Source: an uncultured Verrucomicrobiae bacterium
GTDB taxonomy: Bacteria; Verrucomicrobiota; Verrucomicrobiia; Opitutales; JABDGR01
NCBI GenBank assembly: GCA_963765205.1
Contig: CAVXVB010000008.1
Coordinates: 192,001 to 256,000 of the forward strand
Direction: 5' to 3'
DNA: 64,000 nt
The position numbers and the translations under genes were made by a program. Positions 1 through 64,000 of the stretch are shown piece after piece. The notes beneath the pieces are model-generated. The model was not told the origin of the DNA. It saw nothing but the letters and a program-made list of their open reading frames with translations, and ran no database searches. Numbering within the stretch: position 1 is the stretch's first letter; each line of letters begins with the position of its first letter.

Positions 1-413
1 ATATCATCATTGTTGTCGCCTTTGATGAGCCAGTGGTCGCCGTCGAGGCGCACGAGGCGGTGGGCGACGAGCCGGCCGACGGGGGTTTTGTAAACGACGA
101 TGTCGTCCTTTTTCAAGTCCTCCCATTTCGTCGGGACGACGACGATGATGGTGCCTTCGCCGATGATGGGCTGCATCGAGGTGCCGACGCCGCGCAGCAG
201 GAAGCTGCCGGGCAGGCCGGACTGGCTGGCCATGGTGCCGGCGGCCAGCTCGGCGGTCGTCACCTGGCTGGGGGCGGGGATGGCGGACTCGTAGCCGTCG
301 TAGCCCTGGTAGCCCCGGGTGATGCCTTGGCAGGCGACCAAGCACCACGCCGTTAGCAGGAAAATTCCGGCCGGGGCAATCCGCCGCCAACAAAGCTTGC
401 ACGACTCGGGCAT
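1..413 (-). CDS. S26/S24-family signal peptidase-like protein, truncated by window start
   Basis: Own translation from ATG at 413: MPESCKLCW...LLRGVGTSMQPIIGEG...KDDIVVY...VAHRLV...WLIKGDNND. Has the GxSMxP, HR and KGDNN motifs of the S26 family. Absent from the ORF track because it runs off the edge. Confidence 0.8.
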   Translation of the reverse strand, partial: MPESCKLCWRRIAPAGIFLLTAWCLVACQGITRGYQGYDGYESAIPAPSQVTTAELAAGTMASQSGLPGSFLLRGVGTSMQPIIGEGTIIVVVPTKWEDLKKDDIVVYKTPVGRLVAHRLVRLDGDHWLIKGDNNDD

Positions 414-542
414 GGTCGCGTATTTTAGCCCCGCTTGGGCAAATGCGCAACCAGAAGCCGCTTGCCATTTGCGCCAAATGATTTTTTACTGGGGTAATCC
501 CCCCGGGCCGCCGTGCCCGCCACCACCCAACCTTTCATTCCC

Positions 543-1433
543 ATGAGCCGCCTTCGCCCCCTTTTGCCCTTGGTCGTGCTCGCCGGCGCCGTGCTTGCGG
601 CGGCCTTCAAGACCGTTGATTATCTCGAAGCCGATGCGGTCATGGCGAAAGTCCATGAGACTCATGGCGCGGACGCGGAGGTGGACGTGATCCAAATGGT
701 GTCCGTCACCAAAAACGCCAAGACCAACACGACGGAGACGACGACGCGCACGCTGCTCTCCGCCGTGCAAAGCGACGCGAAAGGCGGCTTGCTCTACCTG
801 ATGCGGATTGTGGCACCCGAGGATGAAAAGGGCGTCTCGCTGCTGGTGCTCGAGGACACCAATGACAACGTCGAGCAATACCTGTATATCCCCGCGCTCG
901 GCGCGCCGAAGAAAATTGACCCGGGCAACCGCTCCAGCAGCTTCCTCGGCTCGGACTTCACCTACGAGGACCTGCGCCGCGAAAAACCCGGCGAATGGAA
1001 ATACGACCGCCTGGACGACGAGAAAATTGACGGCACCGACTGCTACGCGATCATGGCCACCCCGGCCAACAAGGACCGCGAAAAAATCACCGGCTACACC
1101 TACCGCTTCCTCGACGTGGACAAGGCCACCTTTGACATCCGCCGCATCGTCTTCCTTGACAGCAAGCAAAAGGAGTTGAAAACATTTGACGCCTACGATT
1201 ACCAGCCCACCAACACTGCCATCCAGCGCCCACGCAGCGGCGTGATGACCAACCTGGTCAAGGGCACCCACACCATCATGACGCTGCTGGGCAGCCGCTT
1301 GGGCAAACCGCTGGACGACAAAATTTTCACCCTCGACACCCTCCAGCATTGGGGCCCCGAGCAGGATAAGCTTTTTGACGACTTGGTGCCCAAGGCCGGC
1401 GCGCCGGCCACGACGGCGGCAAAGACGCCGTAA
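543..1433 (+). CDS. Outer-membrane lipoprotein-sorting (LolA-like) protein
   Basis: Signal peptide and motif QYLYIPALG...KKI...SSFLGSDFTYEDL. Lies directly upstream of an MMPL gene, the usual arrangement. Confidence 0.85.
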   Translation: MSRLRPLLPLVVLAGAVLAAAFKTVDYLEADAVMAKVHETHGADAEVDVIQMVSVTKNAKTNTTETTTRTLLSAVQSDAKGGLLYLMRIVAPEDEKGVSLLVLEDTNDNVEQYLYIPALGAPKKIDPGNRSSSFLGSDFTYEDLRREKPGEWKYDRLDDEKIDGTDCYAIMATPANKDREKITGYTYRFLDVDKATFDIRRIVFLDSKQKELKTFDAYDYQPTNTAIQRPRSGVMTNLVKGTHTIMTLLGSRLGKPLDDKIFTLDTLQHWGPEQDKLFDDLVPKAGAPATTAAKTP

Positions 1434-1508
1434 AACTTTGCCGACTGCGCGCCGGAATTTCCCCCACCCGCTCCACCCCGCCGCCGCAACCTCGACCCCT
1501 CTGCCGCC

Positions 1509-4436
1509 GTGTCGCCCTTCATCGGGAAGCTCCTTGGCTTCTGTTACCGCTGGGCTTGGCTGATATGGCTGGCGGCCTTTGCCCTCGCGGGTTTGGGGGC
1601 GTGGTCGGCGCGGAATATCAAGCTCAACGTCTCGGCGGAGGGCCTGGTGCCGGAGAACAGCCCGCTGCGGGCCACCTACGAGGAAACGAAAAAGACGTTC
1701 GGCTCCGATTATGTCGTGGGCGTCTATGTCGAGGACCCGGATCTGTTCACCGCGCCGAAACTGCGTACGCTGGCGAACCTGGAGCATAAACTGGCGGATT
1801 TGCCCTCCGTCGAACGCTCGGAAAGCCTCTTCACGGTCAACAACATTGACGGCTCGAGCGGCTCGCTCATCACCGGCCCGATCCTTGACCCCCTGCCCGA
1901 GACACCGGAAGCGCTGGCGGCAGCCAAGACCCGCGCGTTGCGCAACCCGCTGCTGAAAGGCACACTGATTTCGCCCGACGGGCAGGCGACCATCCTGATG
2001 CTCTACCTCAAGCCCGAACTGGCGCAGCAGGAGAATTTCGACGCGGGCTTCCTCGACCAGCTCAACCAGGTCATCGCCGAGAATCAAAACGGCGTGGCCA
2101 AGGACGACGACGGCAACCCGATCCTCGACCAGGACAAGCATCCGGTGGCGGACACGACCGGTCAATTCGCGACGATCTTCCCGATTGGCTCGCCGGTCAT
2201 GCATGTGGCGATTTCGAAATATATTTTTCGCGACCAGATGCTGCTCCTGCCGCTGGCCTGCGTGATTTTGCTGGGCCTGCTGGGGCTGCTCATGCGCAGC
2301 ATCCACGGGGTCGTCATCCTGCTCATCAACGCGGTGCTGGCCAATTGCTGGACGCTCGGGTTGATGGCGTGGTTTGGCATCCCGCTAAACATGCTCAATT
2401 ATGTCGTGCCGGCGCTGGTGGTGATGATCGGCTCCGGCTCGGATGTGCATTTGATGATCGGCTCGGCCCAGCAGCGCGCGCGCGGCTTGAACGGATTGCA
2501 GGCGATTTCCGAAACCGGGCGCCTGATCGGCCTGAGCCTGCTGCTGAACACCTTCAGCACGGTGCTCGGCTTTGGCTCGACACTGCTGACGAACATCGGC
2601 GTGCTGCGAGAGTTCGGCGAATCGGCGGCGCTGGCCATCACCCTGCGTTTTGTCACCACCATGTTTGTCGTGCCGGCCTACCTGCATGTGATGGACCGCT
2701 GGCTGACGCCGAAGAAAAAGGTCTCGCCCGCCGCGGCCGCTGCGGCCGTCGCGCCCACTGACAGCCTGTGGGACCGTTGCCTGACCCAGCCCTACATCCG
2801 CCTGGTTTCCCGACATCTCGTGCAGCACCCGATCGGCGTCATGGCGTCCTGCGGGGTCATCACCGGCATCTCGCTTATTTTTGCCTCCCGCATCCGCACC
2901 GACAATGATTTCGCCGCCTTCCTGCGCGCGGATTCTCCGGTGATGCAGCAGATGGACACCGTCGCGAAACGCCTTTCCGGCACGGACATCATTGACATTT
3001 CTTTTCGCGGCTCGGAGGGCGATTTTCTGCAGCCCGAGCGCCTCACCCATTTGCTGCAGTTCGAGCAATACGTGCGCCAACTGCCGGACGTGGATGCCGC
3101 CATCGGCTTGCCGGACATTCTGGCGCTGTTCAACCGGGAATTCCACGATGGCGACCCGGCCGCCTACGTCATCCCGCCCGGCGTGAGCCAAGTCCTTTCC
3201 ATGTTTCAGGAATCGGATTTGGCGCCCTATGCGACGCCCGACGGCTCCAAGGTCAACATCGTGCTGCGGTGCAATTTGCACGACACGACGCGCCTGAACG
3301 CGCTGGTCGCCAAAATCACGGCCACGCTGGCCAGCGGCCGCTTCGGCGCGCAACTCTTCACCATCAGCGGCCACGCCGTGCTCGCGGCGGCGTCGGTGGA
3401 TGAGATTGCCCGCGGGCAGGTCGCCTCGCTCACCAGCATGGTTTGCATCCTCGGCGGGATTGTGGCGATCGTCTTCCTGTCCTGGCGGGCCGCGCTCTCC
3501 GCCATTGCGGCCAACCTGACCCCGGTGGCCATTGTGTTCGCCGTGATGGGCCTGTGCCATGTGCCCTTGAACCTCGGCACTTGCATGATCGCCGCCATCA
3601 GCATTGGCCTGGCCGTGGACAACACCATCAACCTGATGGTCCGCTACCACGACGATTTGCGCCGCACGCGTGACAAACGGCAGGCGTTGAACGACACCAT
3701 GGCGGCGGAATTCAAGCCCATCGTGCTCTCCGGGCTTTCGATGGCCGGCGGCTTTCTCGCGCTGTCGGTGTCCAGTTTTGTGCCGATGCAGGAGTTTGGG
3801 TTGCTCAGCGCGCTGGTGATGATTCTCGCCTGCTTCGGCGATTTGATTGTCACCGCCGCCATGCTCGGCAACAGCCGCATCATCACCGTCTGGGGCGTGC
3901 TCGACATCAAGCTGCGCCGCGCGATTGTCAAGCAGTCGCCGGTGTTCGAAGGCTTCACGAACTGGCAGGCGCGCAAACTCATCGCCGCGTCGGACATCGA
4001 GGAATTTGCCGGCGGCCACCAACTCATCCATGACGGGGAGGATGGCGACACGATGTATGTCGTGCTCGAAGGCGAACTCGAAGTCACCAAAGGCGCGGGC
4101 GCCGACCGCTTTGAAATCAACCGCGTCGGCCCCGGCCAGGTCATCGGCGAAGTCGCCCTCATGGCCCAGGTGCAGCGCACCGCCGACGTGACCGCGCTGA
4201 CCCCGATCAAAGTGCTCACGCTCAATCTAAAATCCTTGAGCGAGTTGCAGCGCTTCAGCCCCTACCTGGCCGCCAAGCTCAACCTCAACCTCGCGAAGAT
4301 CCTCGGCCTGCGCCTGGCCGACACCCTGAAAAAAGCCCGGACGAAAAACCCCTTCTCTGGTTCCGCCTCCGCGGTGACGGGCTACACCTCGACCCCCTGG
4401 GCTGGCGGCGTTAAGCCGCCGGGAGCGGGGAAATAA
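1509..4436 (+). CDS. MMPL/RND-superfamily transporter with C-terminal cyclic-nucleotide-binding domain
   Basis: Two repeats of TM + periplasmic loop + 5 TM, with GLAVDNTI motif. C-terminus has LIHDGEDGDTMYVVLEGELEV...GEVAL...RTADV (cNMP-binding). Confidence 0.88.
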   Translation: MSPFIGKLLGFCYRWAWLIWLAAFALAGLGAWSARNIKLNVSAEGLVPENSPLRATYEETKKTFGSDYVVGVYVEDPDLFTAPKLRTLANLEHKLADLPSVERSESLFTVNNIDGSSGSLITGPILDPLPETPEALAAAKTRALRNPLLKGTLISPDGQATILMLYLKPELAQQENFDAGFLDQLNQVIAENQNGVAKDDDGNPILDQDKHPVADTTGQFATIFPIGSPVMHVAISKYIFRDQMLLLPLACVILLGLLGLLMRSIHGVVILLINAVLANCWTLGLMAWFGIPLNMLNYVVPALVVMIGSGSDVHLMIGSAQQRARGLNGLQAISETGRLIGLSLLLNTFSTVLGFGSTLLTNIGVLREFGESAALAITLRFVTTMFVVPAYLHVMDRWLTPKKKVSPAAAAAAVAPTDSLWDRCLTQPYIRLVSRHLVQHPIGVMASCGVITGISLIFASRIRTDNDFAAFLRADSPVMQQMDTVAKRLSGTDIIDISFRGSEGDFLQPERLTHLLQFEQYVRQLPDVDAAIGLPDILALFNREFHDGDPAAYVIPPGVSQVLSMFQESDLAPYATPDGSKVNIVLRCNLHDTTRLNALVAKITATLASGRFGAQLFTISGHAVLAAASVDEIARGQVASLTSMVCILGGIVAIVFLSWRAALSAIAANLTPVAIVFAVMGLCHVPLNLGTCMIAAISIGLAVDNTINLMVRYHDDLRRTRDKRQALNDTMAAEFKPIVLSGLSMAGGFLALSVSSFVPMQEFGLLSALVMILACFGDLIVTAAMLGNSRIITVWGVLDIKLRRAIVKQSPVFEGFTNWQARKLIAASDIEEFAGGHQLIHDGEDGDTMYVVLEGELEVTKGAGADRFEINRVGPGQVIGEVALMAQVQRTADVTALTPIKVLTLNLKSLSELQRFSPYLAAKLNLNLAKILGLRLADTLKKARTKNPFSGSASAVTGYTSTPWAGGVKPPGAGK

Positions 4437-4440
4437 TTTT

Positions 4441-4520
4441 GACCGCCAAGGCGCGAAGAGCACAAAGCAAGACTGTCCGATAGCTTTCCCTCTTGGCGCT
4501 CTTCGCGCCTTGGCGGTGAA
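4441..4520. repeat. Intergenic inverted repeat, CGCCAAG/CGCAAAG type (REP-like; possible bidirectional terminator)
   Basis: accgccaaggcgcgaagagc ... gctcttcgcgccttggcggt between convergent genes. Confidence 0.8.
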
Positions 4521-4546
4521 CTGTTTGGTTGCGATAGCTCCCCACC

Positions 4547-6844
4547 CTAATCCGGCTCTTTTGCCGTGAGCGCATGGTGGACGGCCTGGCCCAAGGCTTG
4601 GAGGGACTGCGGCTTGAGCAGCAAATCGCGGAGGCCCATGGCGTGGACCCGCTCGACCGTCAGGTAAGGGCTGTAGCCGGTGGTGAGGATGATCGGCAAA
4701 TCGAGCCGGATTTTGAGCAACTGCGCGGCGAAATCGGTACCCGTCATGCCGGGCATGGTTTGGTCGGTGATGACGAGGTCAAAACGCGCGGGTGCCTGGC
4801 GCACGAGCTCGAGCGCCTCCGCCACTTTTGTGCTGATCGTGACCTCATAGCCGAGTTGTTCGAGGGTCTTTTGCCCAAGATTGGCCAGCGCTGGCTCGTC
4901 GTCCACATACAGGATGCGCTGGCCTGCGCCCAGCGGCGTGGTTCTCGTCGAGGCGGGCGGCAAGGCCACCTGCTCATGGTAGGCCGGGAAATAAAGGTGG
5001 AAAATCGTGCCCTTGCCCGGATGGCTGTAAACGGTGACCACGCCGTCATGGCTTTCCATGATGCCATGCACCACCGCCAGGCCCAGGCCGGTGCCTTCAC
5101 CCGAAGGCTTGGTGGTGAAAAACGGCTCGAAGATGCGCTCAAGGGTCGCCGCATCCATGCCGCAACCCGTGTCGCCGACGGACAGCCGCACATAGGGGCC
5201 GGGCCGCAGCCGCGGATGCAATTCGGCCAAAAGTTTGTCCACTTCGAAATTCTCCAGTTTGACCTCGAGGCGGCCCGGCCGGTCGCGCATGGCGTGCCAG
5301 GCATTCGTCCCCAGGTTCATCATGATTTGGTGAATCTGCGTTGAGTCGGCGAGGATCGGCGCCACGCCCGGCTCCTTGGTCACCACAAATTCAATGGTGG
5401 TGGGGATGGAGGAACGGAGCAGTTTCAGCGCTTCATCCATGACTTCGCCAATGTGCGTGGAGCGGCGCTCCTGTTGTTCCTGTTGGCGGCTGAAAGTGAG
5501 GATCTGCCGCACGAGGGCGGTGGCGCGATGGCCGGCCTGCATGACGGACTCCATGTAACCCTGCACGAGGGGATTATCACCCAGTTTCATTTTGGCCAGC
5601 TCGGTGTAGCCGGTCATGGCCGCGAGGATGTTGTTGAAGTCATGCGCGATGCCGCCCGCCAGCGTGCCGATGGCCTCCATCTTTTGCGCCCGGCGATATT
5701 GCTCCTCCAGCTTGTGCTGCAAGCTGATGTCTTCCGCGGTGCCGACGATGCGGTAAACCTGGCCCGCCTCGTTGCGAATGGGAAAGGCCCGATCATGGAT
5801 CCAGCGCACCTCGCCGTCGGGGCGCAGGATGCGGTAAACGACGTTGTATTCGCCGCGTTCCTGCCGGTCGGCAATGTCTTTGAGCACCCGGGCGCGATCG
5901 TCGGGATGAATAGCCTCGGACCATTTGGTATTCGAATCATAAAGGCTTTGGCAACTGCGGCCCCAAATGTCCTCAAACGCCGGGCTGATATACAGGATTT
6001 CGCCTTTGGCCGGATTGGTGATCCAGAAGACTTCATTAATGTTCTCGGCCAACTGCCGGAAGCGCTCTTCGCTGTCGCGTAGGGTAACCTCCGCCTCCTT
6101 GCGCTCCGTGATGTCGCGCACAATGGCGATAATGTAGTCCCGGTCGAGCTGGACCCACTTGCTGTTGACTTCAATCGGAAATATGGTGCCATCTTTTCGG
6201 ATATGTTCTGATTCCAGGACGCGGAATCCCCGTTCTCGGATCAGCCGCGCCACCGGCGCCCACGTTGCCGCCGTCACCGTCGGGGAAATGTCGAATACCT
6301 TCAAGGCCAGCATTTCCTGCCGGGTGTAGCCCAGGTCCTGGCAGACTTTTTCGTTTACATCCAAAATCCGGCCCGACTCGGGATCCAGCACCACAAACGC
6401 ATCATTCGAGCGATCCACCAGGGTGCGGAATAATCTCAACGCCGCAACGGCTTGCCGGCTCTCGCGCCGCAGCCGGCTTTGCTCGAGTGCGTGGCTGACG
6501 GCCGGCCCGAGGCGCGCCAGGCGGTCTTTGAGCAGATAGTCCGTCGCGCCGCGCTTCATCGCCGCGACTGCCGTTTCTTCGCCGATGGTGCCGGACACAA
6601 TGATAAAAGGTATGTCCAGCCCGCTCTGCGTCAATAATTCCAGCGCGCGCAGGCCATTGAACTGCGGCATCTCAAAATCCGACAGAATCAAGTCCAGCTC
6701 GGGGCGCAGGCTCGCTAGGTACTCCGCCTCCGTGTCCACCCGCCGCCCGGCGGGGTCGAAGCCCGCGCGGCGCAACTCCCGCAGCACCAGCTCGGCGTCA
6801 TTTGGGTTGTCCTCCACCACCAAGACTTGAATGGGTTGCGGCAT
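4547..6844 (-). CDS. Hybrid sensor kinase (REC-PAS-PAS-HisKA-HATPase-REC)
   Basis: N-terminal receiver, two PAS/PAC domains, H-box AGGIAHDFNNIL, G-box GEGTGLGL, C-terminal receiver. Confidence 0.93.
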   Translation of the reverse strand: MPQPIQVLVVEDNPNDAELVLRELRRAGFDPAGRRVDTEAEYLASLRPELDLILSDFEMPQFNGLRALELLTQSGLDIPFIIVSGTIGEETAVAAMKRGATDYLLKDRLARLGPAVSHALEQSRLRRESRQAVAALRLFRTLVDRSNDAFVVLDPESGRILDVNEKVCQDLGYTRQEMLALKVFDISPTVTAATWAPVARLIRERGFRVLESEHIRKDGTIFPIEVNSKWVQLDRDYIIAIVRDITERKEAEVTLRDSEERFRQLAENINEVFWITNPAKGEILYISPAFEDIWGRSCQSLYDSNTKWSEAIHPDDRARVLKDIADRQERGEYNVVYRILRPDGEVRWIHDRAFPIRNEAGQVYRIVGTAEDISLQHKLEEQYRRAQKMEAIGTLAGGIAHDFNNILAAMTGYTELAKMKLGDNPLVQGYMESVMQAGHRATALVRQILTFSRQQEQQERRSTHIGEVMDEALKLLRSSIPTTIEFVVTKEPGVAPILADSTQIHQIMMNLGTNAWHAMRDRPGRLEVKLENFEVDKLLAELHPRLRPGPYVRLSVGDTGCGMDAATLERIFEPFFTTKPSGEGTGLGLAVVHGIMESHDGVVTVYSHPGKGTIFHLYFPAYHEQVALPPASTRTTPLGAGQRILYVDDEPALANLGQKTLEQLGYEVTISTKVAEALELVRQAPARFDLVITDQTMPGMTGTDFAAQLLKIRLDLPIILTTGYSPYLTVERVHAMGLRDLLLKPQSLQALGQAVHHALTAKEPD

Positions 6845-6845
6845 A

Positions 6846-7298
6846 TTATTTCTCCACTTTGGGGGGTTGGTTGAGTAGCAGCCAATACAGGCCCAATTCC
6901 TGCACGGCTTTGGCGAACTGCTCGAAGTTCACCGGCTTGACGATGTAGCTGTTGACGCCAAGCTGGTAGCACTCCGCCACGTCGGCTTGTTCCTTCGACG
7001 AGGTGAGCACCACCACCGGGATCGCCTTTGTGCGCGGGTCGCCTTTGATGCGCCGCAGCACTTCCAGCCCGTCCACCTTGGGCAGTTTGAGATCGAGCAG
7101 GATCACTTTCGGGCCGTTCTCAATCTGGCGGTGGGCGTGGGGCCCCTGGCAAAAGATGAAGTCCAGCGCCTCCGTGCCGTCGCGGGCGACCTGGATGTGG
7201 TTGGTGAGGTTGGCCTTGCGCAAGGCGCGCAGGGCCAGTTCGAGGTCCTGCGGGGTGTCTTCGACGATCAAAATTTCGACAATATTGGCTTCGCTCAT
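6846..7298 (-). CDS. Single-domain response regulator (Rcp1-like)
   Basis: ILIVED...[16 protein letters not shown]...LTSS...[10 protein letters not shown]. Confidence 0.93.
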
Positions 7299-7300
7299 GG

Positions 7301-9298
7301 TTAGGATTCTCCTTCGAGGGTGAAAAAAAAGGTCGCGCCCCGGTTCAGGGCGGCGTCCGCCCAGACGCGGCCGCCATGCCGGTGAATGATGCGCTGCACA
7401 ATGGCGAGGCCGACCCCGGTGCCTTCATACTCCTCCGCCCGGTGCAGGCGCTGAAACACGCCGAACAGCTTGTGCGCGTATTGCATGTCGAAGCCCGTCC
7501 CATTATCGCGCACATAAAAGACGTACTCGTTTTGCTCGCGCGCGCAACCGATCTCGATGACGGCCGGGTCGCGTTTACGCGTGTATTTCACGGCGTTGGA
7601 CAGCAAATTGGCCCAGGCCTGCTTCAACAAGGCCGCGTCGCCCTGGCAGGCGGGCAAGTCGCCGAGGCGGAGGTCAATTTTCCGCCCTTCAAACTGGGGT
7701 CTTAGTTCCTCCAGGACGTTGCGCACCAGCCTTCCGTTGTCCACCGGCTGCTTGTTCAACGGCTGGCGGCTCAAGCGCGAAAAAGCCAGCAGGTCGTCAA
7801 TCAACGCGCCCATGCGCTGCGCGCCGTCGCGGATGGTGCGCAAGTAACGCCGGCCCTCGTCCGGCAGCAGCGTTCCATAGTCTTCTTCGACGGCCTGCGA
7901 AAATCCGTCCACCGCGCGCAGTGGCGCGCGCAGGTCGTGCGACACGGAGTAGGAAAAGGCTTCCAGTTCCTTGTTCGCCGCTTCGAGTTGGGCCGTGCGC
8001 TCGAAGACGCGCCGTTCAAGACTGGTATTCAGCTCGCGGATTTCCTGCTCGATTTTTTTCCGCTCCGTGATGTCGCGCGCCACTTTGGACGCACCCACGA
8101 TCCGGCCCTGGTCGTCCCTGATCGGCGACACGGTGACGGAGATGTCCACCAACTGCCCGTCCTTTTTCACCCGCATGGTCTCAAAATGCCGCACGCTTTC
8201 GCCGCGCTGGATGCACCTTAAAATTTCCGTCTCCTCGGGCTGGCGTTCGGGGGGGATCAGTCGCATGATCGGCTGGCCGATCATCTCACGGGCCGGGTAG
8301 CCGAAAATCCTCTCCGCACTGGCATTCCAACTGGTGACGATGCCCTGCAAATCCTTGCCGACGATGGCGTCGTCGGAAAACTCCACAATCGCCGCCAACT
8401 GCCGGGCCTGCGCCTCCACCCGTTGGCGCCGAAGATCCACCCGGTTGAGCCACCGCGCGGTGAGCCAGACCAGAAGCGTGAAGCAAAAAACATTGAGGGT
8501 CGCATCCAGCGACAGGCCGAAGGCGGAGCCATAGAAGCCCCTTTGTTCGCCCTGCAACCGCAGCCAGCCCAGCACCAGGGGAATGACAATGGCAAACGGC
8601 AGCAAGCGGCGCACCATCGCGCCGCCCGTGCTGGCGCTGGTGAGCAGGCTCCATGGCCCCGATGCCGAGCGGGCCAGCAGCACCCCCTGGGATAACCCGA
8701 AAAACAGCAACGAGGTATGCGCCGCCATCGTCGAGAACGGCGACAGCTCATACAGCGAGGCCGCCCCATAGATATAACCCGCCATGGCAAACAGCCCGAC
8801 CAGACTCGTAATCAGGGCCAATCCTTGCGCGGGGCGATGCCCGCGGGGCGTTTCCCAGTCCAGCGTCAACAAGGCCACCCCCAGCAACAAAAAACTGCCC
8901 GACGCCGCCGGCGACATGCGGCCCGGATAGGTGATCCCCTCGACCAAGGGCTGGAGCATAAGCAATTGGTCAATGCCGAGGCTCTGGTGGAGCGCATATT
9001 CCAATAAAGTCAGCAGCGAAAACAGCAGCACAATTATGGCGGCCGCCTGCGCGCAACGGTGCCGCCATTTCCCAACCGGTTCATCCGCTTGCAGCGCCAA
9101 GGCCAAGCCCGTCAGAATAAAGCAGGTCGCCGTGTTGATCTTCATCGCCACCCAGTTGGGCGAAATGCTCTTGAGCCACGCCAAGTCGAAAATCCATCCC
9201 ACTACGACCAACCCACCCACCAAGACACCCCCGAACCCGATTGCTCGGGCCAGAGCCGCAAACTTGGTGTGGCAGGGGGCTGCCAAAGTTGGGTCCAT
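7301..9298 (-). CDS. Membrane-bound PAS sensor histidine kinase
   Basis: Multi-TM N-terminus, PAS domain, H-box [15 protein letters not shown]-box [16 protein letters not shown]. Start chosen at ATG 9298 (ORF extends to 9394). Confidence 0.9.
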
Positions 9299-9526
9299 GT
9301 TTGCACGACAACCAGCACAAAGGCTCCGGAATCCGGCGAAACGTTGCCTTCGACTGAACTGCGGAGGAGTGCGGGGACTTGCGGCTCCGGCCACAGTAAA
9401 AAAAGCTCAACGGAAGCGAGTAGACTACCGTCGTGCTAACTGCCTTGCGGTAAAAACATAAGCCCCATCGAACGTTTTATCAAGTGCTTATACCTTATTT
9501 ATACAATCATAATGGGACTTATATAC

Positions 9527-9554
9527 TTGACAGTTAAAGAATCTGTGGTATATT
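9527..9554 (+). promoter_or_regulatory. Putative sigma70 promoter of the transposase (probably leaderless transcript)
   Basis: TTGACA (9527-9532), 16 bp spacer, TGgTATATT extended -10 (hexamer 9549-9554). ATG follows 6 nt later. Confidence 0.6.
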
Positions 9555-9560
9555 GACGGT

Positions 9561-10514
9561 ATGAAGCACCAAACTCCATTCACTCCCCAGCCAAGCAGCT
9601 TTGATTTCCATGCGCTCGTTCCCAACGAGGATGCAGCACGCCAGCAATGGGCGGCGGCGCGCTGGCCTGACGGAGTGAAGTGCATCCATTGCGGGCACGA
9701 CAAGGTGTGGTCAATCAAGGGCGGTCGCGTCTATGACTGCAAAGCGTGCCGCAAGCATTTTACAGTTCGCACTGGGTCGGTTATGGAAGATAGTAAGTTG
9801 CCGATTAAAAAATGGCTCTATGCCATGTATCTGATGACGGTTTCGCGCAAAGGTATTTCTTCAATCCAGTTGGCAAAAGAGTTGGGCGTCACCCAAAAGA
9901 GCGCGTGGCATCTCGCCCATCGCATCCGTGAAGCGTGCCAATCTAAGGGGGTGATCACCGGCATTGTGGAGGCTGATGAAACTTATATCGGTGGCAAAGA
10001 AAAAAACAAGCACTCCGGCAAGCGCACTCATGCGGGCCGGGGTGGAGTGGGTAAGTCAATCGTGTTTGGCGCAAAGAGCCGTGAAAGCGGCGAAGTTCGC
10101 GCAATGGTGTTGCCCTGCAATGACAGTTACCGCTTGCACGGTGCGGTGGGTGAGACGGTTGCCAAGGGTTCTACTCTTTGCACGGATGACAACCGCGCCT
10201 ATCGTGGCATCAAGGGCTATCGTCACCGCGTGGTAAAACACAGCGCGCGGGAATATGTCAAGGGTATGGCGCACACAAACGGGATTGAAAGTTTTTGGGC
10301 CATTTTGAAACGCGCTTACATCGGAACCTTCCATAATTTCAGCGCAAAGCATCTTGCGCGTTATGCTGATGAATTTGCGTTTAAGGCCAACACAAAGGAC
10401 TTGCCCGCATTCAATGAAAGTGGTATCGGTTCTGGTATCACGGCTATCCGCCAGTATATAGCAGGCGCGGAAGGCCGTCGCCTCACCTATAAAGCCCTCA
10501 CCTCCCATGCCTGA
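9561..10514 (+). CDS. IS1595-family DDE transposase
   Basis: Zn ribbon CIHC...CKAC, HTH (GISSIQLAKELGVTQKSAW), catalytic VEADETY / TDD / HTNGIESFW. Confidence 0.95.
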   Translation: MKHQTPFTPQPSSFDFHALVPNEDAARQQWAAARWPDGVKCIHCGHDKVWSIKGGRVYDCKACRKHFTVRTGSVMEDSKLPIKKWLYAMYLMTVSRKGISSIQLAKELGVTQKSAWHLAHRIREACQSKGVITGIVEADETYIGGKEKNKHSGKRTHAGRGGVGKSIVFGAKSRESGEVRAMVLPCNDSYRLHGAVGETVAKGSTLCTDDNRAYRGIKGYRHRVVKHSAREYVKGMAHTNGIESFWAILKRAYIGTFHNFSAKHLARYADEFAFKANTKDLPAFNESGIGSGITAIRQYIAGAEGRRLTYKALTSHA

Positions 10515-10650
10515 AAAAACACCAGCGCAACCGATAAAGAATCCGCTCTTTGGGAAATACAACCAAGTAGTGAAGGCGGTAGCTACATATCAACCCCCAA
10601 AGAACCAACCAGAAAATAAAGTATCTTCTCCATTGCCGGCAAAGAAATAA
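10507..10650 (+). CDS. Small basic ORF (47 aa) overlapping the transposase stop
   Basis: MPEKTPAQPIKNPLFGKYNQVVKAVATYQPPKNQPENKVSSPLPAKK. Overlaps the tnp end and abuts the stop of the convergent gene. Confidence 0.45.
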   Translation: MPEKTPAQPIKNPLFGKYNQVVKAVATYQPPKNQPENKVSSPLPAKK

Positions 10651-11559
10651 TCACTCTTTAAGGTCGGTCATTTCATAACGGAATTTAGGTTCTCCATTTT
10701 TTGGAGTGAATATAATCTTGTTCAAAAAGGCCACCGCCCTTTTTGTAGTCAATTTATTCCAGTCTGCTAAAGTATCAAGTTTTATATCCTCTGCGATTTC
10801 TCCAAAAATAGCTTCTCCCGCATCTGGCCTAAAATCAAAACGCCACGAATCTACCATAGCCCCATTGAATACCCCGGGAAGTTGTATCGGTGTGCTTTCA
10901 GTGAGTGAAGAACCAACCCGCTCCCATGCTTCCTTGATTTGCGTTTGGGTTAAACTGGTTTGTTCCATTCCTTTTTCAATATCCATAGAAACATCGTTCA
11001 TTGCGAGTGTTTTGAAAAAATCACGCAAGCGCAACAATGTCCTGCCAGAAATTTTCAATGCGGCATTGGCGTATGCTTCATCATCAGTAGCGGCAGCACG
11101 AATAACGTTTCCAACTTTGCTGAATGCTCCTTCTAAATACTCATAAGTAAGAAGGTCAGTCGCGTTAGCAGGCGTAAGTTCTAGCCCTACAGAACCGCGT
11201 GGCAAATCTGTTAAGTAGAGACGCGCCTCCGTATCACTTCTGCGCGGGCCTCGTTCTCCAATCTGCCCATGAAATCCTGCGGAAAATTCAGACTTTATCA
11301 TTTCTTGATAAGGCTCCATTACGTCCAGTGCAAATTTCAATTCTATGCCGTGCGTTCCGTCAACGGGACTCCCGCTAAATGAGAGGGTTACGCTCTTTGA
11401 TTCGGGCGCATCCTTCGCTTCCTTTAATTTATTTTCCGCTTCCTTTATCCTTTGAGACCATTGATACTCCATGATAGGATGCGATTTAACACGGTCATAC
11501 ATTCCCTTAGCTTCGGCAAGCTGGGACATCCAATGCTGTCTCATAGAATGGGCGCTCAT
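10651..11559 (-). CDS. Hypothetical 302-aa IS passenger protein
   Basis: Long ORF in low-GC DNA. ATGA overlap with the upstream gene at 11556-11559. Confidence 0.85.
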   Translation of the reverse strand: MSAHSMRQHWMSQLAEAKGMYDRVKSHPIMEYQWSQRIKEAENKLKEAKDAPESKSVTLSFSGSPVDGTHGIELKFALDVMEPYQEMIKSEFSAGFHGQIGERGPRRSDTEARLYLTDLPRGSVGLELTPANATDLLTYEYLEGAFSKVGNVIRAAATDDEAYANAALKISGRTLLRLRDFFKTLAMNDVSMDIEKGMEQTSLTQTQIKEAWERVGSSLTESTPIQLPGVFNGAMVDSWRFDFRPDAGEAIFGEIAEDIKLDTLADWNKLTTKRAVAFLNKIIFTPKNGEPKFRYEMTDLKE

Positions 11560-12118
11560 TTTGAAGAATTAAGGAATTGTCTGGCTTCATTATCTGCCGC
11601 AAATGTGCCTAAGTCAACGCGAAGAATGCCTTTCCATACACCGTTTCTCCGATGGGTGAAGAGATTATGCCAATATCGGGACAGGTAAACAATCTCTTCT
11701 GGCTTAATTGACATATCTACAAAATAATGGTCAATATGATAACTCGACTTAACTGTATTTACATCTATTAGGGGTCTGCTGTTTGCAAAGAGGCTCGCCA
11801 CGAATGTCGGAGTGGGGGGAGTAAAAAAGGTAACAATATCCATATCGGTTGGTGGCCTCCTATCAATTTTCTCTATTTCCTTTAAAAACTTCCATCCAGC
11901 CATTGAAAGCCAGAAGTCATATTTACGTTATGAATTTGTTCACGGTAATCTAGCCATCCGTGTAATATAATCTTCCTTTCGGGCGAAAATCCAAACCTTT
12001 CGCACACTTCTTTGGGTGTAGCCATGTAGGGAGATACATCCTCCGGCTCTCTCGCATCTCCTTTATGCGGGGGCAGCACACCATTTTTGAAGTCAGGGAT
12101 TGGCACGGCGAGAACCAT
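11556..12118 (-). pseudogene. DUF6932-like, Pol-beta-type nucleotidyltransferase, split by a 1-nt frameshift at ~11885
   Basis: ORF 11882..12154 (GVLPPH...SPY...FQWLDGSF*) continues in the -1 frame as LKEIEKIDRRPPTDMDIVTF, giving a GS-x14-DxD NTase signature when joined. Start uncertain (12118 or 12154). Confidence 0.7.
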
Positions 12119-12349
12119 AGCCCAAAAGGCAATCCGCTCAATCGCTATTTTCATTATACGTCAGGTATATAAGTCCCATTATAATCGCCCTACCATTCCT
12201 TAACGAGCCGCAGTTGGGAATCCGGCCGATCAGGGGCTATTCGAAATGCCGCCGCATGCAGTTAGCCCGACCCACCGGCCATTGAATACATATAACATTC
12301 CCGTTTCCGCCGGCTGAGCTTCTGACCCAATTCGGCGGCGGTGAAAAAC

Positions 12350-12425
12350 TGGTGGAGCCGATGGGGCTCGAACCCACGACCTCCACAATGCCATTGTGGC
12401 GCTCTTCCAACTGAGCTACGACCCC
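12350..12425 (-). tRNA. tRNA-Ala(GGC)
   Basis: Reverse complement GGGGTCGTAGCTCAGTTGGAAGAGCGCCACAATGGCATTGTGGAGGTCGTGGGTTCGAGCCCCATCGGCTCCACCA. 76 nt, anticodon GGC, G3:U70 pair, encoded CCA. Confidence 0.97.
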
Positions 12426-12605
12426 AGTTTCCCTAAGGGAGGGTGATTTAACCGCCCCCGCCTGCGTTAGTCAATGGTTTTTGCGGAGACCCGAGCAACT
12501 GCCCGGCCGTATCGAGATAAAGGCAGGGCTTGATTGTCGGGGTGTTCGATTGTTGAATTGCTGAATTGTCCCAACCAGCAATTTAACCATCCAACTCCTC
12601 CGCCC

Positions 12606-13352
12606 ATGCTGCCCCTGCCGACGCTCTCCCCGCCCCCGCCCCCGCCCGACGCCCGGAACGGCGATGTCATTCTCGCGCTCGACGTGCCCTCCCGCGCCGA
12701 GGCCGAGGCGTTTCTCGACCGCATCGGGGGCGATTTGCGCTGGGTCAAGGTGGGGCTGCAGCTTTTCGTGCACGAAGGGCCGGACTTGGTGGATGCGCTG
12801 GCCAAACGCGGTCACAAGGTCTTTCTCGACCTCAAACTCCACGACATTCCCAACACGGTCGCCTCCGCCATCCGCAGCTTGCGCGGGCGACCCTGCGATA
12901 TGCTGACCATCCATGCGGCGGGCGGCCGCGAGATGCTCCGCCAGGCCGTGGATGCCGCGCGCGAAACCAACCCCACCCTCCTCCTACTGGCCGTGACGGT
13001 GCTGACCTCGCTCGACGACTCAGGCCTGGCTGAAACGGGCGTCGTGGATGGCGCAGCCGCCCAAGTTGAGCGCCTGGCCGCGCTCGCGTTGGGCGCGGGC
13101 GTGCCAGGGCTGATTTGTTCGCCGGTCGAATTACCAGCGTTGCGCGAGAAGTTTGGGCGCGGCCCGCTGCTCGTCACGCCCGGCGTGCGCCCGGTCGGCG
13201 CCGCTGTCGGCGACCAAAAACGCACGCTCACCCCGCGCGAAGCCGCCGCCACGGGCGCGGACTTTATCGTTATCGGCCGGCCCTTGTTGCAGGCCAAAGA
13301 TCCGCGCGCCGCCCTCGCCGCCATTCGCGAAGAAATCGGCAAAAGAATTTGA
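12606..13352 (+). CDS. pyrF: Orotidine-5'-phosphate decarboxylase
   Basis: ILALD, KVGLQL, FLDLKLHDIPNTV, TPGVRP, DQKR, VIGRP. Confidence 0.96.
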   Translation: MLPLPTLSPPPPPPDARNGDVILALDVPSRAEAEAFLDRIGGDLRWVKVGLQLFVHEGPDLVDALAKRGHKVFLDLKLHDIPNTVASAIRSLRGRPCDMLTIHAAGGREMLRQAVDAARETNPTLLLLAVTVLTSLDDSGLAETGVVDGAAAQVERLAALALGAGVPGLICSPVELPALREKFGRGPLLVTPGVRPVGAAVGDQKRTLTPREAAATGADFIVIGRPLLQAKDPRAALAAIREEIGKRI

Positions 13353-13411
13353 ACCACAAAGGTCACGGAGCACACCGAGGAAATTCAACTCCAAATCCGA
13401 AACTCGAAACT
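13352..13411. repeat. Half copy of CACGGAG-type repeat followed by heptamer (AACTCGA-like) units
   Basis: aaccacaaaggtcacggagcacaccgaggaaattcaactccaaatccgaaactcgaaact. Confidence 0.65.
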
Positions 13412-13415
13412 ATTC

Positions 13416-14141
13416 ATGCCTAATGCCGCCATCATGCTGTGCGCGGGCCGGGCGGCGCGGATGCGCGGCGTCGTGGCCGACAAGGTGCTCGCCCTGCTCG
13501 CGGGCCGGCCCGTCTTGTCCTATTCCCTCCAGGCCTTCCTTGAGGCGGGTGTCGTAGATTATTTTATTTTTGTCGTCCGCGACGCCGCGCAAATGGCCGG
13601 CGTGACCGCGGTACTGGCCAAGACGGACACGCCCCTCGCCAAAGTGATTTTTGCGGCAGGCGGCGTTGAACGGCAAGACTCCGTGTTCCACGGATTGCAA
13701 AGCACACCTTCGCAATTTGAAAATGTCTTCATCCACGATTGCGCGCGACCGCTAATTACGCCCGCGAGTTTGCGCGCGCTCGCCGCCGCCGTTCAAGCCG
13801 ATGGTGCCGCCGTGCTCGCCCACCGCGTAACAGACACCATCAAACAAACCCCACCGCGTGCTGGAAAAAAAATGCGCCGCCTCAAATTGCGCGACCTCCA
13901 ACGCGAAACGCTCTGGGCGATGGAAACCCCGCAAGTTTTTGCGCGCGCATTAATCACGCCAGCCTACGCCAAAGTCCACGCAAAAAAATTGCGCGTGACC
14001 GACGATGTGGCCGCCGCCGCCCTCCTCGGCCACCCAACAACGATTGTCGAAAACCCCTCGCCCAACCCCAAACTCACCCACCCCGAGGATTTCGCCTGGG
14101 CGGAGTTGCTGCTGAAAAGAAACAAAATCTCACGAACGTGA
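13416..14141 (+). CDS. ispD: 2-C-methyl-D-erythritol 4-phosphate cytidylyltransferase
   Basis: CAGRAARM, GGVERQDSV, IHDCARP, ETPQVF, TDD, NPKLTHPED. Confidence 0.93.
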   Translation: MPNAAIMLCAGRAARMRGVVADKVLALLAGRPVLSYSLQAFLEAGVVDYFIFVVRDAAQMAGVTAVLAKTDTPLAKVIFAAGGVERQDSVFHGLQSTPSQFENVFIHDCARPLITPASLRALAAAVQADGAAVLAHRVTDTIKQTPPRAGKKMRRLKLRDLQRETLWAMETPQVFARALITPAYAKVHAKKLRVTDDVAAAALLGHPTTIVENPSPNPKLTHPEDFAWAELLLKRNKISRT

Positions 14142-14822
14142 AACGCCATTCAATCTGCCATCCACCAAATGTATCAACCGGTCGGCGATGTCGAGGATGC
14201 GGGTGTCGTGGGTGACGAGGACGATGGTGCACCCGGATTCCTTGGCGAGGCGCTGGATAAGATTGACGACCTCGCGGCCGGTCGCGCCGTCGAGCGAGGC
14301 GGTTGGCTCGTCGGCGAGCAAAATCGCGGGCCGGCCAATGAGCGCGCGCGCGATGGCGACCCGCTGTTTTTGCCCGCCGGAGAGGTGGCTCGGGTGCTTT
14401 TCGCTGTGCTCCTCGATGCCGACGCGCCGCAACAATTCCAAGGCGCGCGCGCGGGAACTCGCGCCCGTTTCGCCGGGGTCAAAACTCAGGGGCAACTGGA
14501 CGTTCTGGCAGACCGTGAGGGCCTCGATCAAATGATGCGCCTGGAAAATAAAGCCGATTTTGCGCCGCAGGGCCACCAGCTCGCGCGGGCGCGCGCCGGA
14601 CAACTCCTGGCCATCCACCACGATACTCCCCTGTTGCAAGGCCCGCTGTCCGCCGATCAGCTTGAGCAGCGTGGTTTTGCCCGAGCCGGACGGCCCCATG
14701 ATCAGGCAAATTTCCCCGCACGCAAATTCCGCGCTGACGCCATGCAGCACCTCCTTGCTTGCCAGCCCTTCGACAAACGAGTGGTGCAGGTCTTTGACCT
14801 CAATGATGGGTGGGCCTGGCAT
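14130..14822 (-). CDS. ABC transporter ATP-binding protein (DevA-like)
   Basis: Walker A GPSGSGKTT, LSGGQKQRVAIARAL, ILLADEPTASLD, VTHD. Downstream of devB/devC-like genes. Confidence 0.92.
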   Translation of the reverse strand: MPGPPIIEVKDLHHSFVEGLASKEVLHGVSAEFACGEICLIMGPSGSGKTTLLKLIGGQRALQQGSIVVDGQELSGARPRELVALRRKIGFIFQAHHLIEALTVCQNVQLPLSFDPGETGASSRARALELLRRVGIEEHSEKHPSHLSGGQKQRVAIARALIGRPAILLADEPTASLDGATGREVVNLIQRLAKESGCTIVLVTHDTRILDIADRLIHLVDGRLNGVSRS

Positions 14823-14830
14823 GGGGGAGG

Positions 14831-14965
14831 AAGTTTCAGGTTTCGAGTTTTCGGTTTTCAGTTTTCGGATGGCTAAAACGATTTTGAACGGGATTTGGAT
14901 TGGTCAATCTGGCCCATGAGGCTGGGGATTGGGCTTCTTAATTCTTAATTCATAATTCTTAATTA
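14831..14965. repeat. Short tandem repeats (GTTTTCG/GTTTCGA-like and TTCTTAA heptamers) between the devC- and devA-like genes
   Basis: gtttcaggtttcgagttttcggttttcagttttcgg and ttcttaattcttaattcataattcttaatt. Confidence 0.7.
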
Positions 14966-16168
14966 AACGATATCCGCCGGGTTGGCGCGGCGGAGCTTGC
15001 GGGTGGCCAGCGCGCCGGCCAGCAGGCACATGAAAAGCGACAGCCCAAACACCAGCGCGACGTTGCGGCCGGTCAGGTGGGCGGGCATATGCCCGTAAAC
15101 GCGCGTGGCCCAATACAGCCCGGCCGCCAGCCCCAACCCGGGCACAAAACCAGACACCGACAGGATGGCCGATTCCTGGAGCACCAGGCGGATGAAATAG
15201 CCGTCGGTGAAGCCGATGGCCTTGAGCGTGGCGTATTCGGGCAGGTGGTCCGTCACGTCCGTGTATAATATTTGATACACAATGACCGCGCCGACGATCA
15301 AGGAAACCAGCATCGAAGCGGTGATGACGAAGCCAATGGGCGTGCGGTCGGCCCAGTAGCGTTCCTCTTTTTCCATAAATTTGCGGTAGCTGAGCACGGC
15401 CACATCGTCGGGCAGGCGCTTGTCCAGCGCCGCGGCCACGGCGTCCGCGTCCGCCCCGGCTTTAAGCGTGAGCAGGCCGAGGCTGATCTGGTCGGTGCGC
15501 GCGCCGGGCGAGATTTGCAAATACGTGTCCCGGCCCATGAGCAAGTTGCCATCGGCCGCGAAAGTGACGCCCATCGAAAAGAGGCCCTCGATTTGCACAT
15601 GGCGGTCGGCGATTTCGGAATCCACCTCGCCGTTATTGGCGGCGAGCCGCTGCGCCACCGGGCCGTAATCAGCGCGGGAAAGACGGTCAAACAGCACCGT
15701 GCTTTCGATCTTGAGTTTGTCCTGCTGAGCGAGGATTTCCGGGTTGGTGAAGGGTTGCTCGGTGGGGTCGAAGGCCAGGATAAAGATGTCGCGCGCGCGG
15801 CCGGTGTCGGGGTTTTTGAACGGCAGGCTCCCGAGATTCAGGCTGGTGGCGCCCGCCACGGCCGAGTCGCTCTGCGCCGAATACAGGCGCTCGCGCGGGA
15901 ACTCATGGCTGCTGCCCAGAAATTCATACTGCGGGCTAAAGAGCACCACATCGGCGCGCATTTGCTTGATGGGGGCGACGACCTGCGCAAAGAGCGCCGA
16001 GTTGAGGCCGACCTGGAACAACATCATCGCCACCGCCACCGTGATCCCGGCGACCGCCACGGCAAAGCGCTTTTTCTCCGCCACGAGCTGACGCCAAGAC
16101 AGCGGGATGCCGAGCGGAAAAATCCACTCTGGGAGCGGGCGGGTGAAGCGCCGGGCGGGCCGGGTCAT
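14963..16168 (-). CDS. ABC transporter permease (DevC/FtsX-like)
   Basis: IPLSWRQL...RFAVAVAGI and IVGAVIVYQILYTDVTDHLPEYATLKAIG, typical of DevC. Confidence 0.9.
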   Translation of the reverse strand: MTRPARRFTRPLPEWIFPLGIPLSWRQLVAEKKRFAVAVAGITVAVAMMLFQVGLNSALFAQVVAPIKQMRADVVLFSPQYEFLGSSHEFPRERLYSAQSDSAVAGATSLNLGSLPFKNPDTGRARDIFILAFDPTEQPFTNPEILAQQDKLKIESTVLFDRLSRADYGPVAQRLAANNGEVDSEIADRHVQIEGLFSMGVTFAADGNLLMGRDTYLQISPGARTDQISLGLLTLKAGADADAVAAALDKRLPDDVAVLSYRKFMEKEERYWADRTPIGFVITASMLVSLIVGAVIVYQILYTDVTDHLPEYATLKAIGFTDGYFIRLVLQESAILSVSGFVPGLGLAAGLYWATRVYGHMPAHLTGRNVALVFGLSLFMCLLAGALATRKLRRANPADIV

Positions 16169-17529
16169 GGGGCGAATTGCACTTTCACTTGTCCGTTGAT
16201 CAAGTTGGCGGCGGGCGCGGGATTGTCGAGCCGCACGCGCACCAACACGACGGGCTGGTCGGAGAAGACGGTTGGATCGGTGTTGGGCAGCGTGTTGCCG
16301 GCCACCATCGGCGTGATCGTCACCACTTGGCCGGTCAACCCATCATCGGGCAGGGCCGACCCGGTGGTCAGTGTTTTCTGGCCGAGGTGGACGCCCGGCA
16401 GGTCGTCAATGTAAACCAGCGCGTCCACATACATATCCGTCGTGTCGCCGAGCAGGAGCAGCCCAACCGGGCCGACCGCCTCGCCGGGATGCGTGAGAAC
16501 GGAGAGAACTTTGCCCGCGGCGGGTGCGCGGACTTCGCTCAAGTCCAGTTGCGCGCGCGCGACGGCAAGGGCGGCGGCGGCGGCATCCACCCGCGCCTGC
16601 GCGGCGGCCACGTCGGCGGCGCGTGCGGCTTGGACGGATTCGAGCAGCTGGCGGGCCGCTTCGGCGCTGGCGTGGGCGGCCCGAGCCTCGGCCTGAATGG
16701 GCGCGAGCGCGGCAGCATCGGCGGGCGGAGATTCCGTGATCAGCGCAGCTTCGGCCTGGCGGGTATGGATCGCGGCGAGGTCGGCCTTGGCCTGCAAATC
16801 CGCAATCGGCGCGGCGGCTTGCGCATCGGAGTTGAGCTTGGCGGCCTTGGCTTCCGCGAGCTGGGCCGTGGCAATGGCGCGTTCCGGGACGTTATGGGTT
16901 TTCGGAATGGCGTCGAGCTGGGCCTGCGCGGTCGCGACGGTTGCAGCGGAGGCGGCTTGCGCGGTTTGCAGCAAATTTTTCGCGATGTCCAAGGAGGCGG
17001 TGGCAGCCGCTTCGGCGCTTTTGGCCTCCTCGAGGGCGAGTTGGCTGGTGGTGGCGGCGAAGCGGGCGTTGGCTTCGGCGATGGCGGCGCGGCCATCCAA
17101 GTCGGCAATCTGAACCTGAATTTCCGCCGCGGCTTGCGCTTGGGCGGCCTGGGCTTCAGCCAAGTTGGCTAGGGCGACGCTTTGGTCGCGTTGGGCGGCA
17201 TCCACCTGGGCTTGCAACAAGGCCCGCCCATGCAACAGCGCGAGCAATTGGTTCGCCTCGACCAGATCGCCCTCCTTGACCAAAAGCTGGTCCACCATGG
17301 GCTGGCCCGAAACGCCCGCCGCTGCGGCAATCCGCAGCACCCCGCCGCGCGGCACAATCCGACCCTGCGCGGCCACCCCGCCGGAAAAGGGGGTCGTCGT
17401 GTTGGGCAACGGGTGCATATGGCCCACCCCTTGCATCCAACCCGTGACCGGCAGCAACAACCCCCCCGCCAGCAAAGCGCGGCGGATGGCTCTCCCCCAA
17501 GGATTTATTCTCGAAACGTGTAAGCGCAC
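16165..17529 (-). CDS. HlyD-family membrane fusion protein (DevB-like)
   Basis: VAAQGRIVP, LLVKEGDLV lipoyl-like half, long Ala-rich coiled coil, VRAPAAGKVL. Start uncertain. Confidence 0.85.
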   Translation of the reverse strand: MRLHVSRINPWGRAIRRALLAGGLLLPVTGWMQGVGHMHPLPNTTTPFSGGVAAQGRIVPRGGVLRIAAAAGVSGQPMVDQLLVKEGDLVEANQLLALLHGRALLQAQVDAAQRDQSVALANLAEAQAAQAQAAAEIQVQIADLDGRAAIAEANARFAATTSQLALEEAKSAEAAATASLDIAKNLLQTAQAASAATVATAQAQLDAIPKTHNVPERAIATAQLAEAKAAKLNSDAQAAAPIADLQAKADLAAIHTRQAEAALITESPPADAAALAPIQAEARAAHASAEAARQLLESVQAARAADVAAAQARVDAAAAALAVARAQLDLSEVRAPAAGKVLSVLTHPGEAVGPVGLLLLGDTTDMYVDALVYIDDLPGVHLGQKTLTTGSALPDDGLTGQVVTITPMVAGNTLPNTDPTVFSDQPVVLVRVRLDNPAPAANLINGQVKVQFAP

Positions 17530-17705
17530 GCGTGTAAAAGATGTTGTCTAGGCGCAGGATGCGCGGCGGACAAGGTTAATTCTCGGCAGTGGGGGCGGCA
17601 GGTTAAATTGAACAGAACCCATCCATGTAAGGCTGGCGATGAAATGGACTGCAAAACGCCTGGGTATCAATTGACAACCTTCCTCCAAAACTTAAGACTC
17701 CATAA

Positions 17706-17906
17706 ATGCATTCGCCTGAAGAATTAGCCGCCAGAAAGCTCAGGGACGACGCGTTCATAGACTTCGTCCGGCGGCTGACCTTGCTGATTACCAAGAATCG
17801 GCCGCTTATAAGTAACACTCCGCCAGCAGATCCAAACAAAACTAGAGAATGCATCAAAATAGCCCTCGTCGATGATCTCATGACGATAAATCAACCCCAC
17901 GAATAA
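17706..17906 (+). CDS. Small hypothetical protein in a low-GC patch
   Basis: 66-aa ORF preceded by TTGACA (~17672). No recognisable motif. Confidence 0.3.
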   Translation: MHSPEELAARKLRDDAFIDFVRRLTLLITKNRPLISNTPPADPNKTRECIKIALVDDLMTINQPHE

Positions 17907-17977
17907 ACCCATTGCCTTCTACTGGCGGAAAAATGGCCAGGGATTAGACTGCGCTTTATGAAACTTCGACCCTCCCC

Positions 17978-18852
17978 ATGCAAACTGCGGAAGCTTATGC
18001 CCGCTGCCTGGCGCTGACCCGCGCGCATTACGAGAATTTTCCCGTGGCGCGGATGGTGCCGCGGCGGTTGCGGCGGCCGTCGCCGCCGTCTATGCCTTTG
18101 CGCGCACGGCGGATGACATCGCGGACGAGGGCGTGGACCGGCCGGGCGGGCCGGTTTTATCCACCGCCGAACGGCTGGCGCGCCTGCGTGATTTTGAGGC
18201 AGCGCTCCTGACCAGCGATCAACATAAACCTGCGCCGCCAGAATGGGACTGGATTTTCACCGCCGTGGCTGACACGCGGCGGCAGTTCCATTTGCCGCTG
18301 TCGCTTTTCCAGGATTTGCTCTCGGCCTTCACCCAGGACGTGACCGTGCGGCGTTATGCGACTTTTGCCGACGTGCGGGATTATTGCCGGCGCAGCGCCA
18401 ACCCCGTCGGGCGGCTCGTCCTGCTGCTGCATGGCTTTAGCGACGAAACCCGTTTTGCGCAATCCGACGCAATTTGCACCGCGCTGCAACTGGCCAATTT
18501 CTGGCAGGACGTGACCGTGGACTGGCAAAAAGGCCGCGTCTATGTGCCGCAGGAGGATTGGGCGCGCTTCGGCGTGGCGGACGCGGATTTCGGCGCGGCC
18601 ACCGCGGCGCCGGGCCTGCGCGAGTGCCTGCGCTTTCAAGTCGAGCGCACGCTCGGACTGTTCGACCAAGGCCGGCCCCTGCCGGGTTCGCTTTCGTTTC
18701 CGCTGAGTTTCGAGATTCGCATCACCTGGCTCGGCGGCCGCGCCATCCTCGACCACATCGCGGCCCAAGATTACGACACCCTGCGCGCCCGCCCCGCCAT
18801 CGGCGCGCTGGATAAAGTGCGTTTGCTCTTGCGCGCCTTTTTCGCCATTTAA
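17978..18852 (+). pseudogene. hpnC: Squalene/hydroxysqualene synthase HpnC, 1-nt frameshift at ~18073
   Basis: 5' frame has HYENFPVA. The shifted frame continues AVAAVYAFARTADDIADEG...YCRRSANPVGRLVL...ALQLANFWQD...RVYVP. Confidence 0.85.
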
Positions 18853-18859
18853 CCTGGGC

Positions 18860-21040
18860 ATGCCCACCGGCCCCACCACCGCGTCCGAGGCACGGCGCCA
18901 GTCCAACCTGGCGTTCTCCTTCTTCTGGCTCAAGCCCGAGGAGCGTGCGGCCATGTCGGTGTTCTACGATTTTTGCCGGCAAGTGGACGACATCGCCGAC
19001 GACATGGCCGCGCCCGTGCCGGAGAAAACCGCCGCGCTGGACGCCTGGCGCGCGGACCTCGTCGCCATCGCCAACCGGAAAGAACCCGCCCAACCGCTCG
19101 CGCGGGCACTCGCGCCGGTGGTCGCCCGCTTCGGCGTCGAGGTCAAAAATTTGCACGATATTGTGAACGGCGTGGCGCAGGACTTGGAGCCGCGCGCCTA
19201 CGCAAACTTCGAACAATTGCGCGGCTACTGCTACGGCGTGGCGTCGGCCGTCGGCCTGGTGTCCATCCGCATTTTCGGCTGCCGCGACGCGCGCTGCCCG
19301 GCGTTCGCGGAAAATCTCGGCTACGCGCTGCAACTGACCAACATTTTGCGCGACGTGGTCGAAGACCAGCGTGTTTACGGCCGCATTTACCTGCCGTGTG
19401 ACGAGATGGCCGCGTTCGGCGTCACGCCGGAGCAGCTTGCCGAGCCAAACGCGCACCCGGACTGCGCGCGGCTGTTCCACCTGCAATATTTCCGCGCCAA
19501 GCATTATTTCAACAAGGCTCGGCGGTTGCTGCCGGCGGAGGAGCGCAAGAATTTGCGCGCCGCGCTGATCATGGCCGCGTTCTACGAGGACATTCTCGAT
19601 AAAATTGCGCGCGGCGGATTTCAACTTTCCGAACAGCGCGTGCGCATCGGCAAGCTGCGAAAATTGCGCTTGGTGGCGCAGGTTTGGCGCGGACTCAGCC
19701 GGCCGTTGCCGAAATTAGCGCCGCCGGGCCGTGTGGCGGTATTGGGCGCGGGTGTGGCCGGCTTGAGCGCGGCGCTGGCGCTGGCCGAACAGGGCTGGGC
19801 CGTAAATGTTTACGAGGCGAAAAATTTTCCCGGCGGGCGCGCGTCGAGTTTGCGCGACGCGGCCAGCGGGCTGACCCTCGACAACGGCCAGCACGTCGTC
19901 ATGGGTTGTTACCACGCTTTTCTACGGCTGCTGGACCGCCTCGGCGCGCGCGACCGCCTGGCGGAATCGCCGGCGCTGCGCGTGGACTACGTCGCGCCCG
20001 AAGGAAAGTGGTCGCGCCTGGCGGCGGCGGCTTGCCCCGCGCCGTGGCACCTGCTGGTGGGACTGGGAAAATTCAGCGAGTTGAACACCGTGGATCGTTG
20101 GGGCATCCTGCGCCTCGGCCTGGCACTGAAGTTCGGTGCAACGCCTGGCGAAAACGAAACCGTGGCGCAATGGCTGACGCGCCACCGCCAAACGCCCGGC
20201 GCGGTGCGCGCGCTGTGGGAGCCGTTTTGCCTCGCGGCGCTGAACGAGCCCATGGCGACCGCCAGCGCGCGCTTGCTGGCGGAAACGATGCGCCGGTCCC
20301 TTTTCGGCTCAAAAAAAGATTCAGCCATATTTTTTGCGCGCGTCGGCTTGAGCGATTTGTTCCAACCCAACGCCGAAATTTATTTGCGGGCGACCGGCGG
20401 CGGCCTTCATTTTCGCACGCAAGCCGTCAGTCTCAATTTTGAGAGCGAAGGCGTGTATGTGGAAACGGCAAAAGGCGAAACGGTTGCCGCCGATTACGTC
20501 ATTTCCGCGCTGCCCTGGGCGGCCCTGCGCTCGCTGCTGCCGGCCGGCGGACCGTTGCACGAGCAACTGGGAAAGTTCACCTCCGCGGGAATTCTAAACA
20601 TCCACCTGCTCTGCGACCGGAAGCTCTTCGACGCGCCGTTCGCGGGCCTGCTCGACTCGCCATTCCACTGGATTTTCGACCGTTCCGACCATCTGCCGCC
20701 GGAACGCCAGGAACGCGAGTTCCTCTACGCCGTCACGATGAGCGCGGCGGGCGAAGCCTGGCTCGAACGCAAAAGCGAATTGATTCTGGCCGCGGTGCGC
20801 ACGGAACTCGCGCGCTTTTTCCCCGCCGCGCGCGAAGCGAAATTTCTGCGCGAACTGGTCATCAAGACCAAGGATGCAACCTTTGCCGCGCGCCCGGAAG
20901 TTGAGCCGGCGCGCCCCGGCCCGCGCACCGCGTGGAAGAATTTCCTCCTCGCCGGCGACTGGACGGCGACCAATCTGCCCGCCACCCTCGAAAGCGCGGC
21001 CCTCAGCGGCGAAACCGCCGCCCGCGCGGTGGATGAATAA
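18860..21040 (+). CDS. Fusion of presqualene diphosphate synthase HpnD and hydroxysqualene dehydroxylase HpnE
   Basis: N-terminal ~285 aa: YDFCRQVDDIAD, YCYGVASAVG, ALQLTNILRDV, GRIYLP. C-terminal: GAGVAGL FAD motif, GGRASS, DNGQHV, LAGDWTATNLPATLESA. One continuous ORF. Confidence 0.9.
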   Translation: MPTGPTTASEARRQSNLAFSFFWLKPEERAAMSVFYDFCRQVDDIADDMAAPVPEKTAALDAWRADLVAIANRKEPAQPLARALAPVVARFGVEVKNLHDIVNGVAQDLEPRAYANFEQLRGYCYGVASAVGLVSIRIFGCRDARCPAFAENLGYALQLTNILRDVVEDQRVYGRIYLPCDEMAAFGVTPEQLAEPNAHPDCARLFHLQYFRAKHYFNKARRLLPAEERKNLRAALIMAAFYEDILDKIARGGFQLSEQRVRIGKLRKLRLVAQVWRGLSRPLPKLAPPGRVAVLGAGVAGLSAALALAEQGWAVNVYEAKNFPGGRASSLRDAASGLTLDNGQHVVMGCYHAFLRLLDRLGARDRLAESPALRVDYVAPEGKWSRLAAAACPAPWHLLVGLGKFSELNTVDRWGILRLGLALKFGATPGENETVAQWLTRHRQTPGAVRALWEPFCLAALNEPMATASARLLAETMRRSLFGSKKDSAIFFARVGLSDLFQPNAEIYLRATGGGLHFRTQAVSLNFESEGVYVETAKGETVAADYVISALPWAALRSLLPAGGPLHEQLGKFTSAGILNIHLLCDRKLFDAPFAGLLDSPFHWIFDRSDHLPPERQEREFLYAVTMSAAGEAWLERKSELILAAVRTELARFFPAAREAKFLRELVIKTKDATFAARPEVEPARPGPRTAWKNFLLAGDWTATNLPATLESAALSGETAARAVDE

Positions 21041-21045
21041 GAAAT

Positions 21046-21142
21046 TTAACCACAGAGGACACGGAGAGCACGGAGAAGATCGTTTCAAGTTTCGGGTTTC
21101 GAGTTGAATTTTCTCCGTGTCCTCTGTGTTCTCCGTGGTTCA
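21046..21142. repeat. CACGGAG-type 9-nt-period inverted repeat with heptamer units in the loop
   Basis: aaccacagaggacacggagagcacggag ... gtttcaagtttcgggtttcgagtt ... ctccgtgtcctctgtgttctccgtggtt. Confidence 0.85.
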
Positions 21143-22513
21143 ATTCTTTAGAAATTTATCCAGCCGCGTCAGCACGCGCTCCTTGCCCAGCACGCGCAGA
21201 AGACCGTAAAGGCTCGGGCCGACGCTCATGCCGGAAACGGCGAGGCGCGCGGCGTGGATGTAGTCGGCGGTCTTGACGCCATGTTGCGCGGCCAGTTCCT
21301 GCACGGTTTTTTCGAGCGCGGCGTCGGCAAAATCGGCCTGGGCAATTAGCGCGGCCTGCAATTCCCGCAGGCGCGCCAGCGGGTCGCCGGATTTCAGGAG
21401 TTTCTCGCGCGCGGCGGCATCCATCGCAAAATCCTCGCGGAAGAAATACGCGCAAAAGTGCGGCAGCTCGTCCAGCGCGCGGATTTTTTCCTGGCAGAGT
21501 GTCAGCACGGCCTGCACATAGTCCTCGGGGGTGTCGTCGCGGACGAGGCCGGCTTCGGCGAGAATGGGGCGACCGAGCCACGCGAGGTTGCCCGCCGGAA
21601 GGGCGCGGACGTAGTGCGTGTTGATGAACGCCATCTTTTTCTCGTCGAAGCGCGCGTTGTGCTGGACGATGCCCGGCAGGTCGAACAGGCGAATGACTTC
21701 CTCGATGGGCAAAACCTCGCGGTCGTCCTTCGGCGACCAGCCGAGTAGGCAGAGGTAATTCCGCACGGCCTCGGGCAGGTAATTCTTTTTTTGGTATTCC
21801 TCGATGAGCGCGCCCTGGTCGCGCTTGCTCATTTTGCCGGCGCCATGCGTCTTGAGGATGAGCGGAATGTGCGCGTAGTGCGGCACCGGCGCGCCCAAAG
21901 CCTCGAACAGCACGACGTGCTTGGGCGTGTTCGAGAGGTGCTCCTCGCCGCGGATGACGTGCGTGATGTGCATCGTGATGTCGTCCACCACATTGACGAA
22001 ATGGAACACCGGATCGCCGTTGGCGCGGATGATGACGAAATCCTCGTCCACCTCGCGCTCGACCCGCCCGCGCACATAGTCGTTGATCACCGGCACGACG
22101 CCGCGGACTTTCTCGACGTGCCTCTGCTTGTGGTCGTCCCACGCCTGGTAGCGCTCGCCGAGCAGTTTGAAATAAACCGCGCCGTCTTTCTCATACGCGC
22201 GCCCGGCGGCAAAAAGTTTGGCGAGATATTCCTTATACAGCGCGCCGCGCATGCTCTGGAAATAGGGGCCGTATTTATCGTCCGCCTCGGGGCCTTCGTC
22301 CCAATTCAAACCCAGCCAGCGCATCCCGTCGAACAGGACGCGCAGGGCCTCGGTCGTGTTGCGCTCCTTGTCGGTGTCCTCGATGCGCAGGATGAACGTG
22401 CCGCCGGTGTGGCGGGCGTAGAGCCAGTTGAACAGGGCGGTGCGCGCGCTGCCGATGTGGAAAAATCCAGTCGGGCTGGGCGCGAAACGGACGCGGACGG
22501 GGGAGTCGGGCAT
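21140..22513 (-). CDS. gltX: Glutamate--tRNA ligase
   Basis: [19 protein letters not shown] (HIGH), [23 protein letters not shown]. Confidence 0.96.
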
Positions 22514-22760
22514 GGTAAAAAACGGCCAGTCTGACGGGATTAATGAAAAATGCAAAATGCAAAATGGGCCGGCCACGGACCGGCCGCGCCCGGCCTATGG
22601 TCAATCCACACGACCATGGCATATTTCGCAAGTCGCTGCTATTTAGTTTCTTGAAGAAAATTGGCGGCCAATTAATAGAACACGGCTGATTTTTGTTCGT
22701 TTTGCCGATTGCTGGGTGTCCCTTCTATATCTCGCCCTTTTCGAACGTAACGGATCCATC

Positions 22761-23363
22761 ATGACCGACACCCCACCCATCATTTGTTCAGAATGCGGAA
22801 AGCCGTTTAACGAAAGTGGCATGATTCGCCACGGTAACGTCTTCATTTGCGCCAGTTGCAAGCCGATATTCATGCAGAAATTGTCCGAAGGAGCGCGAAT
22901 TGACACTGGAGAAATTCATTATGCCTGCTTCTGGATACGGTTCACTGCCATGTTCTTGGACGAACTGCTGATCGGCATTCCGGAACTGATCGCTGCGGCA
23001 ATTTACATTCATGTCCGAGGGATTACGGTATCGTTCGCGACCCATGAGGCGGTGGCAAACTGGTTGGGGCAACTGCAACCCATAATCACAGGCAGCATAA
23101 TCCTGAAGTTGCTTTACGAAACCATCCTGGTGGGCAAATTTGGCGCCACCGTCGGGAAGATGGTCTGCAAAATTAAAATTGGCACCGCGGATCGTGAACC
23201 GGTTTCCTATCTGCGGGCTCTATGCCGGGCAGTTTGCAAAAGGATTTGCGCACTGAATTTTTTATTAATTGTCGTTTATCTCATCGCCGCTTTTGACAAA
23301 CAGAAGCGCGCGGGCTATGACTTCCTGTGCAAAACCCGGGTGATCTACAGTTATGAACCATGA
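22761..23363 (+). CDS. RDD-family membrane protein with N-terminal Zn ribbon
   Basis: CSECG...CASCK, YACFWIRFTAMFLD, GATVGKMV, KRAGYDFLCKTRV. Lower GC than flanks. Confidence 0.85.
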   Translation: MTDTPPIICSECGKPFNESGMIRHGNVFICASCKPIFMQKLSEGARIDTGEIHYACFWIRFTAMFLDELLIGIPELIAAAIYIHVRGITVSFATHEAVANWLGQLQPIITGSIILKLLYETILVGKFGATVGKMVCKIKIGTADREPVSYLRALCRAVCKRICALNFLLIVVYLIAAFDKQKRAGYDFLCKTRVIYSYEP

Positions 23364-23469
23364 CCTGTGGCTCTTGCACCGCAATAAGAGGCAAACAAGC
23401 GGCGGTGTTATTTTTGACCCTTGTGGATCAACGTTTTTCAAATTAAGACACCACCCACGGTCGGGCAGC

Positions 23470-23563
23470 CGCGAAACGAACTTGGACGGGGGAGTTGGGC
23501 ATGGTAAAAAACGGGCGGTCTGACGGGATTAAGGCAAAATGCAAAATTGAGACAGGCGGCCAC
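23470..23563 (-). repeat. Degenerate direct-repeat copy of the gltX 5' end and upstream region (original at 22481-22576)
   Basis: cgcgaaacg..ggacgggggagt(c/t)gggcatggtaaaaaacgg..gtctgacgggattaa..aaaatgcaaaat..ggccac occurs twice. The copy encodes MPNSPVQVRFA then diverges. Confidence 0.85.
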
Positions 23564-23610
23564 TCTGGCTTTGCGTTTTGCATTTCGCATTTTACATTTT
23601 GTGTTTCCGC

Positions 23611-24387
23611 ATGCCCTACCTTGGCCCCGCCCTCGACGTGCCGCGCTATTTCGCCGATCTGCCGCCCGCGGCGACAACGGCGGGCTTCGCCATTGAAAAA
23701 TTTGGTGAGGAGGCCGGCTGGCCCCTGCTGGCCTTGCGGCGCGCGGCAGCGCGGGCCGACGCGCCGATCGTTTATCTTTCCGCCGGCATCCATGGCGATG
23801 AACCGGCGGGGCCGCTGGCACTGCTGAGCTTCTTGACGGAGAAGTATTTCACCGACGATTGTCATTGGCTGGTTTGCCCGGCCCTGAACCCCGTCGGCCT
23901 GGCGGCCAAGACGCGGGAAAACCGCGCAGGGGTGGACCTGAACCGCGATTACCGCGCGCCGCAAACCGCCGAGGCCAGGCAGCACCGGGCCTTTTTAGAG
24001 GGCGAGCTGGCGGCGGGCCGCGGGCGTTTCGCGCTGTCCATCCTGCTGCACGAAGACTGGGAATCGAAGGGTTTCTATATGTATGAATTGAACCGCACGC
24101 CGGGGCCGCTGCTCGGGCCCAGCGTCCTCGCGGCCGTCGAACCGATTTGTGGGGTGGACCGCTCGCCGGTTATCGAAGGCATGGAGGCGAACGGCGGCCT
24201 CATCACGCGCCCCGTGACCAATTTTCAGGAGCGCCCGCTCTGGCCCGAAGCCCTCTGGCTCGTGCTGCACCACACCGACCGCAATATGACCGTGGAAGCC
24301 CCTTCAGCCCAGGCACTGGAAAAGCGCGTTGCGGCCTTGTGCGCCGCCGTGCGCGCGGCGTTGGACGCTTGGAAAAAGAAAGATTGA
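23611..24387 (+). CDS. M14-family metallocarboxypeptidase / succinylglutamate desuccinylase-like
   Basis: SAGIHGDEPAG, NPVG...REN...DLNRDY, LHED, terminal E in TVEAPS. Confidence 0.88.
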   Translation: MPYLGPALDVPRYFADLPPAATTAGFAIEKFGEEAGWPLLALRRAAARADAPIVYLSAGIHGDEPAGPLALLSFLTEKYFTDDCHWLVCPALNPVGLAAKTRENRAGVDLNRDYRAPQTAEARQHRAFLEGELAAGRGRFALSILLHEDWESKGFYMYELNRTPGPLLGPSVLAAVEPICGVDRSPVIEGMEANGGLITRPVTNFQERPLWPEALWLVLHHTDRNMTVEAPSAQALEKRVAALCAAVRAALDAWKKKD

Positions 24388-24460
24388 ACCACGGAGAACA
24401 CGGAGGTCACGGAGGAAATTCAACTCGAAACCCGCCCCCCTCCGTGTCCTCCGTGGTTAA
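24387..24460. repeat. CACGGAG-type inverted repeat between convergent genes
   Basis: aaccacggagaacacggaggtcacggag ... aactcgaaaccc ... ctccgtgtcctccgtggtt. Confidence 0.85.
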
Positions 24461-24465
24461 ATTTC

Positions 24466-25398
24466 TTATTTTTTCACCCCGCTCGCCAGCAGCGTTTCGA
24501 AAAACGGCTCCTTCTCCTCGCGGGCGACAGTTTCGACTTCGACATTGGCAAAGCCGGCCTTGCGCAGCCATTGGTAAAGCGAGTTCTCGGGAAAGCCGAG
24601 CCAGCGGTCGGCATAGAGTTCACGGGCTTGCTCGAAAGTGTGTTCCTTGAGGTCAAGGATGAGCACGCGCCCGCCGGGCTTCAAGATGCGATAGGCCTCG
24701 GCCAGCGCCTGCGGTGGGTGCTCGGCGTGATGCAGCGCCTGGCTCAGCAACGCCAGCTGCACGCTGGCAGTGGGCAGCGGCACGGCCTCAATATCGCCCA
24801 GTTTGTATTCGAGATTTGCGATGTTGTGCTTGCGCGCCAGTTCGCCGCCGAACTCGACCATCTTCGGCGAGTTGTCAATGCAGTGGACAAATTCCGCCTG
24901 GCGCGCGAGCAGCTGCGACAGCACCCCTTCGCCCGCGCCGAGGTCGGCGATGCGCAGCGGCGGCGCGAGGCGCAGCAGGAGATGGCCGATGGCCTCCCAC
25001 GAACGGCCCGGGCAATAATTTTTGCCCAGGCGGCCGGCCACCGCGTTAAAATACTCCTCGGCCCGGCGGCGGCGCTTGTCGAGCGCGCGCTGGAGGTTGG
25101 CGCGGTCGTCGCGCGCCGCCGGGCGGTCGGCCACCGCTTGGATGGCCGCCTCGACCAGCTTGCGCTGGGCGTCCGGCAACTCGGCGTTGAAGGAATAAAA
25201 AGTTTTCTTGCCCTCCTTGCGGTCGGCGACCAAGCCGCCCTGGCGCAGCAACGCGAGGTGCGACGAGATACGCGACTGGCCCATGCCGAGGACTTCCTGC
25301 AATTCGGCCACAGACAATTCCTCGCGCGCCAACAGACAGACCAGGCGCAGGCGCGTGGGGTCGGCAACAAGCTTGAGCAATTCCCAAGGGTCGGTCAT
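24466..25398 (-). CDS. ArsR-family HTH fused to SAM-dependent methyltransferase domain (SahR-like regulator)
   Basis: ADPTRLRL...ELSVAELQEVLGMGQSRISSHLALLR plus IADLGAGEG SAM motif. Start MTDPWEL at 25398. Confidence 0.88.
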   Translation of the reverse strand: MTDPWELLKLVADPTRLRLVCLLAREELSVAELQEVLGMGQSRISSHLALLRQGGLVADRKEGKKTFYSFNAELPDAQRKLVEAAIQAVADRPAARDDRANLQRALDKRRRRAEEYFNAVAGRLGKNYCPGRSWEAIGHLLLRLAPPLRIADLGAGEGVLSQLLARQAEFVHCIDNSPKMVEFGGELARKHNIANLEYKLGDIEAVPLPTASVQLALLSQALHHAEHPPQALAEAYRILKPGGRVLILDLKEHTFEQARELYADRWLGFPENSLYQWLRKAGFANVEVETVAREEKEPFFETLLASGVKK

Positions 25399-25426
25399 GG
25401 GCGCGGCAATAAACGCAACGCGCCGC

Positions 25427-27418
25427 TTAGGACGCGCCGGCCGGCGGTTCGGCGGGCGGCGCAGCCGATTCCGCCGCGGGTTCGACCTGGGTCGGCGCTT
25501 CGACTTCGAGCGGCGGAGCGAGAACGTCGGCGAATTCAGCCGCGTCTGCCTCATCCCCCAAGGCGGCGGATTCTTCTTCGGACGCGGGCGAAAACGGCGA
25601 TGCGGTGGCCTCCTCAATGATTTCCTCCTCGGACGAGGCGGCAGGCGCTTCGGCCTCGGCGGGAACCACCCCTTCATTGGCCGCCTTGGCCTTGGGCGCG
25701 GGCAATGGCGGCGGCGCGAACAGCCGCCCGTCTCCGTATTCAATCACATACCCCTCGGTGACGAGCCAGCGCAGGTTGATGACCAAGTCACGGATTTGCT
25801 GCGTCTGTTCGGGAGTGAAATGAGTTTCGGGTTTCGAGTTTCGAGTTTCGAGTTCGGGGGCCGGAGCTGTTTTCGCGGCATCTTCCGTTTTGCCTGTGGC
25901 ATTTTCCATTACGGGCGCTTCCGGCTCCGCGCTTGCAGCCGATTTCCCCCCACTCCCCGCTCCCGGCTCCGTGCCCACGGGTTCCACGCTCTTCTTTTCC
26001 GCCGGCAACGGCAGCCCCAAAAATTCGTGCGGGAGCCGCGAGGCCGGCGTCAGAGGGTGCTGCTCGATAAAACTGATGAGTTTCTGCACATGGTCAGCCA
26101 GCACCGTCTGCGGATCGCGGAACCGGCGCTTGACTGCGCAAATATAAGAGACGCCCTTCGAGCCTTTTTTATACAAGTTGAATTTCATGCGGCGCAACCG
26201 GCCGCGCAAATTGTTCGCCGTGTCGAGCGGGAAGCGCCGTTGCAGCGCGAGCAGCGCCTCGACTGAGTGGCGAATGTTCCCGGGCGGGAATTGCTCCAGG
26301 CTGCGGCCGGAGTAACGCCCGGTGTCGAGCGCCCGCACAATCGCATCCTTGTTTTTACCCAGCAAAAACTGCCGCGCCGCGTCGAGGGTCTCGAAAAATT
26401 CCGGCGCGCCTTCCACCGGCGTCTTCAGCTTGTAGCGCGTGGTCTTCTTCATTTTCTCCAGCCACGCGGCGAGGTGCTCCGGCTCCTTGACCAATTCCAC
26501 GCGCGCGGTAAATTTGTCGAACGGCATCCGCGCCAGCCGGCGGGCGTGGTGCTCGCGCAGCAATTGCTGGTAGCGGTGGTAATTGGGCGGCCCCAGCAGC
26601 TCGCCGGTGAAGCCGCAGCGGCTCACCCCGATGAAATTGCCCTTCGGCGGCTCGACCTCGATTTCCTCCACATCCAAAAATTTGTCGAGGTGCTTCTCGA
26701 AAACGTGGTTGACCGCCTCCTCCTCCGTCTCGAAGGGCAGCAGGTCCGGCTGGCTGATGTAAATGAGCGGGGCCGGCGCGCCCTCCTCGCGCGACAACGG
26801 CTTGATCACGACGACGAAGCGCTCCGGCTTTTGCAAAATCAGGCGGGCCACCTCGAACAATTCGTAAGTCCGGCCCGAACTGCGGATGGCCTTCAACAAT
26901 GCGCGAAACGCCGCGTCATCCGGATAAAACAAAACCTCGTGCGTCGGGTGAAACGGCGGCGGGGAATGTCGGCGGTCATCCCGGCCATAACCCTCCCGCC
27001 CAAATCCCTCGCGGCGCGGCGGGCGCATCCCGTCCGGGCCGCGGAACGGCGCGCGCGAGGCTTCCCCCATCTGCGGCGGCGCGCCCAAGGGCGCATTCCC
27101 GCCATTGCCCGCCGCCGGGGCATGGGCCGGCGCAAACGCCGCCGGCGTCGCCGGGCGCGCGGGGCGGCGGTCACGGCGCGGCGGCCCGCCGCTATTAAAA
27201 CCGCCAAAGTCGCGCCTGCGGTCGCCGCCGGAGCGCCCTTCGCCCCGGCCGCCCATCTTGCGCGCCAAAGTGGCCGCGCTCGGCGTGGAACTCCAGTCCG
27301 GCCCGAACGAGATGCTTTTCAGCACGCTCAAATCCACAGCCTCTCCCGCTGCGTTGCGCGCGGCGGGTGGGCTGGTTTCCGGGGCCGATGAAGGCTCTGC
27401 AGTTTCGTTATCCGTCAT
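25427..27418 (-). CDS. Hypothetical protein with RG-rich N-terminus and acidic C-terminus
   Basis: Long ORF with host-like codon usage and a globular core (TYELFEVARLIL, GELLGPPNYHRYQ, LRWLVTEGYVIEY). Function not recognised. Confidence 0.8.
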   Translation of the reverse strand: MTDNETAEPSSAPETSPPAARNAAGEAVDLSVLKSISFGPDWSSTPSAATLARKMGGRGEGRSGGDRRRDFGGFNSGGPPRRDRRPARPATPAAFAPAHAPAAGNGGNAPLGAPPQMGEASRAPFRGPDGMRPPRREGFGREGYGRDDRRHSPPPFHPTHEVLFYPDDAAFRALLKAIRSSGRTYELFEVARLILQKPERFVVVIKPLSREEGAPAPLIYISQPDLLPFETEEEAVNHVFEKHLDKFLDVEEIEVEPPKGNFIGVSRCGFTGELLGPPNYHRYQQLLREHHARRLARMPFDKFTARVELVKEPEHLAAWLEKMKKTTRYKLKTPVEGAPEFFETLDAARQFLLGKNKDAIVRALDTGRYSGRSLEQFPPGNIRHSVEALLALQRRFPLDTANNLRGRLRRMKFNLYKKGSKGVSYICAVKRRFRDPQTVLADHVQKLISFIEQHPLTPASRLPHEFLGLPLPAEKKSVEPVGTEPGAGSGGKSAASAEPEAPVMENATGKTEDAAKTAPAPELETRNSKPETHFTPEQTQQIRDLVINLRWLVTEGYVIEYGDGRLFAPPPLPAPKAKAANEGVVPAEAEAPAASSEEEIIEEATASPFSPASEEESAALGDEADAAEFADVLAPPLEVEAPTQVEPAAESAAPPAEPPAGAS

Positions 27419-27592
27419 CTTGACGCTATCGCTTTGGTCGCACAGTGGGGCAAAACCTCCCCCGCAGCAAGCGCGGAATTAGCAAAATAAATAGCGCCCA
27501 AAAACCAGGCTTCCGGCCGGCGGCCGGCCTCGCCTTGGCCCACCCATCGCAAACTTGCCGCCGCCGCCCCGAACTGTCACCATCACGGGGAT

Positions 27593-28723
27593 ATGCGCCG
27601 GAACTCAATCTGGAAATGGCTGCTCCTCATCACTCCCTTATGGGCGGTGGCCTGGGCGGCGGGCGACCTGCCGACTTTGCCCGTGCCGCCCCTGCCGGAT
27701 AATTCCCCGCCGGCTCCCAATGCGCCCTCCTCCGCCCCCGCGCCCTTCACTATGGACGACTGGGAGGCGCACATGCCTTCGCCCATCACCCCCACCCGCA
27801 ACGCCAGCACCCACAGTGATGACCGCGACTCGGCCCTCTTGCACTCCAACTTGCCGCCGATGGATGCGTCCGTCACCTCCTCGTCCCTGCCCGACCTCCC
27901 GCCCCCCGGCCAAATTCCCAAAGGCGACAGCGACAACGTCCGCCTCGCCGCCATCGCCCAGGCCGACCGCGACTTTTTCCAGACCCTCGCCAAAAACCCC
28001 CAAACCTGGCCCGACGCCGAACGCGACCGCCGCGCGCAGGCCATCCACGACCAGTATTATTTCTACATCGTCAACTATCCCCAGGACGTCAACGCCATCG
28101 TGCTCTATGGCAAGCTGCTCAACCGCACCGGCCTCAACGACCTCGCCTACGAAGCCTTCCGCCACGCCGACGAACTCGACCCCAACCTCGCCGTCGTCAA
28201 ACAACAACTCGCCAACCACCTCGCCGAAACCGGAAAATACGCGCCCGCCCTCGAACTCCTGCGCCAGGCCGTGGCCCTCGCCCCCACCGAACCGCTCTAC
28301 CATTACCAAATCGGCGAGCTGCTCAACATCTACTACACGCACTTTGTCGCCGACAAAATTTTCGACCAGCCGGGCCTCAACCAAACCATGGAGGCGGAAT
28401 TTGCGCGCGCTGCCGACCTCGCCCCGCAGGAACCCGGCTTCGCCTGGCGTCACGCGGAATGTTTTTACGACATGATCGCCCCCGATTGGAACGCCGCCCT
28501 CGCCGCCTGGACGGGCCTCGGCCGGCACACCACCAACCCCACCCTCCTCGAAATGATCCGCCTGCACCGCGCCCGCGCGCTGCTCGAATTAGGCCGCCTC
28601 GCCGAAGCCCGCGCACTCATCGTCCAGCCTGTCGTGGCGGCGCTCGAAGCCAGCCGCGCCGAACTCGCCCGCCGTCTGGCCGTGCCCGCCCCACCCCCGG
28701 CGGCCACCACCACCGCTTCCTGA
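27593..28723 (+). CDS. Secreted tetratricopeptide-repeat protein
   Basis: Signal peptide, Pro-rich linker, several TPR-like helical pairs (A..LDPN, AVALAP.EP). Confidence 0.8.
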   Translation: MRRNSIWKWLLLITPLWAVAWAAGDLPTLPVPPLPDNSPPAPNAPSSAPAPFTMDDWEAHMPSPITPTRNASTHSDDRDSALLHSNLPPMDASVTSSSLPDLPPPGQIPKGDSDNVRLAAIAQADRDFFQTLAKNPQTWPDAERDRRAQAIHDQYYFYIVNYPQDVNAIVLYGKLLNRTGLNDLAYEAFRHADELDPNLAVVKQQLANHLAETGKYAPALELLRQAVALAPTEPLYHYQIGELLNIYYTHFVADKIFDQPGLNQTMEAEFARAADLAPQEPGFAWRHAECFYDMIAPDWNAALAAWTGLGRHTTNPTLLEMIRLHRARALLELGRLAEARALIVQPVVAALEASRAELARRLAVPAPPPAATTTAS

Positions 28724-28763
28724 TTGCGGACTGTTTCGATTTCCCACTCTTTATTGCCTCCCC

Positions 28764-29441
28764 ATGAACCCAGACACCCTCAACGCCCTGCGCGAAGGCC
28801 TGATTCTCTACCTCATCCTCGCCTTAAGCATCGCGCTGCACGAATTCGGCCACGCCAAAGTCGCCGACCTCCTGGGTGACCCCCTCCCCCGCGCGCAAGG
28901 CCGCGTCACCCTCAATCCCCTCAACCACCTCGACCCCATCGGCACCGGCCTCATTCCCCTGCTCACCATTTTCCTGCCCATTCTCTCCCACTCGCGCCTC
29001 CCGCTCAATTTAATCGGCTGGGGCCGCCCTGTGCAAATTTCCCTGATTCATCCCCGCACCCGCGTGCGCGACGAAATTTTGATCACCCTGGCCGGGCCGG
29101 GCATGAATGTCCTGATTGCGCTCGCCGCCGCGCTCGCGGGCGGGTTGACGATGCGGTTTCAGCACGCCGACACCACCGTCTGGGCCGAGGAAATTATCTA
29201 CATCAACGCCATCCAAATCGCCTTCAACCTCATCCCCCTCCCGCCCCTGGACGGCTCCCGCATCCTCCGCCACGTCATCGGCCTCAGCGAAGAAATGTTC
29301 GTGAAGCTGACCATGATCACCCCCATCGTGCTGCTGATCCTGATCAACACCCAAGGCTTCCAAAACTTCATCGCCACCACCACCAACCACGTCGCCGCGC
29401 CATTTTATGCCTGCATGGATGCCCTCCGCGGCGGTGGTTGA
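28764..29441 (+). CDS. Site-2 protease (M50 family)
   Basis: HEFGH, AGPGMN, FNLIPLPPLDG. Confidence 0.93.
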   Translation: MNPDTLNALREGLILYLILALSIALHEFGHAKVADLLGDPLPRAQGRVTLNPLNHLDPIGTGLIPLLTIFLPILSHSRLPLNLIGWGRPVQISLIHPRTRVRDEILITLAGPGMNVLIALAAALAGGLTMRFQHADTTVWAEEIIYINAIQIAFNLIPLPPLDGSRILRHVIGLSEEMFVKLTMITPIVLLILINTQGFQNFIATTTNHVAAPFYACMDALRGGG

Positions 29442-29571
29442 GCGCGCCGGTTGCCAAGGGTCGTCGGCACTTGCCGACGACCCTCCGGTGCTTTCTCCAA
29501 GGCAAAAATAAATCCTAACTCAAAAAATATTATTGGCGCGGGGTGCGGGATGGGACTGAATGGCGGGCATC

Positions 29572-31314
29572 ATGCCGGATGTTTCCCCGCAACCGGAATT
29601 GCCCGCCCCGCCGGTCATCGCGCGCCGCGCGCCGGTGTTGTGGGTGGCGGCGGCGATTCTCCTGGGCTATCTCGGCGCAGCGGCGTGGCCGAACGTTCCG
29701 ATGAAAATGCTCGCGGGGCTGGCGGTGGTATTCGCGGCGGGCGCGCTGGCGCTCTCCATCGCCGCGCCGGAGCCGGAATTGCGCGGGCGGAAATTCGCCG
29801 GCGGCTGGGGCGTGTGCTTTTTAATCGCGGGGGCTTTGCTCGCCTGGGCCTGGCACGCGGCGCGCGTGCGCACCCCCGCCGCCGAGTGGGCGACGTTGCC
29901 GCCGCGCGAGGCAACCCTGACTTTGCGAATCGAGCGCAACTTTGCCATGCGCGCCGACTCCGATTACGCCGGCGGCCTGGCGGAGGTGGTGGACCCGCCC
30001 GAGGTATTCAACGAGCTGCGCGGCGTGAACATTTTGTTTCGCGTGCGCGTGCGCGCCGGGGAAACTCCGCCGCCGCGCGGCGCGACCATTGTGGAGACGG
30101 GCGTGCTGGATTATTTGCCCGTGCTCGCGCCCGACCCGGCGGACCCGGCGTCCGCCGACGCCGCGCGCTTCCGCGCGTATTTGCACGCGCAAGGGGCGTG
30201 GTTCGAACTGGGGCGCGGGCTGTGGGAGCGCACCGTGGCGCCGCCCAGCGGCTGGGCGCGGTGGCTCGCGGCGCAACACGCGCGCATCGAGGCGATCTTG
30301 CGCCAAGGGCCGGCGGGCTGGGAGGCCAAATACGGGAACCTTTATACGGCGCTGTTACTCGGCGAGCCGGGGTTGCTCGACCCGGCGCAGCGCACGGCGT
30401 TCACGGTGTCGGGCGGGATTTATCTTTTCTCGATCAGCGGGCTGCACGTCGGCGTGCTGGCGGCGGCGATCTGGTGGGTGCTGCGGCGGATTCCCGGCGT
30501 GCCGCACGCGGTGGGCGAGGCGGTGACGCTCGGGATGGCGTGGCTCTATGTCGAAATCGCTGGGGACACGACTTCGGGGCGGCGCGTGGCGTTGATGCTG
30601 ACGTTCTACCTCGTGGGCAAATGGCTGGGCCGCGCGCGCAGCCCGCTGCCGGCCGTGCTGGCGGCGGGCGTGGCGACGCTGGTCGTAAATCCGCTGGCGC
30701 TCGACAATTCGGGCTTCGAGCTTTCCTACGCCGTCGTGCTAGGTTTGATTTTATATGCGCCATTGTTGTATGGAGTTGTGGCGGCGCGCTGGCTACCCTG
30801 GCGCGACGTGCCGGCGGAAAGCCTCGCGCCGTGGCAGAAGTGCGGGGTGTGGCTGTGGGAGCGCTTGGTGGGAATGGCGGTGACTTCGTGGACGGCGGTG
30901 CTGGGCAGCGCGCCGCTCACCGCGGAATTTTTCGGCGTGTTTTCCGCGCACATCCTGTTTCTGAACCTGATTTTGTTTCCGCTGACGTGCGGGGCGCTGT
31001 GGGCAGGCGCGCTGGCGGTGGCGGCGGGATTGGGCGGCTTCGCGCCGCTGACCTGGCTGGCGTGGTTGGCCAACGGCGCGGGGCTGGCGCTGGTCGGGCT
31101 GATGCAGAAAATTGCGGGCGTCGCGCCGCCGCTGCCGGGGTTGTTTGCCCAGGTGGAGATCATTCCGCTGCGGGCCGGTTCGCTGGCGGCGCTGGCGGTC
31201 GTGGCGGCGATGCTGCTGGCGCAGCCGAAAGGGCGCGCGCCGCGCTGGTGGTATTTCGCGCTGCCGGTGGCCATCCTCGCGGCGGCGGCGGCCTTCACGG
31301 TGCGGCTGGTGTGA
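29572..31314 (+). CDS. comEC: ComEC/Rec2 competence protein (no beta-lactamase-like domain)
   Basis: ALLLG, LFSISGLHVG, GFELSY, multiple TM segments. Start 29560 or 29572. Confidence 0.88.
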   Translation: MPDVSPQPELPAPPVIARRAPVLWVAAAILLGYLGAAAWPNVPMKMLAGLAVVFAAGALALSIAAPEPELRGRKFAGGWGVCFLIAGALLAWAWHAARVRTPAAEWATLPPREATLTLRIERNFAMRADSDYAGGLAEVVDPPEVFNELRGVNILFRVRVRAGETPPPRGATIVETGVLDYLPVLAPDPADPASADAARFRAYLHAQGAWFELGRGLWERTVAPPSGWARWLAAQHARIEAILRQGPAGWEAKYGNLYTALLLGEPGLLDPAQRTAFTVSGGIYLFSISGLHVGVLAAAIWWVLRRIPGVPHAVGEAVTLGMAWLYVEIAGDTTSGRRVALMLTFYLVGKWLGRARSPLPAVLAAGVATLVVNPLALDNSGFELSYAVVLGLILYAPLLYGVVAARWLPWRDVPAESLAPWQKCGVWLWERLVGMAVTSWTAVLGSAPLTAEFFGVFSAHILFLNLILFPLTCGALWAGALAVAAGLGGFAPLTWLAWLANGAGLALVGLMQKIAGVAPPLPGLFAQVEIIPLRAGSLAALAVVAAMLLAQPKGRAPRWWYFALPVAILAAAAAFTVRLV

Positions 31315-31321
31315 AATATAG

Positions 31322-31424
31322 TTTCACCGCAAAGGCCGCAAAGGGAATTTTTTACCACGGATTTCACGGATGCCACGGATTGGTCGGGTGCTTTTTATCC
31401 GTGCTATCCGAATAATCCGTGGTT
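31322..31424. repeat. Composite repeat: CGCAAAG-type half followed by CACGGAT-type inverted repeat
   Basis: ttcaccgcaaaggccgcaaag / accacggatttcacggatgccacggat ... atccgtgctatccgaataatccgtggtt. Confidence 0.8.
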
Positions 31425-31493
31425 TCCGCTCCGGCATTTAGGATTATCGCCCGCAGGCTTGCGTTGGAGCCGACCAGGCGTTTGTATATCCCG

Positions 31494-31778
31494 ATGAAAA
31501 GCGCCTACGAACTGGCGATGGAGCGGCTCAACAAGGCCGACCCGGAAGCCGCGAAAGAACTCACCCCCGCGCAGAAACAGCAACTGGCGGACATTGACCA
31601 GCGCTACAAGGCCAAGCGGGCCGAGCGCGAGATTTTCCTGAACCAGCAAATCGCCGCCGCGCGCGCCGCCGGACAGGCCGAGGAACTGGCCAAATTGATC
31701 GAGCAACTCAGCCGCGAGCGCACCCGCATTGACGAGGAGCGCGAGGACGAGAAAAACAAAGTGCGCCGGGGCAAATAA
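31494..31778 (+). CDS. Small conserved coiled-coil hypothetical protein
   Basis: MKSAYELAMERL... charged helical protein with host-like codon usage. Confidence 0.75.
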   Translation: MKSAYELAMERLNKADPEAAKELTPAQKQQLADIDQRYKAKRAEREIFLNQQIAAARAAGQAEELAKLIEQLSRERTRIDEEREDEKNKVRRGK

Positions 31779-31789
31779 AACTCAGCCAC

Positions 31790-32542
31790 TTAATTAGGGG
31801 CTGGGTTGGCCGCCGCCATCGGCTGGGCCGTCGGCGCGGGCGGCGCGGTCTCGATTTCCGTGGCGTAATACTGCCGGTCAATTTTGAGAATCGGCCATTG
31901 GGCGACCTGCGCGGGATCGTGCTCGGATTCCAGCATGGCCTCGAATTTGGTGAGCGCGGCTTGCATCTGCTCTGGCGTCACGGGGTGGTAGCGGCGGGTC
32001 GTCCATTGCCCATGCAGGTAGCAATAATCAAAGTAGGTGACGGGCGGGTCCGGCGCTCGCCCGCCCAAACCCCCAAATTTTAGCGTAAACGGCACTCCGT
32101 CCACGATCTGGACAAAGCTCGGCGTGATCCACGGCGGATTAAACGGTTCGCCAGGTTTGGCCTCGAACATGAGCAGGCACAGCACGCGGCTTTTTAGTCC
32201 CAAGCTGGTCTTGTCAGTCAAAACCCACTGCCGTAGTTGCGCCTCGCCGAGTTCTGCCGGCAGAGTTTGCAACGCGATGGCCGCCGCCAAATAGTCCGCG
32301 CAGCGGTAACCGCGCTCCGGCTCCTTGCAGGCGGCAAACAAGCCGTCGGGGAGGAGCTTCTGGTCGGAAATATCCGGCTGGGGCGGCGTGAGATTGGCCC
32401 TGGACGTTGGGGCGGGTGCTGGCGGACGCACGATGGTGAAGGACAAGGGGGCCCCCGCAGCGTCTCTTAACGCAGCGCCCGCCGCCAAGGCGGCCAGCGC
32501 GACCAAACACACATTCCACTTGCTCATAAATGGGGTATTCAT
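31790..32542 (-). CDS. Hypothetical secreted protein
   Basis: Signal-peptide-like N-terminus and 250-aa ORF. Confidence 0.65.
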   Translation of the reverse strand: MNTPFMSKWNVCLVALAALAAGAALRDAAGAPLSFTIVRPPAPAPTSRANLTPPQPDISDQKLLPDGLFAACKEPERGYRCADYLAAAIALQTLPAELGEAQLRQWVLTDKTSLGLKSRVLCLLMFEAKPGEPFNPPWITPSFVQIVDGVPFTLKFGGLGGRAPDPPVTYFDYCYLHGQWTTRRYHPVTPEQMQAALTKFEAMLESEHDPAQVAQWPILKIDRQYYATEIETAPPAPTAQPMAAANPAPN

Positions 32543-32605
32543 GATGAGTCAGACGCGGCTCGCCGTCGTTTATTAGAAGAAAAAATGGACCGGGGGGAGA
32601 GGTGG

Positions 32606-33292
32606 CTATTTCGCCCGCTTTCGCCCGCCGCTCGCATGTTCGACGAGCAAATGGCGCGCGGCGTTGCTGCCAAGCGGAACTTCGCGCCCGTCGCCAAGGG
32701 TGACGATGAGCAAGTCCGCCACCGGGTCGCGCCGCACCAATTTTACGCGCCGGCCGGGTTTCAACCCGGCGTCGTCGAGGAAGCGCAAGAACTCACTGTC
32801 CTGCCGGGTGATGCGTGCGAGAGTCGCGCTGGCGCCGGCGGGCAAATCCGCCAGGGGCCGCGCGGCGCGCGAGGGCATGTGCCCGGCCGCCGAGGGGATG
32901 GGGTCGCCGTGCGGGTCCACGCGCGGATGGCCGAGAAAGGCGTCGAGCCGCTCGACCAGGCGGTCGGAGAGCGCGTGCTCCAATAACTCGGCCTCCTCGT
33001 GGATTTCCGACCAGTCGAGCTTGAGCGTGTGCACCAGAAACATTTCGATGAGGCGGTGCTTGCGGAGCATTTGCAGGGCGAGGCGCTCGCCCGCGGGCGT
33101 CAGCCGCGCGCCCACGCGGGGAGTGTGGCGCACAAGGCCGGCCTTGGCCAGCGCCTTGACCATCGTCGTCGCCGTGCCGGGGACGACGCGCATCGCGCGC
33201 GCCAAATCACCCATGAGCACGGGCGCGCCCGGCTGCTCCGCCCCGAGCAGGTAGAGCTGCTTGATGTAATTTTCAACCGTGCTGGTGGCCAT
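32606..33292 (-). CDS. mntR: DtxR/MntR-family metal-dependent repressor with FeoA-like C-terminal domain
   Basis: TVENYIKQLY, RKHRLIEMFL, IHEEAELLEHALS, DPHGDPIP. Divergent from mntH. Confidence 0.92.
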   Translation of the reverse strand: MATSTVENYIKQLYLLGAEQPGAPVLMGDLARAMRVVPGTATTMVKALAKAGLVRHTPRVGARLTPAGERLALQMLRKHRLIEMFLVHTLKLDWSEIHEEAELLEHALSDRLVERLDAFLGHPRVDPHGDPIPSAAGHMPSRAARPLADLPAGASATLARITRQDSEFLRFLDDAGLKPGRRVKLVRRDPVADLLIVTLGDGREVPLGSNAARHLLVEHASGGRKRAK

Positions 33293-33361
33293 GGGCAAAA
33301 GGGGCGGGCGCGCCCCATTGGGAGGATTCCCCCCGGAAAAGGCGACCCTAAAATTTTGCGG

Positions 33362-33389
33362 TTGACATTTTGAATGCTCAAATTATAAA
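33362..33389 (+). promoter_or_regulatory. mntH sigma70 promoter with overlapping DtxR/MntR-like operator
   Basis: TTGACA (33362-33367), 16 bp, TATAAA (33384-33389). Palindrome ATTTTGAATGCTCAAATT (33367-33384) fills the spacer. Confidence 0.7.
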
Positions 33390-33421
33390 AGTGGTCTGTT
33401 CAAAATTGGAACACCATCCAG

Positions 33422-34855
33422 ATGAAAGAAGAAGCCACCCTCCAGGCCGAGCCGCCGGCACAGAAACGGGCCGGGCCGCAAGGCGCAGTCTCGCTGGAAG
33501 GGCTGCACAGCTCCGTCCGGCTGCCCGATTTTACCGCCAAGCCCTGGCGGCAATATCTGGCCTTTTTTGGGCCGGCCTTGCTGATTAGCGTGGGTTACAT
33601 GGATCCGGGCAACTGGGCCACTGACCTACAGGCCGGGGCGCAGTTTAAGTATCAATTGCTATGGATTGTGGGCGTTTCCAGCCTGATGGCGATTTTTTTG
33701 CAGGTCGTTTCCGCCCGGCTGGGCCTGGCGACGGGGAAGGACCTCGCCCAATGCTGCCGGGACTTCCTCCCGAAATGGACGCGCTGGCCGAATTACCTGA
33801 GTTGCGAAATCGCCATCATGGCCTGCGACCTGGCCGAAATTTTGGGCAGCGCGGTGGCCATCCACCTGTTGTTCCCGCGCATCACCCTCTTGTTCGCGGT
33901 CTGCATCACGGGATTTGACGTGCTGCTGTTGTTGACGTTGCAACGCTTCGGCATGAGGATGATTGAGGCGGTCGTCTTGGTGCTCGTGGCCACGATTGCG
34001 GGCTGTTACTTCATCGAGATTTTTGTCTTTCCCGCGACCGCGCCTGGCTTCCTGGAAATGGGCGGGGGATTATTTGCCCCCGACCTGCCGGCCTTTTTCC
34101 GCAGCCACGACCTGGTTTATATCGCGATTGGCATTATCGGGGCCACGGTCATGCCGCATAATTTGTATTTGCACTCGGCGCTGGTCCAATCGCGGCAGTT
34201 GCGCAACGACGAGCCCTCGATGCGCCAGGCCGTTCGTTATAACACGATTGACACCACCGTGGCCCTGACCGTGGCGTTTTTCGTCAACGCGGCCATCCTG
34301 GTGCTGGCCGCCGTGGTGTTTTACGGCCACGACAAGGTGACTTTGGCGGGGGGCCAAGTCGTCACGTTTGACGCGGATGCCGACTGGATCCAGGTCGCGT
34401 ATCTGACGCTGGCGCCGCTTTTGGGCACGGCGGCGGCGAGCCTCCTTTTTGCCGTGGCGCTGCTGGCCAGCGGCCAGAGCAGCACGATCACCGGCACCCT
34501 GGCCGGCCAGGTGGTGATGGAGGGGTTCATGCACTGGAAAATCAAGCCTTGGGTGCGCCGCCTGATTACCCGGCTCTGCGCCATCGTCCCCACGGTCATT
34601 TTTATCGCCATCCGCGGCGACAACAGTGTGAACGACCTGCTTACCCTCAGCCAGGTCGTGCTCGCCATCCAGCTGCCCCTGGCGATGTTCCCGCTGATGT
34701 GCTTCGCTTCCTCGAAACGTCGCATGGGCGCGCATCGCATCGGCGGGTTCCTGATCACCACCGGCTGGGTCTCGTGCGTCCTGATTACCGCGCTCGACCT
34801 TTACGGATTGCCTGACGCCTGGCATCAAGCCATGGCGGTATTTTCCGGCCATTAA
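33422..34855 (+). CDS. mntH: Nramp-family divalent metal (Mn2+) transporter
   Basis: GYMDPGNW, GATVMPHNLYLHS, SGQSSTITGTLAGQ. Confidence 0.96.
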   Translation: MKEEATLQAEPPAQKRAGPQGAVSLEGLHSSVRLPDFTAKPWRQYLAFFGPALLISVGYMDPGNWATDLQAGAQFKYQLLWIVGVSSLMAIFLQVVSARLGLATGKDLAQCCRDFLPKWTRWPNYLSCEIAIMACDLAEILGSAVAIHLLFPRITLLFAVCITGFDVLLLLTLQRFGMRMIEAVVLVLVATIAGCYFIEIFVFPATAPGFLEMGGGLFAPDLPAFFRSHDLVYIAIGIIGATVMPHNLYLHSALVQSRQLRNDEPSMRQAVRYNTIDTTVALTVAFFVNAAILVLAAVVFYGHDKVTLAGGQVVTFDADADWIQVAYLTLAPLLGTAAASLLFAVALLASGQSSTITGTLAGQVVMEGFMHWKIKPWVRRLITRLCAIVPTVIFIAIRGDNSVNDLLTLSQVVLAIQLPLAMFPLMCFASSKRRMGAHRIGGFLITTGWVSCVLITALDLYGLPDAWHQAMAVFSGH

Positions 34856-34921
34856 ATTTAATCCAGCAGACCGGCGTTTTTTGTTCTAGTCTCTCCCGGC
34901 CGTTTGCGATTAACTTGGCCC

Positions 34922-35909
34922 ATGAGTCTGCGCGCCCGCAAGCCCGTCATTTTGGTCTTCGTCGCGGGCGCGCTCGCGCTCGGGGCCGTCATGGCCTATT
35001 TTTTTGGCGGGCGCGAAGATTTTTCCCGCCATGAGTCGTTTTTGCTCTATTTCGACGGCTCCGTGAACGGACTCGGCCCCCATTCGCTCGTGCGTTTCAA
35101 AGGCGTGCCCATCGGCACCGTGGAGTCGGTGCGGCTGCACTTGCGCCCGACGGACGGCGACCGGCGGGTGCCCGTCATCATCCAATTAAACGTGAACCGC
35201 CTCCAGCACCAACTCGGCGTGCTCGAAGATTTGTCCGACCCGGCGGTGCTGGCGAGCCAAGTGCGCCACGGCCTACGGGCGCAATTGCAGACCGACAAAT
35301 TTACCACCGGCAGCATGTTTGTGGAGCTGGAGTATTTCCCCAAAGAGCCACCGCCGGCCACCACCGCGCCGACCGGCGATTGGCTGGAGATTCCCACGAT
35401 TCCCTCCCACGCGGTGGCCGGTTTGCGAAAAATCCAGGACATCGCACTCTGGCTGCCCACCTATGATTTCCGCGTCAAATTGGGCCAGGTCAGTGATTAC
35501 CTCGATTCGCTCAACAACCGCGTGTCCGTCATTCCGTTCGCCGAAATATCACCAGAAGCTCGTGGACACGCTCGCGCCGGTGGCCAATTTCAACCTCGGA
35601 CCCGAGCAGCGCAATCTCACCAACTTCCTCGCGCGCCTCAATAATTTTCACGACCGCGTCGCCTTCACCAACGACCAGTTTGCGGCCACCGCGCAAAACT
35701 TCGTCACCCTGAATCACGAGGCCCGCGCCGACCTCGCGCAAGCCAACGACGCCCTGGCCCAGGCGCGCGGCGTCCTCAGCCCGAACGCCCCCTGGCTCAC
35801 CCATCTGACCCATAACCTCCAATCGCTGTCTTCCGACATGGGCAACCTCACGGCTAAACTCAACGCCACCGAGCAGCAGCCGGATGTGCTGGCGAAAATC
35901 CCGAAATAG
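34922..35909 (+). pseudogene. MlaD/PqiB (MCE) family protein, +1 frameshift at ~35545
   Basis: YFDGSVNGL...VRFKGVPIGTV...GLRAQL, EIPTIPS. Helical tail YHQKLVDTL... continues in the next frame after gccgaaatatc. Confidence 0.8.
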
Positions 35910-35997
35910 TCCCTCGCGGGCGGCGTTTTCGGTTGACAGGCGGCCTGCGGCCCGGTTTTATCTCCCTTTTTCCGCCATCATTCCGGCCCTTCCCACT

Positions 35998-36123
35998 ATG
36001 AAAGTCGCCAGTTCCATCAAGTCCCTCAAATCGCGCCACCCCGGCTGCCAGGTCGTGCGCCGCAAGGGCCGCATTTACGTCATTAACAAGACGAACCCGC
36101 GCTTCAAGGCCCGCCAGGGCTGA
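35998..36123 (+). CDS. rpmJ: 50S ribosomal protein L36, Zn-independent (YkgO) type
   Basis: [41 protein letters not shown]. Lacks the CxxC Zn ribbon. Confidence 0.95.
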
Positions 36124-36191
36124 ACCTTTGCGCACCCCGGTGCCCACCGGCGGCTGCGTTCTCATTGTTCCCACCTTTTCCCACTCCCGTC

Positions 36192-36440
36192 GTGAAAAAA
36201 GAAGGCCATCCCGAATACCACCCGGTCTGCTTTGTGGACGTGTCCACCGGCCGCAAGTTTTTGACCCGCTCGACCATGCGCTCCAAGCAAAAGGAGAACA
36301 TCGAGGGCGTCGAGTATTTCGTCGTCGTGCGCGACGTGACGAGCGACTCCCACCCGGCCTACACGGGCGAAAAGCGCTTTGTGGACAGCGCCGGCCGCGT
36401 CGAGAAATTCAAGACCAAGTTCCAGCGCTTGCGGAAGTAA
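36192..36440 (+). CDS. rpmE2: 50S ribosomal protein L31 type B
   Basis: GTG start, KKEGHPEYHPVCFVDVSTG...DVTSDSHPAYTG...DSAGRVEKF. Confidence 0.93.
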   Translation: MKKEGHPEYHPVCFVDVSTGRKFLTRSTMRSKQKENIEGVEYFVVVRDVTSDSHPAYTGEKRFVDSAGRVEKFKTKFQRLRK

Positions 36441-36449
36441 AGCGATTGC

Positions 36450-36724
36450 CTGGACGACGTGAAGCTGGTCGCGCATTCGATCTTACAGGTGAAAGGCTAC
36501 AGGTATTCATGCGCGCAATCCACCCAGCGGATGCGGGCAAAGCCTTGGGCCAAGTCCCCGCAACGCCGAAAGGCCCGCAGACTGGCCGACACAACCGGGC
36601 GCAATGGCCTGATTGCTTCTTCATAACGCGTGGGATAATTGGCCAAAAAATTGTTGAGACAGGCGTGCAGGCCTTGCCCCCAAGGCGAAGCCCGCGGTCG
36701 TCTGGCGCCATAACGGATGCCCAT
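36450..36724 (-). pseudogene. Remnant of IS91-like transposase N-terminal Zn-binding domain
   Basis: RPRASPW...RYEE...RPVV...FRRCGDLAQGFARIRWVDCAHEYL*PFTCK resembles the CGDL..GFARVRCxxCxHEYLLAFSCK motif, with a Cys lost and an internal stop. Confidence 0.7.
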
Positions 36725-36886
36725 TACATAAGTGAATAAAAGAGCATATATTGAATCAAGCTGGAGTTGTTCACCATGGGCCATCGGTGTAGTGTGTGCC
36801 ATGGCTACAATGGAAGGTGCGGCTTGGCCCTTGGCAGTGGGGCGAACGCGCTGGAGTTCTGCGGCTCTTTCCGTTTAAAAGGCTCC

Positions 36887-38626
36887 ATGCCTTCGCCCGC
36901 CCCAGCCTCCGCACTCGCGCCAACCGCCGCACCTCGCCGCCCATGGTCGTGGCGCCGCCTTGTGCCGGGCACCATCCTCGTGCTCGCGGCGTTTTTAATT
37001 TACTTCCCCGCCCTGCACGGTGACTGGCTGTGGGACGACAACTTCCTCGTCCGCTTCAATCCCCTCATGGCCGAGGCCGGCGGCTGGTGGAAATTCTGGT
37101 TCGCCCCGCCGGGGCCGGAGTATCTGCCGCTCAGTTCCACCCTCGAATGGGCGCTCTGGCGGCTGTTCGGCGACCACACGCTGCCGTTCCATTTGGTCAG
37201 TGTCGCCCTGCACCTCGCGAGCGCGTTTCTCCTCTGGCGCTTGTTGGCCCGGCTCGGCCTGCGCCTGGCCTGGCTCGGCGCATTCCTGTTCCTCGTCCAC
37301 CCGCTCGCCGTCGAATCCGTCGCCTGGATTTCCGAATTGAAGAACACCCTCTCGCTGCCACTGCTGCTCCTTGCCCTGCTGTTTTGGCTCGATTACGACG
37401 AGCGCCCCCGGCCCGCCTATTATCTCGCCGCGCTCCTCCTGTTTCTCGCCGCGCTGCTCGCGAAGACCTCCGTGGTCATGCTGCCCTTCATTCTGCTGTT
37501 GCACGCCTGGTGGAAACACGGCCGCGTCACTCGCGAGAAATGGATTTCCATCGCGCCGTTCTTCGCCGTCGCCGCGGTGTTGGGCCTGCTCACCATTTTT
37601 TTCCAAAACCGCTGGGCCATCGGCGCGGAACCCATCCCCATCGGCGGCTGGCCCGAGCGCGCCGCCGGGGCCGGCCGGGCGCTGTGCTTTTATTTCGGAA
37701 AATTTTTCTGGCCCGTCAACCTCATGCCCGCCTATCCGCCGTGGAACTTCGATCCGCTGACGCCCGCGGAATTTCTGCCCTGGCTCGGCCTCGCCGCCAC
37801 GGGCGCGCTGCTCTGGAGGGAAAGGACTTCTGCTTGGGGCCGCGCGGCCTGTTTGGGTCTTGGATTCTTCGTCCTCAACCTCGCGCCAGTGCTCGGCTTT
37901 TTGCCGATGTCGTATATGCGCATCGCCTGGGTTGCGGACCATTTCACCTATGTCGCCATGATTGGTCTGATTGGCCTCGTGGTGGCCGGGGTGGATTTCA
38001 TCCTCGCGCGCTTGCCCAGGTTTTTGCTCCCCCCTGCCGCCGGCACCCTCGTGTTAATTACCTTTTCCCTCGCCTGGCAAAGTTGCAATTACGCGGGAAA
38101 TTTCCGCGACCAGATTGCGCTCTGGTCCTACAACCTGCGGCTCTTTCCGAACTCCTGGCTCGCCGAGCTTAACCTCGGCCTCTCCCTCACCGACGCGCAG
38201 CGCCTGCCCGAGGCCCTTGATCATTTGCACCAGGCCGTGCAACTGCACGGCGATTTTTACGGCACCCACCTCGCGCTCGCCAACGTCCTCGCGCAATTGA
38301 ATCGCCTCGACGAGGCCGCCGCGCATTACCAAATCGCCGCGCGGTTGCGCCCGGACTCGCTCGAAACCCACGTCAATTATGGCGATGTTTTGCTGCGCCA
38401 GGGCGACGTGCATGGCGCGGAGGTGCAATGCGGCCTGGCCGTGTGGTTCAATCCCGAGTCCGCCGCCGCGCATTACAACTACGCCAACGTGCTCCTACGC
38501 GAAAACCGCGTGCCGGACGCCATCCTACAATATCAACTCGCGCTCGAAATCCAGCCCGCCCTCACCCCCGCGCGCGACGCCCTGGAAAAATTGCACGCAC
38601 CCTCCTCGGCGCCCGCCGTAAAATAG
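36887..38626 (+). CDS. GT-C-fold membrane protein with C-terminal TPRs (TMTC-like putative glycosyltransferase)
   Basis: WDD motif, HPLAVESVAWISELKN, VADHFTY, multiple TM segments, 4-5 TPRs. Confidence 0.85.
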   Translation: MPSPAPASALAPTAAPRRPWSWRRLVPGTILVLAAFLIYFPALHGDWLWDDNFLVRFNPLMAEAGGWWKFWFAPPGPEYLPLSSTLEWALWRLFGDHTLPFHLVSVALHLASAFLLWRLLARLGLRLAWLGAFLFLVHPLAVESVAWISELKNTLSLPLLLLALLFWLDYDERPRPAYYLAALLLFLAALLAKTSVVMLPFILLLHAWWKHGRVTREKWISIAPFFAVAAVLGLLTIFFQNRWAIGAEPIPIGGWPERAAGAGRALCFYFGKFFWPVNLMPAYPPWNFDPLTPAEFLPWLGLAATGALLWRERTSAWGRAACLGLGFFVLNLAPVLGFLPMSYMRIAWVADHFTYVAMIGLIGLVVAGVDFILARLPRFLLPPAAGTLVLITFSLAWQSCNYAGNFRDQIALWSYNLRLFPNSWLAELNLGLSLTDAQRLPEALDHLHQAVQLHGDFYGTHLALANVLAQLNRLDEAAAHYQIAARLRPDSLETHVNYGDVLLRQGDVHGAEVQCGLAVWFNPESAAAHYNYANVLLRENRVPDAILQYQLALEIQPALTPARDALEKLHAPSSAPAVK

Positions 38627-38641
38627 CAAACGCGGCCCGGC

Positions 38642-41600
38642 CTAATCTTCCAAACACGGCGCGAGCCACTTTTGCGCCGCGGCTGCGCTCCACTTTTTGC
38701 GCGCGGCATAATCGTCGAGCTGGTCGCGGCCAATCGGCCCCACATGAAAATATTTTGCCTGCGGGTACGCGAAATACAGCCCCGCCACCGTACTCGCCGG
38801 CCACATCGCGAAGTTTTCCGTCAGCCGTGCGCCGGTCACTCTCTCCGCGTCGAGCAGCCGCCACAGTTCGCTCTTCTCGGTGTGGTCGGGAATCGAGGGA
38901 TAGCCGATGGCCGGGCGGATGCCGCGGTATTTTTCGTCAATGAGTTCCTCGGTGGTCAAGTTTTCCTGCCGGTCGTAACCCCACCATTCCCGGCGCACCT
39001 TTTTATGCAAGTATTCCGCGAACGCCTCGACGCAGCGGTCGCCCAGCGCTTTGATCAGGATGCCGGTGAAATCATCGCGGTTCTGCTCGAACTCCTTCGC
39101 CCAGACCTCCACCTCCGACCCGGCCGTGCAGACAAACCCGCCGACCCAATCCGGCACGCCGAACTCCTTGGGCGCGACGAAATCCGCCAGGCATTGGTAA
39201 GGCCGGTCGCCGTCCTTTTCCTTCTGCTGGCGCAGGAAATGAAAGGTGTCCAGCACGCGGTTCCTACTTTCATCGGTGTAAATCTCGATGTCGTCCCCCA
39301 CACGGTTCGCGGGCCAGATGCCGACCGCACCGCGCGGCCGGAACCGTTTTTCCTTGATCACGCGCGCCAGCATTTTGGCCGCCTCGTCGTGCAACTTGCG
39401 CGCCTCAGCTCCGTATTTTTCGCTCTCAAAAATTTTCGGGTAAACCCCGCGCAAGCCCCACGAATGGAAAAACGGCGACCAGTCCAGGTTCGCGAAAATA
39501 TCCGCCAGTGGCTCCTTGTCGAGCACGCGCACGCCGGGCGCAGCGGGGCAGGCCGGCGGTTCTTTGACCCAGTCGAAGTGGTGGCCGCGCGCCCGCGCCT
39601 CCGCCAGGGGCAGCAATTTGACGGCCTCGCGCCCGGCGGCGTGGCGCACGCGCAGCTTTTCATATTTCGCGGCCGTTTCCGCCGCGAACCCGTGGCGCAT
39701 TTCCGGCGAGAGCAGCTTCGCGCACACGCCCACCACGCGCGAGGCGTCAATCACATGGATCACCGGCCCGGAATAATGCGGCGCAATCTTGAGCGCCGTG
39801 TGCGCCTCGCTGGTGGTCGCCCCGCCGATGAGCAGCGGCGCCCGCCAACCAAGGCGCTCCATTTCCGCCGCGTTGTGCGCCATTTCTTCGAGCGAGGGCG
39901 TGATGAGGCCCGACAACCCGATGATGTCGGCCTGTTTCTCCCGCGCGGTGGCGAGGATTTTTTCGCACGGCACCATCACCCCGAGGTCAATCACCTCATA
40001 GTTGTTACAGGCCAGCACCACGCCGACAATATTCTTGCCGATGTCATGCACGTCCCCCTTGACCGTGGCGAGGACGATGACGCCCTGCTTACGCGCGGCC
40101 GGGTTGGCCGCCCGCTCCGCCTCCATGAACGGCGTCAAGTGCGCGACCGCCTTCTTCATCACCCGCGCGCTCTTCACCACCTGCGGCAGAAACATCTTCC
40201 CTGCCCCGAACAGGTCACCGACGATTTTCATCCCATCCATCAGTGGCCCTTCGATGACCAGCAGCGGGCGGCCCAGTTGCAGGCGCGCCTCCTCGGTGTC
40301 CTCGTCAATAAAATCGGTGATGCCCTTGACCAGCGCGTGCGCCAGCCGTTTGCCCACCGGCAGTTGGCGCCACGTCGCGCTCTCCGGTTCCACCGCGGGG
40401 CCGCCCGCCGCCGCCGCCTGGTGCGCCTTGATCTCGTCCGCATAAGCGACGAGCCGCTCAGTCGCGTCGGCGCGCCGGTTGAGCAACACGTCCTCGACGA
40501 GTTCCTTCAGCCGAGGCTCGATCTCGTCATACACTGCGATCATGCCGGCGTTGACAATGGCCATGTCCAGCCCCGCGCGAATCGCGTGATACAGAAAGCA
40601 ACTGTGCATCGCCTCGCGCACCGTGTTGTTGCCGCGGAACGAAAACGAGACATTGCTCACGCCGCCGGAGATGCGCGCGCCTGGGCACGCCGCCTTGATT
40701 TCGGGGATCGCCTCGAAGAAATCCAGCGCGTAGCGGTTGTGCTCCTCAATGCCCGTCGCGACGGTCAGGATGTTCGGGTCGAACACGATGTCGCCCGGCG
40801 GGAAATCGAGCTGCTCCGTCAGCAACTTATACGCGCGCGTGCAAATGCGGACTTTTTCGGATTTGCTGGCCGCCTGCCCCTGCTCGTCGAAGGCCATGAC
40901 GATGGCGGCTGCGCCGTAGCGGCGCACTTCGCGCGCCTGGCGCAGGAATTTTTCCTCGCCCTCCTTGAGCGAAATCGAATTGACGACGCTTTTGCCCTGC
41001 GTGCATTTTAACCCCGCCTCAATCACGCTCCACTTCGAGCTGTCAATCATCAGCGGCACCCGCGCGATGTCCGGCTCGCTGCCGATGAGATTGAGGAAGC
41101 GCGTCATGCACGCCTCGCCGTCGAGCAGCGCCTCGTCGAAATTCACGTCGAGGATGTTCGCGCCGTTCTCGACTTGCTGGCGCGCGACGGCCAGCGCGGC
41201 GTCGAAGTCGCCCGCCTTGATCAGCTTCTTGAACTGCGGCGAACCGGTGATGTTCGTGCGCTCGCCGACGATCAAAAACGGCGCATCCGGCCCGGCGTGG
41301 GTCAGCGGCTCGAGACCGCTCAGGCGCAGGCCCGCGGGCGGGGGCGCGGGGCGGCGCGGCGGATATTTTTCCAGCCGCGCGCGAATGGCGCGAATGTGCG
41401 CGGGCGTCGTGCCACAGCAGCCGCCGACGATGTTCACCAGCCCCGCGCGCGCGAACTCCTCCAAAAACCCCGCCGTGTCCTCCGGCCCTTCGGGAAAGCC
41501 CGTTTCGCTGAGCGCGTCGGGCAGGCCCGCATTCGGGTAGCAGCTCACGTAGCAATCGGCCAGGTGCGACAATTCCTCGATATAGGGCCGCATCAGCGCC

Positions 41601-42394
41601 GCGCCCAGCGCGCAATTGAACCCCACCGACAATGGCCGCGCGTGCGCGACGGAATTCCAGAACGCCTCCGTGGTCTGCCCCGAGAGCGTGCGCCCCGAGG
41701 CGTCGGTGATGGTGCCGGAAACCAGCACCGGCAGCCGCCGCCCCGCGCGCTCGAAATACAAATCTATCGCATACAGGCAGGCCTTCACGTTCAACGTGTC
41801 GAAAATCGTCTCCGGCAGCAGCACGTCCACGCCGCCTTCGACCAGCGCGGCGACTTGCTCGTAATACGCGTCACGCACCTGGTCAAACGTCACGTCGCGC
41901 TTGCCCGGGTCGTTCACGTCGCGCGAGAGGGACAGCGTGCGGTTGAGCGGCCCCAGCGCGCCGGCGACGAAACACTTTCGCCCCGGCGTGGCGCGCTCGG
42001 CCTCGTCGGCGGCCTGGCGCGCAAGCCGCACGGCGGCGAGGTTTAATTCGCGCACCAGCGGTTCGAGCTGGAAGTCCGCCTGCGAAATCGTGGTCGCGTT
42101 AAACGTGTTGGTTTCCACCAGATCCGCACCCGCGGCGAAATACTGGCGGTGCACGTCGAGCACCAGTTCGGGCCGCGTCAGCACCAGCAAATCGTTGTTG
42201 TTCTTCAAGTCCGTCGGATGGTCCTTGAACCGCGCGCCGCGGTAATCCGCCTCCGCCAGTCGGTGCCGTTGCAGCATGGTGCCCATCGCGCCATCCAGAA
42301 AAACGAGGCGTTGCGCCAGCAGCGCGCGCAACTCCTCGCCGCGGGCCGTCAAAGGTAGGCGGTGCGTCGGGGCGATGGTCGCGGCAGCAGGCAT
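38642..42394 (-). CDS. metH: Cobalamin-dependent methionine synthase
   Basis: [32 protein letters not shown]12 motif, SGLITPSL, C-terminal reactivation domain. Confidence 0.98.
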
Positions 42395-42404
42395 GAAACT
42401 TAAC

Positions 42405-42437
42405 GAATCAACGTATGTTGATATGATGATATGTCAA
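42405..42437 (-). promoter_or_regulatory. metH promoter with SahR-like palindromic operator
   Basis: Minus-strand TTGACA (42437-42432), 16 bp, TACGTT. Palindrome ATCAAC-GTAT-GTTGAT (42407-42422) overlaps the -10. Confidence 0.65.
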
Positions 42438-42448
42438 GGGTGGAAAAT

Positions 42449-42575
42449 AAGGATGAAGGATGAAATCCAGAGTGGGCGGATATTCCCGTGACGACAAGCT
42501 TTGTGCTTCTTGAAACATTCATCCTCCATCCTTCATCCTTTCCCTTTCATCCTTCATCCCTCATCCTTCATCCCT
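42449..42575. repeat. TCATCCT heptamer tandem array with inverted AGGATGA units upstream
   Basis: aaggatgaaggatgaa ... ttcatcctccatccttcatcctttccctttcatccttcatccctcatccttcatccc. Confidence 0.8.
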
Positions 42576-42583
42576 TTTCCCCG

Positions 42584-43240
42584 ATGTCCCCCTTCGCCGA
42601 ACTGCCCCTCCCGCCCGACGCCGCCCCGCGCCTCGCCGCGCTGGCGGCGCTGCTGCGCGAGTGGAACGCCCGGCTCAACCTCGTCTCGCGCGCCGATGTC
42701 GAAAACCTCGAACGACGGCACCTCGCCGCCTGCCTCGCCCCGCTGAAATTCCTGCGCCTTGAACCCGGTGCCACAGTTTTGGATGTCGGCACGGGCGGCG
42801 GCCTGCCGGGCCTGCCGCTGGCCATTTGCTACCCGCAGGCGAAATTTCTGTTGGTGGATTCCATCGGCAAAAAAATCCGCGCAGTCGAAGACATGGCCCA
42901 TCGCCTTGGCTTGAAAAACGTCGAGGCGCGAATTGCCCGCGTTGAAAGCCTGACCGGCCAATTTGATTTTGTGCTGGGCCGCGCCGTCGCGGCACTGCCG
43001 GAGTTCGCCGGCTGGGTGCGCCCACGGCTGAAGCGCGGTGCGCGCCACTCGCTGGAAAATGGCCTGCTGATCTGGAAAGGCGGCGATTTGGCCGCCGAAA
43101 TCGCTGCCCTCGGCGTCGCGCCGCGGCAGAAGTTCTTCCTCGAAGCCTTTTTCCAGGACCTCTATTTTCAGGGAAAATACATCCTCCATTTCGCCGCCGA
43201 GGACATATTGAGCCAACCGCCCCGCCATGCGCCCGCCTGA
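42584..43240 (+). CDS. rsmG: 16S rRNA m7G527 methyltransferase
   Basis: WNARLNLVS, LDVGTGGGLPGLPLAI, VDSIGKK, RAVA, WKG. Confidence 0.93.
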   Translation: MSPFAELPLPPDAAPRLAALAALLREWNARLNLVSRADVENLERRHLAACLAPLKFLRLEPGATVLDVGTGGGLPGLPLAICYPQAKFLLVDSIGKKIRAVEDMAHRLGLKNVEARIARVESLTGQFDFVLGRAVAALPEFAGWVRPRLKRGARHSLENGLLIWKGGDLAAEIAALGVAPRQKFFLEAFFQDLYFQGKYILHFAAEDILSQPPRHAPA

Positions 43241-43775
43241 CCCCGCCCTCGCGCAACGCCTCGCCCAATTTCTCGGGCAGCCGCCGCGCCTCGACCCGAC
43301 CGCCTACGTCGCGCCGCAGGCCACCGTCGTCGGCGACGTGCGGCTGGGCGCGCATTGCAGCGTCTGGCCGGCGGCGGTGCTGCGTGGCGACATCAATTAC
43401 ATCGCCGTGGGCGAGGGCACGAACATCCAGGACGGCGCGGTCGTCCATCTGGCCGATGATTTCCCCGCGATCATTGGGCGCTATGTTACCATCGGACATC
43501 GGGCGGTGATTCATGCCTGCGTGATTGAGGACGAATGCCTCATTGGCATGTCCGCGACCATTCTCGATGGCGCCGTCATCGGCGCGCAATCAATTATCGG
43601 CGCGGGCGCGCTGGTGACCAAGGGCACGAAAATCCCGCCCGGCTCGCTGGTGCTGGGCGCACCCGCGCGCATCCTGCGCGCGCTCACGCCCGAGGAACGC
43701 GCCGCCTTGCGCGATTCCGCGAAAAAATATATCCAGGTCGCCGCCGCGCACCGAAGCCGGAGCAACCCGCGATGA
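43227..43775 (+). CDS. Gamma-carbonic-anhydrase-family (YrdA-like) hexapeptide protein
   Basis: VLRGDIN, NIQDGAVVH, TIGHRAVIHAC. Confidence 0.92.
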   Translation: MRPPDPALAQRLAQFLGQPPRLDPTAYVAPQATVVGDVRLGAHCSVWPAAVLRGDINYIAVGEGTNIQDGAVVHLADDFPAIIGRYVTIGHRAVIHACVIEDECLIGMSATILDGAVIGAQSIIGAGALVTKGTKIPPGSLVLGAPARILRALTPEERAALRDSAKKYIQVAAAHRSRSNPR

Positions 43776-44008
43776 CCACCCACATCGCATCCTGGGTTCG
43801 CGAAGTGGCCCAGTTAGGGCCGGACGCCGCCGTCCAGGTGCGCGACGAGGCCCATTGCCCCGACCCCGCCTGCCCGCTGCGCCACACGGCGATTTTGTGG
43901 GCGGACGCCGCGGGCCAAACCCACCGCATCGTGATCGTGAAACCACCCGCCTATGTGCGCCGGCCCGATGTCGAGCGCGCGCTGCGCCTTTTCGCGGCAA
44001 TGCGGTGA
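43772..44008 (+). CDS. Small hypothetical protein with CPDPACP motif
   Basis: ATGA-coupled to the upstream gene, 78 aa, possible metal-binding CxxxxC. Confidence 0.65.
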   Translation: MTTHIASWVREVAQLGPDAAVQVRDEAHCPDPACPLRHTAILWADAAGQTHRIVIVKPPAYVRRPDVERALRLFAAMR

Positions 44009-44011
44009 CGC

Positions 44012-44611
44012 TTAATCAGCCGGTTTGCCGCTGGCTCGCGCGCCGACTTTCAACGGACTCCGCGCCTCGCGTTTTAATTTTTTCAACGCCGCGTCCAGAC
44101 CCTCGACATATTTCGGATCCATGCGGTCAATGAACAGCACGCCTTCGACGTGGTCGAATTCGTGCTGGATGACGCGCGCGAGCAGCCCGGAGGTTTCCAA
44201 AATGTGTGGCCGGCCCTGCGCGTCCTGGTAGCGCAGGCGCACCGCCCACGGGCGCGCGACCTTCCCGCGAATTTCCGGGAACGACAGGCAGCCTTCCTCG
44301 ACCGTGCGCGTTTCGCCCGACCGATATTCGACCTCCGGGTTTGCCACAATGAGCGGCATCAGCAGCGCGGGCGGCACGGATTTGCCGTCCAGGATGACCT
44401 TCTCCGCCTCGGCCGTGCGGCTTTGCAAATCCGCCACAAACAGGCGCTTGGCTTGGCCGACCTGCTGCGCCGCCAGGCCGATGCCTTCGTTGGCGCTCAT
44501 GGTTTCGAGCAGGTCGCGCGCAAAATCCGCCAGCGCCGCGTCGAACGTCGTGACGGTGGCCCCGCGCTTGCGCAGCACCGGGTCGCCATAAAAGCGGACA
44601 TCGAGAAGCAT
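44012..44611 (-). CDS. def: Peptide deformylase
   Basis: GIGLAAQQVG, EGCLS, QHEFDH. Confidence 0.96.
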   Translation of the reverse strand: MLLDVRFYGDPVLRKRGATVTTFDAALADFARDLLETMSANEGIGLAAQQVGQAKRLFVADLQSRTAEAEKVILDGKSVPPALLMPLIVANPEVEYRSGETRTVEEGCLSFPEIRGKVARPWAVRLRYQDAQGRPHILETSGLLARVIQHEFDHVEGVLFIDRMDPKYVEGLDAALKKLKREARSPLKVGARASGKPAD

Positions 44612-44692
44612 GGGGATATCTTAAAGGTGAAAAGAGTGGTGCGAAAACAAAAAACATCAAGCGACCAAGGTTGTATTTTAACCCCAAAACAA

Positions 44693-44766
44693 TTCACCGC
44701 AAAGCCGCAAAGAAGGATTTCTGCGCGAACGCTTTTCTTTGCGTTCTTTGCGCCTTTGCGATGAAA
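44693..44766. repeat. CGCAAAG-type inverted repeat
   Basis: ttcaccgcaaagccgcaaag ... ctttgcgttctttgcgcctttgcgatgaa. Confidence 0.8.
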
Positions 44767-44804
44767 CGAAGATTCAAAACAAGCCCTGGGTGATTCAAGA
44801 AATT

Positions 44805-45044
44805 TCATGCTCCACACAAACGGCGCTGGTTCAGAAGCGCCCTAGCCTGGGAAAAAGACCAGCGTTTGCCGTCGTCCATCTCCCGGTTAAGCCGGTCCAG
44901 CTCGGCCGCAAAAGCGGGGTCGCGGCTGAGCCGTTCGGCGTGAATCCACGCGGACACGGAAGCCTTTTGCCGTTCCGGCAGCTCGTTGTAGGCTTGCTTG
45001 ATTTGGCTAGTGGTCATGGGGAAAAAATCGTGCTGGTGGGTCAC
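44805..45044 (-). CDS. Small hypothetical protein (orphan antitoxin-like)
   Basis: MTTSQIKQAYNELPERQK...AELDRLNREMDDG resembles addiction-module antitoxin components. Weak call. Confidence 0.5.
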   Translation of the reverse strand: MTHQHDFFPMTTSQIKQAYNELPERQKASVSAWIHAERLSRDPAFAAELDRLNREMDDGKRWSFSQARALLNQRRLCGA

Positions 45045-45097
45045 TTTGTCAATCTTCCGCTAAAGCCGAAATCGAGTGGATTAATCCGATGATGCCT

Positions 45098-46309
45098 TCA
45101 AGCGGTGAGTGAATATTCGAGCGCCTTTCCGCCAACGGCCAAAGTCACATGGTTCGCCCCGTCTTTTTTGCGCGATTTGCGCACCTCACCCACCCGTTGT
45201 GCTGCGATGCCAAAGTTCGCGGCCGTGGCAACGACCCAGGCGACATCGTCCGGCAGGCAATACACCTCCATGCGGTGGCCCATGTTGAACACCCGGTGCA
45301 TTTCGTGCGCCGTCGCGCCGCCGGCCTTTTGGATGGCGCGAAAGATGGGCGGCGGTGTAAACAAATTGTCCTTGATGAAATGCAGCCCGCGCCCGAAGCG
45401 CAGGCATTTCGTCTGCCCGCCGCCGGAACAATGCACGAGGCCGGCGAGACCCGCGCGGTTTTCCCGCAGCATCCGCGCGATGACCGGCGCATAGGTGCGC
45501 GTCGGGCTGAGCAGCGCCTGGCCGACGGTCATCTCACTGCCCGGCAACGCGTCCTCCAGCCGATAGGGGCCGCAATAGACGAAGGGTTTTTTGGTCGCGG
45601 CGTCAAAGGTTTCCGGGAATTTTTTGCGGTAATAAGAACCCAGCAAGTCGTGGCGCGCGCTGGTGAGGCCGTTGCTGCCGATGCCGCTGTTGGGCGCGTC
45701 TTCGTAACTCGCCTGCCCAAAGGAGGCTAAGCCGACAATCGCCAGTCCCGGGCGCAATTTTTCATTCGTCACCACCTCGTCGCGCCGCAGCACCGCCACG
45801 GCGCAGGAGTCCACGGTCAGCGTCGGCGTCAAGTCCGCCACGTCCGCCGTTTCGCCGCCACCGTTGACGGCTTCGATGCCCAGCGTGCGCAGACGGTTGA
45901 TGAAATCCTCGTGGCCGGCGATGAGTTCCGCCAGCGGCCCGGCGGGGAAGCGCCGCGCATTGCGGTTGATGGTGCTGGAAAAAAGAACCGGCCCCGTTGC
46001 GCCGACGCACAACAAATCGTCGAGGTTCATCACCAGGCTGTCCTGCGCGATGCCGCGGAAGACGCGCGCATCGCCCGTTTCCCGCCACTGCAGATAGGCC
46101 AGCAGCGCCTTGGTGCCCGCGCCGTCGGCGTGGATGACGTTGCACAGGGCGGGGTTGCCCGTCAGGTAATCGGGCGTGATTTTGCAAAACGCGCCGGGAA
46201 AGAGGCCGCGGTCCAGTTTATCTACGGCTGCGTGGACATCGCCTTTGGTGGCCGACGCGCCGCGCGCCGCGTAGCGGCCGGATTCAGGTGGGGAAGGGCG
46301 TATGGGCAC
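45098..46309 (-). CDS. purM: AIR synthase (PurM-like, long type)
   Basis: [47 protein letters not shown]. Start uncertain (GTG 46309; ORF to 46348). Confidence 0.88.
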
Positions 46310-46348
46310 AGTTAAGCAAAAGGTGCGAGAAAGCCATCGGGACGTCAC

Positions 46349-46741
46349 TCAAAAAAACGTTTCGAAACCGGCTTGGCGAAAATGATGGTCGTTGGTCAAG
46401 ACGGCGCGCAGGCCTTTTTCGCGCATAATGACGAACGAAAAGCAATCGGTCAGCGACCAGGCTTTGTCGTCGTGCTGATGGTAGAGCAGCCACGCTGCGG
46501 CCAAATATTGGGAATTCACCGGTTCGACCAAGGCGGCCCGGCGCAACAACTCATAATAGTCGCGCACCAGCGTGCGATAGCGCGACCGGGCCACGCTGTT
46601 GGCCAGTTCAATCAACACCAATTCCGTGGTGACAATCGGTTCAGCGTGCGCACGCGACCAAGCCAGCACCGGTTCGTGATACTCGTCCCGTGGGTTGACG
46701 CGGGCCTGAAAATAAAAGGTGTCGGCGAAACAGGGTTTCAT
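46349..46741 (-). CDS. PIN-domain (VapC) toxin
   Basis: FADTFYF, TTELVLIE, WSLTDCFSF, LTNDHHF. Confidence 0.9.
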   Translation of the reverse strand: MKPCFADTFYFQARVNPRDEYHEPVLAWSRAHAEPIVTTELVLIELANSVARSRYRTLVRDYYELLRRAALVEPVNSQYLAAAWLLYHQHDDKAWSLTDCFSFVIMREKGLRAVLTNDHHFRQAGFETFF

Positions 46742-46929
46742 CGTTTCGCCGTTTTGGGCGAACCGTAAAGATAATGATCGTGTTGGGCGGCAAAGTCCGC
46801 GGGCAAATCGGCGACCAAGCCGTCAAAGTCTTTGAGCAACTCGTAAAGCGTGCGCCGGCGCGCAGGGCGGACGAATTTCCGCCGCGCGGCCCCGCCGACC
46901 CGGCGTCCGGGGATGGTGGTTGCTTTCAT
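46738..46929 (-). CDS. Putative antitoxin (VapB-like)
   Basis: ATGA overlap with the PIN gene. C-terminal LPADFAAQHDHYLYG. Confidence 0.75.
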   Translation of the reverse strand: MKATTIPGRRVGGAARRKFVRPARRRTLYELLKDFDGLVADLPADFAAQHDHYLYGSPKTAKR

Positions 46930-46992
46930 GGCGGCAAATCTGCGTCAAATCCGGTGGGTGGGCAACCCTGAATTTGTCCGTCGCAAGCAAAG

Positions 46993-47595
46993 TCAAACCA
47001 GCAATTTTTCAATTTCCGTCCGCAGCGCGCGATGGTCGTGCGTCACGGGAAACTGCGGGTTGGCCGCCGCGAAGGCGTCGGTCGGACAGAACAAAATGCC
47101 GTGGTTGGCGGCCTGGAGCATGGCGAGGTCGTTGTGCGAATCGCCCGCCGCGATGGTGTCGTAATTCAGGGCGCGCAGGGCCTCAACCGCGCGGCGCTTT
47201 TGGTCGGGCAGGCGCAGGCGGTAGCCGCTGATGCGCCCGCCGGGCGCGACCTCGAGTTCGTGGCACAGCAGCGTCGGCCAGCCGAGCTGGCGCAGGAGCG
47301 GCGCGGCAAACTGCTCGAACGTGTCCGACAAAATGATCACTTGGGTGCGCGCGCGCAGCCAGTCGAGAAATTCGCGGGCTCCATCCAGTGGCCGCAGGGT
47401 GCCGATGACTTCCTGAATGTGCGACAGGGTGATGCCGTGGCGGTCGAGCAGATCCAGGCGGTAGCGCATGAGTTTGTCGTAGTCCGGCTCGTCGCGCGTG
47501 GTGCGGCGCAATTCGGGCCGCCCGGTTTTTTCGGCGACGGCGATCCAGATTTCGGGCACGAGCACGCCTTCGAGGTCGAGACAAACAAGGTGCAT
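46993..47595 (-). CDS. thrH: Bifunctional phosphoserine phosphatase / homoserine phosphotransferase
   Basis: CLDLEGVLVPEIW, TTRDEPDYDKLM, ILSDTF, AAGDSHND. Confidence 0.94.
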   Translation of the reverse strand: MHLVCLDLEGVLVPEIWIAVAEKTGRPELRRTTRDEPDYDKLMRYRLDLLDRHGITLSHIQEVIGTLRPLDGAREFLDWLRARTQVIILSDTFEQFAAPLLRQLGWPTLLCHELEVAPGGRISGYRLRLPDQKRRAVEALRALNYDTIAAGDSHNDLAMLQAANHGILFCPTDAFAAANPQFPVTHDHRALRTEIEKLLV

Positions 47596-47631
47596 GGCAG
47601 GCGGGTAGCGTCGGAATTTCCGGCGTCGGCG

Positions 47632-49311
47632 TCAATCCTTCGTCGCGGTTGTTGCGGGTTGGGCGGGTGGTGGGGCGGCTGGCTGGATTTGCACGCGGTG
47701 GTCAATGGCGCCGTTGGCCTTCACATAGACGAGCCATTCGTCGTAGCCGGGAAACCAGCGCGCCAATTCCGCGACGCGGTCCGGCCCGAGGGCGCGCAGC
47801 CACAAAACGTCCTGGGTGGCCGGGTCGGGCGAATTATACACCCATTCGGCGTTGGGGTCGTGATCGGGCGCGTAGATGACGAGGGCGAGTTGCTTGCGCC
47901 CGGTGGCTTGGGCGTGGTCGGCCAGTTCCTGGCGCGTCTGTTCGCGGTCGTAAACCCAGGGGAAGGTCAGCCATTGGGGAAAGCCGCGCGTCAAATCCCG
48001 GGTCGTGGCCGCGACCGGCCAGATCGCCAGTAACGCGCACGCGGCGCAGCCGAGCCACGGCCAGGTGCGCCGCGCCGCGCCCAACTGCCGCGCGCCCTGC
48101 ACCACCAGCAGCAAGGCCGGCGCGGTCCACGCCGCCACATAATGCGAGAAGCCATAGAAACGCAGCGTCAGCAACGGCACGGCGATAAAGAGCAGGCTCA
48201 ACAACGCCAGCCGCGCCATGCGGTCGCGCGCCCAAAAAACGGCGGCTAGCCCCATGGCCGCGAGTGGCCAAAGCCAAGGCGGAAAGAGAAACCCGAATTG
48301 CGCGGCGGCGAATTTTTTCAGGTTTGCCCCGTATTGCGCCATCGTCAGCGGATTGGCGCTCATGTTCGTGGCATACTCCTTTTCATAGTTGGCCAGAAAC
48401 GACGGCAAACCCGGCGGGTCGGGCGCGGGTTTTTCCCAGATGAAAAGCACGACGCCGGGGACATGCGTCTGGTCATAGAGGCGGTGCGCGAAGACCGAGG
48501 GGCTGCCGGTGGTCGCCGCATTGTAGCCGAGCATCAGCGCCACGCCCACCGCCGCCGGCAGGATGAAAGCCAGCAAACTGGCCCATGCGTCTTTTCCATT
48601 GCCTGCGCGAATATCGCGCGCGGTCGCGCCGAGCAGCAAGGCCGCCGGCCCGAGCGCAAAAATAAAACCGTCCAGTGGCCGCGTGAGCGCCATGAGGCCG
48701 CAGCCCACGCCCGCCCAGGCCGCTGCGGTCCACGGATTGCCCCGCCGCCGCCAGCACCGCAGTGCGCCGCCGAAGGCCAGCGTGCCGCCCAGCGCGAGCA
48801 CGCTACCGCCCCAGTAGGAATAGCCCCAATCGGTCATGGCCCCGTAGCCGATCATCGCCGCCAGCGCCCCGCCCAGCGCCCACGCCGGCGGCGCGGCGGC
48901 GCGCAGCATCCAATACAGCGCCACGGCCCACAGCCCGTTCACGATCCACACGCCGATGATCGCATTCCCGAGCCAGATCCCCAGCGCCAGCGCCGCGCCC
49001 GCGCCGGGCGGAAACTTCGCCACGTAGCGCGGCGTGATGAACTCATGAAACGTCTCGTAAAATTCCGGCGGCCCCGGCGGCGGGTCGTTAGTCAGCCGCC
49101 CATGAGCGAGGGTCTCGCCGATGAAGAGGTTGGCCTGCTCGTCATGCAGCGCGGGCAGCGGCGCACCATAGCGCAGCACGGGCAGGGCGGTGAAGGCCAC
49201 ACCCGCCGCGAAGAGCAACCCCGCCGCCAGCGCGGGCCGCCCGGCCAGACGCGAAATCGCCGCGCGAAACATCTGTGGATTTTTCCGTGCGCGGGTGGAT
49301 TTGGCAACCAC
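47632..49311 (-). CDS. Multi-pass membrane protein, probable GT-C-superfamily glycosyltransferase
   Basis: HDE motif after TM1, GRLTN, KFPPG, SYWGG, TRP, ~11 TM segments. Confidence 0.7.
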   Translation of the reverse strand: MVAKSTRARKNPQMFRAAISRLAGRPALAAGLLFAAGVAFTALPVLRYGAPLPALHDEQANLFIGETLAHGRLTNDPPPGPPEFYETFHEFITPRYVAKFPPGAGAALALGIWLGNAIIGVWIVNGLWAVALYWMLRAAAPPAWALGGALAAMIGYGAMTDWGYSYWGGSVLALGGTLAFGGALRCWRRRGNPWTAAAWAGVGCGLMALTRPLDGFIFALGPAALLLGATARDIRAGNGKDAWASLLAFILPAAVGVALMLGYNAATTGSPSVFAHRLYDQTHVPGVVLFIWEKPAPDPPGLPSFLANYEKEYATNMSANPLTMAQYGANLKKFAAAQFGFLFPPWLWPLAAMGLAAVFWARDRMARLALLSLLFIAVPLLTLRFYGFSHYVAAWTAPALLLVVQGARQLGAARRTWPWLGCAACALLAIWPVAATTRDLTRGFPQWLTFPWVYDREQTRQELADHAQATGRKQLALVIYAPDHDPNAEWVYNSPDPATQDVLWLRALGPDRVAELARWFPGYDEWLVYVKANGAIDHRVQIQPAAPPPAQPATTATKD

Positions 49312-49331
49312 GGAGTGGGGGCGGTTTAATT

Positions 49332-49476
49332 TTCACCGCAAAGGCGCAGAGAAGGAGAATTAAACCACGGAGAACACGGAGGGCACGGAGGGGCTGGTTT
49401 TGAATGGAATTATCTCTGTGCTCTCCGTGTTCTCCGTGGTTAAACCCCCTGGCGCCCTTCGCGCCTTTGCGGTGAA
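49332..49476. repeat. Nested repeat: CACGGAG-type IR (49363-49441) inside a CGCAAAG-type IR
   Basis: ttcaccgcaaaggcgcagag [aaccacggagaacacggagggcacggag ... ctctgtgctctccgtgttctccgtggtt] ggcgcccttcgcgcctttgcggtgaa. Confidence 0.88.
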
Positions 49477-49486
49477 CCATTCCCGC

Positions 49487-51460
49487 CTAAACCTTCCCCG
49501 GTAGCGCCCTCGTCGAGATTTCGGTCTTCAGCAGCTCGCGCCAGTGGGCGAAGGGGAAGGTGCCCTCCATCGCTTTGTTGACGCGCGAGCGGGCGGAGAC
49601 CGCGCCGCTTTCCTTTTCCTTCGCGCCGAGCACGAGCATGTGCGGCACTTTCTCGACCTCGGCGCGGCGGATTTTCGCGCCGAGCTTGTCGGGATGCGCG
49701 TCCACCGTCGCGCGCACGCCGTCGGCCATGAGTTGCGCGGCGAGTTCGCGGGCGAAGGGCACGAGGTCGTCGTTGAGCGGCAGCAGGCGGGCCTGCTCGG
49801 GCGCGAGCCAGGTCGGAAAATTCCCCGCGAAGTGCTCGATGAGGAAGCCGATGAAGCGCTCGTGCGTGCCGAGCGGGGCGCGGTGGATGCACAGGGGCGT
49901 CTTCGCGCCGTTGTCGCGGTCGGTGTAAACCAGGCCGAAGCGCTTGGGCACGGCGAAGTCCACCTGGTTGGTGGCGAGGGTGAATTCCTTGCCGATGACG
50001 CTCCAGACCTGCACGTCAATTTTCGGCCCGTAGAACGCGGCCTCGTTGGGCACCTCGACGTAGTTGATGCCGCTGTTTTTGAGCACGTCGCGCACCATGT
50101 CCTCGGTCTGCTTCCACAATGCCGGCTCGTCCACGAATTTCTGGCCCAATTTCGCGGGGTCGTGCGTGGAGAAGCGCATGACATATTTCTCGATCCCGAA
50201 AATCTTGAAGTATTTCAGATACATTTCGTTGACCGCGTTGAACTCGGCGGCGAACTGCTCCGGCGTGCAATAGATATGCGCGTCGTTCATGTTCAGCGAG
50301 CGCACGCGCATCAGGCCGATCAACTCGCCCGACTGCTCGTAGCGGTAGCAGCAGCCGTATTCCGCGAGGCGCAGGGGCAGGTCGCGATAACTTTTGGGCG
50401 CCGCCGCATAGATGCGATGGTGATGCGGGCAGTTCATCGCTTTGAGGTAGTAGCTATGCGGCCCAAGAATTTGATTTATACTCTCATCAATCTTTTCGCA
50501 TTGTGACGTAGCAGCTTCGATTCTTTTGTCTAATTCGACATCAGAACTCTTCATAAGTTGAAGCTCGTAGCTTTGATTCATCAAGGCCTCCAGCTCCTGG
50601 CGCGACCGATATTCTTGAGCCTGTAATTTTGAATGCTGGCGACCATCATCGCTCGACAAATCTTTTTTGAGTACCATCGGCGGAAACATGCTTTCCGCGT
50701 AATACGGCAGGTGCCCGCTGGTTTTATACATGATCTCCTTGGCGATGTGCGGGGTGCGCACGCGGACGTAGCCGGCCTGGAATTCCGTTTCCTTGGCCAG
50801 TTCTTCGAGCGCCTCGATGATGGCGGTGCCTTTGGGCAGCCAGAGCGGGAGGCCGGGGCCGACGTATTCGGCGTCCATCGCGAAGAGGCCCATCTCGTGG
50901 CCGATTTTGCGGTGGTCGCGCTTTTTCGCCTCCTCCTGCATTTTGAGCCAGGCCTCGAGTTCCTCGCGGTTCGGGAAGGCGGTGCCGTAGATGCGCTGGA
51001 GCTGCGCGTTCTTCTCGTCGCCGCGGTGATACGCGCCGGCGATGGAGAGCAGCTTGAAGGCCTGAATTTTCGCCGTGCTGGCGACGTGGGTGCCCGCGCA
51101 CAGGTCCAGGAACTCGCCGTTTTTGTAAAAGGAAATCGCCTCGCCGACGGGGATGTCGGCCAGGCGGCCTGGCTTGTATTTGGTCTGGCCGGTGCTTTCG
51201 ATGAGTTTCAGGGCCTCCTCGCGCGAGACCTCGAGGCGCTCGAATTTTTGGTTTTCGCCGGCGATGCGGCGCATCTCCTTCTCGATTTTCTCCAAATCCT
51301 CGGGCGTGAACTTGTGGTCGAGGTCGAAGTCGTAGTAAAACCCGGTATCGGTCGGCGGCCCGATGTCGAGCTGCGCCTGCGGGAAGAGTCGCCGCACGGC
51401 TGCGCCCAGCACGTGCGCGGACGAATGCCGCAGTTCCTCAAGGGGAGTCATCTTCTTCAT
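49487..51460 (-). CDS. thrS: Threonine--tRNA ligase with an internal low-GC insertion
   Basis: RHSSAHVL, DLCAGTHV, RDHRKIG, KAMNCPHH, YRYEQSGEL, FYGPKID, IHRAPLG. No N-terminal TGS domain. Start 51460 or 51451. Confidence 0.97.
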   Translation of the reverse strand: MKKMTPLEELRHSSAHVLGAAVRRLFPQAQLDIGPPTDTGFYYDFDLDHKFTPEDLEKIEKEMRRIAGENQKFERLEVSREEALKLIESTGQTKYKPGRLADIPVGEAISFYKNGEFLDLCAGTHVASTAKIQAFKLLSIAGAYHRGDEKNAQLQRIYGTAFPNREELEAWLKMQEEAKKRDHRKIGHEMGLFAMDAEYVGPGLPLWLPKGTAIIEALEELAKETEFQAGYVRVRTPHIAKEIMYKTSGHLPYYAESMFPPMVLKKDLSSDDGRQHSKLQAQEYRSRQELEALMNQSYELQLMKSSDVELDKRIEAATSQCEKIDESINQILGPHSYYLKAMNCPHHHRIYAAAPKSYRDLPLRLAEYGCCYRYEQSGELIGLMRVRSLNMNDAHIYCTPEQFAAEFNAVNEMYLKYFKIFGIEKYVMRFSTHDPAKLGQKFVDEPALWKQTEDMVRDVLKNSGINYVEVPNEAAFYGPKIDVQVWSVIGKEFTLATNQVDFAVPKRFGLVYTDRDNGAKTPLCIHRAPLGTHERFIGFLIEHFAGNFPTWLAPEQARLLPLNDDLVPFARELAAQLMADGVRATVDAHPDKLGAKIRRAEVEKVPHMLVLGAKEKESGAVSARSRVNKAMEGTFPFAHWRELLKTEISTRALPGKV

Positions 51461-51536
51461 GGGAAACGGAAAAGATACCGCTTGCACGCGCCGGGGGGAA
51501 GGATTTTTTAAGTTGGCCCAAACACCGCCAGCCGGG

Positions 51537-51998
51537 TTATGGCAGCTTGGCCGGCAACACGGGCAGATGGGCGGCGGTGGCGAGCTGGCGCTGGTTCACA
51601 TCGAACGAGAGCAATGCGCTGGCCCGCAAATGCAGCGCGGCGGCGACGTGGAGCAGGTCGAACGAACGGCAGCCCGCGCTTTCCGTATGGCGCGCGGAAA
51701 GGCGTTCGGCTTCCGCCAGCACGGCTTCATGATCCAGGCTTTGGAATTGGAAAGCCCCCGTAGCGAGATTGTCGTCAAACGCGCACAAGACGGCTTCGGC
51801 TTGTTTGCGCGGAAAGCCCTGCTGGCGGTGGTGGGCGTGCCGGAAGACTTGCAGCCGGATGGCCTGGCGGAACTCAAACAGGTTCAGCCGCGAGAGCGCG
51901 CAAGGTTGCGCGGCGCCCGCGAGCACGGCCCGCGCCGGCGCCGAAAAACTTTGCGGGACATACAGCGGAATCAGGAACGACGTGTCCGGGTAAAGCAT
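51537..51998 (-). CDS. PIN-domain (VapC) toxin
   Basis: MLYPDTSFL, E in NLFEF, RSFDLLHVAAA, LSFDVNQ. Confidence 0.88.
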   Translation of the reverse strand: MLYPDTSFLIPLYVPQSFSAPARAVLAGAAQPCALSRLNLFEFRQAIRLQVFRHAHHRQQGFPRKQAEAVLCAFDDNLATGAFQFQSLDHEAVLAEAERLSARHTESAGCRSFDLLHVAAALHLRASALLSFDVNQRQLATAAHLPVLPAKLP

Positions 51999-52000
51999 GG

Positions 52001-52255
52001 TCAGCCTTCGTCTTCGTCGCGGGCGGCGCGGAGCATGGCCCGGGCCTCCGCGTCGTTGAACTGCCGGTCGCCCCAGAGGCGTTTCAGTTGGGCGGCAAAG
52101 TCCACGGCGCCCCCGCGTTTTCCTTGCGCGGGCGCGGGCACCAGCGACGCCACATGCACGCCGTGCTTGGTGATGGCGACCGGCTCGCCCTGGCGGAGCC
52201 AGGCTTCGAGTTTGGGAAAGCGGGTGCGCAAGTCCCGGATGGCGGCGGTTCTCAT
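52001..52255 (-). CDS. Phd/YefM-family antitoxin
   Basis: MRTAAIRDLRTRF...GEPVAITKHGVHVASLVP, 2 nt upstream of the PIN gene. Confidence 0.88.
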   Translation of the reverse strand: MRTAAIRDLRTRFPKLEAWLRQGEPVAITKHGVHVASLVPAPAQGKRGGAVDFAAQLKRLWGDRQFNDAEARAMLRAARDEDEG

Positions 52256-52369
52256 GTGAATCAAAGTAGGGTTCACAGGGTGGAAAGTCAAGTTGGGAAA
52301 ACCGGCGCATAAACACTGCTGCTCCGACCTTGCCACCCTGCCGCAATCGCATAGGCTTTGACCTTTTCC

Positions 52370-53662
52370 ATGAGCGCCACTGCCACCCAAGCCAGGCCCA
52401 AGCCGCCCAAAGCGCGCGGGAACCGTCCCTCCGAAGCTCCGCCGAACGGAGCGCAGGGGGGCAAAGAATCCCTGCCCGATGCGCGAGGGCATTTTGGCGT
52501 TTACGGCGGTATGTTTGTGCCGGAGACGCTCATGACGCCGTTGCTTGATCTTGAAAAGGCCTATTGCGCCGCGCGTGACGATGCCGCGTTTCAACAGGAA
52601 TTCGCCGGGTTGCTCAAAAATTTCGCCGGGCGGCCGACGGGGCTTTATTTCGCCGAACGCCTGACCAACCACCTCGGCGGCGCGAAAATTTACCTCAAGC
52701 GCGAGGACACGCTCCACACCGGCGCGCACAAGATCAACAACGTCCTCGGCCAGGCGCTGCTCGCGCGGCGCATGGGCAAGACGCGCGTCATCGCCGAAAC
52801 CGGCGCGGGCCAGCACGGCACGGCCACCGCCGCCGTCGCCGCCAAATTCGGCCTCGAATGCGTCATTTACATGGGCGCGGAGGACATGCGGCGCCAGGCG
52901 CTCAACGGTTTCCGCATGAAGCTGATGGGCGCGACCGTCCACGGCGTCGAGGTTGGGCAAAAGACGCTCAAGGAAGCGGTCAACGAAGCGATGCGCGACT
53001 GGGTGGCGAACGTGCGCACGACGCACTACATCCTCGGCACCGCCTATGGCGCGCATCCGTATCCGATGATGGTGCGTGATTTTCACCGCGTCATCGGTCG
53101 CGAGGCCCGCGCGCAAATCCTCGCCGCCGAGGGCCGCCTGCCGGACGAGATCGTCGCCTGTGTCGGCGGCGGCAGCAACGCCATCGGCCTGTTTTTCGAA
53201 TTTCTCGAGGAGGCCAGCGTCAAGCTCACCGGCATCGAGGCCGGCGGGCGCGGGATTAAACCGGGCGAGCACGCCGCGCGCTTCGCCGGCGGCAAGCTCG
53301 GCGTGCTGCAAGGCTGCCTGACGTATTTGCTGCAAAGCGCCGACGGGCAAATCCTCGGCACTCATTCCGTCTCTGCCGGGCTGGACTACGCGGCCGTCGG
53401 GCCGGAGCACGCCTATTACCACGACCGCGGCCGCATCCACTACGGCTACGCGACCGACGTGGAGACCCTCGCCGCCTTCCAACTCCTCTGCCGGCTCGAA
53501 GGCATCATCCCCGCGCTGGAAAGCACGCACGCCCTCGCCTACGCCGTGCAGCGCGCCCCGCAAATGCGCCGCGACGAAATCCTCCTCGTCAACCTCTCCG
53601 GCCGCGGGGACAAAGACGTTCAAGAAGTGGCCCGAATTTTAGGTGGATCGGAACCGAAATAA
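52370..53662 (+). CDS. trpB: Tryptophan synthase beta chain
   Basis: [52 protein letters not shown]. Confidence 0.97.
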
Positions 53663-53667
53663 TTATT

Positions 53668-53750
53668 AACCACGGAGAACACGGAGGACACGGAGAAATA
53701 TAGCTTGTAAAAATCCCCCCTCCGTGCCCTCTGTGTTCTCCGTGTTTCAA
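53668..53750. repeat. CACGGAG-type inverted repeat
   Basis: aaccacggagaacacggaggacacggag ... ctccgtgccctctgtgttctccgtgttt. Confidence 0.85.
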
Positions 53751-53761
53751 TTCTTAATTTT

Positions 53762-54652
53762 ATGTTAAGCATGACTGGCTATGGTGGTGGAGTTGCCGCG
53801 CTGCCTGGTGCGGCCGCCCGCGAAGTTTTCGTCGAGGTCTCCTCGGTCAACCGCAAGGGCCTCGAGCTCTCGGTGTCGCTCCCGCGCGAATGGAACGCGC
53901 TCGAAGGCCCCCTCAGCGAACTGGCCAAGGCGCGGCTGCACCGCGGCGCCGTGCGGCTCAGCGTCACCCTGCGTATGACGACGGCACAAACTCCCGGCGC
54001 CCCCGGCCTGCAATGGGACGACGCGGCGCTGCAAAGGGAATTCGACCAGGCGCGGATTCTGGCCGACCGCTTCGACGTGCCGTTCACGCCCGACCTCAAT
54101 CTGCTCCTGCGCCTCGCCCAAAGCACCCAATGCGAAGCCCCGCCCTCCGCCGACGAGGCAAAAGCAGCCGTCGAGCAAGCCGTCGCCGCCGCGCTCGCGC
54201 AATTGACCGCCGCGCGCGGGCGCGAGGGCGAGGCCCTGCGCCGCGACCTCGCCGCGCGCACGGGGCTGCTGAAAAAAATCTGCGCGGAACTCGCGCCGCT
54301 CGCGCCCGCCTCGGTCGCCCGTTACCGCGAAGGGCTGCACGCCCGCCTCGCACAAATCGGGCTGGCCATTGACCTGAATGATGAGCGCGTCCTGCGCGAA
54401 ATCGCCCTCTTTGCCGACCGCTGCGACATCAGCGAGGAACTCACGCGCCTGGCCAGCCACCTCGACCAGTTTGAAAAAATCCTCGCGGAAGACGGCCCCG
54501 CCGGGCGCAAGCTCGATTTCCTCTGCCAGGAAATCCACCGCGAGTTCAACACCGTCGGCAGCAAAGCCCAGCACCTCGACATCACCCGCCGCGTCCTCGA
54601 CGCCAAAAACGAATTGGAGCGCATCCGCGAGCAGGTGCAGAATGTGGAGTAG
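53762..54652 (+). CDS. yicC: YicC/YloC-family endoribonuclease
   Basis: MLSMTGYG, SVNRK, DISEELTRL, GRKLDFLCQEIHREFNT, EQVQNVE. Confidence 0.94.
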   Translation: MLSMTGYGGGVAALPGAAAREVFVEVSSVNRKGLELSVSLPREWNALEGPLSELAKARLHRGAVRLSVTLRMTTAQTPGAPGLQWDDAALQREFDQARILADRFDVPFTPDLNLLLRLAQSTQCEAPPSADEAKAAVEQAVAAALAQLTAARGREGEALRRDLAARTGLLKKICAELAPLAPASVARYREGLHARLAQIGLAIDLNDERVLREIALFADRCDISEELTRLASHLDQFEKILAEDGPAGRKLDFLCQEIHREFNTVGSKAQHLDITRRVLDAKNELERIREQVQNVE

Positions 54653-54725
54653 GAAAGTGAAATTACGAAATTCGAATTACGAATTGCGAAACGAAAGATT
54701 CTAAAATCAGAATTTTCAACCCAAG

Positions 54726-56117
54726 TTATGGCGAGCGGCCAGGAGCCGGTGGGGGCGGTGGGGCCGGGACGGAGCTGTTTCCTGCGTCAACCGATTTTAT
54801 ATACCATCGGCCGTTGATTTTGATAAGGGTTTGGGTAGCTTGAATTCCTAAACCACCACCGTGGGCAGTAGGATACGTAAATAGGTAGGTTGCTTCGTCG
54901 CCAGCGGCGTTATAGGTCGGGGTCTGGTCTTCAAGGGCCTCCCAAGCTTGCGCCGCGTCTTGCGCTGTGGGGTTGCTAATGAATTCCGGGTTAATGCCGA
55001 GAGCCGCCATCTGCTGGTCAGCCTCTTGTATTCCTTGTATAGTCTGGGGGCCGATTTTTGCCCATTCATCCGGCGGCGTGAAAGTTTGCCAGAACGTCAC
55101 CAGATCGTTGTCCCGGTATAAACGCACGATGTAGGGTATGACGGTTTTCAAATCGGCTTGGGGATCGGCGGCGGCGGCTGGAGACGGAGTGACGTCCGGT
55201 AACGTGGCGACGGGTGTTGCCGGGGGCACTTTAGGTGGTTCGACTTGGTTTGCCGCGAGCAAGGGTGTCGCTGGATTTACGGTCGGCGCGGAGACATTTA
55301 CTAATGCCCCGGTGGATAATGGCGTGGGCGCGCGATGGGCAAGAATCGCTACCGTGATTCCCACGAGGGCGACCACCGCCGCCAATCCTTGGACAAGTTT
55401 TGACGTAATCATGGTTTTGAGGGAGGTGAGGATTAAAGTCAGGATGCTCATGGCCGCCGCGCCGCTCAGGGCGAGGTCGGAGATGGTCGCCGCCCACTCC
55501 GGCGCGACGACGGCGGCGGGGCTGGCTTCGAGCGTCGTGCCGAGCGCGGCGGCGGAACCGACCGTCACGCCGGAGCGGACGAGCAAGCCGCGCAATTTTT
55601 CCAGCGCGCGGGTTACGCGTTTTTGCGCGGCGTCTTCGCTGGAGCCGAGGGCGCGGCCGACGCTCCGCAGGTCGCGCTGTTCCAGATAGCGCAGCACGAG
55701 GGCGTCGCGGTCGGCGGGTTCGAGCTGGTTGAGCGCGTCATCGAGCACGGGGGCGAGTTGTACCCAGGGCGCATCCGGACCAGAATTTTCGTTTACGGCA
55801 TTGATTTCCATGGCAGTCCTTTCCCGCGCGCGGCGGCGGTGTTCGGCGCGCGCGGTGTTGAGCGCGAGATAACAAGTGTGCCGGTGCAGCCAGCCGCCCA
55901 GCACGACGCCCGCGGGCAGAGAGGGGGCCTGCTTCGCCAAATCGGTGAACACGTTCTGCGTCACGTCCTCCGCCAGATGCGGAGCCGGGGCCAGGATGCG
56001 CCGCGCGGTGCCGTGGACCATGCCGAGGTGACGCCGCACCAGCTCCCGAAACGCCGCTTCGGAGCCGGCGGCATAGTACCGCAGCAAATCGGCGTCCTCG
56101 GTCGGCAGGTCATGCAT
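54726..56117 (-). CDS. ECF sigma factor with TM helix and C-terminal extracytoplasmic extension
   Basis: DADLLRYY...SEAAFRELVRRH, AEDVTQNVF, GWLH, region 4 VLRY...AAQKRVTRALEKLR, TM at ~aa 245-265. Confidence 0.9.
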   Translation of the reverse strand: MHDLPTEDADLLRYYAAGSEAAFRELVRRHLGMVHGTARRILAPAPHLAEDVTQNVFTDLAKQAPSLPAGVVLGGWLHRHTCYLALNTARAEHRRRARERTAMEINAVNENSGPDAPWVQLAPVLDDALNQLEPADRDALVLRYLEQRDLRSVGRALGSSEDAAQKRVTRALEKLRGLLVRSGVTVGSAAALGTTLEASPAAVVAPEWAATISDLALSGAAAMSILTLILTSLKTMITSKLVQGLAAVVALVGITVAILAHRAPTPLSTGALVNVSAPTVNPATPLLAANQVEPPKVPPATPVATLPDVTPSPAAAADPQADLKTVIPYIVRLYRDNDLVTFWQTFTPPDEWAKIGPQTIQGIQEADQQMAALGINPEFISNPTAQDAAQAWEALEDQTPTYNAAGDEATYLFTYPTAHGGGLGIQATQTLIKINGRWYIKSVDAGNSSVPAPPPPPAPGRSP

Positions 56118-56161
56118 CTTACCCTATAAAGAACCGCCCAGCCGGAAAATCCGACAAAAAA

Positions 56162-56241
56162 TTCACCGCCAAGGCGCCAAGAGCGCAAAGGAGGTTTTTG
56201 CGCTAAAATCACCCTGCGCATCCTTCGCGCCTTCGCGGTAA
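56162..56241. repeat. CGCCAAG/CGCAAAG-type inverted repeat
   Basis: ttcaccgccaaggcgccaagagcgcaaag ... tgcgcatccttcgcgccttcgcggtaa. Confidence 0.78.
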
Positions 56242-56258
56242 TAAAGAGATTGCTCCAC

Positions 56259-57668
56259 TCAACCCCCTCCGCCGCCTCCACCCGCGCCACGGCCGCCGCC
56301 GCCTCCACCCGCCGGAGCCGCGCCCGCCGACGCCCAAGGCGCGGTGCGGTTGGCGTTGGTCGTAAAATTAGCGCCCATGCGGCGGGCCATGCGGTTGAGC
56401 GCCTGCGGGTTGTCCGTCGGGAGCGTGGACAGCCATTGCGCCTGGTCGGGAGAAATTTGGTTCGAGGCAATCGCCGCCTGCAGCCCCGCCGTGTCCCCGC
56501 TGGCCAACATGCGGATGGCGACGGAGCCGATGGCCTTGTCGCGTTCGGTTGGGTCGGTGATCTGGGCGCTCCACGTCAGCGCCGTGGCCGAATCCACATT
56601 GCGCGCCTGCGCGGCGAAAGTGGCCACCGCCTGGTCGGTCGCGGGCGAGGGCGGGAGGGTGTTGAGGAAGGCCGCCGAGCCGTCGAGGTCGTAGCGCGAC
56701 CACGAGCGCATCGCGTCGGCCAGAATCGTGCCCGAAGGCTGCCCGGAACTGGCGGAGATGTTGGCGTCCAACTGCGCCGCCCAGACGGCGGCCGCCTGCG
56801 GGTCGTCGCGCGCCCACGAGCGGGCCAGTTGCGCGGCGTCGGCCGTTTGCTGGGCGGGGTCGGAGAGGTTGGCGACGTATTGCGAGGCGCTGGCCGGGTC
56901 GAGCTGCGCCCATTGGTTCATCAGCTCGTTGTTGGCGGTGGTCTGTTGCGCCGCCGGCAGGGTGGCAAACATCGCCAGCGCGCCGGTGAAATTGCCGCTA
57001 TTGGCAAAGGCGTCCGCGATGGCGTTGAGGCCCTGGCGCTGGATTTGCGCGCTGGCGGGAAGACTCGGGTCGAGGCCCTGGAGAAAGGACATGGCGGTCG
57101 CCGGGTCGTTGGCGGCCAAGCCCTGGATGGCGTCGCGGTAGCGCTGGGCGAGCATCGGGGCCGGCAGCGCCTCGGTGGAATCCGTGATGAATGCAATGGC
57201 GGCCTTCGGGTCGGTGGTGCCGAGGGCCTTGAGCGCGTCACCCACGCCGGCTTCGCGCACGCGGGGGTCGGTGACCTTGGTGTAATCCTTGAGATAAGCA
57301 TTGGGGTCGCGCGCGGCCCACGAGGCGATCATGGCGGCCATCATCGCGTCGCGCGGCTGGCCGTCCGCCATCTTCTGCAACTCGTCCAGAATCCCCGGAC
57401 ACTCGGACGGGTCGAGGCCATCTGCCCAGGCCTTGAGCGAGTCCGCGTCGGGCCGGCCCTTCGAGTTCATCAGGTCCTTGGTCGAGGGCACCGGCTGGGC
57501 GGCGGAGTTCAGGGTGATGGAAACGCCGTGCTCGGTCAGGGCTTTGCCGCGGCCGGTGACGGGTTTATTATTGCTTGCGCCGTGGTTGACGCCGATCCAA
57601 TACGCCGTGCCACTGCTGACGCACCAAACGGCCAGCGCGAGCAGGATTTTTAATTTGGGGGATTTCAT
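56259..57668 (-). CDS. Secreted/membrane-anchored helical-repeat hypothetical protein
   Basis: N-terminal hydrophobic segment, repeated W-A-x-x-D-P-x-A-A units, Gly-rich tail. Start MKSPKL at 57668. Confidence 0.8.
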   Translation of the reverse strand: MKSPKLKILLALAVWCVSSGTAYWIGVNHGASNNKPVTGRGKALTEHGVSITLNSAAQPVPSTKDLMNSKGRPDADSLKAWADGLDPSECPGILDELQKMADGQPRDAMMAAMIASWAARDPNAYLKDYTKVTDPRVREAGVGDALKALGTTDPKAAIAFITDSTEALPAPMLAQRYRDAIQGLAANDPATAMSFLQGLDPSLPASAQIQRQGLNAIADAFANSGNFTGALAMFATLPAAQQTTANNELMNQWAQLDPASASQYVANLSDPAQQTADAAQLARSWARDDPQAAAVWAAQLDANISASSGQPSGTILADAMRSWSRYDLDGSAAFLNTLPPSPATDQAVATFAAQARNVDSATALTWSAQITDPTERDKAIGSVAIRMLASGDTAGLQAAIASNQISPDQAQWLSTLPTDNPQALNRMARRMGANFTTNANRTAPWASAGAAPAGGGGGGRGAGGGGGGG

Positions 57669-58151
57669 GGGGGTAAGTGCGGGTTTATGGAAGACGGAAA
57701 ATGGAAGATGGAAAAGCCCGAACGCGGTATTGGGGCAGGGCAAAACTGGGGGGAAGCTACCACCCCAAAACAGTGTAACCCGCGTGCAGGCTCCCAAGTT
57801 GCGGCAAATTTCACCTTTCGTCAAACGGAAGCTATTAAACCAAAAAAACGCCCATGAAACCACGGATTTCACGGATGAGCCGATAACCAAGCGGATGGAG
57901 AAGGTTAGGACGTGGCCCAGTTTGGACGTGCCGGCCGGCCAGTCGTGACGCGGTGGCTACACTCCCTTTTACCCACTTGCGTTTAGTGATTGATATAGGG
58001 GCGTTTGCGAAAGAATGGAGGGTTTTGCGGATACCTATGGGCCAAGTGAGTGGGAACAAACCGTAGGCCACCCTTAAGCCCGTCGCCACCCGGATAAAAC
58101 AACATTAAACAGCATGAGCCAACGCCACCCTAAAAGGCAATAGCCGGTCGG

Positions 58152-58529
58152 TTAAGGTTCCTTGGCCGGCAACATTTTATTAATCGCAGTGACCAGTTCA
58201 TCATTGGAAAAAGGCTTGGCCAGAACGTATTTGGCGCCCAATTGCTCGGCGGTTTTTAAATAATTTGTCGCGGTCCCACGTCCCCCTCCGGACATCGCGA
58301 TAATTTTAACTTCCGGCCATTTTTTTCTCAATTCAATGATGGTTTCGATTCCCTCCTTCTCCGGCATAATGAGGTCGGTGAACACCAAATCGGCCGGAGC
58401 GCTGGCATAGCGGGCCAGACCCTCCTTGCCATTGGGCGCTTCCGTAACGGTGTGACCCAATTGCTCCAAATTTTCGCGAAGCATGGGGCGAAATGACTCG
58501 TCGTCATCAATGATGAGCAAATGGGCCAT
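58152..58529 (-). CDS. Single-domain response regulator
   Basis: LLIIDDD, TDLIMPEKEG, AMSGGG, LAKPF. Confidence 0.92.
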   Translation of the reverse strand: MAHLLIIDDDESFRPMLRENLEQLGHTVTEAPNGKEGLARYASAPADLVFTDLIMPEKEGIETIIELRKKWPEVKIIAMSGGGRGTATNYLKTAEQLGAKYVLAKPFSNDELVTAINKMLPAKEP

Positions 58530-58531
58530 AT

Positions 58532-61465
58532 TTAGATCCGGGGTTGTGTATGTAAGACGCGGTGGACGGCGAGACCCAGCGACTGGATGGTGTGGGGTTT
58601 AAGCAATATCTCGCGTATGCCCATTTCACGCACGCGTTCCGGGGTCAAACTCGCGCTGTAGCCTGTGGTGAGAATGATGGGCAAATGGGGACGGATCTGG
58701 AGGAGTTCCAAGGCGAAATCCGTGCCCAACATTAAAGGCATGGTCAAGTCGGTGATAACAAGGTCAAAGGCCATCGGGTTCGCTCGCACCATCGCGAGCG
58801 CCTCGGTCACGTTGGTCTTATTTTCGACGACATAGCAAAGTTCCTCAAGCATATTCTGACCAAGCATTGCGAGCGGCATTTCGTCGTCCACAAAAAGAAT
58901 TCGCTCACCGTGTCCAGCCGGGGTCTCTTCCACAGTGGCCGCGGTTTCCTTGCTCGCCTCGGTGGTAATGGGAAAATATAAGTGAAAGACCGTGCCTTCT
59001 CCCGGCTGGCTGTAAACAGTGATGGCTCCGCCATGGCTCTGCATAATTCCATGCACCACGGACAGACCCAGGCCGGTACCCTCGCCCGGCCCCTTGGTGG
59101 TAAAAAATGGCTCGAAGATGCGCGCAATGGTCGCGCGGCTCATGCCATGCCCGGTATCGCTGACACTCAGCCGTATATAGGGGCCGGCCCGCAAGTCGGC
59201 ATTGGCCCCCGCCAGCAATTCGTCCACCGTGAATTTTTCCAATCGCACCCCCAGCCGGCCAGGACGATCTTTCATCGCGTGCGAAGCATTGGTGCAAAGA
59301 TTCATCACGATCTGGTGAACCTGGGTGGCGTCGGCCAAAACCGGAGGCAGGTTGGCATCCAGCGAGACCTCAAACTCGATGTTGCTCGGGATGGACGCCC
59401 GCAATAGTTTAAGTGGCTCCTGCACGACGTTGCCAAGTTCAACCGGCTTTCGTTCCTGCGCCTCCTGCGGGCGGCTAAACGTGAGAATCTGTTTTACGAG
59501 TGAGACGGCGCGCGTGCCGGCCAGAAACACGGCATCAAGATATTTGATTATTGTTGGATCATGGGCTGCGCGTCGTTTGGCCATTTCCGTGTAGCCGATG
59601 ATGGCGGCCAGGATGTTGTTGAAATCATGCGCAATCCCTCCCGCCAGGGTGCCGATGGCCTCCATTTTCTGGGCCTGCCGGAACTGTTCCTCCACTTTGC
59701 GTTGCGCGGTGATGTCGCGAAAAGTCCAAATTCTGCCGTAATGTTTTCCTGTTTTATCCAGGACTGGGGCCGAATAGCGATCCAGGATGGTTCCATCCTG
59801 GAGTTCAAATTCGTCCCGGCCTTTCTCTTGGGGATGGGCATAAAGGTGGTTTACCCGTTCGCTAAATTGTTTGGGGTTCTTGGTTCGCTGGGTTACATAT
59901 TGAAGCAATTTGGTATCGTCATCGTCCCGGGCGATTTCATCTGGAATCTTGAAAATTTCAATCAGCCGCCGGTTTTGCAGAATCTTTTTGGCGTGTTCGT
60001 CCACGACCAAAATGCCGTCGATGGTGGAATCCACCTGCGCTTCGAGCAAAGCGGTTTTTGAAACCAATTCCGCCTGCGCCTGCTTGCGCTCAGTGATGTC
60101 ACGGGCGAAACCGCAATTGAACTCTTTGCCCTCAAAGCGCACATAGGTTGAAACAATCTCGACCGGGTACTTGCTGCCATCTTTGCGGCGATGCACGCTT
60201 TCACGGGCGAAGAATCCGGTTTCCCTTAACCTTTTCCACACCTCTTGCAGGCGAAGAGGCGTGACATGGGTGGCAATCAGCGTAATCGGTTGGCCGAGCA
60301 GTTCTTCGCGGGTATAGCCCAGGGCTTTGCAGGCTGAATCGTTGACGTAAACGAACCGATTGTTCGTATCCAACCAATAAGCCCCGTCAAAATGTTTGTC
60401 GACGGTAACCTTGAGCATCTCAAGCTGCTCCGTGGCCCGCTTGCGCTCGGTGGTGTCCTGAATATAGGAAATCAGGTAGGCGTCTTTACCGCGCGATTTC
60501 TCAATGAGGGCGGTGGACAGGTAGGCCCAGACGACTTGCCCGTCCTTGCGGAGATAACGCTTCTCGGTTCGCATGGTTTTGGGCCCGCCGAATCGCGCAT
60601 CGTCGAGAAATTTGCAGCCAATTTCCTTGTCCTCATCGTGGGTGACATCATTAAAGGTCAATTGGAGCAACTCGTCCTCAGAGTAGCCCAGCATGGCGCA
60701 TAAAGTGGGGTTGGCTTTAAGAAATCTTCCATCCGTGGCCACCAGGCAGACGCCGACGGTGGCGTTTTCAAAGGAAGTGCGGAACAATTCCTCGCTCTCC
60801 CGCAGTTCCCTCAACTCCCGCCGCCGGATGGACAAATTCACAATCAGCACCGCCGCACAGACGAAGGCCAGCACCATCACGATCGCCACCGCCCAATACA
60901 GCCGGTGGACGCTGTTGCTGATGTGGTCCGTGTAGATCAGGCTATTGGCATGATTGTAGTCCAGCAACGCCTGGGCGGAGTTTATCGCTGAAACGTAAGC
61001 GGGCACCAAATCGTTTTCGAGGAAAGCAGCGCTCTTGTCCCGATCCCCGGCTAAAATTAACGCCTCATAGGCCATGCGCTGCTGCTGGAACTTCGCATAC
61101 TGGCTTGTCACTTCGGCGAGCAACGCTTGGTCTTTCGCTGGATTGATTTTAATCGTGGCCTGGTATTGCTTGACATCATTGGCGAATGCCGCATCGGCGT
61201 CATGCACTGTTTTAAGACTCGCGTCCCGGGATTCGGTGGTCTGCGCGAAAGCCGCCACCATCACCCAACCGACGCTGCGGGACATATCCATGCGCATCTT
61301 GTGCGCGGCGATGGTGCCGGGCACGGCATCCTTGGCGACTGACTCACTGTCGCGCTTCACTTGCTGCCCGCTGAAGTAAGCCACCGCCCCCAAAGCGATG
61401 AACAAGCATATTATTGCTATGCTTGCCAATCGTATCCGCAGCGATGTGTCGGTTTGGTTTTTCAT
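58532..61465 (-). CDS. Hybrid sensor kinase (four-helix-bundle sensor, 3 PAS, HisKA, HATPase, REC)
   Basis: Two TM helices around a helical periplasmic domain, PAS repeats, AGGIAHDFNNIL, GEGTGLGL, C-terminal receiver. Start 61465-61504. Confidence 0.92.
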   Translation of the reverse strand: MKNQTDTSLRIRLASIAIICLFIALGAVAYFSGQQVKRDSESVAKDAVPGTIAAHKMRMDMSRSVGWVMVAAFAQTTESRDASLKTVHDADAAFANDVKQYQATIKINPAKDQALLAEVTSQYAKFQQQRMAYEALILAGDRDKSAAFLENDLVPAYVSAINSAQALLDYNHANSLIYTDHISNSVHRLYWAVAIVMVLAFVCAAVLIVNLSIRRRELRELRESEELFRTSFENATVGVCLVATDGRFLKANPTLCAMLGYSEDELLQLTFNDVTHDEDKEIGCKFLDDARFGGPKTMRTEKRYLRKDGQVVWAYLSTALIEKSRGKDAYLISYIQDTTERKRATEQLEMLKVTVDKHFDGAYWLDTNNRFVYVNDSACKALGYTREELLGQPITLIATHVTPLRLQEVWKRLRETGFFARESVHRRKDGSKYPVEIVSTYVRFEGKEFNCGFARDITERKQAQAELVSKTALLEAQVDSTIDGILVVDEHAKKILQNRRLIEIFKIPDEIARDDDDTKLLQYVTQRTKNPKQFSERVNHLYAHPQEKGRDEFELQDGTILDRYSAPVLDKTGKHYGRIWTFRDITAQRKVEEQFRQAQKMEAIGTLAGGIAHDFNNILAAIIGYTEMAKRRAAHDPTIIKYLDAVFLAGTRAVSLVKQILTFSRPQEAQERKPVELGNVVQEPLKLLRASIPSNIEFEVSLDANLPPVLADATQVHQIVMNLCTNASHAMKDRPGRLGVRLEKFTVDELLAGANADLRAGPYIRLSVSDTGHGMSRATIARIFEPFFTTKGPGEGTGLGLSVVHGIMQSHGGAITVYSQPGEGTVFHLYFPITTEASKETAATVEETPAGHGERILFVDDEMPLAMLGQNMLEELCYVVENKTNVTEALAMVRANPMAFDLVITDLTMPLMLGTDFALELLQIRPHLPIILTTGYSASLTPERVREMGIREILLKPHTIQSLGLAVHRVLHTQPRI

Positions 61466-61996
61466 CGTTCCAGCGAAAGCTAAAGGCATAAAACGCATGA
61501 CCACGAACGCACCCTGACTGTCGGAGGTTACGCGGGTAAAATATAACTGTCAATGTTCCACCACCCAAGTGATCGGTGCTGGCCCATCCACGTATTGCAA
61601 TACTGTCGCACGAGTAGTAAGGAGGCCCATGTGCAAATTATCCGCAGTCATCTACCCAGGCGCCGAAAGCGATCGGTTGATCGCTTACCATCCCGAGATA
61701 GTTACAACGACACAGGGATAAACCCCGGAGAAGGCTCTGGCTAACTTAAAAGGGGCCCCCGGCCTTTATTTCAAGGAGTTTCCTTTGCCTGCAAACCAAC
61801 GCGTCATTCTAAAAACCTTCACCGTTAAACGACGCTTGACAATAAATTAATTATTTACTATTTATAATATTTCGCCCATATCACATAGAATTTTGTGCGT
61901 GCCCGATGGCTGTTTTATGACTTTTTAATTGGTGTCATGCAAACCGTTGAAATATATATACTTGTGTAATCTTGGTGTGGCCGTAACTAGGTGCTC

Positions 61997-62055
61997 TAGC
62001 CCGCGCTTCTTTCGCGGGGGCTGCATTTAGGTCGCGGGCTAAAGCACCGCGCCAA
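61997..62055. repeat. REP-like palindrome downstream of the ECF gene
   Basis: tagcccgcg ... cgcgggcta followed by aagcaccgcgcc. Confidence 0.5.
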
Positions 62056-62089
62056 GAAGAAGATGATCCTTCAAATTACACCATTACCT

Positions 62090-63769
62090 TTACGGCGACG
62101 ATTGAATCACCACGCTGGCGCTGCCAGTGTTGCCACTCGGCGGGGTCGGCGGCGTCGAACCATCCGACATGATCACCCTGGCGGAGTCGTCGCCCTTGAC
62201 GATGATGTTGGCCGGCCCGGGCGGCGTGGTCACGGTTTGGGTGGTTCCATCCGGCAGGGCAATGGTCATCGTGCTGGCGCCGCTGTTGTCGGTTGGCAGC
62301 TGTGCGGCGGTGCTGGTGGAAATTACCATTGTGCCGCCACCTAGGCTGCTGGCAGAGCTGGTGCAGCTGGAGGTGCCGTTGGAGATCGTCAGCGAGGAAT
62401 TGCTCCCGGCGTCGTTCGAGATCCTCTGCGATGAGCCATCCGACATGGTCAACGTGACGGTGCCATCGCCATTGTCGGTCACGTTGGTGGGTACGGGCGG
62501 TTTCGGCACGATCTGGGTCGTCCCATTCGGCAGGGTGATAGTCATGGTGCCGTCGCCATTGTCGGCAATTTGCGGCATCTCGCCTGAACCGGTGGGAATC
62601 ACATGACCACCGATGGATAGCATTACTTGGTCGTTGCCAGCCCCGAGCGGAAATGCAGCGCCCATCGTCTGCTTGTTGCCCGTAGACACCGTAACGATTC
62701 CTGGGCCGGTGACGACCACCCCCGTGCGGACATTACCGTCGCCGCCACTCGAGATTAGATTGTCGCGCAAATTGGCGAGGGCCTGGCTGAAAACCATTTG
62801 AGTTTGCGCCGACGGATCCGGTATCGTGGGCGTGGGGGCCGCCGCCGCCGGATCCGCGTCATGCGCCGGGGCCGGGGGCGCTTTCGGGGGTTCGATCTGG
62901 TTGGCCGCGATTTGGATTGCGGGTGCTTTGGCGATGGGAGAGGAGACTTTGGCTATAACTGGCGCGGGGACGGCTGCGGGCGCGGGTGCGCGTTGCGTGA
63001 CGAGCACTGTGGTGATGGCGGCTGCGGCGGCAGCACCGGCGGCAAGGCTCAGGGCGAGTTTCGAGGTGATCATGGTTTTTATCGAGGCAAGGGTGAAAGT
63101 GGTGACGCCCGCCGCCGCCGCGCCGCTCAGGGCGCTGGTGGCCACGGACGCGGCCAGGCCCGCCGGCACCGGGGCCAAGGCGCTGGCGTTCAGCGTGGTG
63201 CCCAGCGCGGACGCCGAGGCGACCGTCACGCCGGAACGAACCAGGATGCCGCGCAATTTCTCGAGCGCGCGGCCCAGGCGTTTCTGCGCCGCGTTTTCGC
63301 TCGTGCCCAGGGCGAGGCCCACGCTACGCACGTCCTGCTGCTGGAGATAGCGCAGCACGATGGCGTCCCGGTCGGAGGCATCAAGGCGGTTCAGCGCGGC
63401 GTCGAGCAGCGGGGCCAGTTGCGCCCAATAAGCGTCCTGTCCGGCGTTGTCGTTTTGAGCATGAATTTCCATGGCGGTCCTTTCGCGGGCACGCCGGCGG
63501 CTTTCGGCGCGGATGGCTTTGAGGGCGGTGTAGCAAGTGTGCCGGTGCAGCCAGCCGCCCAACACCACGTCCGGCGGCAGCGACTTGGCCTTGCGCGCCA
63601 GGTCGGTGAAGACCAGTTGCGTTACATCCTGGGCCAGGTGCGCGTCGCCGGAGGTCATCCGCCGGGCCGTCGCATTCACCAGTTGGATATGGCGCGCGAC
63701 CAGCTCGCGGAAAGCCGGTTCGGAGCCTTCCTCGGCATACTGGCGCAGCCATGCAACGTCGTCACTCAT
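62090..63769 (-). CDS. ECF sigma factor with TM helix and repeat-containing C-terminal extension
   Basis: Paralog of 54726..56117 over the N-terminal ~300 aa. C-terminus has DNGDGT-x-T-x-T-x-x-[ND]G repeats. Confidence 0.9.
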   Translation of the reverse strand: MSDDVAWLRQYAEEGSEPAFRELVARHIQLVNATARRMTSGDAHLAQDVTQLVFTDLARKAKSLPPDVVLGGWLHRHTCYTALKAIRAESRRRARERTAMEIHAQNDNAGQDAYWAQLAPLLDAALNRLDASDRDAIVLRYLQQQDVRSVGLALGTSENAAQKRLGRALEKLRGILVRSGVTVASASALGTTLNASALAPVPAGLAASVATSALSGAAAAGVTTFTLASIKTMITSKLALSLAAGAAAAAAITTVLVTQRAPAPAAVPAPVIAKVSSPIAKAPAIQIAANQIEPPKAPPAPAHDADPAAAAPTPTIPDPSAQTQMVFSQALANLRDNLISSGGDGNVRTGVVVTGPGIVTVSTGNKQTMGAAFPLGAGNDQVMLSIGGHVIPTGSGEMPQIADNGDGTMTITLPNGTTQIVPKPPVPTNVTDNGDGTVTLTMSDGSSQRISNDAGSNSSLTISNGTSSCTSSASSLGGGTMVISTSTAAQLPTDNSGASTMTIALPDGTTQTVTTPPGPANIIVKGDDSARVIMSDGSTPPTPPSGNTGSASVVIQSSP

Positions 63770-63897
63770 CGGGTGGGTTGTTCATACAATAGAACCCGCC
63801 CAAAGGCAAATCTGCCAAAGTATTTCAATCCCAGGTCCCGCTAAGGATCAACGGATATTAGGCTTTTGTCGGCGGGCCAAAGCGTTAATTTCGGGGC

Positions 63898-64000
63898 ATG
63901 AAGCGAAATGCCAAACCCACGGCTTTGGTCACCGGCGCGGCGCGGGGCCTTGGGCGCGCCATCGCCGCGCGGTTGCTCGCGGCGGGTTGGAATGTCGTGC
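63898..64000 (+). CDS. Short-chain dehydrogenase/reductase, truncated by window end
   Basis: MKRNAKPTALVTGAARGLGRAIAARLLAAGWNVV, TGxxxGxG motif. Confidence 0.85.
   Translation, partial: MKRNAKPTALVTGAARGLGRAIAARLLAAGWNVV

Follow-up and report, generated by a model that had tools for sequence, protein, structure and literature searches.

An IS1595 transporter element of a Verrucomicrobiae bacterium carries a frameshifted gene for a predicted DUF6932 nucleotidyltransferase together with its partner gene, a pair related to candidate phage defence genes

The 64,000-nucleotide stretch of DNA analysed here (the window), from an uncultured Verrucomicrobiae bacterium, contains at 9506..12185 an IS1595 transporter element, a known kind of mobile element, with a two-gene cargo: a DUF6932 nucleotidyltransferase (NTase) gene and the gene of an approximately 300-residue partner. 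Tentatively, and with somewhat less than even confidence, we propose for this cassette the role of a toxin-antitoxin-type abortive-infection module: the NTase would be the toxic half, and the partner would restrain it and sense infection. The copy in the window has probably been disarmed by a one-base frameshift in the NTase gene.

The terminal inverted repeats enclose the transposase and both passengers and are part of wider arms of 36 nt at 83% identity. Their score of 17/18, already read by the earlier note, was reached by none of 500 mononucleotide shuffles. The transposase frame is open and full length, and its match to the IS1595 model NF033547 (197 bits against a cut-off of 75, E 3e-58), accompanied by the Pfam matches PF12760 and PF12762, upholds the previous description of an intact enzyme. 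Acidic motifs at residues 136-246 are presumably the DDE triad, and the element may belong to an IS1595 subgroup such as ISNwi1. The 8-bp duplication claimed earlier is likely, as the flanking 8-mers agree at seven of eight positions, but unproven, because the right 8-mer is a palindrome and could instead belong to an extended inverted repeat. The IS1595 transporters MTnSag1/tISSag10 and tISCpe8, in the accessible part of their description (PMC5704250), likewise combine a DDE transposase, terminal inverted repeats, flanking direct repeats and passengers, but their cargo is a resistance gene instead of a defence-candidate pair and their terminal repeats measure 25 bp instead of 18 bp.

Table 1. 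Features of the element and its surroundings (window positions), and further IS1595 elements of the source genome, G000 (contig positions)
Feature	Position	Strand	Remarks
Probable target-site duplication, left 8-bp flank	9506..9513	.	7/8 vs 12178-12185
Left terminal inverted repeat	9514..9531	+	17/18 vs right repeat
Sigma70-like site, 11/12, facing transposase	9527-9554	+	consensus match only; -35 hexamer overlaps left terminal repeat
IS1595-family transposase, 317 aa	9561..10514	+	Zn ribbon and DDE domain; NF033547, PF12760, PF12762
Partner gene, 302 aa, intact	10651..11559	-	phrog_18731; distant PDC-M63B relative
DUF6932 NTase gene, 3' part	11556..11885	-	DxD, third Asp, conserved C-terminal motif; PF22014 43.2 bits, profile 64-142
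DUF6932 NTase gene, 5' part	11882..12154	-	ends at GSF then stop; PF22014 48.2 bits, profile 1-60
Right terminal inverted repeat	12160..12177	-	17/18 vs left repeat
Probable target-site duplication, right 8-bp flank, palindromic	12178..12185	.	7/8 vs left flank
tRNA-Ala(GGC)	12350-12425	-	165 bases beyond right end of element
Further IS1595 element L231	C8 ~443.4-446.4 kb		passengers RHH, wHTH, DUF6941
Further IS1595 element L232	C5 ~5.4-8.8 kb		passenger weakly proteasome-like 310-aa protein
Further IS1595 element L233	C9 ~606.3-608.7 kb		
Further IS1595 element L234	C6 ~12.6-14.7 kb		perfect 8/8 duplication
Further IS1595 element L235	C9 ~261.4-264.9 kb		HNH, Zn ribbon, weak DUF2971 match around
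Further IS1595 elements L236, L239			

The element is inserted between a histidine-kinase gene and tRNA-Ala, near the tRNA gene and not inside it. In the same-genus genome G002 the kinase, tRNA-Ala and a downstream gene follow in the same order, and the interval measures 818 nt compared with 3505 nt in the window. The shortfall is thus 2687 nt, set against 2672 nt for the element plus one 8-mer. As to the empty site that the earlier note proposed to look for, the G002 spacer is too diverged for it to be read base by base. The source genome holds a single full copy of the element, and no circle joints were found in the contigs of four public runs. These contigs differ from the window by one missing base at 9328 (three runs) and by an A at 9888 (two runs), reflecting strain differences or errors in the window assembly. 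Downstream of the element, genes for an ABC transporter ATPase, a permease and a membrane-fusion-like protein, assigned by eye, occupy 14130-17529; we take them to be DevCBA-like.

Both passengers are encoded on the minus strand, convergent with the transposase gene, overlap by an ATGA at 11556-11559 and have a GC3 of 0.38-0.42, compared with 0.79-0.80 in the flanking host genes, in agreement with the earlier note. The NTase gene is split at about 11885, within a run of five T, into halves spanning profile positions 2-75 and 77-183. Its 3' part sits in a 115-aa ORF (11556-11903), and the start of homologous NTases maps near 12106. The GSF, the DxD, the third Asp and the C-terminal motif are all kept across the two halves with 13 residues between GSF and DMD, which bears out the GSF-x13-DMD motif and later acidic residue recognised before. 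Because both halves recur on a separate short-read contig, the break is probably real and not an assembly artefact, and the window copy is probably a recent pseudogene. The partner is intact and has a relative at 89% identity. Of the mobile module envisaged earlier, carriage by a transporter element thus stands, while the copy in the window is most likely inactive.

No IS1595 transposase was found at 183 homologous loci, so that the capture of the cassette is a local event and not a family trait. The source genome carries a small fleet of transporter insertion sequences: there are 11 further IS1595-like transposase matches. A number of these have separate terminal repeats and carry low-GC genes unrelated to the window pair; at least five elements other than that of the window (Table 1) combine terminal repeats with differing low-GC passengers. 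The loci L229 (C5:125055) and L230 (C2:236739) share the same 13-base end with the window element and have DNA between this end and the transposase, comprising in L230 a 350-aa low-GC ORF; their second ends were not found.

The first passenger belongs to DUF6932 (PF22014), which its two halves match with 48.2 and 43.2 bits at a cut-off of 27 and the intact homolog L020 with 108.6 bits. These three sequences match PF22014 only and not AbiEii/DUF1814, while a neighbouring gene does match PF08843 in the same library. All 94 intact homologs share residues G73-S74-F75, D89, D91 and D127 without exception. The best Foldseek matches of the predicted model are mostly Pol-beta NTases, with the MNT antitoxins 7ae9, 7ae2 and 7bxo in the top rows. 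The fold support is weak but consistent with the NTase-like fold that the earlier note expected, and we predict that the DUF6932 protein is a small Pol-beta-like nucleotidyltransferase. A literature search retrieved no paper naming DUF6932 and one naming PDC-M63; closed supplements and subscription papers may add more.

The partner is predicted to comprise a helical hairpin (residues 1-54), an alpha/beta core (about 55-217) and an OB fold (220-302), in line with the OB-like C-terminus anticipated earlier. Among viral proteins, the partner model is most similar to one with DUF6575 (E 7.6e-14, TM 0.39; Atlas 0.89). Conserved positions are mostly G, F and L, in addition to S123, R173 and R214. 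Scans gave no match to HEPN (Pfam, 148 partners), AbiEi, HTH or CBASS effector families, as expected from the earlier remark that by eye the partner resembles none of the effectors of MNT-HEPN, MenAT/AbiE and CBASS systems. The family amounts to 1250 clusters at 50% identity. At L097:1300-2945 (G190), the DUF6932 protein has only 148 aa, and after its gene comes a long ORF with an OB-like beta end that the partner profiles miss and that is possibly a third, more distant partner type.

The pair can no longer be called undescribed, as the earlier note had it, since its genes match PHROG families 9194 and 18731 and, weakly, the PDC-M63 genes. A window NTase half matches PDC-M63A at E 8.9e-6, and all 47 intact NTases do so at 1e-3 (best 3.8e-15). 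The window partner reaches PDC-M63B at E 0.006, which is weak; at most two of 148 partner homologs match any one PDC-M63B model at 1e-3, and none matched in G434 and G435, which both hold the pair. The partner profile nevertheless aligns over its full length with L240, the sole PDC-M63B match among 351 genomes (hhalign, 92% probability, 237 columns). On these sequence comparisons, we consider the pair to be a distant sister of PDC-M63AB rather than an established member. PDC-M63AB is an unvalidated PADLOC phage defence candidate; such candidates were predicted from their embedding in BREX, DISARM or type I restriction-modification (RM) loci, according to the portion available of 10.1101/2024.01.29.577857. 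Both pairs consist of two adjacent genes, the first matching PDC-M63A, and are embedded in type I RM loci. The NTase here has 184 aa compared with models of 133-152 positions for PDC-M63A, and the window copy differs in being IS-borne and broken. PDC-M32A, possibly a relative of the partner, is also weakly matched, by 15 of 148 partners, but the profile match is limited to the OB region (11% probability), and at the loci inspected PDC-M32A is followed by a 122-aa protein without an NTase-profile match. This protein, seen at L241, L243, L244 and L247, has no Pfam or PDB match and, on visual inspection, is reminiscent of ADP-ribosyltransferase-type toxins. In L066, L160 and L161 the pair has downstream of it an ORF of 136 aa that looks similar.

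The co-occurrence of the two genes, raised earlier as a check, proved to be strict linkage. Among 79 genome loci found by the partner, 58 are intact pairs. The NTase alone is broken or absent at 8 (including L017, which the script scored as cut and which was reassigned by eye), the partner alone is broken at 1, damage affects both genes at 5, and contig ends truncate the remaining 7. In metagenomes, the best 80 of 533 loci found by the NTase yielded 59 intact pairs, 17 loci cut within or before the partner, 2 with the NTase alone lost, 2 with both genes damaged and none with the partner alone lost. The NTase search also yielded 17 viral loci, each with both genes intact; one prophage accounts for 10 of these as near-copies. 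Five of six plasmid NTase matches lie on records also matched by the partner; in the sixth, L208, a transposase-like fragment (labelled by eye) takes the expected place of the partner. A 4-base gene overlap is present in 63 of 82 pairs. Pooled NTase-only and partner-only losses stand at 10:1 against a length expectation of 0.38:0.62 (binomial p 4e-4, or 1.7e-3 when L208 is added), a ratio open to bias from assembly errors, unequal collections and polar effects. The window and G328 are two further NTase-only losses outside this count. Identity among the partners of these loci does not exceed 76%, and we therefore regard the NTase losses as separate events. This decay pattern is compatible with toxicity of the NTase or with a partner that serves a purpose by itself, and is at odds with a toxic partner.

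Genomic context was scanned at 42 loci out of the 58 whose flanks extend 3.5 kb each way (PADLOC at E 1e-10, ORFs by a simple heuristic, tallies by eye). The defence neighbourhood suspected earlier was found, with a PADLOC match within this distance at 34 of the 42 loci compared with 7 of 20 evenly spaced control stretches of the source genome, where most matches were to helicases, ATPases and methylases of a generic kind. Type I RM genes were present at 26 of 42 loci, on both sides at 16, and in 0 of 20 controls. Fisher tests gave p 6e-4 for any match and 9e-7 for type I RM, values whose significance is inflated by kin among the loci. Other neighbours at homologous loci include CBASS, Avs2, SIR2-HerA, DarG, Druantia and AbiL genes, and the pair also occurs on plasmids and viral contigs. 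In a recurrent prophage (L111-L119, L121) the intact pair lies beside a CI-like repressor (HTH and S24 peptidase), and in three copies a gene of the NTase substrate-binding family (PF08780) comes next. On a Bradyrhizobium plasmid (L001:5925-8757) the pair directly adjoins an opposite-strand operon of multiubiquitin / E2 / JAB-ThiF / DUF6527 genes. Relative to the earlier note, the RM embedding, the lopsided decay and the predicted partner fold with its DUF6575 likeness are new.

The IS1595 element took up the low-GC two-gene cassette, whose NTase was later frameshifted. For the mechanism of the cassette, we infer the toxicity, polarity, binding, target and trigger as follows. An intact DUF6932 NTase would be the toxic effector, transferring nucleotides to an essential target, with tRNA ends as a first guess by analogy to MenT/TglT and AbiEii; tRNA-acting NTase toxins are documented, as far as the accessible text of the reports goes (PMC8610362; 10.64898/2026.01.19.700257). 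The partner, translated from the overlapping start, would hold the NTase off and act as a sensor, its predicted OB domain perhaps binding nucleic acid or a phage product. Upon infection the NTase would be released and the cell arrested. The proposed logic, in which a toxic NTase is kept in check by a partner encoded with it, is also that of AbiE and MenAT, from which the present pair differs by its DUF6932 domain in place of AbiEii/DUF1814, by its NTase-first gene order and by a partner that lacks AbiEi or HTH matches and ends in an OB fold. With HEPN-MNT (HepT/MntA) it shares a small stand-alone NTase, here predicted to be Pol-beta-like, for whose model MNT chains are the nearest structures; the partner, however, is not recognisably HEPN and the decay suggests the opposite polarity.

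The alternative that comes next in probability, though we think it unlikely, is that the partner alone is the working defence protein, a sensor-effector, and the NTase a dispensable accessory modifying the partner or a phage product. NTase loss would then be tolerated and the window copy, with its intact partner and close relative, may still be active. The retention of partners after NTase loss, the solo homolog L240 and the viral DUF6575 match speak for this, and DUF6575 is one of the domains that the accessible part of PMC9519451 names for validated defence systems of E. coli; the few polar or catalytic-looking residues conserved in the partner and the persistence of an intact NTase beside it at 58 of 66 scorable genome loci speak against it. 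Less probable is a selfish addiction module without an anti-phage role, for which RM loci, prophages, plasmids and IS elements would merely be insertion hotspots. Such a module would account for the patchy distribution (out of 401 genomes from the phylum, 4 contain the partner), for the plasmid and viral copies and for the PDC-M63AB deletion in native E. coli, which gave no defence activity in the accessible part of one study, but hardly for the placement between type I RM genes, a pattern that predicted confirmed defence systems, again as far as 10.1101/2024.01.29.577857 is available.

We rate as yet more doubtful a HEPN-MNT-like polarity, in which the partner would be the toxin and the NTase an antitoxin that AMPylates and silences it. 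The MNT structures heading the Foldseek list and the NTase-then-partner order, which suits an antitoxin-first arrangement, agree with this, and the conserved S123, T117 and Y295 of the partner could accept a nucleotide. Ten loci, the window and G328, however, keep an intact partner without the NTase, which counts against an unguarded partner toxin unless polar effects silence the partner; apart from the missing HEPN matches, no RX4-6H motif is present in the window partner and none is conserved in the partner alignment A7. Least probable of all is CBASS-like minimal signalling, with an NTase that makes a nucleotide messenger on infection and a partner serving as receptor-effector. At 184 aa the intact NTase is far below the matched CD-NTase chains (272-374 aa), and the 47 intact NTases match PDC-M63A only in PADLOC and no cyclase model at 1e-3, which the true cyclase at L046 does match. 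Moreover, if either loss were equally harmless, partner breaks should outnumber NTase breaks, and the reverse is observed.

Returning to the NTase as toxin and the partner as its restraint, a more specific and distinctly speculative version, which we hold for improbable, would make the pair a type I RM guard and a new class of abortive infection. The sensor, with its unsolved core fold and OB domain, would detect phage anti-restriction proteins or restriction-derived DNA and unleash the divergent minimal NTase toxin on tRNA or protein; its scaffold may be reused with DUF6575 and PDC-M32 effectors, and IS1595 transporters would carry cassettes of this kind away from RM loci as independent units.

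In summary, the value of these results lies in family-level predictions on an unvalidated PADLOC candidate that are directly testable with intact homologs, for a large and widespread family whose partner the PADLOC models mostly miss. The source genome shows that IS1595 transporters carry several low-GC cargos of unassigned function. Finally, if the proposed polarity holds, DUF6932 would represent an NTase toxin family outside AbiEii/MenT, MNT-antitoxin-like in size and fold yet an effector, and its partner would be a regulator built on a core without a solved relative.
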